Positions 1 to 64,000 of a DNA stretch of 64,000 bases are shown here, piece by piece. A program made the translations under genes and the position numbers. This DNA is from Phaeosaccion multiseriatum (Eukaryota; Protista; Ochrophyta, other classes). The stretch spans positions 1,054,001 to 1,118,000 of the forward strand of contig OZ218964.1 in assembly GCA_965112735.1 (NCBI GenBank), given 5' to 3'. The notes under the pieces are model-generated. The model was not told the origin of the DNA. It made no database searches and saw only the letters and a program-made list of their open reading frames with translations. How positions within the stretch are numbered: position 1 is the stretch's first letter; each line of letters starts with the position of its first letter.

Positions 1-516
1 AACATCCTTATTTATGCAGGTGGCATACTCTTCGCTATTGCATCGTGAGAAGTTCCTTCTATCGTACCGCAGTGAGGCCGAGAGAGGGAATGAGTTTCAG
101 CAGGCCAGTGGATGAACAACAAGAACGTACGTCTCGGTGCCTCAAGTCGAGGCCTGGCGGGGGCCTAAATCCGCCCGAGGGTCCTTTCTAGCTCCAGCAT
201 CTTGGCGGCCTGACCCCTGTCCACCCTTGCATACACCTGGGCTTCAGTCCTGCGCCCTCCCTCCCCTCCCCTTGCCTCTCCCTGGCCTCCGCCATTACCG
301 TCGCCACCTTCCCCTGCGCCTTCACCTCCTTCACCTTCGCCCTCGCTCTCATTGCTGCGGCTGCTCCTGCTGCTGCTGCTACTACTGCAACTGCTGTAGC
401 TTCCGCCCTCCCCTTGGCTCAATTGGGAGCTCAGTCTCTGCGGCTGTGCCCACTCGTAGCAAAAGGGTGAAGAGACAGACCCCGAGCCCCCCTCTCCTGC
501 TCGAAGCGCCCCCCTC

Positions 517-2049
517 TCAACCGCGATGGACGGCGTCAGCGGTGGCCTCCTCCTCTCCCCGCCCCCCCCCCCCTCCTCCTCCTCCTCCTCCTCCTCCTCC
601 TCCTCCTCCTGTCCCCAGGGCCGCCTCTACGACCTGCCCTCTCAGTCGCGACCGCAGCTCCGCTATCTGATCCGCATATCCCCTCTCGCTCCATCCCTCC
701 GCAGCCCCCAGGGCCAAGCCTAGCTCGAGCATCTGCCCTCCCTCCTCCCCCACCCTCCCGCCTACGATGCTAGACCCGGTGTTGGCAGCACTTCCGGCAA
801 CAGTCCCCGGCCCTGCCCTCCTCCCATATAGCCCAAACCCTTGCTCCTGCCGTCGCTGCCGCCCTGACCCTGACCCTGACCCCCCAGGTCCCCTCCTCAA
901 ATCGCGCAGTCCCCCACTTTGTACAAAGGGCTCCGGTGGCTCTCCTCCTCCCGCCCTGCTGCTCCTGCTGCTGGTGCGACGACGCAAGGCATGCAGCGCC
1001 TCAGACCCAGACTCCTCCTCCTCCTCCCCCTCCCCCTCCCCCTCCCCCTCCTCCTCCTCCTCCTCCTCCTCCTCCTCCTCCTCCTCCTCCTCCACCACCA
1101 CCCTTTGCTGCTGCTGCTGCCGCTGCTTCCGCTGCGTCGTCTGTAGAGGACTAGGCCGGAGCACCCACCCCCTCTCGCCGCTGTTGGAGGCGCCGTCCTG
1201 GTGCTGTAGGGGCGACGGCGCCGCTGCCGACCAGCCGCCCTCCCCGCCGAGCGAAACGTTCCCGGAGCCTGCGCCGGCCTCCGTTCCTGCCTGGGCTTGG
1301 ATTTGGTGCTGCTGTTGGTACCGGCGCTGAAGGTCCTCCTCCTCCTCCTGCTGCTGGTGGTGCAGCTGCTGTCGAAGGAGGCGAGAGTGCTCCATTTCCA
1401 CCTTGGCCACATCGTGGTTGGCCTCGCGCAACGACTGAACCACGTCTCCCAACCGCCTCTCCTCGCCCATCCTCCTCGCTCGAAGTGCCTCCGCGGAGCG
1501 CTCCAAGCCTTCCACTTCGGCTGCCATCTCCTCCCGCCTCCCCGCCAGGCTCTGAAGCTCCCTCTGTCCACTCTCAAGAATGCTCACCAGAGAGTGCGCC
1601 TCCTCCCGCATCTCCTGCGCTACTCTCTTGGCTTGCTCTAGTTCCTGCTGACTCGCAAGCTTTTGCTGCCGTTGCCCAGCTTGCTCCTTCTCCGTCCTCA
1701 AGGCTTCCTTTGAGAGTGAGAACGAAACAAAGAGAAGGAAGAGACAGTTATTTAGGGTACATGGGTGTGCGGGCAGGTGACAAGTCCGACGCCTCGCGGC
1801 CGACCGGTGACAAGGTGACAAAGAGAGAGGTGCTGCTGCATCGGCAATGGCCCCCCGCGTCCTTTCTGTCCTTCCTCCTCCGCTCTAGTCGGGGTGTTCG
1901 AGAAAGTGCCCTCACTTCCTCGACCTTACGTGTCCTCACGCACCTGTTTGATCCGAGCATCGAGGGCTTGTGCCTCCAGGCTGAGCCTTTCTCGCTCCGC
2001 CGCCATCTGTTGGTAGCGCTCCTGCTCCAAGCTCAGACTCGTCTCCAGC

Positions 2050-2097
<48 letters not shown>

Positions 2098-2728
2098 GGT
2101 GGGAGGGAGGGGAGACGCGATAGGCATGAGGCGATGACAAGCTGCCTGCCTGCCTTAAAGCCTGTCTGCTTTCCCTGCCTATCTCCTGCCTGCCTGCCCG
2201 CCTGCCTACCAGCCTGCCCTCACTCACTCACTCACTCACTCACTCACTCACTCACGCACTCACTCATTCATCCATTCACCCACCCCATACCTGCGCCGCC
2301 CTTGCCTCTGCTCGGCTGCTCATCATCTCTGCTGTCCGCCCCTTGCGCCGAAAGGCGTCAACCCGACCCTTTTCCTCCTCCAACAACTTCTGCTCGCGCC
2401 ACAACTCTCGCTGCACGGTGAGCTGCTGCTCCAAAGCGGCCTTGACCTCCTGCTCGAGGGCTTGGAGGCGGGCGCTATCCGCGGCCGATACCTCCTTCGA
2501 GTGCTGAATCTCCTCCTGCTTGCGGTGTATCTCCGCCTCCACTGCCCGCCGTTCGTGTGCGACGGCGAGCGCGCGTCGCTTCTCTTCGTCCTACAGCAAA
2601 AGCAAGCGAGGCGAGCACAAGGGAATGGGGAGAGGAGACAACACTTTACTCATTGACTCAAGTCTCTCTCCCTCCCCCACTCCCTGACTTCCTTTGAAGT
2701 CTCTCCCTCCCTCCCTCCCTCCCTCCCT

Positions 2729-2767
<39 letters not shown>

Positions 2768-5700
2768 TCCTTCACGCACCGTCGCTCGCCGCAAGTCCTC
2801 AAGCTCTCTGTGTGCAATGCCTGCAACTTTGCGCATCTCCTCCACCTCTTGTCGGGCCCCGACAGCAATGTGAAGCTCCCTCGCGGCGCTCTCCTCCGCC
2901 GCAGATGCCTGCCCCTGCAGCTCCTCGAATCGCATAGCATCGTCCTTCACGAGCTGACGCAGCTGAGTGAGCTCGGCATGCAGCAGCCCAGCTTCCTCCT
3001 TTGCCCGCTTGACTGCCTCCTGCTGCTGCTTCACCGCCCCCTCCAGCTCCTCCTTGGACTCTGCCAAGGCATCCACCGCACGTTGTTCCTTCTCTACTTG
3101 CTCCTGAATCGCCACGAGCCGCTTACCCTCGGCCTCCGCCTCCGTTCTCTTGTCGTCCGCCATCACCATGGCCTCCCTCGCTGCACTCACAGCAGCCTTG
3201 GATTGCGCTTGTGCCTCCTCAACCTCCCCGCGGAGGCGCTTGAAACGACTCTCTGCCGCCTGCTCCCTCTCGACCTGCTCCGCTCGCGTGTCACGTAGGG
3301 CGGACATTTCCCCTGACACCAAGTTCTGTACCTCGTGTAACTTGGTGCCGCTGTCTCTGAGTTGCCTGTTGACCGCGTCCAGCAACTCCGTCTTCTTGGC
3401 CACCTCCTCCTTCACGTTGCGCAAGCGCTCTTCACCCGCCACTCTCTGAGCCTCCACCTCACTCTCCACACTGGTCCTACGCGCCTCTGCTTCGCTCAAC
3501 TGCTCTTTGATAACCCCGAGTCTTCCCTCCTTCTCCTCAAGCTCCGTGGTGACGGCGACCAAAGTAGCCCTCTTCTCTCTCAAATCCGCCGCCACTCGAG
3601 GCTGCTCGCGACACATGTCCTCGAGGTTAGCCTCCACTTGCTCTGAATGTCCACGCACCGTCGCAATGCGCGCTTCCACTTCCTCCAGCTCAGTGTGTGC
3701 CGCCGCGAGCTGTCGAGACAAGGACACCTCCTCGCTCTCTCTCCTCCTTTGCAGAATGCCCAGTCGACCTTCCGTCTCGCGAATCTCTTGCCTGAGGTGT
3801 TGCAACTCCTCCACAGCTGCGGTTCGGCTCTCCTGCGCGCCCTTGGCTGCCGCTCGCAATCTCTCTTCCTCCCGGGCCAGCTGGAGCTGTGCATCCTCCA
3901 TCGAGCCCGTCTCCTTCTCTGCCAGCAGCTTGAGCTCACTCACTTTCCTCTCCATGTGCTCCACGTCTTGCGCATGCCTCCGCCTACTGTCCTCCATCCT
4001 CTTGCAGTGTGCAGCGTCGTTCTCTCTCACCTCCTCCAACCGGGCTTCAACCCGCATCACCTCTGTCCTCGCTCGATCAAGCCGCACCTGGAGAGAGTCC
4101 AGTTCCTGTTCAGTTGCGGTTTTGGTGCTCTCCAGCTCATCTTCCCTCCGCAAAGTCATCTCCTGGGCCGCCTTGCGCCTTCCCTCCCACTCCGCCACTT
4201 CGCTACGTAGCAACTTGAGAACTTCTTTGGCAGACTGAGCTTCCTTCATTGCCAGACTCTCGTCCTCCTCGGCTTTCTCCTTTGCCGCCTTGCTCCTCGC
4301 CTCTGCCTGGGTCACTTGGTCATTGAGGGCGATGATCTGCTGCCCGAGGGCCTCCCCTTTCTCCACTGCTTGCAGCAGCTCACCCTCTGCTCGGCGATGG
4401 GCAGCAGCATCCCTCATCAGTGCCGCCCGCACCCCTTCCGCCTGACTCACGATTTCCGAGAGGGCATGCTGCGCCACCTCCACTTCCTCTTGCGCTGCCA
4501 ACGCCGCTTCCACCCCGCTTATGAGCCCCTCCACAGACCCCGCGCTCTCCATCGTATCAAGATTTCCGCGCCACCACGTTGTCCTTCGAGCCGCCGCTTC
4601 GCGCGCTCCGTCTCGGTCATTTCCATCACCTCCATCGTCATTTCGTCCTCTCCTTTCTCTGCTTCGCCCTTCTCCTCCTCTCTTTCCAGCGGTTGGGGAC
4701 CCACCAACGAGGTTGCTCGAGGAGTCGTCTCCGACGCCTCCGGCACCTCCGGCACCTGCGGCACCTCCAGCTCGTCGCTCTTCCTGTTTGACAAGATCAT
4801 GTAGCTCTCCGAGCTCCGCAGGGAGGGAAGCAAGGGTGGCAAAAAGAGTCCTTCCGCTCGCTCGCCCCGTCACTCGTCCGCTGATTCGGGCACTGACTCG
4901 TCCCCGTCCAATGGTGCCACCTCCGCTACCACCACCACCATCACCATCACCATCTGCGGCTACCTTGCCCAGTCCATGGAAGCCCTCGCGACTGACCCTC
5001 CTCTTGCCAGCTAAGGGCGAGAGGGGCCACTCGGGTCGCTCGATCGTCTCTCCCCTGTCTCGTACACCTGCATCACTGAGGCGGCCTGGACTGAATAGAG
5101 CTGCTGAAGCGGAGGCTGAGGCATCGAGGGCACCGCCGTGGTCCTTGACTTCACCATTGCCGCTATGGTCGAGGCGGTGGTCGTAGCTGGAGAGACCAAC
5201 GTGTTCCTCTTGCTCTTGCTCTTGCTCTTGTCCTCGCTCTCGCTTTCGCTCTTGCCCTCGCTCACGAACTTCCTCCTCTTGATCATCGAAGCTGCCGTGC
5301 GATCGTCGCCCGCGGCGTATAAGCTCATGTAGAGCCTCGATTCTCCCCATCATTCTCTCCGTGGTCAGTGCCACTGCTGACTTAATGGCCACTAGCTCCT
5401 CCTCCAAACATTCCACTCCCTTCTGAGTCTCCGCGTCTGCTGCTATGGCCGCTATGGTCCCTCCTCCCTCTTCTTCTTGTTGTTGTTGCTGTTGTGCGAC
5501 GAGGGCATCTCCCTCGGCCTTGTTATCCAAGGCCTCCAGCCGCCGCATAAAATCAAGCTTGCGCACTTCAAAGCACTGACTCTCCCACTGGAGCTGAGCC
5601 CGAAGCCTGGCCAGGTCCTCCAGAAACTCCGAGGCGAAGAGAGGCGCAGGGGCTGAGGCTCCTCCTGCTCCTTCCCCTTCTGCTTCTTCTTTCGAGTGAC

Positions 5701-7944
5701 TTGATACCCTGCTCATGAGGGTGGTGCGAACCCTGTCTACCGCCGAGCTGAGCTGTTGAATATTGAACACCATCTCCTCGTCGGCCTCCGCCACCCGGTC
5801 GAAGAGCGCATCTGGAACACCGCCTCTCCTCCTCACGCCCTCGACGGTTACATCGACACTCCCATCCAATCCTCTCAGCATGCCACTCGACTGGTCGGGG
5901 CCCTCACTCTCACCCTGACTTGAATCCTTGCTCTTCCCCCGACCCTCCATCTCTCCCTGCCCTGGTCCGTGCCATCGAGATTGATCCTCACCCCGATCCG
6001 CGCCCATTTCCAGAGAATTGCTGCGCCTGTTTCCATCGCCCTGTCGCCCCTCGCTCATCGGCCCGTCTGCAGCGTCTCTAAAGAGAGCAACGCTGTCCTG
6101 GGCCACAACCAAGGCAGCCTTTAGCTGACCAATCTCCGCCGTTTGGGCAGCGAGGATTTGCTGTGTGGCCTCCAAATCTGCCGTGGTTTCCACAAATGCA
6201 CCGCCTAGAATACGAAATCAGTGTAGAGAGAGACAACAAGAACGGAACAGATACGATCAGGTTTACTCAGTTTTCAGGCCAAATCGCCAAATAAAGCAGT
6301 TGTGGTGGTGGTGGTGGTGATGGTGATGGTGTGGGGGGGCTGGCGTGAGGAGTCAAGAGCCCCAGAGCAGCTCTTGCCTCTCTTTGACTGACTGGCTTCA
6401 CAGACGACAAACCAACACGCACCGAGGTCGCTGGATTCCTGCACCAGGCGTGTTCGTACGTCGTCGCCAGCCTGCACAGCCAAGTCTTTCTCCTTCACCT
6501 GAAGGGAAGAAGGAGCAAGATGAGGCTTAGGAGACCCATACTTGCCACCGCAGTGCCACGGAAAGTCGTGAATCATTTTGCTTGCTCGCTCCCTCTCTCT
6601 ATTGATTGTGTCTCCGGCATCACTTGAACCCACCTCTCCTTGAAGTGCAAGCACCCTCTGCCTCTCTTCCTCCAGGGCCGCCTCCAGCTCCTTCCTCCTT
6701 CCCTCGCTGAACCTGTCGGAGCGAGTGAGAGGCCACCACAGAGAGAGAGAGAGAGACGAGGGGGGCATCGGGGGAGAGACAGGCACAGCAATGAGTCCAA
6801 TGAGTCGGTGAGGTGACCTCCCTTGTTCTGTTGTGCTGTCATTCCGCGACATGGGCGATCGCTTCTGCTTCCCAGGTCGGTGTCAGTCTCTTTCTTCAGT
6901 CGCGAAGATGTATCGTCGGGCGTGTACACTTTTTGCTTCTCCATCTGTTCCATCTCCAATCTTGGACGTCGTCTCTACTCTCTACTCCCTCTCACCTCTC
7001 CCTGGCAGCTTCACGTTCCTCCGGACTGACCGATGTTCCGTCCAACATACTCAGAGAGGGACAGCAGAACACCGAAAAATTGCGGCACTGAGGCAGCTTG
7101 GCGATGGGGTTGTCTCTCAGTGTCACGCTGGCAAGTCCGGTGAGCGGTGTAAGATGGCTTAGGTCCTCGAGCACAGCAAGCTTGTTGCGTGCCAGCCGGA
7201 GGGATTGAAGGGCCACCATTTTGGACAGGGACGCAGGGAGGCGACTCATCGCATTGCCTGGTACGGACACAGAATGCGGACGGAGCGAGGAAGAGGAGGA
7301 GAAGAAGAAGAAGAAGAAGGAGGAGGAGGAGGAGGAGGAGGAGGAGGAGGAGGAGGAGGAGGAGGAGGAGGAGGAGGAGGAGGAGGAGGAGGAGGAGGAG
7401 GAGGAGGAGGAGGAGGAGGAGGAGGAGGAGGAGGAAAAGTAAGGATGATGCTTGGATCTGCTCACCTCACCCCCCCCCCCTGCCAAATGACGAAGGAAAG
7501 GTCTTTGGAGCCTACCACCACGACAAGAGCATTTTCCCCTCTGTAACGTCTGCTGACCTCGTCCACGTCGCAAGTGAATTCTCCCTACCCACCTTCCAGG
7601 TTGAGCTTGCGCAGCCTTGTGCTAAGCGAGAGGACTCCATCTATCCGCCGCAGGCCATTGTCGCTGAGATCCAAAGAAGTCAGCGTCGCCGCCAACCCGC
7701 TTAGAGATTGAACGCTGGTGATGAGGTTGAAGGAGACATCCAGATGCGAAAGTCGCGTCAACGGCATCAGAGGCGCCGCCGTCAACTCCTTAATCTTACC
7801 GCCGGGCATTCGCTTGCGGAGGTTAAGGCTGAGCGACGTCACCTCCGCCAGAGGCGTGTCTCCCACTGTCTGTCTAACGAGCGCGTCTGTGAGGTGCACC
7901 ACGTGGAAGCGGATAGCGGTCGAGTTCGGGCTGGGGCTCCTCAT
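517..7944 (-). CDS. Centriolin-like protein: N-terminal leucine-rich repeats plus LRR-cap followed by a very long coiled coil; about 8 exons
   Basis: SDS22-like LRRs (LSHLDVSFNLITSVQSL, LTSLDLSDNGLRRI, LQSLRLARNKL) and LRR-cap (LRDNPIAKLPQCRNFSVFCCPSLSMLDG). GT-AG exons about 7944-7593, 7257-6996, 6712-6634, 6498-6423, 6204-2779, 2590-2291, 2048-1944, 1707-517, with E/Q/K/R heptad-rich coiled coil. The start may lie upstream (about 8363) and the 3' end may extend to about 165. Confidence 0.75.
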
Positions 7945-8694
7945 TTCCTGCTCGTTGGAAGGGGGATAGAGACACACACAGAGTCAACGAGCGCAGGGAA
8001 CTCCTCTGTGTCCAACAGAGAGCTACAGCAGTGTCGTATAGACGATGATCCTGCATCGGAGGAGTCGTAGTGTTGTGGGTGTCGCTCGTGAGAGGTATTA
8101 CTGGAAGGTCCCTTTCCCCACCTTTGTGTCCGACCTCCGTCGATTGCTGCTCCGCCGTGCTCTTTCATGACTCGATTCCAGCTCAGCATTCGACGCGTGT
8201 GTATTCATCTTGGATCCGCCGGTGGAGCGGTGGTCTGGCCCTCCTTCTGTTGCAGCCCCTCGCCTGCCTCGACTGCTCTCGCCGATGCTGCTGCCGCCGC
8301 TGCTGCCACCCACTCTCATCTCTGCTACCTTGTCCATAGCTCGCAGGCGGTAGCTTTGATGCATATTCCTTAAAAGGGTGCCCCCTATCGAACCACACGC
8401 CCCACCTGCCCTCCTGAACACAGAGGGGTGCGAGGGTGAACAAACGGGAAGATTTTGAACGAGAAAACCCCGAACTGGCACCCAAACTGGGCGTTTCGGA
8501 ATCCTCCCTGTGAAGAAAGAGAGAGAGAGAGAAAAAAAAAGAAAGAGAGAAGAGAAGAGAGAGAGAGAGAGAGAAAGAGCGATTGGCCGACTCAAAAGGC
8601 TGCAGAGCTCTGGAACGAGTTTGTAGAGCGCGAAGGCTGCTGGATTGCTGAAACGCGACCCGCGGGAGCGGCAGCACCAGAAGAGAAGTACAGG

Positions 8695-11197
8695 ATGGCG
8701 CTGGTCAGCACGGAAGGGATGTTTGACAATAGAGAGCCCGGGGGGTTCAAGATGAAGGAGAGACCGGACGACCAGAAGTGGCCACGGCCGCTTTCCGGGG
8801 AGGGCAAGCGACGGGTGCTGACCAACAAGCCCGACTTGTACTCCGTGGGAGACATCTCGGGGACACAGTCCCTGCGCCTGCACAAGGACACAAACAAGAC
8901 TGATTACAGCCTCTTGCTCGACGATATAGAAGGAAGCCGGCCTCGCAGGAACGTCTTCATGAAAACGAACCGCTCCGTCGATCCCCTCAATCCTAAATAC
9001 GACCTCCCTGGTTTTGAAGTGCAGTCCCACCCCACTACCCACTGCTTGAGGGATGGGCTGTGTATCGACGATATTGCGGGGGCAAGGGCCCCGGCTCAGC
9101 ACCGGTGGACCACCCGGCCGAGCAATTACATCGCCGACATTGACGGAACATCGACGGGCTGGAAGCCTAAGCATCAGCGTGCTCGGAGGGAAGCGCCCCC
9201 GCACGAGTACAATATGAACGTGCACGACATTACAGGGGTGGGGTTTAGTACCACCCGCAGCACCAACCCCCTCTCTCCCCATTACCGCGTCAATGGGATG
9301 GACGTGGGGGATGATCCAGTGAAGAGTAGACCCCGTGCCCTACCCAAGAAGCGGAACGGTCCCTTCTACTCCCTTCTGACGTCGGACATTGACGGGACGC
9401 AGCCTGGATGGAAGCCCCCCATCCTCATGAACCCGCCCTTGGAGAAGAGGACGCACTTCCGCAATACGAACTTCATCGGAGACATCCCTGGGGCACAGGC
9501 AGACACTGTACACCACTCGATTCGCACCACGCGCGAGGTGAGAGAGAAGCTGCTTACTACTTTTGTTGTGTTATCTTCCGGTGCCATCCCATGGGCACCT
9601 CTTTGCATCCACAGTCTTCGCATATCCTCATTCGCTCACGCACTTGCATACTCTCCTTCTCGTGCCTCGTCCCGTCTTTTTAGGTGAACCCTCTCAACCC
9701 CACGTACGCCGGCCTGGACGGAGAGGAGCTCAAGAACCCTTGCACGCCTTTGTACAACGACCCCGCAGGAGAGGCCTTGACTGCGGCAGCCGCCGCCGCC
9801 GCCACCGCCGCCGCCGCAAGAGGGGGGCGTGGAAGCAGTAACCAGAGCGGAGAAGATGACCCCTCAATGCCGAGGACAGGAGGAGCGGCGACCACCGCAG
9901 CGAGCGCAACCTCGCGAGGAAGCATGTCATCTAGAGGGGCCTTTAACAGTCAGCGGACGCACACCTCCTCCACTGTCAGCAGGGGAGCAGCGGCGAGCAC
10001 GGCAGGCTCGGAGGAGGGATCCTCCCGAAACAAGGACCAGCGCATTGCTCGGCTGGAGGCGGAGATCAAGCGACTTTCCTCCTCGCACTCTTCCCGGCGA
10101 CAAAGCTACTCGCCCCTCCCCCCGTCGACCTCAGGAGGAGGAGGAGGAAGAGCAGCAGCAGCCATCGGCAGAGATGGCACTGCCTCAGACAAGAGAGGCA
10201 ACAGAAACACGGGCAGCAGTAGGAGCAGCTGCAGAGGTAGAATAAGTCGTAGTAGCAGCCAAGGGGCAGCCCCAGGAGCAGGATTTGGAGGCTTCCCATG
10301 GTCGACCGGCCCTAGGGAGGAGGGACGCAGAGGAAGCGGCGATAGCGGCCGGGAAAGCTCGAGAGGGATGACGTCTTCTTCCCTGCAGTCTTGTAGCACC
10401 ATGAATCGCAGTGCGGGGGATGGAGGAGGAGGTGAGACAGGAGGGGGGGAGGTCGCGTTTGTGCCTCCTCGCCAAAGCTCCGCGGGGAGCGACCCTTCCA
10501 CCTGGCGGCGCTCTTGGGGCTCTGGAGGAGGAGGAGGAGGAGGAGGAGGAGGAGGAGGAGAAGGAGGAGGAGGAGGAGGAGGAGGAGGAGGAGGAGGAGG
10601 AGGAGGAGGAGGAGGAGGAGGGAGGAAGGAGGAGGAGGAGGAGGAGGAGGAGGAGGAGGAGGAGGAGGAGGAGGAGGAGGAGGAGGAGGAGGAGGAGGAG
10701 GAGGAGGAGGAGGAGGAGGAGGAGGAGGAGGAGGAGGAGGAGGAGGAGGAGGAGGAGGAGGAGGAGGAGGAGGAGGAGGAGGAGGAGGAGGAGGAGGAGG
10801 AGGAGGAGGAGGAGGAGGAGGAGGAGGAGGAGGAGGAGGAGGAGGAGGAGGAGGAGGAGGAGGAGGAGGAGGAGGAGGAGGAGGAGGAGGAGGAGGAGGA
10901 GGAGGAGGAGGAGGAGGAGGAGGAGGAGAAGGAAGAGGAGTAGGTGCGGAGGATAAGTTCGGAGGAGCCCTTGAGATTGTGATGGTGGCGTCGGCCTCGC
11001 GTGGTGGTGCCGGCAGCAGTAGGGCTGAGCAGCAGGGAGCGTGGGCTGGAAGCAGAGGCCAGAGCGGTGCAAGTACAGCCGAGAGGCTGGTGCTCAGGAG
11101 CTCCAATGGCGCGCCACGCGTCCAGCTCACGCCGGCAGAGAAGAGAGCTGCACGTGAGTATACAGACGCTGTTGACGGCGTTCGAGCGCTGTGCTGA
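8695..11197 (+). CDS. Uncharacterised repeat protein with recurring DIxG[AST] and [ND]PLxPxY motifs and a low-complexity C-terminus
   Basis: Repeats DISGT, DIEGS, DIAGA, DIDGT (x2), DITGV, DIPGA and DPLNPKY, NPLSPHY, NPLNPTY. GT-AG intron 9538-9683 joins REVNPLNP in frame. The likely C-terminus (REYTDAVDGVRALC*) requires a frame change inside the (GGA)n tract near 10621-10628. Confidence 0.7.
10523..10940. repeat. About 420-bp (GGA)n microsatellite
   Basis: Nearly pure GGA run, directly visible. Confidence 0.95.
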
Positions 11198-11676
11198 GGA
11201 GGGGACGTGAGGCTCTGTGTGCTGCTGCGAGCAACTATTGATTCATCACTTGTGTACGTGATGTACAGTAAAGAGTAATTTTGCAGTTTTGCAACCTTTT
11301 TTCTTTTTTTCGGCCCCAAAGGAAGGGAGAAGCTTTCGTTCTGTGGTTGGTGCGCACAACGTAGAGTGTATAGAGGGAGGACTAAAAACGAATACCGTAC
11401 ATGGTAAGTATATTGAACAAAAATAGAAAATGAAGAGTGTGCCTCATTTTCTAGAGGGGGGACGTGAGGGGAGGAGGAGTGTGATCGTGGGGTGGTTTGG
11501 TGTGGATGGTGCATGACTCAGACGGATAGTTTGGTCTCAGTTCAATCGGGGGAACGTTACTCAATCCTGTATGTTCACTCCCTACAAGGATGCTCTCAGT
11601 CAAAGTGTGTGACTGCAGACGCGGCCGCATGACACCCTCTCTTTGGCCCTTGGCCAGTCCCGAGATGTGTCGCCGA

Positions 11677-11717
<41 letters not shown>

Positions 11718-11745
11718 GCATGCGCAAAAAGCAAGAGCAATGCGT

Positions 11746-12331
11746 TTACTTGCACCAAGTGATGACAATCGCCCCATTCATCTTGGTGGCCATGAGAGTG
11801 GTGCAGGAGCTGCCCTGAGGCACTACAGAGAAGCCGAGCAGCCGCAGACTCGCCATGGCTGAGCGCACCATACAGGCAGCGAGGAGTTCGGTGTCGAAGA
11901 ACCCTTTCGGACTCCGGAACGTCATGGTGTGGATCTGGGAACAGAACAGAGCGTAGAACAAGAGGGGGGGGTCAAGGAAAGGGGGGAGAGAGGGGACAGT
12001 GAGGAGGAGAGACGAGACAGGCTGAGGGGGGAAGAGTGCCTCCATCGTGAAAGATGCTCACAATTTATTCATCCACTGCGAGCTGCACCACACACCAACA
12101 ACACGCTCCCTCGTTGCATTCGTTCCTACCTTGAGCTCAAGCGGCGCCTGCGTGCTCTGCGTGTCTCCGACTCGGATGATGGCAGCGACTTTCACAGTCG
12201 ACTGGTTCACTGCAACCTTGCGAAGCTCGCTCTCGGTCGCACCTCGGAGCCTCTTGGTCGGGCGGGGGGCGACGGAATCGACCACGGAAGTGGCAGCAGA
12301 CTCGCTGGGAGGGGGGCGCACCTGCGCCCCG

Positions 12332-12391
<60 letters not shown>

Positions 12392-13192
12392 ACCTCCCTT
12401 CCACAGGCGCCTCCCTGTAGTGGCTCTTCCTGCTCGTCATTTGCTACGGACACGGCCAGGTAGCCGCCACCGCCTTCAGGAGTAGAGTGTCCCCCGCTGT
12501 GGAAAGGCTGGTCCTGCACCATGATGGACTGCCGGACTTGCGCAGTGGAAGGTTCCTCTGTTGGGCCCGAGGGCAGGAGGATGTGCACTTTGCGGATGAA
12601 AAAAGAGGAGAGCTCGGTGCCAGAGGGCGTGAGTCCACTGGTCTCACGGAGAAGGAGCTGTGTCCTCCATGTGGAGTGCCAGCTTGTGGGCTCCACGGTA
12701 GGATGGTCTCCGTACTTGTTGGTCCAAGCCTCCTTCCAAAGACGGTGGTTTGGTTGATTCCACGCCTGAGGGGTGAGGGAGGGAGGGAGGGAGGAAGGAA
12801 GGGAAGGAGGGAGGAGAGGAAGGATAGGGGCTCGTCAGGAGAAGGTTGGAGGGAAGGCTGGATATCAACAGCGAGAGAGTTGACAAGGAGGGAGGTTGAG
12901 GTTGAGAGAGAGAGGGAGGGAGGGAGGGAGGGAGGGAGGGAGGGAGAGGGAGAGAGGGAAAGAGGGGGGGGGGGGGGGGAGAGGCAGAGAGGCAAAAAAG
13001 AGATATCCAAAGAAGGGAAAAGGGAGAGATGAGCGAGAGGGAGAGAAAGAGAGGGAGGGAAAGCCTGCAGAGGGGCGCACTTCGACGTACCGCACAGCTG
13101 GCGTTGACATGAAACAATGATGCTGCATCGAGGAAGCGCATGACCTCTCTCCAAAGCGTGGAGGGCGGCCGCGGGCAGTCGTTGGCATTCAT
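11746..13192 (-). CDS. F-box-like protein, paralog A (3 or more exons)
   Basis: F-box-like N-terminus PSTLWREVMRFLDAASLFHVNASCA spliced (intron about 13090-12767) to AWNQPNHRLWKEAW...PTSWHSTWR. Last exon (about 11935-11746) contains FRSPKGFFDTELLAACMVRSA. Colinear homology with paralog B. Confidence 0.65.
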
Positions 13193-13577
13193 GATGGCAA
13201 CAAGCTGAGGATGGTGTGGTGTGAGAATAGCCCGATAGACCAGTCATTGCTCTGTACGTGTTCGAGAACATCCTGTGGAGGTACCTGGCAGCAGGAGAGG
13301 GGTGGGAAAAGTTGGAAGGCGTATAGGGAGTTGAGGGAAGAACTCCATCGAACTGAAACTGCATTTGAAACTGAAACTCACACATTCCGTGGAAAAAAAA
13401 AAAATTGACGCAAGGGGAAATTCGCGAGTCGAAGGCGAGGTTTCTCTGGCTCCTGGTTTACCTTCTGGGCCGTAGCCCCCTCCTGGCTTCGGGCTTCTGG
13501 CCGCAGGCCAGACGGTCTGGCTTCTGGCTTCTCAGGCTGGGCGGATGCGGGGGTGGGAGAAAAAAACAAATGAATGG

Positions 13578-13801
13578 TCGACCCCTGACACGGCCGCTAT
13601 CCGCTAGTATCCGCTATTGCCGGCGCCAGCCGGCTTTGACGGGCGGGGGGGGGGGGGGGGGGGGGGGGGGGGTTGTGGGGGCGTGCTATCCGCTGTCGCC
13701 GGCGCCAGCCGATCCGCTATCCGCTATCGGCCGGCGGCCGAGCCGATCATAGCGCGATAGCGCGCTATCGAGAAAGTGGGCGATAGCGTGTCAGGGGTCG
13801 A
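13578..13801. mobile_element. MITE family A, copy 1
   Basis: Terminal inverted repeats TCGACCCCTGACACG ... CGTGTCAGGGGTCGA, internal CCGCTAT heptamers, flanking direct repeat AATGG (13573-13577 / 13803-13807); shares internal sequence with the copy at 15695. Confidence 0.75.
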
Positions 13802-13824
13802 TAATGGGGGGGGCGGGGGGGGCG

Positions 13825-13951
13825 TCGGCCCTGGACAAGAAGATTATCTGATTACTGATTACGGCCGGCGCAGCCGGCCTGATTACTGATTATGACCGGT
13901 GACCAGCCAGCCGGCCGGTGCACACCGTAGTCTTGTCCAGGTCAGGGCCGA
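13825..13951. mobile_element. Small foldback/MITE-like element B
   Basis: TIR TCGGCCCTGGACAAGA ... TCTTGTCCAGG[TCAGG]GCCGA; internal direct repeats of CTGATTACTGATTA. Confidence 0.5.
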
Positions 13952-13959
13952 GAGGGGGG

Positions 13960-14900
13960 CTCTCGCTACTGTCCTGCTGGCTTCCGAAGCAAGCCGCAGG
14001 CCCAGCCCCTCCTGGCTTCTTGCTTTCGTCGGGGGGCAGAGAAACCTCGCCTGGCTGGAGCCGAGGAAATGCACCGCACACTCCTGCACCGACTTGACGC
14101 ACGCCACACGCCATGGGCGGTGCCCATCGTACATCACCATCCACACTCATCCAAGCAGTCGGGCAGGACCACTTCGACGGAGCACGCTCACCGCCGACCC
14201 TCCCGACCAATGGCTGCCTGGGCCAAGCAGGTCAAAAACCAAGCGAGGCGCAAGAAAATGCACCGGGCGGCAAAGCAGGCCGCGCCTCCAACGACGGCGT
14301 CCAAAAGGCCCTCACCACCCAGCTACACACATGCCGTCCAGCCAGCAGGCAGGGGAGCTGGTGTAGGGCGCGACCGCCAACGCGGTCACCCCAGCAGAGG
14401 CCCAGCAGGGGGGGGAGGAGATGCCGCCCATGAAACGGCACGCCTCCACTCCCAGAGAGGCCAGGGGTCCATCATGGCATGGCTCGCTCGGCGCCCTCCC
14501 CCACGGTCACAACACCATGACCTCAGACGAGTTCACCATGGCCCTAGCACTGCGCCGCAACACGGCCGGGCATCAACTTTTGCCGACCCCCCCCCCAACA
14601 TACCTTGGCACAGGCAGTGCCAGGCTGCAGCCAAGGGGCCCATCAAGCAAGGGCCTCCTCGCTCCAACAGTTAACTCTCCATCGCCCTGCCTCCAGCGCA
14701 CCCTCTCACAGCGGGGGGTCAGGTACGCCGCCCTCCATGCTTAGGGCCGCTATGCCACGGCACGAGGTAGGCTAGCAGCAACCCTTGACTGGGGCCTCAT
14801 AGGCGCCATCACCGACGCACCTCACCTCCAGCACTCAGCGTGGGCCTGAGGGGTCAAGCACCAAGACCGAGAGCAGAGACAGCGGACAGGAGAGACAGCA
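13960..14900 (+). pseudogene. Decayed non-LTR retrotransposon fragment (CRE-like, region downstream of RT)
   Basis: Removing two small duplications (CAT, GCTC) near 14470-14490 gives ARLHSQRGQGSMAWLGALPHGHNTMTSDEFTMALALR. This resembles the RLxSxxGxGAxAWLxAxP...MxxxxFxxALxLR motif of CRE-type LINE polyproteins. Frameshifted; boundaries approximate. Confidence 0.45.
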
Positions 14901-15694
14901 CCAGCCAGCACCAGCAGTTGCTTAGCGGAGCCAGCAGTACCGCGACACACCCCAGCAGCAGCCACCCCTCGCTCCACCCAGCCACACACTGACCATTCCC
15001 TCCCCACTTTCCTCCTCCTGTGGCCCCTCCAATTGACCGGCTCCCCCTACCCTACGATCAGCACCAGCCACCCTCCTCACCATAACCCCCCCTTCACCAT
15101 CCCACCCTCCCAGCGAAGCATCTCCCACTCCCCTCTACACCACCAGCACATCCCTCCAGCCACTCGCCCCCCTCCGCCGCACTTCCCACCACCACCAGCC
15201 CCTCGGACTCGCTCCTCCTGCCTACCTTCCACTCCGCTCCTGCTGCCCTTGCTTTACTCCCGTCCGTCCTCCCTCCCCCTCAGCCACCGCCCTATCCCCC
15301 GCCCCACCACACCTCCCATCCTCCGTCCAAATCCCGCCCTCGCCATCTGGCCTCGCCCACACTTGCTTGCCCCACCATACACACTCCACCCCAGTTAGCA
15401 CTCACCGCCCTTGGCTTAAGCAGCAGCGATTGAAGATGAGCGAGCCCCCAAGCAAGCTCTGGTGGTATGAATTCCACACTCACACTCACACTCACACTCA
15501 CCTTCCCGCCCACGGTTTCTTCCTCCATTCCGAACATCTTGCTGCGGTGCTCTCTCCTGCTGGGCACGTCACGAACAGTAAGTGGGCAGCTTGCCCAGCC
15601 ATCCCCGGGACGGAGAAGGGGGGGAAGGCGAGGAGGAGCGAGGAGTCGCTGGACACCCGTTGCTTGTCACGGTTCGGTCTCGTACCACACCCAG

Positions 15695-15793
15695 TCGACC
15701 CCTGACGCACTATCCGCTATCCGCTATCGCCGGCGCCAGCCGATCCGCTATCCGCTATCGGCCGGGCGGCCGATAGCGCGTCAGGGGGGTCGA
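15695..15793. mobile_element. MITE family A, copy 2 (short)
   Basis: TIR TCGACCCCTGACGCACTATC ... GATAGCGCGTCAGGGGGGTCGA; internal GCCGGCGCCAGCCGATCCGCTATCCGCTATCGGCCGG identical to copy 1; flanking ACCCAG direct repeat (15689-15694 / 15796-15801). Confidence 0.75.
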
Positions 15794-16310
15794 CAACCCA
15801 GCCCACCGGCGACAGACGCCGAAGGCCACGTCGCTCCCCTCAGTACGAAGAGGAGAGGAGAGGAGCGAGAGGAGAGAGATTCGCTGAGCTTCTGAAGGCC
15901 AAGGAGGCTCGCGCGAGAGGCAGGAGCCAAAACCACCGGCCCAAACAAAGAAAATAGGCCGTAAACGGTTTCTGTAGGGTCTTGGCTGACCCTCAAAACA
16001 CCTGTGATGGCCCGAAAAATAATTGCGCCCCGATTTCGATTTCTCCACCTCTCCTTTCCCATCCTCCTCCTGCCAGTATCCTATATCCTCTATAGCCACA
16101 AGAGGCCACGCATAGAGGGGGCTTCGTTCAGCGGAGTATTAACAGTAAGCAGGACCGAGAGTGGACCAACGATCCATCCACCCAGAAGAAAGCTCTCCGC
16201 CTGTGGTGGAGGCGAGACATTGGCCGTGCCTCCCGCCGAATCCCCCTGCCAAAGTCATAGCACCAAGCCCACAGAGAGGCCCGGATGGTGAAGAGAGCCA
16301 GGGAGGCAGC

Positions 16311-16486
16311 ATGGAGGCCGATGGTGGCTCGCAGTCGCCCTCCTTTCACGGCCTTACCAACAGCTTGTGGGGCGTGGTCACGTCTTATTTGGACCTGGCT
16401 TGTCTCCACAACATCAATTGCGCTTGTAGGGTGCGTAAGGGCCAGGGCCAATCAGAGGGGGTGGAGCGGTGCTTTCTTGAATCTCT

Positions 16487-16542
<56 letters not shown>

Positions 16543-17892
16543 TGTGGGAGTGTGGCTCTCCTCTTCCCCCCCCCCCCCCTTTCTCCGGCGCCTTTCTGGC
16601 AGACCCACTCTCACCTCTCATCCTCTCCCTTGAACGGCAGCACTGGGACAACCCAAACGACACACAGTGGATGGTTTTGTGGATTAGATACTTCGATCAA
16701 CTACCCACGCTAGACCCTATGCAGTGGGGCAGCACGTGGAGAAGGGAGGTTATGCTGCGAAGCCGCTGCGGAGTGCATGTGGGACACCTTTCCGACGCGT
16801 TTCTGCGAAGCGGTAAGAGGAGCGGCTGTAGCGCATGGGCTTACCACTGCTCTCCTCTGGTGGCTGGGGGGTTTTGGAACAGGAACGACCGACGCAAGAG
16901 TCTCTGATACCCCCTCTCTTTTTCGTCCTTTGGCCCTCCTTCTTCGTCCTTTGCCCTGTTGGACACTTCTTGCCGTTTCTGCGCTGGACGGCACCAGTCT
17001 GCGTCATGCTATCTCGTTCTGCACGCAACAGGGACGTCGGCAGGGACGGCGGCGGCGGTGGTGGTAGCAGCAGCAGCAGCACCAGCAGCAGTGGAGCCTT
17101 CGTGGCACTCTCGAGCAGAGAGTATGAGGTGGGGGAGGGAGGGAGGAGCAACTTGCGATGGGCGACGCCAACAGACCTCAAGAGAATGGCGCTCAACGGC
17201 CCTTCTGTGAGGCTAGTGATTCCCATCTGCGTCACTCCGCCGGAGCGGGTAGTAGGACAAGAGACTGACTCCGCAGAATTAGTGGTGAGTAGCTAAGCGT
17301 CGATTGCAACAGCCACAACCAAAGCACCACCCATCCTAACTCCTGCGGCTACCACCTCTTCTAAGCTCGCCATTGCCCCCACTGCTCCCTCCACCCCCCC
17401 CGTCTCTGTCCGCAGGGTCAAAAATACGAATTCCTCTCCCCAAAAGGGTATTTCGATGTGGAGTTGCTCGCGTCATGTATGCTACGGGCCGCCCACCTCA
17501 GCTTGGAGTCCCTCAACCACGGCTCGCTCCCACTCATCGCTCGTCTATGCATCAGGGCGAGGCGAGCAGAAGTGGGCTCACAGGTGGTTGTTGTGACATG
17601 GGCGGCAGATGAGGGAGGAGCCTTGGAGGCCCCCCTGCTGCCTCCTTCGGCACTTGCACCACCCGGAGGGGGAGGATGGGGCGGAGGAGGAGGAGCAAGA
17701 GCAGGAAGAGGAGAAGGAGGAGAAGGAGGAGCAGGAGGAAGAGTCCCGCCTTCACCCCATCTGGAAGAAGCGAAACTCCCCTCACCCGACCCCAGCATTC
17801 CCGCCTTCTCCCCGCAACCTTCCTTCACGAATGACTACAGCGACCCTTCCAGCATGCCACCTTTCCCAGGGCCGCCGCCACCACCACCCTAA
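16311..17892 (+). CDS. F-box-like protein, paralog B (4 exons)
   Basis: SFHGLTNSLWGVVTSYLDLACLHNINCACR spliced to HWDNPNDTQWMVLW...PMQWGSTWRREV. Exons about 16311-16430, 16641-16812, 17032-17284, 17416-17892. Last exon contains FLSPKGYFDVELLASCMLRAA. Confidence 0.7.
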
Positions 17893-18489
17893 GGCAACAG
17901 CGGGTAGGTAGGAAGGTGGGCAGTTAATTGGGTAGGTAGGTAGGTAGGTAGGTAGGAAGGCATATATACATACGACACCCGCAGCAGCAGCAGCAGCAGC
18001 AGCAGCAGAGCGACTGAGTGATCTCACTTCGCCAGGTGCGGCTTCGCACACTTACGGGTATAATGGTACATCAGAGAACATACCATACATATACATACTT
18101 AATTTACGTGCATCAGTTTGAGAAAAAAACACTTAATTATATATAATCTTACACGAAACTGGGCATTGAACATCTTGTGGGAAAGCCTTGTGGAGGGCGG
18201 TGGAGCACTCGCCCTGCAAGCAGCTCGAGGTGGTCGTTTCGGACTGAAGGTGAAAAAAAACATGTACTCGAATGTACGGATATCTACACCAGAGCGAGGC
18301 TGGCTGCCGAAATGAGTGGGGGGGGGCGGGTGAGGTATTATTTAGAGCAAGTACAGGTCGCTCCATTTTGCACGAGGGGAAGGCTGAAGTGAAATTTCGG
18401 GGTGGGTGCGCGCGTGCGTGATTGTTGGCTTACGAAAAACCCAACCGTCCAGGTTAAGATCAAGAAAAGAAACAAAGCAAAAAAAAACA

Positions 18490-20221
18490 TGGGGCAGCGC
18501 CCTTCCTACCTGAGGGAGCGGAAGAACCGCTCCGCTATCATGATTGGCTTGGACCACGCGGGTAAGACTCGTCTCCACCTCCTCCTCCCCCTCCTCCCTT
18601 TTTTACCTCTGTAGGCCCTGATCACTGCATACACACCGCTACAGGGAAAACCACTATCCTCTGCCACATGTGCGGTCTCCTCCGACGCCACTATAGACAT
18701 GCCTATGCGAAACGAGCGGCCTCGGACTCCGAGAAGCGCCGGCCACGCAGCCGTCGAGAGCGGTCGGGGGAGGAAGATGGGTGGGGTGGGCCACAGAGAA
18801 GGGAACAGAAACAAGGAGTGGTAATGCGCACTGTCCCGACAGGTACGCGAAGCCAGCCATGCACAACAACAACAACAACCCCTCCCCCCCTCTTTTCTTT
18901 CTTGCCTTCCCTTCCCCTCAGTGCTTGCCAAGCTCATTGCCTCACTTCCACCCCCATTCCCCCCATTTGACTCTCGATTTGAAAGTCCCCATGCAGCTGG
19001 TGGAGTTCAAGAGAGAAAACGTCCGATGGGCAGTGTGGGACATGTCAGGACAGGGTAAGGAAGGACTGACTGTCTGCCTGGATAGCATAGGTAGCACCTC
19101 GCCACTTTCAAGACGCCATTTCCCTCATAGCGGACCACGCACACCCTTTGTTGGTGTGGCACTACAGCCTTACAGGGGAAGCTAGCTGTCTTGGGGACAA
19201 TCCCCCACTGACTTGCCTCGCCCCCTTCCTCCACGTCCCCTATGACACTCTACCCTCTGCCTCCCCCCTTCCTTTCTCTCCCCGGTACAGGCCGCTACCG
19301 CGACGTGTGGGAGGAGTACCTCCGCACCGCCGATGCGCTCATCTTTGTGGTCGATGTGTCCGATGTTGCGCGTATCGCTGTTGCCAAGGACGAGCTCCAT
19401 AGGCTGCTAGAGGGTCAGGTCAGTGAGAAAGGGGAGTAGTTGTAGGCAGCGGCGGGCCGTCAGGTATACAGAGAGTAGGTAGAAATCAGAAAGGTAGGCA
19501 GGGAGGCAGGCAGGCATATCCACCTGTATGTGTTTCTCACCGCTCTCTTCCACTTTTCCCTCTGTTTCAATCTTCTGTTGAAATTCAAACCCGCTGATGT
19601 GTCTTGGATGGATGGATGAATGAATGAATGGATGGATGGATGGATGGATGGATGGATGGACTGATTGATTGATTTGCTGTTCAATCTCTGTTCGCCCACA
19701 GCGCGCTCAGAGCGCTCGCATGCCCCTGCTCATCCTGGCCAACAAGGCAGACCTAAGAGGGAAGCAGAAGCCGCAGCAGTTGGTGCTACAGCAGCAACTG
19801 CAGCAGCAGGAGGAAGAGGAGGAGAGTATGGACGGGATGGAGGATGCAGAGCGTGACTGTATGTCAGCGGACACAGTTGGCCTCATGCTCGGAGTAGAGA
19901 CCATTTACCTCAGTCGACCAGGTATTGTGGGTGGTTGGACGGAGGGAGGGAAGGAGGAGGGAAGGGGGAGGAGGGAGGACAAGGAGGAGAGGCGAGGTGG
20001 GAGAAGGAGGGTGGCAGAAGAAAAGAGAAGACGGCAAGACAATGGCGTTATGCGCAATGCGGCAGTGGCAATTGGGAAGGCGGTAGGGGTGGTAGAGAGG
20101 AGGAATAGAGAAGAGAGCACCGCGTCTTTCCTGTGTAACTGTAACTGGATGAAACGCCTCCAATAACCTGCTCACCCGATTGCCCCTCCTCCTTCTGCTG
20201 CTGCTGCTCCTCCTCCTCCTC

Positions 20222-20262
<41 letters not shown>

Positions 20263-20409
20263 CCCCCTCGTCTGACTCGTGCTCCTCGGCATCGCATGCG
20301 TGGTGTTTCTCGTACGACGCTCGGCTCAGTGCGTGTGTTCAGTGTGAGTGGTAAGACAGGGGCGGGCATCGAGGAGGCTCTGGTGTGGCTCACAGCTTTG
20401 GTGCGATGA
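18490..20409 (+). CDS. ARL6: ARF-family small GTPase, ARL6/BBS3-like, with insertions (6 exons)
   Basis: Exons 18490-18561, 18645-18842, 18986-19054, 19291-19418, 19702-19921, 20330-20409 splice in frame. G1 GLDHAGKTT, G3 WDMSGQGRYR (ARL6 signature), G4 ANKAD, G5 SGKTGAGIEEALVWL, N-terminal MG. Confidence 0.85.
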
Positions 20410-20681
20410 TAGATAGTGACCAAGTAGACGCGATGAAATGGCGCACAGCATTGGCACCTTAGTAAACCAAGTAGATAGACAGAGAGAGAGAGACATGGGG
20501 TGTAAACAGCTGACGGCAGAGACGCAAGAGACAAATGCACAAATGTAAGCTCTATATTTACTATATTTGGCATGTAATTACTCGATCAGTGGTAAAACTT
20601 AAGACAAGACTTTTGTAAAGTGCGCCCCTCCACCGCTGTTACTCTTCACTGCCGATCGGGTGTGGGGGGGGCGGGCCTGTG

Positions 20682-20732
<51 letters not shown>

Positions 20733-21214
20733 TGTGTGTGTGTGCGTGTGTGTGTGCGTGTGTGTCCAGGGTAAACACAGCTTGGTCTACGCATTCCTCC
20801 TTTCGTCAGCCTTACTGACAATAGCTGAGCTGCAGCTGCTGCTGTTGTTCCAACTGCAGCCGTAGAGTAGAGAAGCGCAGCAACGCAAGGCTGCTGCAAA
20901 CCCGAACTCTACACGCCGGCCCTCCCTCCCCAACCGTTATTCCTCCTGTTTGGCTCGACCCTCCTCCCTCCTCAGCCAGAGCCGAGAGAAAACGGAGATC
21001 AATAGTACGCTAATCGTATTTGTTTTCACCACCACCACCACCACCACCCCCTCCTCCTCCTCCTCCTCCTCCTCCTCCTCCTCCTTCACCACATGCAAAA
21101 ACAAAGCAAGCAAGTTGTCGTTCAGTCATGTGTCTGAAACGCCCGGTAAGGTCAGGTCCAAGGTCGATGGCGGCTGTCTCCCTCCCTCCTCCCTGAGGCC
21201 TGTCTGACGCCCGT

Positions 21215-21763
21215 CTAGGGAAGCCTCTTCCTGGAGATAGCGAGCAGCAGCAGCACCACTGCAGACATGGCACTCATGACACGGAATACGCCTTTGGTTT
21301 GTGTGGTTGTTGTGGGCGGTGGGGTCCAACGGGGTGGGCGGAGGGGGGGAAGGGGGGTGGGGTGGGATGGGGGACGAGTAGTGAGTTGAGAGAAGAGAAG
21401 TAGAGAAACAGCAGGAAGAAGAACAACAAACGATACATTCAGACATACATGCATGCATGCCTATCGATCTGCTTGAACTGAGCCCATGCCCGTACACCTG
21501 TTTCACCCTTACCATTCCACCCGAATTGGGCTTGCAGCGCCTTTGTGAGCACCGTGCCCGATGTCGAGGCCATTCCAAAGGCGGAGAAGAGAATGCCGTA
21601 AATCGTGGCTCCCTGCTCAGATTGCATGCAAAATGATTGGGGGGGGGGGGGGGGGTGAGAACAGCGTGAGCGGAGCGGGGGGCGGTTGGGGGAAGGCAAG
21701 ACAAGCACGAATACAACATAGGTGTACGCCATATACATACACATACGCGCACACACGCACACC

Positions 21764-21800
<37 letters not shown>

Positions 21801-22373
21801 GCACGCACGCACGCATACACCACTTTCTGTGCACACTTATCAATCATATACCCATATACCGTCATGATTTATGATTCGTGAGACGAGAGACCGTGTAACT
21901 CCCTCTTTCTCTCTGTCCGTCCCCCTCTCCCTCCCTCCCCGCCACCAAGCCTGTCTCACATTCTCGGATCCGAAGACGCGCGATGTAACGGCAGGGAACA
22001 TGGCGAAGTTCCCGCCGAGGCAGAAGAAGATGGCGCAGGTTGCCATCATGTACACTGTGGACACCGTGGCAAGGGAGGGAGGGAGGGAGGGCGGGCGGAG
22101 AGCGGGCAGGAGGGCAATGAACAAGGCGGCGGCGCATTGGGTGAGCATCAAATGTGGTGTGGAGATTGAGAGAGGGGAGGGAGGGAGGGAGGGAGGGAGG
22201 GAGGGGAAGAGAGAGGCGGACGGAGGGAGAGTGGCAGCAGACCGTAGACACTTGCACACACTTATGTAACACTTACGTGTTCGACTTGAGGAGAGGGCTG
22301 TATAAGAAGCCATAGTCACTACCTGGATGGCCACCAGGACACCGAAGGGACCCTGCCGAGAGGGAGAGAGAGG

Positions 22374-22439
<66 letters not shown>

Positions 22440-24799
22440 GAGGAGCACGGGGGTGGAGAAGGACAAAAGTAATGTTACGGGGGAGAGCGAGGGTGGTATA
22501 GTTTGAATGAGGATGACAAGGGGCTTGAACTTGAACTTGAGTTGAAAAAGAAGGCAGAGGATTGGACAAAACAAGGTGGGAAGAGAGGTACCGAACGGCA
22601 GTCATGCCAAGCTCTCCTTGAGAGGGAGAGGGAAAAGGGGGAGGGAAGAGAGGAGGGGGGGAGGAAGAGAAAACAGGACGTACACGAAACACTCATGCCA
22701 AGCGTGTACGCAGTCCTTCAACAGGAGAAGGAGAAGGCGAAGCAAACGACGTTTGTTTCCAAAATTGCACCTCTCACCTTAAATCCGTTCGTGTCAATCA
22801 TTCCTCCCCAGAACAAGCGCCCAGCGGCTGCCAAAAGGTGAATAGAGAGATAGGCAAGGTTGGGGGGGGGTGGGGGGAGGTATTGGGGTCCGAGAGATGG
22901 GTGTGTGTCGAGAGGTAAGAAGGGCACGGAGGAACGCCACAAATGGAGTGGGAGGACTCTGCCAGCTAACAACGGCTGTCGAATCCATCAGCCCACTTCA
23001 AAAGGATGATGCCCTTCCTATATATCCGGCCTAGACGAGGAGCGAAGGCCACAACTTCTCCGCACCGCCCCGAGAGGTGGGGCCATGGCAGACAAGCCAA
23101 GTTCCCCAACAGAGGAAACGTATGTGCCTTTCACAGACGGTTGACGAAGAACCACACTGCTCACCGTTAAAGAGTGCCCCGATGCTCCCCACCAGAGCCA
23201 GGAATGAATCCGACTTGAGCTCATCTGTACACGCACCCACACACATGCACGGAGACGGGTGAGAGGAAAGGAGCGATGCAGAGGGAAGGGCAGAGGATGG
23301 TCAGGGGAAGAGGGGGTGTAAATCGCTCCAAGGCCCGCACATACGCACACACGCACACATGGCCACATGCACCGGTACGCACACACACACGCACCAGCGC
23401 ACGCACGCATGCGCGCACCATGCACCCTCACTCACGCTTACTTACCCACGGTGTTGGCGAAGGACTTGTAAACGCCAGCGATGTTGAGACCGCTACAGGC
23501 GGACAGCAGCGCCAGGGTCCACAGGAGGTAGAACGTCTTTCCGCGCAATGCTTCCTGCTCGCCAGTGCACGTTTGCGTGTCAACGAGGGCGGAAAATGGA
23601 CCACCGACACGACACGGGCAAAGCAGGATGGAGTGATGACAGCACAAGCGCAAACAAAACGGGACAACAGGGGGGGGCATAAAACTGAGACAAGAGAGAG
23701 GGAGAGAAAAAAAGAGACTTGACTGGCTGGCACTGACTCACTTACCCTGACTGTGAATCCCGGGGTGGCCTTTTTGTCCTTGCTCATGGCGGTAGCCTTG
23801 CTCACACCGTCAGAGGGGGCCCTGATGAGCATCGACCCAAAGCCACACAGCACGGCGTAGCAGAGGGCAAGCTTCCGGAGCATACCTGATATATATATAT
23901 TATTATATATATATTATATATATATAATATATTATTATATATATATAATATATATAATTATATATGGGAGGGGAGGAGACGGGAGGGTAGCACAACTCGT
24001 CAGGTCTGTGAGCGGGCCATCACAGCTCCCTGTGAGTGAGTGACGCTTGGGTAGGTGGTGGGCAAGAGAGGCAGAGAGAGGGGGGGGGGGGAAGACAAAG
24101 ACAGACAATAGACAACAGACAACAGCTGAGCGGAAACCCTTCCTCCACGCGACACACCGTGTCCTGTTACCTGGGAAGGCGCTGTAAATGGAGTCTGGAT
24201 ACACGCCCGCCACTGCGTCCAGGCCATCGGGGTTGATGAGCCGCGTCCCCTACGTCGATGGGATGCAAGTTTCAAGGGGTGTGGGTGCGTGGGTGCGTGG
24301 GTGCGTGGGTGAGTGAGTGAGTTCAGTGAGTGTGCATCTCTCGCCCCATACCACTCCAGAGCTCCCGCCCTATACGACTACCACCACAACCACTACCACC
24401 ACCACCATCACCAGCAGCAGCAGCAGCAGCACCGCCCACCCAGTCTCGTCCAACAGACGACAGACGAGTGTGGGAATTCATTTTACTCCTTACAATTTGG
24501 TTGAAGATAAAGCCTCCGCCCCCGAATCCCGCCACCACCGCCCCACTAGCGAGGCCCTTGTTCTTGGGGAACCACCTCCATCCATTGACCATGGGGGCTG
24601 TGTAGGCGATGCCCACGCCCCCGCCGAAGAGGCCGCTGTAGGCCAGCATGAAAGTCACGAGGTTGGGGGCGTAGGAGGAGAGGTACACACCTGTTTAAAA
24701 GGAGGGGGCAGGCAGGCAAGTGAGAAGTAGTGTATATGGATCCATGCATAGCAAGACGCACACAACACACATGACGGAGAGGAGGGGGGACGAGGGAGG

Positions 24800-24834
<35 letters not shown>

Positions 24835-25716
24835 TGAGAGAGAGAGAGGGAGACAGGGAGGAAGAGGAGTTGACCCTTGCTCGCACCTGCTGCCATCATC
24901 CAACAGCCGAGCAGAGTGGTCTTGCCGCAACCGATGCGCTTCTGAAAGTAAGGCCCAATGGGCATGGTGAGGCACTGAAAAATCATGCCCACAGGAAGCA
25001 CCCACAGAGCATCCGGCTGAGCGCCTTCCTTGCCAACTCCATCAAAGTATCTATGGCAATGAGTAAGGCCAGTATCGAGGTGGGGAGGGGAGGGGCGGAC
25101 AAGGAGGGAGAGAAGGGGGGAGGGAGAGAGGGAGAAAGACGCGGAGCACAGGTTAGTTGGGCGAGCAAGGGTAGAACCAAGTCGCAAAGAAAGCCATGAC
25201 GAAGTGGTCCAAGGCGAAGAGCGCAAAGGCGCACGTGTCTCCGTGAGCAGCAGCCGATCAAAATCAGAGCACCACACAAGGCCACAAAGCAGCAATGACA
25301 AGAATACATGTTGCTCTTGGCGTACTAGCGGTCCCAATCTTTTTTGCCTCTGCGCCCCCCCCCCCCCCTCCCTGACTGTGACATGACGTGAGGCGCCCGC
25401 CCTCGACCCTGGCTTACTTGATAGAAGCAGGTGCATAGGGCAGGAAGTTACCCCAGCAGTACACAGAGCCCAACGCCAAGTGGCACAGTGCTCCCCCCAG
25501 CACGGCCAAGACACCTGCCGTGTTGGAGGCCTCGCCGCCGCCGGACACCTTGGTCACGAGTTTGGTCCAAGTCCCCGCCACATCAGCGACCCTGGAAGTA
25601 GCAGCCGCAGGGGCCACTGCCGAGCGCGTCAGGTCAGTGGGGGAGAGACTTGCCACGTCTATTGCGTCCTGCGAGGTTCCGCAACAGGAAGTGAAGGTAA
25701 AATACAGCAAAGACAT
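21215..25716 (-). CDS. MFS transporter, oxalate:formate antiporter (OxlT/OFA)-like; about 12 exons; start uncertain
   Basis: Spliced segments HLALGSVYCWGN, GGGVGIAYTAPMVNGWRWFPKNKGLASGAVVAGFGGG, GRLFWGGMID, FCLGGNFAMFPAVTSRVFG, GATIYGILFSAFG are OFA-family motifs. Confidence 0.88.
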
Positions 25717-26329
25717 GGCAAGAACGGCAAATACAACAGAGGGGGAGGTGGAGAGCGTTAATAGTTTGCCTTGCAACACTTCATTTCGGAGCCTGCATAA
25801 CCTATCTCTCCCTTTCCTCTCCAATCTCCCTGCTAACTGTTCTAGTCCACCACCTCACACCTTGGATCCGCCCAGCAGTGGTGCATTTGCATTGGACGAT
25901 GCCGCGCCATGAGAAGCTGAGACTGGTAAAAGCTGCATAGACAGTATCGCAGCAGCCAACAAGGGAGTACATGCTCGAAGGAATCTCATCGTTGTAGCGT
26001 CCTGATTCAATGGCCGAATCAGGAGAGACGGGAAGAAGGGAAGGAAACGAGATCGAAATGGCCGAAATGAGCGCGCAATTAATTCCCTTTGGCTGCCATC
26101 CTCTCCTCAATCCCATCACCCTTTCCCCTTCTTTCTCCGTTTGCTCTCTTCGCTCTTGCGACGGGCAGGAAGAAGAAGGAGTGAAACAGGAGATATGACT
26201 AATCTTCCCGGCTGCTTGGGGAGGGGCGGGGTTGGGAAGAGAAACGGTGCGGCAGCGGGAAGAAAGGGGCCCCCCAGCGTTTGAGGAAGGAAGGAGCAGG
26301 AGAGTGGGAAAGCGGGAGCGGCAGCTGCA

Positions 26330-29300
26330 ATGGGTATTACCGGACTGCTGCCTTTGCTCCGTCCTGTCACCAAAGACACACACATCCGAGACTTGAAGGG
26401 ACAGGTTAGTGGGCCACTTCTTTTTGAATTAGTACGGCGCCAAACCGCCTACGAATTTTCTGATTGAATTGAATGAAGCGCGGTAGCAAACTCTTTTCCC
26501 CACCGTGAATGAAGTGAATGTTCCAGCACTTATCAACGACAACCCGATTTCGCTGCCTCGGACTGGAGAGGGACTTTCTTTCACGGCCCCCAAACCGAAA
26601 ATGGCAATTCTCCAGTCGCCTCTCACGGCCCCTTTCCCACCACCGCCCGCCCGCCCGCCCTCGCTGCTGACCACCCTACCAGACTGTAGGTGTGGACACA
26701 TACTGCTGGCTGCACAAGGCGGTTTACTCGTGTGCTGAAGAACTTTGTACTGGGAAAGAGACAGACAAGTACATCCACTACTGCCTCGAGCGCATCTACC
26801 TCCTCATCGACCATGGCGTCACCCCCTATCTTGTGTTCGATGGGGCGGCCCTTCCGGCCAAGCGGAACACCGAGACGGAGCGTAGACAGAGGCGGGCCAC
26901 CTCCCTCGCTCTAGGGTTGCAGCTGTTGAGAGAGGGCAATCGAGGGGCTGCTCATGGTCATCTATCCAAGGCTGTCAACGTCACTCCACGCATGGCTGCT
27001 CGTCTGGTACAGGTGCGTAAACGTGACGGGACGGTTGTAGAGGTGGAGGAGGAAAGGAGAGGGAAAGCAAAGCCAAAGGCAAAGGAGGCCTCGCATCGCA
27101 TATGTCAAGGAAGGGCGTGCCTGAAACCCTGCTTAAAGAGACGAGTCTCACTTGCTCCTCACGTGCTTGGTCTCAGCTGCAACCAAACCGTCTACTCCAC
27201 CTGCTTCACCTCTTTGACTCTGCTATCGCTGCCCGATGCTGCTCATCATGTTTCTACCTGTGTGTTGCTGCTGCTGCTGCTACTACTGGTGGTGGTGGTG
27301 GCTCAGATTTGCAAGAGTATTCCCCAAGTCAAGTATGTGGTGGCTCCGTACGAGGCAGACGCACAGGTAAGCAGAAGTACAAGGAGGTACACGGATAGGA
27401 GAGAGGTGGAGCCGAAGGGCTCACGAGAAATTTCAGAAGAGACTCGTTTGCTTCAGTGCTCCCCTTTTGCGTTCTCTCCGGAGTGTTTTGCCTTCAGCAT
27501 CTCTCTCTCTCTGTGCGCTTGTGTCCCTCTCTCTCAATCCCTCTCTCACTCCCCCCCCCCCCTCAACCCCGCTCTCTCTCTCTGTGTGTCTCTCTCTCTG
27601 TGTGTGTGTGTGCGTGCGTCCGGGGTTGTGCGATTCTTTTCTCCATTCCATCCCCTCCCTGATGAATGGCCGCACACATACACACACACTCTTAAACACC
27701 TCCCCCCCCCCCAGCTGGGCTACCTCGCTCGCAACCACCTCATCGATGCTGTAATCACCGAGGACAGCGACATCGTCCTGTTCGGCTGCCCAAGGGTGCT
27801 GTACAAGATGGACAAGACGGGCATGTGTCAGGACGTGCAGCTGGACCATCTCTTTCGCAGCAGAAACGATGAGCTCGACCTTAGGGGCTGCAGCGAGGAC
27901 GACTTGCTCTACACCTGTGCCCTCTCTGGCTGTGACTACCTCGACTCTTGCCACGGTATGGGCCTCAAGAAGGCCCACAGGATTGTCAAGAGGCACGGAG
28001 GGAAGTTGGACCGCATCATGCGGGCGGTGAGTTTGAGTTACAGTTTGAGTCTGTGGGAGTGGTAGTTGGGAGTGGAAGTGGGGGGGTGGGGAGTGTGGGA
28101 TGTGGTGTGAGTAAGTGGGGTTGTGTGGTCGACATGCCGACTCGTGATCTGAGGGGAGGACCAGGGAGGGCTACACCATTCTCTTCGGGTGCTGCGGCGG
28201 TCGGGGGGCTCGAAGTCTTATGGCCCGTCCGTACCTGTACGAACTCTCCCACACACGTCGATCGTCACCAACAGGTTCGCTTTGAATTCGACCGCGTCAA
28301 GGGCTACGAGGATGCCTTCGTCCGCGCGTTGCTGACTTTCCGCCACCAGCGGGTCTTTGACCCTGTGAGCCGAAAGGTGGTGCACCTGACGCCCGTAGAC
28401 ACAGCGGCTCTTGCCAAGTTTTGTGGCGGAGCAGCAAGGGTGGCAGCGTTTCGACGCACAGAAGGAGGAGGAGGAGGAGGAGGAGGAGGAGGAGGAGGAG
28501 CAGGAGCAACCGCAGAAGCAACAGCAGGAGCAACAGCAGGAGCAGGAGCAACAGCAGGAGCAACAGCAGGAGGAGGAGCAGGAGGAGGGGGAGAGGTCGG
28601 AGTGGGGCATGACTTTGACCTGGACTTCCTCGGGCCTCATGTGGGGAGTGCCGTGGCGTGTGGGGTGGCGGACGCCATTTTAGATCCGGATACGCTGCTG
28701 CCCTTCGGGGAAGGCGGACAACATCCGGCACAGGCACCGGCAATGTCGTCATCGGTCCCGGCACAGGGAGAGGGAGAAAGAGGAGGAGAAGGAGGAGGAG
28801 GAGGAGGAGGAGGAGGAGGAGGAGGAGGAGGGGATGCAAGTGCGCGGGAGGAGGCGCTTCTTCGGGAAGCCAGGCGACGATCAGCGACAGCAGCCCATAG
28901 CGGCAGCAGCAGCAAGGGCGGTCGGGGCCAGCAGCAGCAGCAGCAGCAGCAACAACAGAGCAACACTCTCAAAAAGTATTGGTCGACAGCGGTGTCGACA
29001 GCAACCACCTCTTCGAGGAAGTCGGCGCCAGTGGTGGAGACAGTGACCATACAGGCGACCACGAGAGCACGCACGATGAACACACCTACCTCTCGCAGCG
29101 CTGCTGGGGAAGCAAAGATGAGGTCGAGCAGCAGCGTCGGCAGCAGCAGCGTCAGCAGCCTCAGCAGGAGGAGTAGCTGCCCTTCGGCGCTTCTCTTGCT
29201 GCCCGCAAAGAGCCACGTCAAGAGTCAACATCATCGCCGTAAGAAGAGGATAAGCTCGAAAGAGAGCGGTGGATGCGGCAACGGCATCGGGCTAAGTCTT

Positions 29301-30486
29301 TTGAAGGGGAGTAGTAGTAGCAGCAGCAGTAGCAGCAGGAAAGGGCCGCCTAGTCCTGGGCAGAAGAGGCGGGTGAGTCTCAGCAACAAAGGAGCTGACG
29401 AAGGGGCGGTGGAGGAGGAGGGAGACGAAGACGATGCAGGTTGCAGCAGCTTTGACTTCTACAGCTTTGGTGGCGGGGGCGATGGGGGTGACGAGCACCA
29501 AGGGGGGGAAAGACGGGAGGACTGTGGGGTAGCGGTGGGGCCATTCGTAGCACCAGCCAAGACAGCCAAGGCGGAGGAAGCAACACCGAAAGCAGCTCTA
29601 GCCGAAGAAGCAGCGAACCGGGGCAGCAGGTCTGCCAAGACGAACACAGCGACGCTCTTGTACGCGTCGATGGAGGGGGCTGAGACCACCGCCGGTACCA
29701 ACAGCAGGGGGGGGGGGGGTGAGGAAGACGACGAGGAGGGGAGCTGTAGCGAGCCTTACGACCAGATTTCACGCATTGCCTTGGCGAAAGAAGGTGAAGG
29801 TGTTGTAAGTGGGAAGGAGAATGGCTGCACCGCCGCCGCACCCCCCGCGAGTGCCGACACGAGCAGCAGTACAAGCAGCAGAGATGTGTTCTTCTTCTAC
29901 CCGGAGGCGGCGGAGTCCGAGGCATCCTCACCACCCACACCCACCCCGTCTAGAGGACGTGGGGACGATATCGGGGAGGAGGAAGAGGATGTACCGCAGT
30001 GTGGCGGAGACGGCGGCGGCAGCGGCGGAGATAAAGGTAGCAGCACTCCCTTTCCCTCTCCCTCCACGGGTGACGGTTCCAGCCACTCTGTTGGGGGGAG
30101 CAAGAAAGGAGGCAGCAGCACCAGCGGCAGCGGCAGCGGCAGCAGCAGCTTTTTCGGCTCGCTTCATCGCCCGGTGGGACTGCAGAGGTGCAAGGGAAAG
30201 AAGGGGAAAGGGAAGAGCAGCAGTGGCAGCAGCAGCGTGAAAGCCGGAGCAGCGTTGCCTAGCAACACCCGGAAGAAGATGATGGTGAAGAAGAAGACAA
30301 CGACAACGATGACAACAATGAGTCCTCCTCGTGGACTGCCGGGCAGCAGCAGGGGGTTGAAGTTGAAGCTTCCGCGGGGGCGGCCCCGCGGGGTCGTGGA
30401 GAAGGTGCTGGACTTTTCAAAGTACTCCAGAAGCAGCAGAGAAAGGTTGGGTGGACCTGCTGTATCACCAACTGCGGCGGCTCCTG

Positions 30487-30531
<45 letters not shown>

Positions 30532-31370
30532 GCATGGGTGGCGATGATGAGAGAGACATGGATGCGAATGCTCAACAAGACGAAGGGGGGGTCGTGTTCT
30601 TGGCGGGGCAGAGGGACGAGGCGGCACAAGAAGGCTGTGATGCGGTGGGTGTTGGGGGAGAGGGCCCCAGAGGGGAGAGGGGCGAAGGGCAGCGGGTGGG
30701 AGGGGGGCAGGGGTGGGCGGAGCATGAGGAGGAGGAGGAGGAGGAGGAGCAAAGGGAGGAGGAGCGGGAGAACGACAGGCCCTTGGACGACAAAGCTCCA
30801 GGTGCTGAGGCTGAGTGTCCCTCCTCCTGGGGCGACATGTTTGGGCAGTTTGCGGCTTGCACGGGAGGAAGAAGGAGCGCTGCACCGCTCTCTCCTTCGA
30901 CTCCGCCCAATACCACCAACTCTTCTACCAACTCTTCTCCCCACACGCCGTCGGGTGACACGCCGCCGCACAGTCTCGCGAAGGGAGGAGGGGCTGCTGT
31001 ATCACCAACTGCTGCTTCTGCTGCTGCTGCCGTTCCTCGTCGTGTGTCCGATGGAGGATCGGACCATCAGGAGCAAGGAGGGGGGGGCGACCGAGCTTCG
31101 TCACCACCGCCAGCAGCAGCAGTTGGTGATACAGCAGACGGCGCGAAGAGTAAAGGGCCGACTCCGCTGCCCTCTCCATCATCCAAACGGAAGCGTCGTT
31201 CCGCGGGCAGTGCGTGCGAAGAAGCGCATCGCCGAGCGAGGCCAAAGCGGCGGCAACAGCACAAGGCCCGGCCAACAACACGCCAGCAACGCTCCCCGTC
31301 CTCATCCTGCGAGCACGACTTGGACTTTGACCTCTCTGTCAACTTCGCTCAGTTCAATTACCAACCATAG
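26330..31370 (+). CDS. EXO1: Exonuclease 1 (XPG/Rad2 family), 5 exons, with long disordered C-terminal tail
   Basis: Exons 26330-26404, 26683-27012, 27307-27366, 27715-28026, 28275-31370. Motifs MGITGLLPLL, VDTYCWLHK, LVFDG, VAPYEADAQLGYL, ITEDSD, LSGCDYL, GMGLKKA, TFRHQRVFDP. Confidence 0.93.
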
Positions 31371-32015
31371 TACTAGTACCGTGTAGGCCAGGGAAAAAAA
31401 AAGCACAGTGCGAAATCTCAAAATCAGTCTCTCTTCTTCCCCGGCCTCGGCGACTCAGCGACACACACACACACACACACACACTTTCACACTTTCAGTT
31501 TCTTAGGTTATGAAGTCATTAAAGTTCAGTCTCTCTCTTCTTCCCCCCTGGGGAAAACAGTTACAATCGGCCATAAGGCGTTTTTCTCTTTTCGACTCAA
31601 CAGCAGCAGAGCTTGGGAGAGAGCGTAGAGAGAGAGTCTCAGAGCGAGACTGTGTGTGTGCCCTGACCCTGGAAGGAGCGTAGAGCGAAGGAGGCCGTGG
31701 AGAGTGTGGATGATCATGTGCCCCCTGCGGCGGTCGCGTTGAGGGTAGGGGAATTGAAGGGGAGGGAGGTTTACTCGGCAGAAGTAGTTGGCAGCAAAAA
31801 TAGCAGCACCAGCACCAAGCAATAGCAGCGGTAGAGGGAATCCTCTTCCCCCGACTTTGTCGTAACGAGGCACATGGGTGTCTGACATTCGGGAGGTGAA
31901 CACGCAGTGCAACCAGTCGTTGCCCGTCAAGAGATTGACCGCGTGCCCTGGCATCGTTTTGGTGCGTGCGCACTGAGTACGGTTGCGTTGCCACCGAAGC
32001 TGACCACTGCGCATC

Positions 32016-34403
32016 ATGTACGAGCGCGAGGGCGCTGAGTCTAGCCCAGAGTGGGGTGCAGTAGCAGCAGCAGCGCCTGGAGCCCCGCCAGTATCGGCAG
32101 AAGAAGGAGAGGGGAGAAGAGGGGAAGAGGGGGGGGGTTGGGGGACTGTCGTCGCAATGGGCTCAAGTAGCAGAAGCATCTGCAGCAGCAGCGTGCACAA
32201 TAGCGGTGCAAGGCGGGGTACAATAAAACAGCGCGTACGGGAGAGGACAGCTCGGCGAAAGGAAGGCCGGAAGGTGATTTTTAGTGTGTGTGCGGTGCTT
32301 GCCCTGGCGGCATCAAGCTGTGTGTTGGTTCGGGAGTACAACATGACCAGCACTGTGGATGGAAGGGGAGTCGGGGAAGGAGAGAGCTTGCGAAAAGAAG
32401 GAGGGCAGAAGAAGGAAAGGACGCTACATACCCAGCTGACGCTGGAGCAGGAGAAGGGGGGCCGGCATGAGGCTGGGATGCAGAGCTTGCTAGAGATGGA
32501 CAACCGTTTCGCCGCCTCTGTTGGAGGAGGAGGAGGAGGAGGAGGAGGAGAAGAACGAAGGCCAGAAGCATCATCGAGAGATGAAAGGGAGGAGGAGGCT
32601 CGACGACTGTCGGGGGGAGGCGAGGCGCTATGCGAGGGCATCAACCACAGCACTGCCCTTGTGGCTTTGGAGCTCGTGGGCATTCTCTACATCTTCCTCG
32701 GGCTTGCCGTGGTGTGCGACGAATTCTTCCAAACCTCACTGGAGAAGATAAGCGAGGTGCTGAACCTCTCTCCCGACGTGGCGGGGGCCACCTTCCTGGC
32801 AGCTGGCTCCTCCGCCCCCGAACTGTTCACATCTCTGGCGGACGCCTTTGGGGACGACAGCAGCATCGGCGTCGGCACTATTGTCGGGTCCGCCATGTTC
32901 AACATCCTGGTGATTGTGGCGCTGTCAGCCGCCGTTGCGGGCAAGCATGGTTCCTACCTTCACGTGGACTGGCGGCCGGTGTGCCGAGACGTTTCGTTCT
33001 ACTCTTTGTCCATCGTGCTCATGGTCATCTTCTTCAACGACCAGGTCATTCAGCTGTACGAGTCCACCATCATGGTGCTGACGTACTTCCTCTATGTCCT
33101 CTTTATGAAGTTCAACTCCAAGGTCCTCGCGAAGTGCACTGACACACGCATCTCCGACTTCGGCCCGGAGGACAGCACCCAGGAGAAGGAAGCCCTCAAA
33201 GCTGCCGCCGACGGTTTCAGAGAGGAGGCCGCTGCTTCCACCGCCGCCGCCACCGCAGAGGGGGGAGAAGGAGCTGCAACGCCCGCAGTGACGATGAAGG
33301 CAGACAAAGACGCACAGTCTGTGGGCGGAGACAGCACCAGCACCGTGGGCGGTAAGGGAGCAAAGGTTCTGCCGGCTCCAATGGACATGGAGGAAGGGGG
33401 AGTGCCGGCGGAGGCCGACGCAAGTGCGGGCTCGACCGAACTGCCTCCGGGCCGACGTAAGTCGATGACCCTTGGGGTGAGGAACAGGGTGGAGCGTCGC
33501 AGGAGCTCGCTCAACGCTCAGGGTACTCTCGTTCATGCTAATGGTCATGGCACTACCGCTGGGGCCGCGGGAAAGTCCGGCACTGGAGACTCAGCGGAAG
33601 TGGCCCCGTTGGTGCACGGTGACGTCAATGCCGCCAACGCCGCCGACGGAGGAGAAGCAGGAGGAGGAGGAGGAGGAGGAGATGAAGCATTAGCACTACA
33701 ACCTGTAGCAGAGAAGGCAGCAGCGGGTCCAAGCAGCGCAGAGGTCTCCAAGGAGGGGGGAGGAGGGGGAGGAGGGGGGGCAGGGGCAGACGAGGAGGCA
33801 GAGCAAGACGACGGTAGCCGCTTCGACTTCCCCGAGGGGCTCACAGACCGCATCCTATGGGTGTTGGGTTTCCCGTACCTCATCCTCTTCACCATCACCG
33901 TGCCCGATTGCGGAAACCCCCGATGGGAGAACTGGTACGTTGTCTCCTTCCTCATGTCCATCGCTTGGATCGGCATCCTCTGCCACTATATGGTGCAATG
34001 GGCGACTTTCGTGGCTTGCACATGGAACATTCCCGTCGTGGTCATGGGGCTGGTCGTACTCTCGGTCGGCACCTCCGTCCCCGACGCCATCGGATCGATG
34101 ATCGCGGCCAAGAGCGGAGAAGCAGGCATGGCCATTGCCAACGCCGTGGGGAGTAATGTGTTTGATATCCTCCTCGGACTGGGGCTGCCCTGGATGCTCC
34201 GCGTCATCATCCTCGACAAGAAAGCGGAGGTTTCCTCGGACGGCGTGTTCAAGTACGTCGTCACTCTCTTCTGCACCGTCTTCTTCTTCCTCGGCGTGCT
34301 GGTGGCCAACAAGTGGAGGATGAATACAACGGTCGGGTACGGGCTCTTCGGCCTGTACTTGCTCTTTGTGGTCTTCTCCATCATTGACGTTGCCCTTAGT
34401 TAG
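32016..34403 (+). CDS. K+-dependent Na+/Ca2+ exchanger (NCKX/SLC24 family), intronless
   Basis: 795-aa ORF with alpha-1 repeat [17 protein letters not shown]...[12 protein letters not shown] and alpha-2 repeat GTSVPDA...[11 protein letters not shown]; two TM clusters separated by a large loop. Confidence 0.93.
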
Positions 34404-34516
34404 TCGAGTAGTGCTGGCGTGAAAGACATGTCATCGACAAATGACAAGGGGCCGAGGAGGAGGAGGAGGAGGAGGAGGAGGAGGAGGAGGTGCATACGCG
34501 GGCCTGGCCCGGAATG

Positions 34517-34626
34517 CACACACACACACACACACACATACATACACACACACACACATACACACACACACATACACACACACATACACACACACATACA
34601 CACACGCACAAACACGCAGACACACA

Positions 34627-34684
<58 letters not shown>
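34517..34684. repeat. Compound (CA)n/(GA)n microsatellite
   Basis: Directly visible. Confidence 0.9.
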
Positions 34685-34686
<2 letters not shown>

Positions 34687-34951
34687 CAAGGACAAGGCAG
34701 CGTTGCGGACGGAGACGACCTCGCTGCGTGGCGTCCAAAGCAGAGCAAAGCAAAGCCCGTGCCTTCGAGGAGAAGAGGAGGACGACAGACAGAGGAGGAC
34801 GACAGACAGCACAGCCGAAGCCGAAGCAAAGAGACACCGCTCGCCGGAGCATGGCGTCACAGCAAAGAGGGGAGGAGCGGCGAGTCCTACCCTCGGTTGG
34901 CGACGACAGCGGCTTTCGGACTCGGATTCGGACTCGGATTCGGAGGAGGAT

Positions 34952-34993
<42 letters not shown>

Positions 34994-35860
34994 GAGGAGG
35001 AGGAGGAGGAGGAGGAGGACAGAGGATAGAGGGGATGGAAGGCGCCGCCGCCCCTTGGCTGGATCTTCGTTGGATCGAGACAAGAGGGTGGGTGGAGAGG
35101 GCGTAGTGGCATGCATCATGTACAGCAACGAGCAACAGCAGTTGGTGATACAGCAGCACAAGCAACAGCAGTTGGTGATACAGCAGCACAAGCAAGGGGG
35201 GGTGCAGACGGACGGAGAAGGAATCATGGGGGGACAGGGGGGGATTGGGCAAGGCGGGGAAGGGAAAAGGGAGGGCAAAGAAAGATTGAAAAGAAGGAAA
35301 AGGGATCGAAATACATACAAGTGTGGAGGAGGGTGATTAATGACGGGGATGAGAGAGGGGGGGGGATTCCAGAGCGTTTCGTATTTACTCGCGAAATCCT
35401 CTCCCCCCCTTATCTGTTATGGTAAAATCCCTCCAGGACTTTCCGAAAGCGATAGGTAGTAGTAGTAGTATTAGTGACTTAAAGCTTTTGTGTGTGGAAA
35501 TGGAAATGAATGAAACTCTACGAAAGTGGTCATATACCCCAACGAAAGAGAGACACGCCACGCCTGGGCCTGTGCGGACTTTCCTTTCATCCGCACATTT
35601 CTTCCGCCCTGCCTGCCTGCCTGCGTGCCTTCTCCACACACACACACGCTTTCATTTTAGACATATCCATCGCTCTCCCCCCATCCTTCTTGCCACTCTC
35701 TCACTCACTCACTCACTCACTCACTCGTTCCTCGCTCTCGCCGTTGCTGCTTGTTTCATTCACAACCCGCCATACGATACTGGTGCCGAGGCGAAGGACG
35801 TTGAAGCAGAGAGAGGACGGTCCCTCCGGAGCTGCCAATTGCGTAGGCTAGGGCCATGGG

Positions 35861-35917
35861 CTCTAAGCTCTAAGCTCTCTAAGCTCCAAGCTCTCTAAGC
35901 TCTAAGCTCTAAGCTCC
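35861..35917. repeat. CTCTAAG heptamer tandem repeat
   Basis: About 7 degenerate copies of CTCTAAG. Confidence 0.8.
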
Positions 35918-36073
35918 AGGCGCCGCCCTTCTCATTCCAAAGGGGCTGTTGGGCTGCCCCTCGCCTCGCATCCCTTTGTCGCCTCCCCCCCACCTCCATG
36001 CCTGTCCCCTCCTACTTGCAGTCTGTTCTGCTCTCCTCCCCTACTCCTGCTCCTCGTGTGTCACCCCTTATTA

Positions 36074-36267
36074 TTAGTCGTCGCTCTCGGCAGCCTCCGC
36101 CAGCGCCAGCGCCCTCAAATTCACCTATAGGAGGGGGGGTGGATGGCAACACACGGCAACACGCAAAGCAGGGAGCCGAGGTCAGAGGCGTACGAGCTTG
36201 AGACAGCAGCAGTTGGTGGTACAGCAGCAGTTGGTGGTACAGCAGCAGCAGCAGATGCAGCAGCAGC

Positions 36268-36329
<62 letters not shown>

Positions 36330-36573
36330 CAGCAGCACTCGCAGTGGGGCAAAAAAACAAAACAGAAAGGACAAAAAAAAGAAAAAGCTTCGCTGCAAAG
36401 TCAACACCACTCACTACTTGCCTTGGCAGGGTGGTACTTTAGCCTCATCCTCAGCTCCCCCTTGGCGCCCGCGCCTGCTCCATCGAGCGAGTATGAGCGC
36501 TCCACCTCGTTGTTGTTGTGCACCACATCGGCCACTCGAAGGTTGAGGTGCCCAATCTCAGTGTCGTCGCCTG

Positions 36574-36625
<52 letters not shown>

Positions 36626-36656
36626 GCGTGTGTGTATGTGCGTGTGCGTGTGTGTG

Positions 36657-36707
<51 letters not shown>

Positions 36708-39700
36708 GTGTATGTGCGTGTGCAAGGTACGGGAGGCACGGCAGGCAAAGCGGGCAAGGAGGGGAGGAGGAGGTGAGAAGGCGATGAAGCGAAGGTCCCA
36801 TCCATGGCTTCACATGAGAAGCATTGCTTGACCATTGCTTGACCATTGCTAGACCATTGCTTGACCATTGCTTGATTTGATTTGGAGGGGTCTTCTCTGT
36901 CTCTCCATCTCTTTCTCTCTTCTCTCTTTCTCTCCCTCTCGTATCCCTCTCTCTATCCCCCTTCCTCCTTCTCTCTTTCTCTCCGTTCATGTCCCCCACT
37001 CTCTCCTCGACACACCTATCCGTGAGTCACTCTTGACGACAACCTCGAGCATGGCCAAGTCTCTGCCTCTGATGATGAAGTGGAACACCTTGGGGGGGGA
37101 GAGGGGAAAGAGGGATGGCAGTGGATGGGGCGCAAGGGTAGATGAGCAAGTGAGCAAGTCAGCAAACGAAGGAGAAACATAACCAAAGGAAGGGAAGGGA
37201 GACCGCAAGATGATGGTATTCTTCCGCTGAAAGGATCCGATTTTACAGCGCCCATTCCGCGAAAGAAGCACACCCCTGTCCTTGTTGTCGCTCTACCCCC
37301 CCCTCCCTCCCCCTTTTTCTCCCTCGTCCTCCCCCTCCCTCCCCCTCTTTCTCCCTCTTCCTCCCTCCGCTCTATCTCTCCCTTCCTCTTCCTCCCCCTC
37401 CCTCCCTCCCTCCCTCCCTCCCTCCCTCCCTCCCTCCCTCCCTCCCTCCCTCCCTGTCTCTTTACCTCTGTGAAGGCGGACAGACTGGCCTTGAGTGAGT
37501 AAGCAGTCTTCTTCGACGCATTGCCTTGGCGGAAGGTGAGCCTACACTTGGCAGGTTCAATGCCAGACAGCTCCATGCCCACACAGGTCAACACCCCAAG
37601 GTCTGCAAGCAACCAGGGGAGAAGGGGGGGGCGGGGGGCGAGCAATACAGAAGGCGGGTTCGTTCGGTTAGGGTGAAATGAGTATACTTGGGCCCCTCCT
37701 TTCTATCGGAGCACAGGGGAAGGAGGCTGGAGAACGGCCCTATAGCTTGAGGGTATGACAAGGGAGGGCAAGAGGAGAGGTATGGCAAGGGCAGGCACAA
37801 GACGAGAAGACCGGAAGACGCCCCCTCATGCCCCTCATGCACGCCTCCCTCCTCCCCTCCACCCACCCCCCCCCCCCCCTAAACACGGCAACGTACCCGT
37901 GGGGTCGGCGATAGGGGACTCCGCCTGCTCCGCCGGGGCCTCTTCGGCCACGAGCTCCCTTGAGCGCCCCTCCTTGTCTTCGTCCTCCTTGTCTTCGTCC
38001 TCCGCGCCATCACCATCACTGTCGCTGTCATCGTCCTTGTGGCCAATCTTCATTTTGTCGCTCATCTTATCACCAAGCTTGCTCATCTTGTCACTCATCT
38101 TGCTGAAAGTGGAGCCAAACGTGCTCCTCCTCTTTTTGTGCTTCTTGGCCACCGCCTCCGCCTCCTGCGCTCGCTTTGCCTCCTCCACTTCATCCCTAAT
38201 CACCGGAGGCAACGCTTCCTTGGCGGTCAGGACAATGTCGTCCGTCAACGGGTCCTCTCCATCCTTCACCTCGTACAGTACATCAGGGTCTGGCTCCGGC
38301 TCGTTCGTCTCGAGGGGGATGTAGGTCGCTTGCAAAGTGAGGGAGCCGCGTGAAGTCTTGTGCAATGGGAGCGTCATGGTTGTCGTGCTAAAGTCCTTGA
38401 GGGCGGCCAGGCGCAGCTCGCATTTGCCGAGGGTTTCGTCGTTTCCGACGGTGTCGTGGTCAAACAGCTGTAGGGATGCCGGAGGGGAGGGAGAGGGGGC
38501 CGGGGGGGGGGGGCAGGAGATGACAAGAGAGGAGGAGGAGAAGAAGAAGGAGGAGGAGGAGGAGAGATGAAGACACGTCGTTGTACAGACGTCATTGTAC
38601 AGACATGATCGACGACACACATACAGGGAGAGGGCGCATGCGCACGAGAGAGAAGGCAAGAGAGAGATGGAGATCAAAGAGACACACGCATACACACACG
38701 TACCTCCATGTACACGGTCTGCGTGGCGCGGTCGTAGGCCATGAACTCGAACGTTTCATCGAACTTGGGGTTCAAGCAGTTCTGTAACGCCAAAACAAGG
38801 AGGGAGAGAGGAAGGAAGGGAGGGAGAGGGAGGAGGGGTTAAAGGGAAGGATACACAGAGAGAGATATGGAGAGAGAGAGGGAGGGAGGCACACACGCTC
38901 ATACACAAACACACACGCACAAACACACACCTTGATCGTCTTGCTGGTGTACGTGCTGTCACCAAGCTTGACCACAACATAAGGGTCGCTGCTGCTGCCC
39001 GACAGCCCAATGTCCTTGGCCACCAGGTTGTCCGCCTTGACGAGTCGCAGCTGCAGCACGCCAGACGGGGGCGGGCTGGACATGTCACGGATGTCGATGT
39101 CGTCGAGGATGGGTATCACCAACTTCTTGGGGTACAGGAACCAGTTGGCGAGCACGTCCTGTTCGGTGTGTGTGTGTGGAGAGGTAAGGGGAGGAGGAGG
39201 AGGAGGAGGAGGAGGAGGAGGAGGGGGAGGAGGAGGAGGAGGAGGAGGAGGAGGAGGAGGAGGAGGAGGGGGAGAAGGAGAAGGAGGAGGAGGTTAGTTA
39301 GGTATGCCATCACTGGTTGGGTATTGGCGTTACTGGTTGGGATTGATGGTTGGGTTGGGTATTGGCGGTACTGCTTGTACGAACGAGCGTATAGGCCGCA
39401 GTCCGCCGTAGCAAGCGGTAAAGGGAGGGGAGACACAAGTGTGCGCAACGGGCCAAAGGAAGAGAACACAACCCCAGGGGGCAGGTAAGGCCCTGGGGGG
39501 TAGGTAAGACCCTGAGGGGTAGGTAGGCCCCAGGGGGGTAGGGAGGTGTGTACGTGTGTGCGTATGTGTGTGTGCTACTGACCTTGATGATGTTGCTGAT
39601 GGTTGTACCGAGGGACTTCTCCGCAGGGCCGATGCTCATGACATCCAGGGAACCGACCTGGGGATAGGGAGAGAGGGAGGGGCCGGGGGGAGGAGTAGTT

Positions 39701-40779
39701 CAAAGACAAAACGTGAGAGAGGGGGAAGGGGGAGAAGACTGAATCCTGCATCGATACCCTGCCCTATACCCTGCCCTACCCTATACCCTACAGTATACCC
39801 TGCCCTATACCCTGCCCTACCCTATACCCTACAGTATACCCTATGCCCTACACCCTTTACCCTTTACCCTACCCTTTCCTACCCTTAACCCTTCCCTGCC
39901 CTATACCCTATACCCTACACCCTATACCCTATACCCTATACCCCTTCCCCCCCCTCTACACCCCATACTCCACACTCTATACCCTTTACCGTTTACCCTA
40001 CTGCTATATACCCTCCCGTATACACAACCCTGTACCCTATACCCTACCCGATACCCTATTCCCCTACCTTGAAGTTGAAGTCAATGTAGGGCCGTTCCAT
40101 GAAGGTAACGCAGAGGGCTCCGAAGCAGGGAAGCATGGGCACAAGGGGAACAAAGTCGATGCGGGGCTTGCAAGAGAGCTTGATGTTCTTCAGCTCAAGC
40201 ATCAGGGGTAAGCCTTTGCGCCCCACGGCAAGCAGGACGGACGAGTCGCCTGTGGTGGTGTGTGGTGTGTGAGAGGGGGAGGAAGAAGGGGGAGGGGAGG
40301 AAGAGAGCGAGGAGGAGGGGAGAGTTCAGCAAGCAAGTGGAAAGGCTCCCTCCTCACACACGCACCCACGCACCCGCCCGCACCCATCCACTATCCCTCC
40401 CCTTACCCACCGTACCGCACCTGCCCACTTGATCTCCAAATCGAGACTGACACATCCCTCCTCCATATCCAGAACTCGAACCCCCACAATCTTGGGTGCA
40501 ATGAGACCGAGGCTGAGTCGCTTAATGTCCAACGCGGTAATGCCGCCGGGCTTGCAACTGTCCAGGATTGGCTGCACGAGGGGCACAACGAGGGCCTCGA
40601 CGGCGCCGCTCAGAGGCTTCCAGGCCTTCTTTAGCACCTTGTTGAGCCACTCCGCCCGCTCCACCTAAGTGGTAAGGTTTGTGTATGTGTGTGTGTGAGA
40701 GAGAGAGAGAGAGGGAGAGAGTGTATGTGTGTGTTTGTGAGGAGGAGGGAAGAGGGTGTGTGTGTGTGAGAGAGAGAGG

Positions 40780-40810
<31 letters not shown>

Positions 40811-43800
40811 CGTGTATGTGTGTGTTTGTGAGGAGGAGGGAAGAGGGGTGTGTGTGAGAGACAGAGAGGGAAGAAGGGTGTGTGTGTGTGAGAGAGAGAG
40901 AGAGGGTGTGTGTGTGTGTGTGAGAGAGAGAGGGAGAGAGAGTGTATATGTGTGTGTGTGTGAGAGAGAGAGAGTGTGTGTGTGTGAGATAGAGGGTGTG
41001 TGTATCCTCCCCTGCCCCTCTGGCTCACCCACCCATCCACTGCCATCCGCTCGTCCCATGCCATCATCCCCCCCCCCCCCTCTCTCCCTCCTCCTCCTCC
41101 TCCTCCTCCTCCTCCTCCTCCTCCTCCTCCTCCTCCTCCTCCTCTCCCTCCTCCTCCTCCTCCTCCTCCTCCTCCTCCTCCTCCCTCACCTCAGAGTCCG
41201 TGTACCAGCCGGGCAGCTCCGAAGTGATGAGCTTGATCAAGGTTGGGCTCTGCACCACCCCAAGCGCAAATGCCACATCTGCCTGATCCTTCATATTCTG
41301 CGCGTAACTCAACAGAATAAACGACACCGGCAGCACCCAAATGAGCTTCCACTCCATGTAGCCCACCACATACGGCAGCACAGCAAGCGGTGTCAACCAC
41401 AGCGGGCTCACACTCCACGCATTGGACTCCTTTTTGAGGTTCTGAAGCTCCTTGGCAGCCTCCTTGGGCAGCCCCATGTCATTGAGATCGCCCCCCTTCT
41501 TCTTGGCGAGCTTCACCAGAGCGTTGTTGGCGAGCATACGGTGCTCGCGCTGGGCACGAGTCTTCTTGAGCTGCTGCACCGCCAGTTTCTGCAACGCCAT
41601 TTGTAACGGTGGTATGTAACGGTAGGTAGAGGACGGGAGGTTGAGCGAATAAGAGGGGATAGCAACAGAGGGTCTGCAACTCTTATCTTCTCCTCTCCTC
41701 TCCGTATCCGATTCGCCTGCGCGCCCGCCGCATCCCTTCGCGCCTCTTGCCCCAACACAGCCCCACTGCTGGCTGCTGATTACCCTCCCTCCCTCCCTCC
41801 CTCCGCCCCTCCCTCCCTCCCTCCCTCCCTCCCTCCCTCCGCCCCTCCCTCCCTCCCTCCCTCCCTCCGCCCCTCCCTCCCTCCCTCCCTCCCTCCCTCC
41901 CTCCGTCCGTCCGTCCCTCCCTTCCTCTCTCCCTCCCTACCTCCTTCCTTACTTCCTTCTGTCCCTTCCTCCCTCACTTCGCCTCACCTCTCGGACGTCA
42001 AGGGGCGTCTCGTCGATGAGTCCGTTGAGAACATGGCGAATGAGCAACAGCACATGCTCCAGCAGTACACCGAGCAGCACTTTGCCCTCGGTGGAGTGCG
42101 TCAGACTCTCGAGGGAGGTGGGAACCCAAGAGGACATGGTGTCGCTCACGAGGGCAAGGATGAAGCAGTTGGTGATGGTGGCGAAGATGGCCATCACCTA
42201 AGGGCCGGGGAGGGAGGGAAGGAGTGAAGGGAGGGAGGGAGAGAGGGAGAGGGAGGGGTGGTGGAGGGAGGGAGGGATGGATGGAGGGAGAGAGAGAGGG
42301 AGGGGGAGGGAGGGAGGGAGGGAAGGAGGGAGAGAGGGAGAGGGAGGGAGGGTGGGTGGAGGAAGGGGCAAGCAAGGAGAGAGACAGCGGGATAAGAGGG
42401 TGGTGTGCACGGCGACATCCAACATCCAAAGGTATACGGTATCGCAATCAACAACAACATCTCAACTGAAACCGTCAAAATGTCACCCTTTCCCCTCCAC
42501 ACGCCCACGCACCCACCCATGCACCCACCCTCTACCCCACACCCACGCCTTGCACCCCACACCACCGCACACCTCCAAGCATGTCATCCAGCCGCCAATG
42601 TTGGACACGCGCGAGACGAGGGGCCTCCTCGCCCTGCCCAGCTTCGCCAAATCGATGCGGTACTCAAAGTAATTGTTGACCAGCGCGCACAGAGGCGCCA
42701 GTGGGAACGCCACTGCGAACATGCTGCAGTACCCAAACTGAATAACCATCTCGAGGTAGTCGTCTTCAATCACCTCCTCGGGGCTCTGCAGGTCTCGCGT
42801 AAAGTCCTTCACAAGCTTCTCGTCTTCGTCCATCGTCTCGTCGTCGGCGTCACTTTCGCTCTCGGCGTCGCTATCCTCATCACTGTCATCATCCCTTTGC
42901 TTTGCTGCCTCAGCTGCTACCGTGCCCACTGCTTTCTGTACGAGCGAGACTCCAACCTTGGTGGCATTCGAGTCGTCTCCCTCTGCCCCCACCCCTGCTG
43001 CCGCCCCCGCCCCCCCCACCACTGCTGTATTACCAAAGGCCGGTTGCACTGCTGCAGTTCCTACTCCTTCGCCTGCGACTTCCGCCACTGCCCCCGCTGC
43101 GGCGGCCACGGGATCAGTCACTGACGCATCAACCTCAGCAGGCGGTGCCCTGAGCTGGTCCAGGTGCTGCTTAGCCAGCTTGGCACGCTTTGCCCACTTG
43201 CGCTTGAGCTTGGGAATGCCAATCTCCATCATGTTGCCAACAATCTTACAAATGGCGGTGGATGGATGGTGGCAGTAGATGGCAGTGAGTAACAGTGAAT
43301 GGGAGGATTGTGAGTTGTGGGGTCACCATATGTAACTGTCGGACGGCCTTCTCACTCGCAACGTGGGTATCTGACCTACTTCCCTCCCTCCCTCCGTCCC
43401 TCTCTCCGTCCCTCTCTCCGTCCCTCCCTCCCTCCCTCCCTCCCTCCCTCCCTCCCTCCTCCCCACCTGCTTAGTGAAGGTGAGTGTGAAGAGCATGCCC
43501 CTAAGCTGCGCCATGTCCTGCAAGACGAAGCAAGCGTAGAAGAGGGCGGAGTAGCAGTTGACGAACTGGAAGGCGAACATCTTGATGATGAGCATGCGCT
43601 TGGCGATGTAGGCGGTGGGGTGCTCTGGTGGGTAGGGAGAGAGACAGAGGGAGGAGGGGGGAGGGAGGGATGGGATGGGATGGGAGAGAGAGAGAGAGAA
43701 AGAGGGGGGGAAGGGAGAGAGAGGCGGGGTGAGAGAGGGAGGGAAGGGGAGTGGTCAGTTCAGTAGCAGTGTAAGTAGTAGTGTAAGAAGTAGTAGAAGT

Positions 43801-43923
43801 GGTAGTAGTAGTAGCAGTAGTAGTAGTATTAGTAGTAGTAGTAGTGGTAGCAGCAGTAGTAGTAGTAGTAGTAGTAGCAGCAGTAGTAGTAGCAGCAGTA
43901 GTAGCAGCAGTAGTAGTAGCAGC

Positions 43924-43964
<41 letters not shown>

Positions 43965-46900
43965 GAGTAGGAGCGGTAGTAGCACCGGCGAAGGGTCCAG
44001 TAACAGGGTAAGCGATCAGAGACACAACGACCATGTGGTACAAGTGCTCTCCCCGTCCACTGCCATCCACTACCATGCACTGCCACATCCCAAACCCTCT
44101 GCCATCCACTGCCATCCTTCACCTTCAAAGGCGTTGAGCTTGTTGGCGAGCACGGTGTATACCTCGGAGCACACGAGGGGGACCACGGAATAAATGACCA
44201 GCGGCCAGTAGCGCAGAGGAGAGGTGGCGGGGTAGTCTGAAGAGAGGGGGGCGGGGCGAGGGGGAGATGCAGAGAGAGGCAGGACGGAGGGCAAGAAGGG
44301 AGGGAGGGAGGGAGGGAGGGAGGGAGGGAGGGAGGGAGAGAGTGCGTATGTATGTGAAAGAGAGAAAAGGGAGAGGGAGAGATAGGGAGGGAGATAAGAG
44401 AGAGAGTGTACGTGTCAAAGAGGGAAGGGGGAGAGAGAGAGGGGGTGAGTGAGAGAGTGACAGAGACAGCAAAGGATGGCAATGGATGGCAGAGAGGGGG
44501 GTGGGCGGCACGGGATGGGGGCGCACCACCACCACCGCGAGTGAGGAGGAGGTCTCTCGACACTGCACTCGTGAGGCACAGAAGGGCTGGAGGGCAACTA
44601 GCTCACAGGCTAACAAACCATCCCATGTATACCAATACCTACACTTCGCCCCTCCCTCCTCCTCCTCCACCTCCACCTCCTCCTCCTCCCCCTCCTCCTC
44701 CCCCTTCTCCTCCTCCTCGTCCTCGTCCTCCTCCTCCTCCTCTTCCTCCTCCTCCTCCTCCTCCTGCGCATCGCAGAACGCACCTCTGTAGGCGTCTGCG
44801 GGTGGGAGGGAGGGAGATGGAGGGGGGGAGAGGGGGAGGGAGGGAAAGGGAGGGGAAGGGGGAGGGGGGGGGGGAGAGGGCGGGGAAGGGGGAGGGGAGG
44901 GGGGAGGGGGAGGGGGGGGGAGGGAAAGGATGGGGAAGGGGAGGGAGGGAGGGAGGGAGAGGGGAGTCAAGAGACATGGTACGCATACGGGTGAGAAGAG
45001 GAAAAGCAGAGCAGAGCAGTGCTTGTGTGTGTGTGAGGCCCTTCCTCACTGACTTACTGTTGGAGAGCTCGATGCAGTAGAGCATGATCTTGATGACGAA
45101 GTAAATGGACATGAAGATGATGGGCACGGTGATGCCGTACTAAGAGAGGTCAAGAGGGGAGGGGTTTGGGGGTGAATGCGTTGGTTTACCCCATGCCCAG
45201 TCATGCCCATGCAAGCAAGCAAGCAAGCAAACAAGAAGCAAAGATAGACAGCAAGCTAGTTACGTGTGCCCACTTAACAACATGACAATCTGACTTCGCC
45301 CACCCACTAACGCTACTAGTCACTAAACAGCAACTATACAAGCCACGTCACTAACCTTGGTGGCGGGGGAGGTCTTGGGCATGCCTGCCTTCTCAGCGAT
45401 GGCCTCCAAGTTGGTCTCCTCCTCCACCCCATGCACATCCCACTTCAGCGCCACCTTGCTGTTCTCGCGCTTCCAGAACTGCAGCCACACCTGTTGGTGA
45501 TATGGTACGGTGGTGTAAGTGTGGCAACAAGCAGCCAGGCAAGAGGTGTGAGAGAGAGAGAGAGAGAGATGACGACGATGACGGAAGGAGGGCATGAATG
45601 ATGTGTGAGAAATGCGTCATTTCCAGGTTTAGGAGTACGGCCCGGCTGGTCCACACAACCAGAAGAGGACTGCCATACACACGCACTCGCACTGCACGCA
45701 ACTCACTCACTCACTGACTCACTCTCCCCCTCCCTCACTCCCCCCATACCTCTCCCCTTCCCTCTCCTCAACTCACGGTGGACCACATCGCCACTACGAT
45801 GCAGAAGGCAGGTACGAGTCCATCATCTCTGTCTCCAATGATCCACTCCCGCAAGAAGAGCAGCAGCCCGAAGCCCGCCGGGGCGACGAGGGCCCAGGTG
45901 TAGTAGCGCTGCCAGGCGAAGTACATGGCCACACCCGAGCCAAAGTAGGCGTCCACTTTGTCGGCCGACTTGTCCCGCATGAGCTCCTGGTAAGGGAGGG
46001 GGGGGGCGGGCGTGTGTGTGAAGGAGAGGGGGTGGGGAGGGGCTTGGTTGGGTGGGTTTCGGCGGTTTCGGCCGTTTCGTTTCGACGATATCTGGGGCAA
46101 TATCGGATCGCGAGAAACTGATCCGCGCCCCCCGCTGGCCACTTGTAGACACTTTTGTGTGTGTCACTTCCCTCGCAGGGAGTCTCTTGACATGTAGAGA
46201 AGACGTCATTATGGGTCATTATGTGTCTTCGATCGGGGCGGGGGAAGTGTAGAGTACAAATACAAATGCATCTTCTTGACGTCCTACAGAAATGGTCCTA
46301 ACGTAACTGTAACTAGCGCTATACCTCACCTTCAATTGCTTGCGGTCGTGCAGGAGAAAGATGTTCGTGAACACAAGGTCGGATCTAGGGCACACGGACA
46401 CAGCGAAAGGAGGGTTCGGCCCAGGGGGGAGGCGACGAGGCGTGAGAGAGATGAGATAGAGGAGAGCAGAGATCGGGGGGAGGTAATGCGATGAGAAGAA
46501 AGGAAGGAAGGAAAGCGGTGTCGCCACACACACAAAGGGAGAGGGGTGGACAGCGCAGACTTGAAGAAAGACGTTCTCCCCACGACAGCACCTCTGGATG
46601 ATGAGGATGGCCTGCTCTGCCAGCCTTGCCCTCTCCTTGGGCTTGTAGTCAGTTCCCTCTTTGAGGCGGGGAAGGTCCACAATGAGGGCGCACTTGAGAA
46701 GCAAACGGGGCCCCAAGGCCACCGCGATCTGCGGACGCGGGTATTGAAGAGAAACAAGAAATATTTGTCGATCGCCCCATCTTTCTAACAGTATCCGCGC
46801 AGTCCCTCCCCTTTCCGTACTCCCCATGCCGCACCCGACCCTTTGTCATACCCCACACGCACATACGCTGCCGCCCCTGCCAATTATTCACGGTGCTCTT

Positions 46901-47230
46901 TGAACCTTCTCAGAACAGTGGTTTTTCTTCCATCGCACCCACCGTGTAGGTCTCGTCCTCTTCCTTGAACACATGCGAGATGAGGAAGCCTCGCTCCCGC
47001 AAGAGCTGCTCCACGACAACCCTGTCTCCCCACACGCCTGTGATGCCGATCTCCGCTTTCTTTATGCTTGCGGCGGCCCCAGCTGCCTTGGCATTTCCAA
47101 CCACGTTCGCTTCAGCTGTAACCTCCTGCGCAGCCTTGGCGAACATATCCGCGGCACTTGGCGAGTGCACGGACATCTCTTCTATGTCTCCCCTTATTCT
47201 CTCTCGGCTCGGTGTGCACCCCGGCACCAT
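36074..47230 (-). CDS. Anoctamin/TMEM16 fused to an extended-synaptotagmin-type hairpin-SMP-C2-C2 module (22 exons, about 1478 aa)
   Basis: Anoctamin exons 47230-46943, 46728-46592, 46384-46330, 45986-45777, 45490-45356, 45139-45058, 44795-44607, 44236-44123, 43624-43467, 43244-42573, 42197-41988 ([40 protein letters not shown]...[20 protein letters not shown]). Phase-0 intron 41987-41589. Then exons 41588-41190, 40664-40421, 40249-40068, 39657-39583, 39158-38931, 38781-38704, 38467-37897, 37602-37466, 37088-37016, 36570-36422, 36124-36074 ([37 protein letters not shown]). All phases are consistent. Each half is confident (about 0.9); the fusion is less so. Confidence 0.75.
36822..36875. repeat. 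11-bp intronic minisatellite (TTGACCATTGC)n
   Basis: About 4.5 copies visible. Confidence 0.85.
39755..40060. repeat. Degenerate CCCTATA/CCCTAC telomere-like tandem array inside an intron
   Basis: Dozens of CCCTATA, CCCTAC and CCCTG units between the exons at 40068 and 39657. Confidence 0.8.
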
Positions 47231-47438
47231 TTAGTGGGTGGGGGGGGGGAAGGGAACGAAGATCCAGATCGCATTTGAGAATTGTGCGTCGGCCGCTCCC
47301 GTGCAAATGGCAACATCCCGGATTCTACCCCCCCAATTCTTTTTCACGCACCGAAATCACGAAGAGCAGCTGCAAAAGAGAGAGAGAAATTTACAGCTGG
47401 GTTCGTGTGGCCTCGGTGCCTTGCTGCGTACAGTGGAT

Positions 47439-48278
47439 ATGATGCTGGAGGTGAAGGAGGTGAAGAGGGCGGTCAAAGCAACAGAGCGGAGGCTCAATGC
47501 GGCCGAAAGGGCTTTGGCGAAGCAGCACCGTCGTTGGTCTGTGGGCCCCTTGGTGTTAAAATGCCAATTGTGGTCGATGACTCGGCAAATCGCGGCTGAT
47601 ATCCTGCATATGCTTGGCTATTGTTTCAGCGGCGGCTTGATGGCCTTTGGGCTACATTACACTGACTACGTGTTGTTATGGTTGGGGATCACCATTACAA
47701 TCCTCAACTTTGTAGGATATTATCGATTGGCGCTCCGGAGCGTCTCGATTGGGCAGCCGATGCAGCAACACCAGCAGGAGGGAGGTGGGGGAGGAGAGGC
47801 TGAAGAGGGGTGGATGCCGCTGCTGGGCCTGGTGCGCGCAAGGCAAGAACAAGAAGGAGGAGGCGGGGGAGATTCGCCCCCTGACTTTACTCTCGCTGTG
47901 GAGGCCTCGCGGCGCCTAAGGGTCCTTCTCCAAGACGCCAAGGGGGGTCTGGAGGACCATCAGCATGGTGGTCGCTTCTCCGAGGCGGAATCATCAACCC
48001 TCGTCGCGCAACTGCTCTCCGCGGCGTTGGAGGTAGAGGACATGGTGAGGGGCGTCGAGCGGCTGATGGAGGAGAGGCAGTTGGCGGCGGAGAAGGAGGC
48101 CGGGGTAATTAGATTCGAAAACCGCAGCACGTGTTTTCAGGCCTGCTATTGGGTTTGCTTTGTTGCATTTCTTCCTTTTTCGCAGCCCCCTCAATTCTTT
48201 TTCTCTTGTTCACTCCTGGTACTCTATGTAGCTTCTTGGGCCAAAAGGGTCTTCCATAAGTGGCTGGAAGCCAAATGA
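47439..48278 (+). CDS. Unassigned membrane protein family, copy 1 (intronless, about 279 aa)
   Basis: MMLEVKEVK start shared with copies 2 and 3; N-terminal helix, two TM segments, coiled coil, C-terminal TM segment(s). Confidence 0.7.
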   Translation: MMLEVKEVKRAVKATERRLNAAERALAKQHRRWSVGPLVLKCQLWSMTRQIAADILHMLGYCFSGGLMAFGLHYTDYVLLWLGITITILNFVGYYRLALRSVSIGQPMQQHQQEGGGGGEAEEGWMPLLGLVRARQEQEGGGGGDSPPDFTLAVEASRRLRVLLQDAKGGLEDHQHGGRFSEAESSTLVAQLLSAALEVEDMVRGVERLMEERQLAAEKEAGVIRFENRSTCFQACYWVCFVAFLPFSQPPQFFFSCSLLVLYVASWAKRVFHKWLEAK

Positions 48279-48655
48279 GCCCCCCCCCTCTTCCCTAATG
48301 CCTCTTTTACCGAGTTGAGTAGAGTTTTTGTTACGCATCCCGGGTAGCAGTGGGCAGCAGTAAGACCCTCAAAAAAACTAAAATCGCACTGAATTACGCT
48401 AATCGGCTTTTAAGGGTGTCCTTTATCTGTGATTTATTTATAAAAAAAAAAAGGAAGTATTAGCAGCATGCCAACAACCACAACGCAGACACCCCGTTTG
48501 CAGGTTGTGACCATCCGGCGACCCCCCCTTGTTTTGTCAAAAGCTCCGCGCAGGGCAGGGCATCCCAACCAATCCAGGGGTTCGTCCAAGCATGACGTCC
48601 TTCCACCGTTCTTGGTGACGAGGGCCCTCACAGCCCGACGCCCTGACATCTTTTG

Positions 48656-48815
48656 TGGCTTGGCTGGTCAATGGCTTGGCTGGTCAATGGCTTGGCTGGT
48701 CAATGGCTTGGCTGGTCAATGGCTTGGCTGGTCAATGGCTTGGCTGGTCAATGGCTTGGCTGGTCAATGGCTTGGCTGGTCAATGGCTTGGCTGGTCAAT
48801 GGCTTGGCTGGTCAA
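48656..48815. repeat. Perfect 16-bp minisatellite (TGGCTTGGCTGGTCAA) x10
   Basis: Ten identical head-to-tail units with no spacers. Confidence 0.95.
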
Positions 48816-49138
48816 GTCAAGGCGGGTGGCCTGGCTGCCATGCACAAGAACTGCACAACAGGACTAGAGAGAGAGAGGCAGAGCGAGAGAGGTTGAATAG
48901 GGAGGGCGTGAGGACTGAAAAAATGAAACCGAAAGGGCGTGTGGGTAGAGAAAAACTTAGAAAGAAGAAAGAGAAAAAAAAGTATGTCATCAACGCCGAG
49001 AAATTCTTCGAACGTATCGAAATCACGGAAAAAAAACGCGAACAGCGCCTCGGTGCCTTGCTGCGACAGTGGAAGGAAGAGAGAGAAGAATTTACAGCGG
49101 GGTTCGTGTGGCCTCGGTGCCTTGCTGCGACAGTGGAT

Positions 49139-49930
49139 ATGATGCTGGAGGTGAAGGAGGTGAAGAGGGCGGTCAAAGCAACAGAGCGGAGGGTCAATGC
49201 GGCTGATAGGGCGTTGGTGAAGCAGTACCGGCGTTGGTCTGTGGGCCCCATGGTGCCCAAATACCAATTGTGGTCGTTGGGTCGGCAATGCGCGGCTTTT
49301 TTGCTGGCCTGGCTTGTGTCTGCTTTCTGCGGCTTCTTGTATGTCTTCGGGATGTTCTACCGCGGCAGTGGCATCATTCGTGTTCTGTACTGTACAGTCC
49401 TTTTACTACTACTGAAGGGTTTTTATCAATTGGGGTTCCAGAGGGTCCCGATTGGGCAGTCGGTGCAGCAGGCCCAACACCAGCAGGAGGGAGGTGGGGG
49501 AGGAGAGGCTGAAGAGGGGTGGATGCCGCTGCTGGGCCTAGTGCGCGCAAGGCAAGAACAAGAAGAAGGAGGCGGGGGAGATTCGCCCCCTGACTTTACT
49601 CTCGCTGTGGAGGCCTCGCGGCGCCTAAGGGTCCTTCTCCAAGACGCCAAGGGGGGTCTGGAGCACCATCAGCGTGGTCGCTTCTTCGAGGCGGCTTCAC
49701 CAACCCTCGCCGCCGACCTGCGCTCCGCTGTGTGCAATTTGGAGGAAAAAGTGAAGGGCGTCGAGCGGCTGGTGGAGGAGAGGCAGTTGGCGGCGGAGAA
49801 GGAGGCCGGGGTAATTAGATTCGGAAACCGCAGCACGTGTTTTCAGGCCTGCTATTGGGTTTGCTACACATGTTGCATGGTCATCAGTGTGTGGTTCGGC
49901 TACGTTTTATCTCGCGCCGTTTATTTTTGA
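49139..49930 (+). CDS. Unassigned membrane protein family, copy 2 (intronless, about 263 aa)
   Basis: Paralog of the 47439 and 51401 ORFs; shares the upstream leader GGGTTCGTGTGGCCTCGGTGCCTTGCTGCG with both and the 3' flank with copy 1. Confidence 0.7.
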   Translation: MMLEVKEVKRAVKATERRVNAADRALVKQYRRWSVGPMVPKYQLWSLGRQCAAFLLAWLVSAFCGFLYVFGMFYRGSGIIRVLYCTVLLLLLKGFYQLGFQRVPIGQSVQQAQHQQEGGGGGEAEEGWMPLLGLVRARQEQEEGGGGDSPPDFTLAVEASRRLRVLLQDAKGGLEHHQRGRFFEAASPTLAADLRSAVCNLEEKVKGVERLVEERQLAAEKEAGVIRFGNRSTCFQACYWVCYTCCMVISVWFGYVLSRAVYF

Positions 49931-50197
49931 TGAAGGTACCATGTTTTGAGGATGTTAGCTACGGCAGGTGTGTGTACACTGGGGGTCCAATGGACGTCCC
50001 TCCCCACCCCCCCCCTAAGTAATGCCTCTGGCTGTCGCTGTCGCCGAGTTGAGCAATGTGTTTTTGTTTTTGGTACGCATCCCGGGTAGCGGTAGGCAAG
50101 GGAAGTGCAGTAAGACCCTCAGAGCTGATGGAAATATTAGGCCGGTGGTTGCTCTTAGGTACTACGAAGTATATTAGATGTACATTATATAGTTAAA

Positions 50198-50663
50198 GCA
50201 CGAGCACGCACTTCAGTCCCCTCATTCGCCGTGCAGCGCCAGCAGCCGCTCCACCCTCTTGAGCTCCTCCTCGAGCCCGCGCACTGCCTGTGCCTGGGCC
50301 TGGGCCGTGGGCTGCCGTCCTGACTGGCGCTGTCTGTGCGTGTACCTGCACCACAGCACCAAAGCCACCCCTTGTCCTTCCAGCCAGGGGGGTGCCTCCT
50401 ATCCCCAGCAGGAGTAGCAGGAGGAGCACCACTACCAGGAGGAGAGGTTGGTGATACAGTAGCAGGAGCAGAGGCACTTCGACGGCCCCTTCGTGGGCCC
50501 CCCTGCTTCCCCTTCCTCTTCCCCCCCCCCCCACCCCTGCCTGCTCGTCTTCCTTCCCCCTCTTCCTGTTTTGCCTTCGCCGCAGTCGCTCCTGCTGCTG
50601 CTCCTTCTGCTCCTGCTGCTGGGCCCTTGCCCCCCCGGGGCTGGCCTCAAGCAGTCTCTCCGA
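50198..50663 (-). pseudogene. Truncated duplicate of the last exon/3' end of the gene ending at 52554
   Basis: Near-identical to 52530-52988 with small indels; similarity breaks after CTCTCCGA at 50663/52988. Confidence 0.85.
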
Positions 50664-51099
50664 TAGAGAGAGGGAGAGAGGGAGAGAGAGGGAGTAGTAT
50701 GGGAGGGGGGAGGCAGGGGGGCCCGCAGGAGGGGCAAAACATATCGGTGGAGGAACAGTCCATCTGGATGGTACGGGAAAACCGGCTGTGGTTCACGAGC
50801 AAGAGGGAGAGAAGGGCGGGCGTGAGACCAGCAGCGCAGAGTAGTCTAATGAAATGGAAAGGGAGAGAGGAGGAAAAAAAAACATACAGAAAATAGAAAG
50901 AAGAAAAGAGCGGGAAAAAAATTCGTTGACTTAGCCCAACCTACTCAGAGCATTCCGTACGATAGGGGGGGAAATTCAAGTGGTCGTAGTGCGCACGTGT
51001 CGGACTCCTCACGTGCGATAGTCTTTTCATAGCAGGAGATCTTTCCTCCGTAAGTAATTTACTCTGTCTTTCACCAAGGCTTTTTCTCGTCTCTCGGCT

Positions 51100-51234
51100 C
51101 TCCATCCGTCTACGCTTGCTTGCCAGCGCTTCCTTCTCTCTTTCCATTCTCCATCCGTCTACGCTTGCCAGCGCTTCCTTCTCTCTTTCCATTCTCCATC
51201 CGTCTACGCTTGCCAGCGCTTCCTTCTCTCTTTC
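51100..51234. repeat. 45-bp tandem repeat x3
   Basis: CTCCATCCGTCTACGCTTGCCAGCGCTTCCTTCTCTCTTTCCATT repeated three times. Confidence 0.9.
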
Positions 51235-51400
51235 CGTACTACAACACTTTTATTGTGTCAAGCAACACAATGACTCCTACATGATGTACAAGTACGCGAA
51301 GAAAGAGAGAGGAAAAGAAGAAGAAGGAAGAGAAGAAGAGATAGAGAAGAATTTACAGCGGGGTTCGTGTGGCCTCGGTGCCTTGCTGCGCACAGTGGAT

Positions 51401-52231
51401 ATGATGCTGGAGGTGAAGGAGGTGGTGAGGGTGGTCAAAGAAACAGAGCGGAGGGTCAATGCGGCTGATAGGGCGTTGGTGAAGCAGTACCGGCGTTGGT
51501 CTGTGGGCCCCATGGTGCCCAAAAACCTATTGTGGTCGCCGCGTCAGCAATGCGCGGCTACTGTGCTGGCCTGGCTTTTGACTTCTTTCATCATCCTTTT
51601 GGGGTTGTGCTACCACCGCACCAGGGGGAAAGGTAATATTGGCTACAGGTTGTTATTGATTGCATTTACGGTCCTTGGAAGTGTAATAGTGCAGGTAGTG
51701 TGTGATCGATACGTGCGGCAGAGGGTCCCGATTGGGCAGTCGGTGCAGCAGGCCCAACACCAGCAGGAGGGAGGTGGGGGAGGAGAGGCTGAGGAGTTGG
51801 GGGGTCTGGTGCGCGCAAGGCAAGAAGAAGAAGAAGAAGAAGGAGGAGGAGGAGGAGGAGGCGGGGGGGATCCGCCCCTTGACTTCGCTGACGCTTCGGA
51901 GGCCTCGCAGCGCCTGAGGGACCTTCTCCTGGACACCAAAATGAGGCTGCATTACCATCAGCGTGGTCCCTTCTTCGAGGCGGCTTCACCAACCCTCACC
52001 GCCGACCTGCGCTCCGCTGTGAGCAATGTGGAGGAAAAAGTGAGGGGCGTCGAGCGGCTGGTGGAGGAGAGCCACTTGGCGGCGGAGAAGGAGGCCAGGA
52101 TAAGATTCGAAAACCGCTGCAAGCGTTTTTCACCCTGCTATTGGGTTTGCTCCATATGTTGGATGGCCTTCAGTGCGTGGTTCTGGTACGTTTACGTCGG
52201 GCCGTTCCTGCCAAAAGCATCTCCAATATAA
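51401..52231 (+). CDS. Unassigned membrane protein family, copy 3 (intronless, about 276 aa)
   Basis: Paralog of copies 1 and 2 with the same start context and C-terminal RFENR..F..CYWVC motif. Confidence 0.7.
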   Translation: MMLEVKEVVRVVKETERRVNAADRALVKQYRRWSVGPMVPKNLLWSPRQQCAATVLAWLLTSFIILLGLCYHRTRGKGNIGYRLLLIAFTVLGSVIVQVVCDRYVRQRVPIGQSVQQAQHQQEGGGGGEAEELGGLVRARQEEEEEEGGGGGGGGGDPPLDFADASEASQRLRDLLLDTKMRLHYHQRGPFFEAASPTLTADLRSAVSNVEEKVRGVERLVEESHLAAEKEARIRFENRCKRFSPCYWVCSICWMAFSAWFWYVYVGPFLPKASPI

Positions 52232-52553
52232 AAAGGGGAAAAAGGAGGGGGAATTATGAATTTTTTTAGACGAAATTAAGGCGAATTAAGATAAAAGGGC
52301 GTCAAAGAGCGTAAAAGGGCGTCAAATAGGGGGCTAAAGCGTCGTCAAACGTCGTCAAACGTCGTCAAAAAAGTCGTCATTTGGCGTTAAAAAAAATTAA
52401 TGGGGCGTAATTGGGCGTAAAAAGTGCCACTCAACCGCGAAATCACAGTATATGGCCCTTTCTCTTGCTGTTTTTTTTTTTTTTTCTTCTAAATTTCAAC
52501 CCCTCCCCCGCAGTCAAAGGATGGAGCACGCACGAGCACGCACTTCAGTCCCC

Positions 52554-57846
<5,293 letters not shown>

Positions 57847-58384
57847 GAAGGGAACAAGGCAAGGGGTGGGGGGCAGTAGGAGAGAGGGTTAGAGGGAGAG
57901 AGGGGAGAGAGGGGGAAGGAGGCAGGGGGCGAAAGAAGGGCAGACAGAGAGAGAGAGAGGGGAGGGGCCAAAGAAGGGCAGGAAGGGAGGCAGAGAGAGA
58001 GAGAGGGGAGGGGCGAAAGAAGGGCAGACAGAGAGAGAGGGGAGGGGCGAAAGAAGGGCAGAGAGAGAGAGAGGGAGCAAGAAGTAGGCAGATTGTGTGG
58101 TTCGTGGGTGCGTGGTCTTCATCCCATCTGCCGCTCTTGTCCAGCCCTTCGTCCCTGAGCTCACCCAATTCCTAATTACGTATGTTCTCGGAGAGGTTGA
58201 TTCCCACTAAGTCAATGTACTTCCCTCCCTGAGCAGCCCGCTATAAATGTAGGAGTCCCCTCTCTCTCTCTCGCCTTCCCTCCTCCACCTCCTCCCTCCT
58301 CCTCCTCCTCCTCCTCCTCCTCCTCCTCCCTCCTCCTCCCTCCTCCTCCTCTGAACTCAATCCCCCAATCCAATGCCATCTCAC

Positions 58385-59672
58385 CTGCGCAAAGCCGCTT
58401 TCAATCCCATCACTTCCTTCTCCTCGGGTTGGCCGCATGACCCCCCGTCCAATCTCTTCCCTTGCTTCTGTATCACCAACCGCTCCTCCTCCTCTCTCTC
58501 CCCCCTCCCCTCCTGGTGCTTTCCACAAGCTTCGGAGTCATCGCTCATGGGTGCAGGCGTGGAATTGGCGTTGTCCATCATCGCCAGCCACGCCTGAATA
58601 TGAAACGCCATAGGCATTGTTCATTGTTCACAGACATCGTTTCAAAGCGCGGAGAGAGAAATGGGGGACTATGAGTGAGCACATACACTTGGGGGTGAGT
58701 GAGTGAGGGAGTGAGTGAGGGAGTGAGTGCGTGGGTGAGTGAGAGCGTGAGTGAGTGAGTGCGCGAGTGAGTGCGTGAGTGTGAGTGAGTAGGTGACTGA
58801 ATGAGGTGAGGTGAGTGAGTGAGTGAGTGCGTGAGTGACTGCGTGAGTGCGTGAGTGAGGTGAGTGAGTGCGTGAGTGAGGTGAGTGAGTGGGTGAGTGA
58901 GTGAGTGAGTGGGTGAGTGAGGTGAGTGAGTGGGTGAGTGGGTGGGTGGGTGGGTGAGTGAGTGAGTGAGTGAGGTGAGTGCGGTGAGTGAATGAGTGAG
59001 CACACAAACTTGGGAGGGAGGGAGGGAGAGAGGGTTGAGAACGGGGGGGAGAGATGAGCGAGATGCAGGGTTGCGTGTGAGGAAGCGGGAATGAGTGAGT
59101 GGGTGAGTGAGTAAGCGGGAGTGGGTGAGTGGGTAAGCGAGTGCGTGGGTGAGACTGGGTGAGTGGGTGAGCGATTCAGAGAGTGAGAGAGTGAGAAGGA
59201 GTAACTGAGTTGAGTGAATGTATGCATGAGTGAGTGAGTGAGTGAGTGAGTGAGTGAGAACTGCCTGAAAACATTGGGCCAGAGGCAGGAGCAGATGTAG
59301 AGGCCGAGGCAGACGGAAGGCAGCAGATGTACATACAGACCTGCGGTAGGGCGGTGGTGGTGTGATGCGTCTGCGGGGGCCAGAACACGCCCCCGTCCAT
59401 CCCGCCGAGCTCGCGCTTGAGCAGTTGGTTCTCCACAGCTCTGCTGCCAGTGTGGTAGAGGCCGTCGTCCACGATGGACATGCCGATCTTGACGGACATT
59501 CTTCCGAGACTAAGATGACTAAAATTGGCTCCCGTGTGGGTGCCAGGACTGCTGCCGCCGCCGCCGCTGTTGGTGCTGCTACTGCTACTCGTAGTGGTCT
59601 CCTCCGTCTCCTCGACTCGGCTGGGACGATGTGTCCTTTCGCTCCTCGTCACACTTGGAGCTCGCAAATCAT

Positions 59673-59707
<35 letters not shown>

Positions 59708-62489
59708 GTAGTAGCAGCAGTTGGTGATACAGCGGCAGCAGCAGCAGGAGTAGGAGGAGGAGAGGCCTCAACGAAGGGCAAAATGGGCGTAAAGACGTCG
59801 TGCTTCTCGGTCCCGCAGCTCCGGTCGAGGCTGAGGGGGGCGAAGCAAAGTTGTCCTTGCCCTACCTTGACTGCTCCTCCTCCTCCTCCTCCTCCTCCTC
59901 CTCCTCCTCCTGCTGCTGCTGCTGCTGCTCCTCCTCCTCCTCCTCCTCCTCCTCCTCCTCTTCCTCTTCTTCCTCCTCCTCCTCCTCCTCCTCCTCCTCC
60001 TCCTCCATTACCACCTCCAGTCGTCCCTGCCGATGCCCAATAATCCCCATCTACCGAGAGAGTGACACAGACAGCGCTCTGCTTCGTCCATGCCCCCAGT
60101 CCCTCTCTCGTGGCGTGTACATACAACATCCTGGCCTGTCGAATAAAGACAACCCTCTGCTCTCTCTCCATAGCACTCAGAGGGCTCAGACGAAACGGCA
60201 CCTCCACATGCTGCTGACCCACGGTGAAGCTAAGTTTGGCCCTCACCTTCTTCCGCTTGTAGGGGTTGGGGTTGAGCTTGTGGTTACCGTGGTTGGGCAC
60301 CCCTCCTGCAAAACCCTTCTCCGCAGTCAGGAGGTAGAAGAGCAACAGCACTCGCCAGGTCCGACACTGGGGATCCAAGTGGTGCGGTGACCACACAAGC
60401 TCCCCCTTGTCAAAGCAAGACTTGCTGCCCGCCTCCAGCACCACTTTGGGCAGATGGCTAGACGAGATGCCCTCCCCGGCACCCCCTCCCCACTGCGTCT
60501 TGAGCACCAGGCCATCGTTGTAGGTTTCCGCTCCGTGGCCGTGTTGGCCGTGTCGGTGGTGGGGTTGCTGTTGGTGTTGCTGTTGGTGGTGTTGTTGTTG
60601 TCCACCACCTGACGAGGAGTCTGACAAGCCTTCTCCTCCTCCTCTTCCTGCACAGTCGCTCTCGCGTTCTGTTGCCTTTGCCTTTGCCCTCTCCTTCTTG
60701 TTGCATTCCTCTCCCCTGAGGAGGCGAGCCATACGTCCCGCCGAGGACAACATCGCCATCTGTTGCGTAACCACATGAATGCAGAGGTGGCACAGGTGCG
60801 CGATGGCTCCCTGCCGCAACACCATCGCGAGGGGCGGTGGTGCATCTCCTCCCCCTTCGGCCTCCGAGCCAGCTCCACAAGCCGTACCATCTTCTCCTCC
60901 TGCTCCTCCTGCTCCTCCTCCTCGCCCTCGTCCTCTTCGTCCTCCTCTTCCTCCTTTTCCCCTTCCTCCTCCTCCTCCTCCTCCTCCTCCTCCTCCTCCT
61001 CCTCCTCCTCCTCCTCCTCCTCCTCCTCCTCCTCCTCCTCCTCCTCCTCCTCCTCCTCCTCCTTCTCCTCTTTCTCCAACGGGCCCTCCTTCCTTGAGGA
61101 GAGTGCTAAACAGGTCAGGGGGGAAGCCTTCGTTGACGAGGTGGTGACTCAAGAGACGAAGCATCCTGTAGGTGGTGTGGTAGCCGAAGGAAAGCACGGA
61201 CTCGCCTGTGGATGGATCGAGCGTAGTCTCTGTGGCAGAGAAGCGAAGGCTGCACACATGGACATGATGTACATACACACACATACATACACGCACGCGC
61301 ACACACACACACACACGCGCGCATAATATGCGTATGCAAGATTAGAGAAGAGAGGCGGAAGCGACCTCCGGTGGGAATGCGCTGGAGGAAAGGGGAAGGG
61401 CGCAGACAGAGAGGAGAGGGACGGAGAGGGGGCGAGAGACAGACTCACTTGCATAGTGCGCACCGCTGTCGGCGGCACGTGAGTTTGTCCTCCTTGCGCT
61501 CCCTCCTCCTCTGCCTCTCCGCTGGATGATCATCGTGCTCGTCCCCTGTGTACCCCGACGCCTTGCCTCCCCTGCCCTTGCCTTTGCCCCTGCCCCGGCC
61601 ACAAGCCCCCCCCCTGCCCCTCGCTGCTGCTCCTGATTGTCCTTCTGCTTGGTCACTGCCTCCCACCGCCACGCGGCCCCCGGGGGTCCCCTCCTCTTCC
61701 TCCTCCTCCTGCTCCTCCTCGTCCTCATCTTCCTCCTCCGAGCTGTCGTTCGGGTGCCGCTCAGCCCATCCTCTTGCATCCAAGGGGCTTTCAAAGCCGA
61801 CTTTCATGTCTTTAACAGCCGAAAACCACATCTTGTCTGCCCCATCTCGAATAAAGTCGATCCAAATTTCGTCGATCCTTACCCTGACCCCAGTGCGAGC
61901 GAGCACCCCTGTCTCCAAGTGCTTGACAAGGGCCGTGCAGCTCTCTACGGAGCCTGTGAGGGGTGGGGAGCTGTGCACCTGTTTAGGGATGGATGGCAGT
62001 CGATGGATGGGTGATGCAGAAGGATGGCAGTGGATGGGTGGGTGGTGGGAAACGAAGGGGAGGACAAAGAACGGTACAACAAGTTGGGAGTGATGTACGT
62101 AAGAAGAGTACGCAAGTGTCACAGTCAGAGTGTCCCTTCCTTCCTTCCTTCCTTCCTTCCTTCCGTCCTCCCTCCCTCCCTCCCTTCCCACCAACTCACC
62201 TTCATGAGAGAGACGTCTTCGAACGGCTGGAGCATTGCCTGAGACAAGGCCGCCAGCAGCGTGGAGGAGGAGGAGGGGGGGGGGGAGGAGGGCGGGAGCG
62301 ATGGGTCTCCAGCCGCAGCTCCTCCCTTCTGTTGGGTGGCAGCTTGGACAGTAGATGGAGGAGCAGCTCCAATAGCTCCCTCGATCACCCCTCCTGATGC
62401 TAGACCCAGCGCCTGGGGATAGATGAACAGAGATATGTGCATTGGAACACGCACGCAAGCAAACGGACACGCGCACACGGACACGGACA

Positions 62490-62526
<37 letters not shown>

Positions 62527-63998
62527 CGCGCATACTGAGACTGACTCCCTCGCCCAGACTCGTTTTGTCCAAAGTTTTGGGCCGCAATGCAAGCAGTAGC
62601 AGCGGCAAACGAGTCACAACATCAAGAACAAAGGTTTCCGTACCTGCGTGTTGACGAGGTGCGAGGCTGAGACAACGTTGGACACAAGGAGAGCATCATC
62701 CGCCGCGGTGAGGGTGTCTCGGGCCTTGTCTTGCTTGTACCTAAAGACCCTCTCTTTCTGCAGGTGGAGGGCCTCAAGAGCGGCTTGGTTGGAGAGGAAG
62801 GGTGCTCGGTTGCTGATGACCCACACGTCGACTCCGTGGCCTGGCGTGCCGCCCATGGGATCCATCGAGCCGAGGTACGAGGAGAAGGAGGGTAAGATTT
62901 CCCCCTCTTCTCTTTCCCAGAACTCACTCACTCTATCCAGAACATACGCACACACACACACACACACACACAGGTACACACCCATGCACACGCACGCACA
63001 CGTACACACACATACACACACACGCTCACCTGCCCCCGTGTCTGTCCTCCTCCAGCGGTGTCTGTAGAGCGTCGCACGTGTACGGACCCCCCGGGGCTTG
63101 ACAAAGGCTTGCAGCACGCCTCGGTCCTCCCTGGGACCTAACAGCCTGCACATATACGTAAGTGCACGTAAGAGGGTGAATACGTACGTACTGTACTGGA
63201 CATATCATGTGGTGAACGCGACAGACAGAGTAGAGTGATGGGTCCAATAGAGAAGACATCGAGAGATAGACAGACAGGAAGATAGAAAGAATCGGTCCCC
63301 ATTCTATGCGTGTCTGGCAAGTCCATCGAGTCGAGAAGATTCTGCAGCTTGTGCTTATTAGCCTTGTTGTCCTTCTTTCTTTCAGTGTCTTCGCTCACGA
63401 AGGTATACACACACACCTTTGAAGTGTCGGCTTGAGTGTGAGGGGGGTGACCACGGTCGTGGTGTGTCGATCTCCACGCCCGGTCTTCATCGTCGGCCGA
63501 CGAAGAACAGCGACAACGGCGTGATTGGGATCGCCTCCATCCTGCCGCGTACCCTCCTCTGGAGTAGCTGGAGCTGAAGGACAGGACGACGGGGCACACT
63601 TCGCACCATCCTTATGTAATGCGCCAGACTTGTGCACGCCATCGCCTTTGGAAGCAGGGTGGGGCGATGTGGCGCGGGAGGAGGAGCAGTGCCCGTTCTG
63701 CTTCTTGAAGGCTCTGTCCAATTTGGCGTGCATGGTCCGCACCCATTCCTCGTTGCTGTCACCAGAAGGAGGTAGTGCCACCTTCTCCACGCATCCGTCT
63801 GCGGGTGCACCGAGGGGGGGGGGCAGGGAGGAGGGAAAGAGATTGGGGAAATGTCAAGGCTCTCCCTTGCTGGACGGCATAGTGGCAATTTTTCGAGGTG
63901 CAACCCTCTTCCGAACATGGTAGGACCCCCTTACCTGTTCCTGTGGCATACCAGGCGACCCGCTTGCCGCCTGCACCTCCGGGGATTGGAGTAACCAC
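58385..63998 (-). CDS. Large multi-exon hypothetical protein, 5' part (start beyond the window)
   Basis: Spliced globular-looking blocks VLQAFVKPRG...LYRHRW, IDEIWIDFIRDGADKMWFSAVK, CALC...LCHLC, WRVLLLFYLL, GVFWPP...ALPQAWLAMM; GT-AG borders at 63145, 62645, 62412, 62200, 61979, 61450, 61248, 59341, 58592 (approximate). Confidence 0.65.
58672..59257. repeat. Degenerate (GTGA)n intronic satellite
   Basis: Directly visible. Confidence 0.9.
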
Positions 63999-64000
63999 AA

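What the first reader, a model, noticed from the sequence alone, without database searches (positions are those of the whole stretch)
36074..47230. Anoctamin/TMEM16 fused to an SMP-C2-C2 lipid-transfer module: candidate one-chain scramblase plus lipid shuttle for membrane contact sites
Seen in sequence: the last anoctamin exon ends DETPLDVRE at a strong donor (GAG|GTGAGG, 41988/41987). A pyrimidine-rich acceptor (TTGCAG|AAA, 41589/41588) resumes in phase 0 with KLAVQQLKK, then runs into a hydrophobic hairpin, an SMP domain ([10 protein letters not shown]...LPCFGAL) and two C2 domains. All 22 exons give one open frame of about 1478 aa. The TMEM16 Ca2+-site residues (N/E in GNMME, D/E in DDYLEM, E/D in FEYRID) and all five C2A aspartates (KD, SDPY, FDHD, NDE) are intact. 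Established: TMEM16s are Ca2+-activated scramblases or channels; E-Syts/tricalbins are SMP-C2 ER-plasma membrane tethers that shuttle lipids; yeast Ist2 (TMEM16) and tricalbins act at the same contacts; bulk lipid transfer is paired with scramblases in ATG2-ATG9 and VPS13A-XK. Inference: this is a Rosetta-stone fusion coupling Ca2+-gated lipid transfer and leaflet re-equilibration in one protein. Topology fits, since the TMEM16 C-terminus is cytosolic. I know of no characterised example.
Basis: partly seen in the sequence, partly recalled or inferred. Interest (0 to 1): 0.92.

Follow-up and report, generated by a model that had tools for sequence, protein, structure and literature searches.

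The report
Scramblase fused to lipid-transfer tether
A stramenopile alga makes one messenger RNA and one roughly 1,470-residue protein that joins a calcium-activated TMEM16 lipid scramblase to an extended-synaptotagmin-like lipid-transfer module; related algae share this unstudied fusion, which suggests the two activities work together at membrane contact sites.

Summary
On the minus strand, 22 GT-AG exons (ATG 47230 to TAA 36074) give one open frame of 1,467 aa: N-terminal domain, TMEM16/anoctamin, helical linker, hydrophobic hairpin, SMP, C2A, linker, C2B.

Spliced contigs show this in two RNA-like public runs of this organism, one from another sample with 3 SNPs. These contigs chain anoctamin exons to SMP exons.

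Relatives encode the same architecture:
- Three carry it as single uninterrupted ORFs: P0002, P0009 and P0061.
- It also appears in transcriptomes or gene models of Tribonema, Epipyxis, Spumella, an Ochromonadaceae species and MMETSP samples.
- A conserved motif spans the junction without a gap.

The TMEM16 Ca2+-site residues and the five C2A aspartates are intact and conserved in the family. The closest solved structures are human TMEM16K (an ER scramblase) and E-Syt2.

Function is inferred, not shown. I read it as an ER-anchored, Ca2+-regulated tether and lipid shuttle with a built-in scramblase. The yeast Ist2-Osh6 result (PMC12617493) is a non-covalent precedent.

Such proteins sit unannotated in databases, and five literature searches found no paper on the fusion. 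The scan had not noted it before.

The parts
36074..47230 (-). Whole coding region: 22 exons, 4,404 nt of CDS, 1,467 aa, from ATG 47230 to TAA ending at 36074
   Evidence: Model. One BLASTP segment covers residues 60-1193 against the single-ORF homologues P0061 and P0009.
46330..47230 (-). Exons 1-3 (47230-46943, 46728-46592, 46384-46330): N-terminal cytosolic domain, aa 1-160
   Evidence: An in-frame TAA lies directly upstream of the ATG. Residues from about 60 onward align to the N-terminal domains of P0002, P0009, P0036 and P0050. The first 60 aa are not conserved.
41988..45986 (-). Exons 4-11: TMEM16/anoctamin membrane domain, aa 161-738. Coordinates: 45986-45777, 45490-45356, 45139-45058, 44795-44643, 44236-44123, 43624-43467, 43244-42573, 42197-41988. 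Ca2+ site: N448, E451, D606, E609, E638, D642.
   Evidence: Pfam PF04547; tblastn colinearity; nhTMEM16 alignment; family conservation. RNA contigs confirm the boundaries of exons 10 and 11.
44643..44795 (-). Putative exon 7: in-frame poly-Glu insert in the TM3-TM4 loop. Unverified; skipping it also keeps the frame.
   Evidence: Absent from all eight homologues in the alignment. It lies on a (CCT)n/(GAG)n microsatellite. The reads laid did not cover it.
41589..41987 (-). Intron 11, 399 nt, GT..AG, (CCCT)n-rich on the + strand. This is the junction between the anoctamin half and the SMP-C2 half. It holds the read-through stop at 41951-41949 and the rival ATG at 41600.
   Evidence: A joint from 41588 to 41988 skips 399 bases with ends CT..AC in X24 (depth 28.2) and X25 (depth 677.5). 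Both runs have zero intron depth there, while the DNA-like runs X19 and X23 cover the intron.
41190..41588 (-). Exon 12, aa 739-871: charged helical linker, hydrophobic hairpin (about aa 797-836, window 41414-41295) and the start of SMP ([10 protein letters not shown])
   Evidence: This exon alone finds 45 representative proteins; at least 12 of the 19 scanned with Pfam carry Anoctamin upstream in the same chain. Hydropathy is and the hairpin alignment.
39583..40664 (-). Exons 13-15 (40664-40421, 40249-40068, 39657-39583): SMP lipid-binding domain, aa 872-1038
   Evidence: Pfam PF17047/PF25669 hits on the exon pieces. The colinear region of P0002 matches E-Syt2 4p42 at 1.7e-41. RNA joints confirm introns 41189-40665 and 40420-40250.
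38300..39158 (-). Exons 16, 17 and the start of 18 (39158-38931, 38781-38704, 38467-): C2A, with Ca2+-binding D1087, D1096, D1143, D1145 and D1150
   Evidence: Pfam C2 at 24.7 bits against a cut-off of 22; family alignment.
37897..38299 (-). Rest of exon 18: low-complexity basic and acidic linker between the two C2 domains
   Evidence: Model. The region is poorly conserved.
36408..37602 (-). Exons 19-21 (37602-37466, 37088-37016, 36570-36408): divergent C-terminal C2 (C2B) without the Ca2+-binding aspartates
   Evidence: Aligns to the C-terminal C2 of homologues (tblastn). Pfam C2 on the homologous pieces: P0013 1.4e-16, P0014 25.3 bits, the others below cut-off.
36074..36113 (-). Exon 22: short terminal exon and stop codon. 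Weakest part of the model.
   Evidence: Dynamic-programming model only. No homology support.

Best explanation
SHOWN. This is one gene, one spliced mRNA and one open reading frame. The encoded membrane protein has about 1,470 residues, in this order: N-terminal cytosolic domain, ten-helix TMEM16/anoctamin module, a conserved helix that continues from TM10 across the former 'gene boundary', a charged linker, a hydrophobic hairpin, an SMP lipid-binding domain, a Ca2+-binding C2A, a low-complexity linker and a second C2. The architecture is a conserved family in ochrophyte (stramenopile) algae.

INFERRED mechanism:
- The TMEM16 module resembles TMEM16K and the fungal scramblases and keeps an intact Ca2+ site. 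With the hairpin, it anchors the protein in one membrane, most likely the ER.
- The SMP-C2-C2 arm lies in the cytosol, because the TMEM16 C-terminus is cytosolic and a hairpin does not cross the bilayer.
- The C2 domains bind a facing membrane in a Ca2+- and acidic-lipid-dependent way, as in E-Syts and tricalbins.
- The SMP domain moves glycerolipids to or from the cytosolic leaflet, and the adjoining scramblase re-equilibrates the two leaflets of the anchoring membrane. Transfer is then not limited to one leaflet.
- A rise in Ca2+ would switch on tethering, transfer and scrambling together.
- TMEM16 proteins and E-Syt SMP domains are both two-fold dimers. TM10 and the C-terminus lie at the TMEM16 dimer interface, so a 2:2 assembly with an SMP dimer under the scramblase dimer is geometrically plausible. 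This last point rests on published structures, not on a test done here.
For: Transcript evidence:
- X24 contig 16 (1,384 nt) and X25 contig 18 (3,179 nt) chain 42983-42570 | 42194-41988 | 41588-41194 | 40666-40420 | 40248-40066.
- The joint from 41588 to 41988 skips 399 bases with GT..AG ends on the minus strand.
- Both runs have zero depth in the introns. X25 comes from another sample and study and carries 3 SNPs.

Orthologues:
- P0002 (gene 4,257 nt for 1,418 aa; ORF check), P0009 (4,059 nt for 1,352 aa) and P0061 (4,041 nt for 1,346 aa) are uninterrupted ORFs with Anoctamin+SMP+C2.
- All 11 hits carry Anoctamin+SMP. Of the 10 hits, 7 carry Anoctamin+SMP and an eighth Anoctamin+C2.
- Transcript-derived members come from a Tribonema gayanum Trinity contig and from MMETSP; EukProt gene models come from Epipyxis and Spumella.

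Seamless junction:
- tblastn gives P0002 684-758 against 42197-41973 and 753-885 against 41591-41184; P0014 residue 377 lies on both sides.
- The motif D-x-P-x-x-[IV]-x-E-x-x-A-[KR] spans the splice site, with an invariant Ala three residues into exon 12.

Activity-relevant residues are conserved across the family. The closest structures are TMEM16K 5oc9 (4.6e-56; model TM-score 0.72) and E-Syt2 4p42 (1.7e-41).

Functional precedent: Ist2 scramblase activity sustains Osh6 lipid transfer (PMC12617493).
Against: - No activity, localisation or protein-level data exist for any member.
- Logan contigs prove each splice adjacency but not a single full-length molecule, and they drop rare isoforms. 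A minor unfused transcript cannot be excluded.
- The AlphaFold model of a homologue has low confidence in the linker, hairpin and SMP (pLDDT about 40-68), so the inter-domain geometry is untested.
- TMEM16 family members can be channels rather than scramblases.
- One divergent fused member (P0067) has lost the Ca2+-site residues, so scrambling may not be essential to the architecture.
- The identity of the partner membrane (plasma membrane, plastid envelope or other) is unknown.
Confidence: 0.7

Rival explanations
1. Two adjacent genes. The anoctamin gene ends at the read-through stop at 41949. A separate SMP-C2 gene starts at ATG 41600 (MALQKLAV...). The in-frame splice is a coincidence.
For: An in-frame ATG lies 12 nt upstream of the acceptor, and a stop lies 36 nt past the donor. 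Some database entries hold SMP-C2 only, for example P0008 (714 aa), P0010 and P0019.
Against: Spliced contigs in two RNA-like runs remove exactly 41987-41589, and neither run has depth in the intron. Intronless orthologues encode both halves in one ORF. A conserved motif spans the junction. P0008 is the C-terminal half of the 1,390-aa P0050 in the same 90% cluster. Many of the 'SMP-only' entries (Logan, ENA) are probably ORF fragments of contigs rather than gene models, which I inferred and did not check.
Confidence: 0.02
2. A real fusion without coupling. The TMEM16 half serves only as a membrane anchor, a tether or a Ca2+-activated ion channel. The SMP-C2 arm works like any E-Syt, independently of scrambling.
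For: TMEM16 family members include pure channels. E-Syts work with a simple hairpin anchor. The fused member P0067 has lost the Ca2+-site residues. Function cannot be read from sequence.
Against: The six Ca2+-site residues are conserved in nearly all fused members over deep divergence, down to 24-35% identity. This argues for a regulated activity rather than a passive anchor. The hairpin anchor is retained as well, so an extra anchor is not needed. The nearest structure is the ER scramblase TMEM16K. Ist2 scrambling measurably sustains shuttle-type lipid transfer (PMC12617493).
Confidence: 0.2
3. The fused precursor is cleaved after translation in the linker, giving a separate scramblase and a separate E-Syt-like protein that merely share expression.
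For: The linker between TM10 and the hairpin varies in length and is charged; it is about 40-60 residues longer in Epipyxis and P0050. It is predicted with low confidence.
Against: No protease site or precedent is known. The sequence just after TM10 is the best-conserved part of the linker and is predicted as one continuous helix, 693-721 in P0009. The fusion is kept over deep divergence.
Confidence: 0.05

Closest known systems
Human TMEM16K/ANO10 (ER lipid scramblase; PDB 5oc9, 6r7x) and the fungal scramblases nhTMEM16 and afTMEM16
   Same: They are the best sequence and fold matches to the TMEM16 half: 4.6e-56 for P0002 and TM-score 0.72 for the P0009 model. They share the N/E, D/E and E/D Ca2+ site in TM6-TM8 and have cytosolic N- and C-termini.
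   Different: The known proteins end soon after TM10. Here TM10 continues into a conserved helix, a hairpin, an SMP domain and two C2 domains. There are also large low-complexity inserts in loops.
Extended synaptotagmins (E-Syt1-3), yeast tricalbins and plant SYT1
   Same: They share the order hydrophobic hairpin, SMP, C2 domains. P0002 882-1210 matches E-Syt2 SMP-C2A-C2B at 1.7e-41. C2A keeps the five Ca2+-binding aspartates.
   Different: The canonical family has a free N-terminus with the hairpin as its only anchor, and three to five C2 domains. Here the N-terminus is a complete TMEM16 protein and there are only two C2 domains.
Yeast Ist2 with Osh6/Osh7
   Same: This is the closest functional analogue: an ER TMEM16 scramblase whose C-terminal extension reaches another membrane and carries a shuttle-type lipid-transfer protein. 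Scrambling sustains the transfer (PMC12617493; PMC8282664).
   Different: Ist2 uses a disordered tail with a polybasic plasma-membrane-binding end and recruits an ORP-family protein non-covalently. Here the arm is folded (SMP-C2-C2) and covalently attached.
Bridge-type transfer protein and scramblase pairs (ATG2-ATG9, VPS13A-XK)
   Same: The logic is the same: lipid delivery to or from one leaflet is paired with leaflet equilibration.
   Different: Those pairs are separate polypeptides. They use chorein-N/RBG bridge proteins and scramblases unrelated to TMEM16.

Membership tests
TMEM16/anoctamin | Match to Pfam PF04547 above the gathering score | tested here: met
   Four exon blocks score 109.3, 52.0, 33.7 and 31.3 bits against a cut-off of 28.
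TMEM16/anoctamin | Acidic/polar Ca2+ site in TM6-TM8 (N, E; D/E, E; E, D) | tested here: met
   N448, E451, D606, E609, E638 and D642 are present. They align to nhTMEM16 GDYREM and NNWVELRSD and are conserved in the fused family.
TMEM16/anoctamin | Ten-helix TMEM16 fold | tested here: met
   Shown for a homologue, not for the window protein itself. The P0009 model scores TM-score 0.72 (normalised to the target) against TMEM16K. The window protein aligns to P0009 over residues 60-1193.
TMEM16/anoctamin | Ca2+-activated scrambling or ion conduction | not testable with these tools
   Needs reconstitution or electrophysiology.
E-Syt/tricalbin (SMP-C2 tethers) | SMP (TULIP) lipid-binding domain | tested here: met
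   The window exons give sub-threshold Pfam hits because introns split the domain: 28.0 bits against 35 and 21.0 against 27. The colinear homologues pass, at 48.9-61.5 bits against 27. P0002 matches E-Syt2 4p42 at 1.7e-41.
E-Syt/tricalbin (SMP-C2 tethers) | Hydrophobic hairpin directly upstream of SMP | tested here: met
   Two short hydrophobic helices at about aa 797-836, with a conserved Pro and a Y-x-Q-x-x-K-D end. In the P0009 model they are helices 755-769 and 775-801.
E-Syt/tricalbin (SMP-C2 tethers) | C2 domains after SMP, with C2A carrying Ca2+-binding aspartates | tested here: met
   C2 scores 24.7 bits against 22. Five aspartates are present. A second, divergent C2 is supported through homologues.
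E-Syt/tricalbin (SMP-C2 tethers) | Hairpin as the sole N-terminal membrane anchor | tested here: not met
   A full TMEM16 protein precedes the hairpin in the same chain. This is therefore not a canonical E-Syt, although the arm should work like one.
Ist2-type TMEM16 tether | Long disordered C-terminal tail ending in a polybasic plasma-membrane-binding motif | tested here: not met
   The C-terminal extension consists of folded SMP and C2 domains, and the protein ends in the acidic sequence ...AEAAESDD.

The most novel reading that the evidence does not exclude
The fusion may be an obligate 2:2 machine. An SMP dimer would sit directly under the two lipid grooves of the TMEM16 dimer. Lipids would then pass straight from the scramblase groove into the SMP tunnel, under one shared Ca2+ signal. 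That would be direct substrate channelling between a scramblase and a shuttle-type transfer protein. In algae with secondary plastids it could act at ER-plastid envelope contacts rather than ER-plasma membrane contacts. If so, unfused TMEM16K/Ist2 and E-Syt/tricalbin proteins of animals and fungi may form the same complex non-covalently.
Probability: 0.15. Interest if true: 0.9.

Novelty: new variant of a known kind. Interest (0 to 1): 0.76.

Why it matters
How shuttle-type lipid-transfer proteins at membrane contact sites cope with moving lipid into or out of only one leaflet is an open question. Pairing with scramblases is established for bridge-type proteins (ATG2-ATG9, VPS13-XK). For a shuttle it was shown only recently (Ist2-Osh6, PMC12617493).

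A natural, conserved and transcribed fusion of a TMEM16 scramblase to an E-Syt-like SMP-C2 arm is independent evolutionary evidence that these two activities belong together. It predicts a TMEM16-E-Syt/tricalbin partnership in organisms where the two are separate proteins.

It also offers a single-chain system in which coupling can be tested by mutating one half. Finally, it gives an annotation to a set of database proteins now labelled only 'calcium-activated chloride channel-domain-containing protein' or 'hypothetical'.

Tried and rejected
1. My first two gene models were wrong in places. The crude model skipped small exons. The second one added three spurious upstream mini-exons, a false intron at 43064-42936 and a donor 30 nt too far downstream at 42543. 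I corrected these with the homologue alignment and the RNA contigs.

2. The first run search listed only metatranscriptomes holding 5-8% of the sampled words, which I attribute to shared microsatellite words. I first took this to mean that no RNA of this organism was available. Laying the runs of unknown kind showed that X24 and X25 are RNA-like.

3. The profile search with alignment A1 added no new fused members, because the word index draws on the first 500 residues only. It did find an unfused Tribonema minus paralogue, P0071.

4. The ESM Atlas search returned only ordinary SMP/E-Syt clusters, so no cluster of 50 or more members carries the fusion.

5. Five full-text searches found no paper on a natural anoctamin-SMP fusion.

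6. I did not build a tree to test for a single origin. Many SMP-only hits look like ORF fragments of unannotated contigs, so 'unfused' labels would be unreliable.

7. The AlphaFold model of P0009:1-1200 is too uncertain in the linker, hairpin and SMP to say anything about docking.

8. I could not name the organism of the window or of the NCBI assemblies GCA_024449895.1 and GCA_024449835.1.
Full report
**What is in the sequence**

The feature lies on the minus strand. The last anoctamin exon ends ...DETPLDVRE at GAG|GTGAGG (41988/41987). After a 399-nt intron made largely of a (GGAG/GGGA)n microsatellite, the acceptor TTGCAG|AAA (41589/41588) resumes in phase 0 with KLAVQQLKK. Two facts supported the rival 'two genes' reading. 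Reading through the donor hits TAA at 41951-41949. An ATG at 41600 is in frame with the downstream exon, giving MALQKLAV....

Pfam confirms the domain content on raw exon translations:
- Anoctamin (PF04547) in four blocks, at 109.3, 52.0, 33.7 and 31.3 bits against a cut-off of 28;
- SMP in 40329-40664 and 40059-40325;
- C2 in 38775-39293 and 37838-38755.

**Gene model**

I wrote a small dynamic-programming exon chainer that scores codon usage and GT/AG sites, with a bonus for tblastn-supported frames. I then corrected it against an alignment with eight homologues and against RNA contigs.

The result is 22 exons, 4,404 nt of CDS and 1,467 aa, from ATG 47230 (with an in-frame TAA directly upstream) to TAA at 36074.

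Two parts remain soft. Exon 7 (44795-44643) is a poly-Glu insert on a (GAG)n microsatellite that no homologue has, and it can be skipped in frame. The 40-nt terminal exon has no homology support.

The 1,467-aa product aligns to P0061 and P0009 in one BLASTP segment, residues 60-1193, at 35% identity and E = 0. That segment covers the N-terminal domain, TMEM16, the junction, the hairpin, SMP and C2A.

**The decisive test: transcripts**

Two run searches found runs of one organism, coded G, that hold the locus. I laid four of them on 40000-43500.

X19 and X23 behave as DNA. They cover the unique intron sequence at 41638-41775 (between the masked repeats) and show no joint at this junction.

X24 comes from the same sample as those DNA runs. 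X25 comes from another sample and study and has three SNPs. Both have zero depth in the introns and carry spliced contigs:
- X24 record 16 (1,384 nt) reads 42983-42570 | 42194-41988 | 41588-41194 | 40666-40420 | 40248-40130.
- X25 record 18 (3,179 nt) has the same chain and continues about 1.9 kb further downstream.

The joint table lists 41588 to 41988, 'skips 399', with ends CT..AC, which is GT..AG on the coding strand.

X25 is labelled 'DNA?' only as a guess. Its zero intron depth, together with the absence of the joint from the DNA-like runs, shows that the joined form is RNA-derived and not a genomic retrocopy.

A contig across two genes does not normally prove one transcript. Here, however, the link is a precise in-frame GT-AG excision, which requires both exons to lie on one pre-mRNA.

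The caveat is that contigs prove adjacencies, not single full-length molecules, and they hide rare isoforms.

The same contigs confirm three further introns: 42572-42198, 41189-40665 and 40420-40250. The second of these removes an in-frame poly-Glu tract.

**Relatives**

I searched 1.84 billion representative proteins with exon 12 alone, the exon just after the junction. This gave 45 hits. In the long ones the match lies deep inside the protein, for example P0002 at 757-884 of 1,418 aa.

Pfam shows Anoctamin+SMP(+C2) in one chain for P0001, P0002, P0005, P0009, P0013, P0014, P0015, P0026, P0036, P0037, P0038 and P0042. Further searches added P0061-P0067, P0075-P0077 and P0079, the last with Anoctamin and C2 only.

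Three of these are uninterrupted ORFs on genomic contigs, so no gene-prediction artefact is possible:
- P0002: 4,257 nt for 1,418 aa; the ORF was verified as 2890-7257 of L001.
- P0009: 4,059 nt for 1,352 aa.
- P0061: 4,041 nt for 1,346 aa.

Transcript-derived or labelled members are:
- a Tribonema gayanum Trinity contig;
- MMETSP transcripts (P0076, P0081, P0087);
- Epipyxis sp. PR26KG and Spumella vulgaris (EukProt gene models);
- Tribonema minus KAG5191948.1, also UniProt A0A836CNP9;
- Ochromonadaceae sp. KAJ1422214.1.

The family therefore spans at least Chrysophyceae and Xanthophyceae, plus this unidentified alga. Other readers of this genome took it for a stramenopile, which fits these hits.

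**The junction is conserved**

The tblastn segments abut without gap or overlap. P0002 684-758 matches 42197-41973 and 753-885 matches 41591-41184; P0014 residue 377 lies on both sides.

In the family alignment the motif D-x-P-x-x-[IV]-x-E-x-x-A-[KR] straddles the splice site. The invariant Ala lies three residues into exon 12. In the AlphaFold model of P0009 this region is one helix (693-721) that follows TM10.

**Functional residues and nearest structures**

The TMEM16 Ca2+ site is N448 and E451 in TM6, D606 and E609 in TM7, and E638 and D642 in TM8. It matches nhTMEM16 and is conserved in nearly all fused members. The divergent P0067 has lost it.

C2A keeps D1087, D1096, D1143, D1145 and D1150. 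The C-terminal C2 is divergent and lacks these residues.

The best solved relatives of P0002 are human TMEM16K/ANO10 (5oc9, 4.6e-56) and E-Syt2 SMP-C2A-C2B (4p42, 1.7e-41, residues 882-1210).

The P0009:1-1200 model has a mean pLDDT of 63.7. It is good in the TMEM16 and C2A parts and poor in the linker, hairpin and SMP. Foldseek returns TMEM16K first (TM-score 0.72, normalised to the target) and E-Syt2 eighth.

**How it most likely works (inference)**

TMEM16 termini are cytosolic in the nhTMEM16 and TMEM16K structures, and a hairpin does not cross the bilayer. The SMP-C2-C2 arm is therefore cytosolic and anchored to the same membrane as the scramblase. By analogy with TMEM16K, Ist2 and the E-Syts, that membrane is probably the ER.

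I propose a Ca2+-switched contact-site protein. The C2 domains engage the facing membrane. The SMP domain moves glycerolipids to or from the cytosolic leaflet. The TMEM16 module equilibrates the leaflets of the anchoring membrane.

[quoted passage not shown] Dimer-on-dimer geometry is plausible from known structures but is untested.

**Rivals**

- Two genes: contradicted and by the intronless orthologues; I put it at about 2%.
- Fusion without coupling, with the TMEM16 half acting as anchor or channel: about 20%. The argument against is conservation of the Ca2+ site and retention of the hairpin; the argument for is P0067.
- Post-translational cleavage: about 5%.

**Comparison and novelty**

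Each half is a clear member of a known family, but the whole is not a canonical E-Syt (its N-terminus is a TMEM16 protein) and not an Ist2-type tether (its arm is folded, not a disordered polybasic tail).

Members sit in public databases as 'calcium-activated chloride channel-domain-containing protein' or 'hypothetical protein'. Five full-text searches found no description of the fusion. No large ESM Atlas cluster carries it.

I class it as a new variant of a known kind. Its interest is high because it is a natural Rosetta-stone link between TMEM16 scramblases and SMP-type shuttles, and because coupling can be tested within a single chain.

Noticed in passing
window 41070-41189 and 44655-44765: Two (GAG)n/(CCT)n microsatellites read as in-frame poly-Glu tracts next to real exons. 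RNA contigs show the first is intronic (intron 12). The second lies inside putative exon 7 and may be intronic too.
   Followed up: partly
window 36200-45000 (introns of this gene): Nearly every intron is filled with microsatellites: (CCCT)n, (TG)n, (AGT)n, (GGA)n and a TACCCTA-like 7-mer array at 39754-40063. These low-complexity words probably explain the 5-8% 'holders' among unrelated metatranscriptomes.
   Followed up: partly
window 40359-40379 and 42504-42532: The DNA-like runs X19 and X23 hold short contigs that join about 40374 to about 42505, with only 21 letters on the shorter side and extra letters in between. These are probably repeat-induced assembly-graph links, not a rearrangement.
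   Followed up: no
P0067 (ENA contig, 1,397 aa): This divergent fused member has lost the TMEM16 Ca2+-site residues (TKVIS, FLDS, NTMVNSTMD) but keeps SMP and C2. It may be a degenerate scramblase half retained as an anchor.
   Followed up: no
P0065 / L003 (Tribonema minus KAG5191948.1, gene span 24 kb): The deposited model carries a duplicated-looking insert, YLELAIQLVI, inside the TM7 Ca2+ motif, and it lacks the N-terminal third. It looks like a mis-predicted splice site in the public annotation. Tribonema minus also has an unfused anoctamin paralogue, P0071.
   Followed up: partly
P0069 (EukProt Bolivina argentea) against P0063 and P0070 (NCBI assemblies): A protein filed under a foraminiferan transcriptome sits in the same 90% cluster as the intronless NCBI ORF P0063 and is 84% identical to P0009. 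It probably comes from an associated or ingested alga rather than from the foraminiferan. The NCBI contig name (JAANTA011482278) implies an assembly of more than 11 million contigs.
   Followed up: no
L002 7097-7870 and the P0009 locus 6878-7741: A calponin-homology (CH) domain gene lies directly downstream of the fused gene in both intronless loci. This is local synteny between two related genomes.
   Followed up: no
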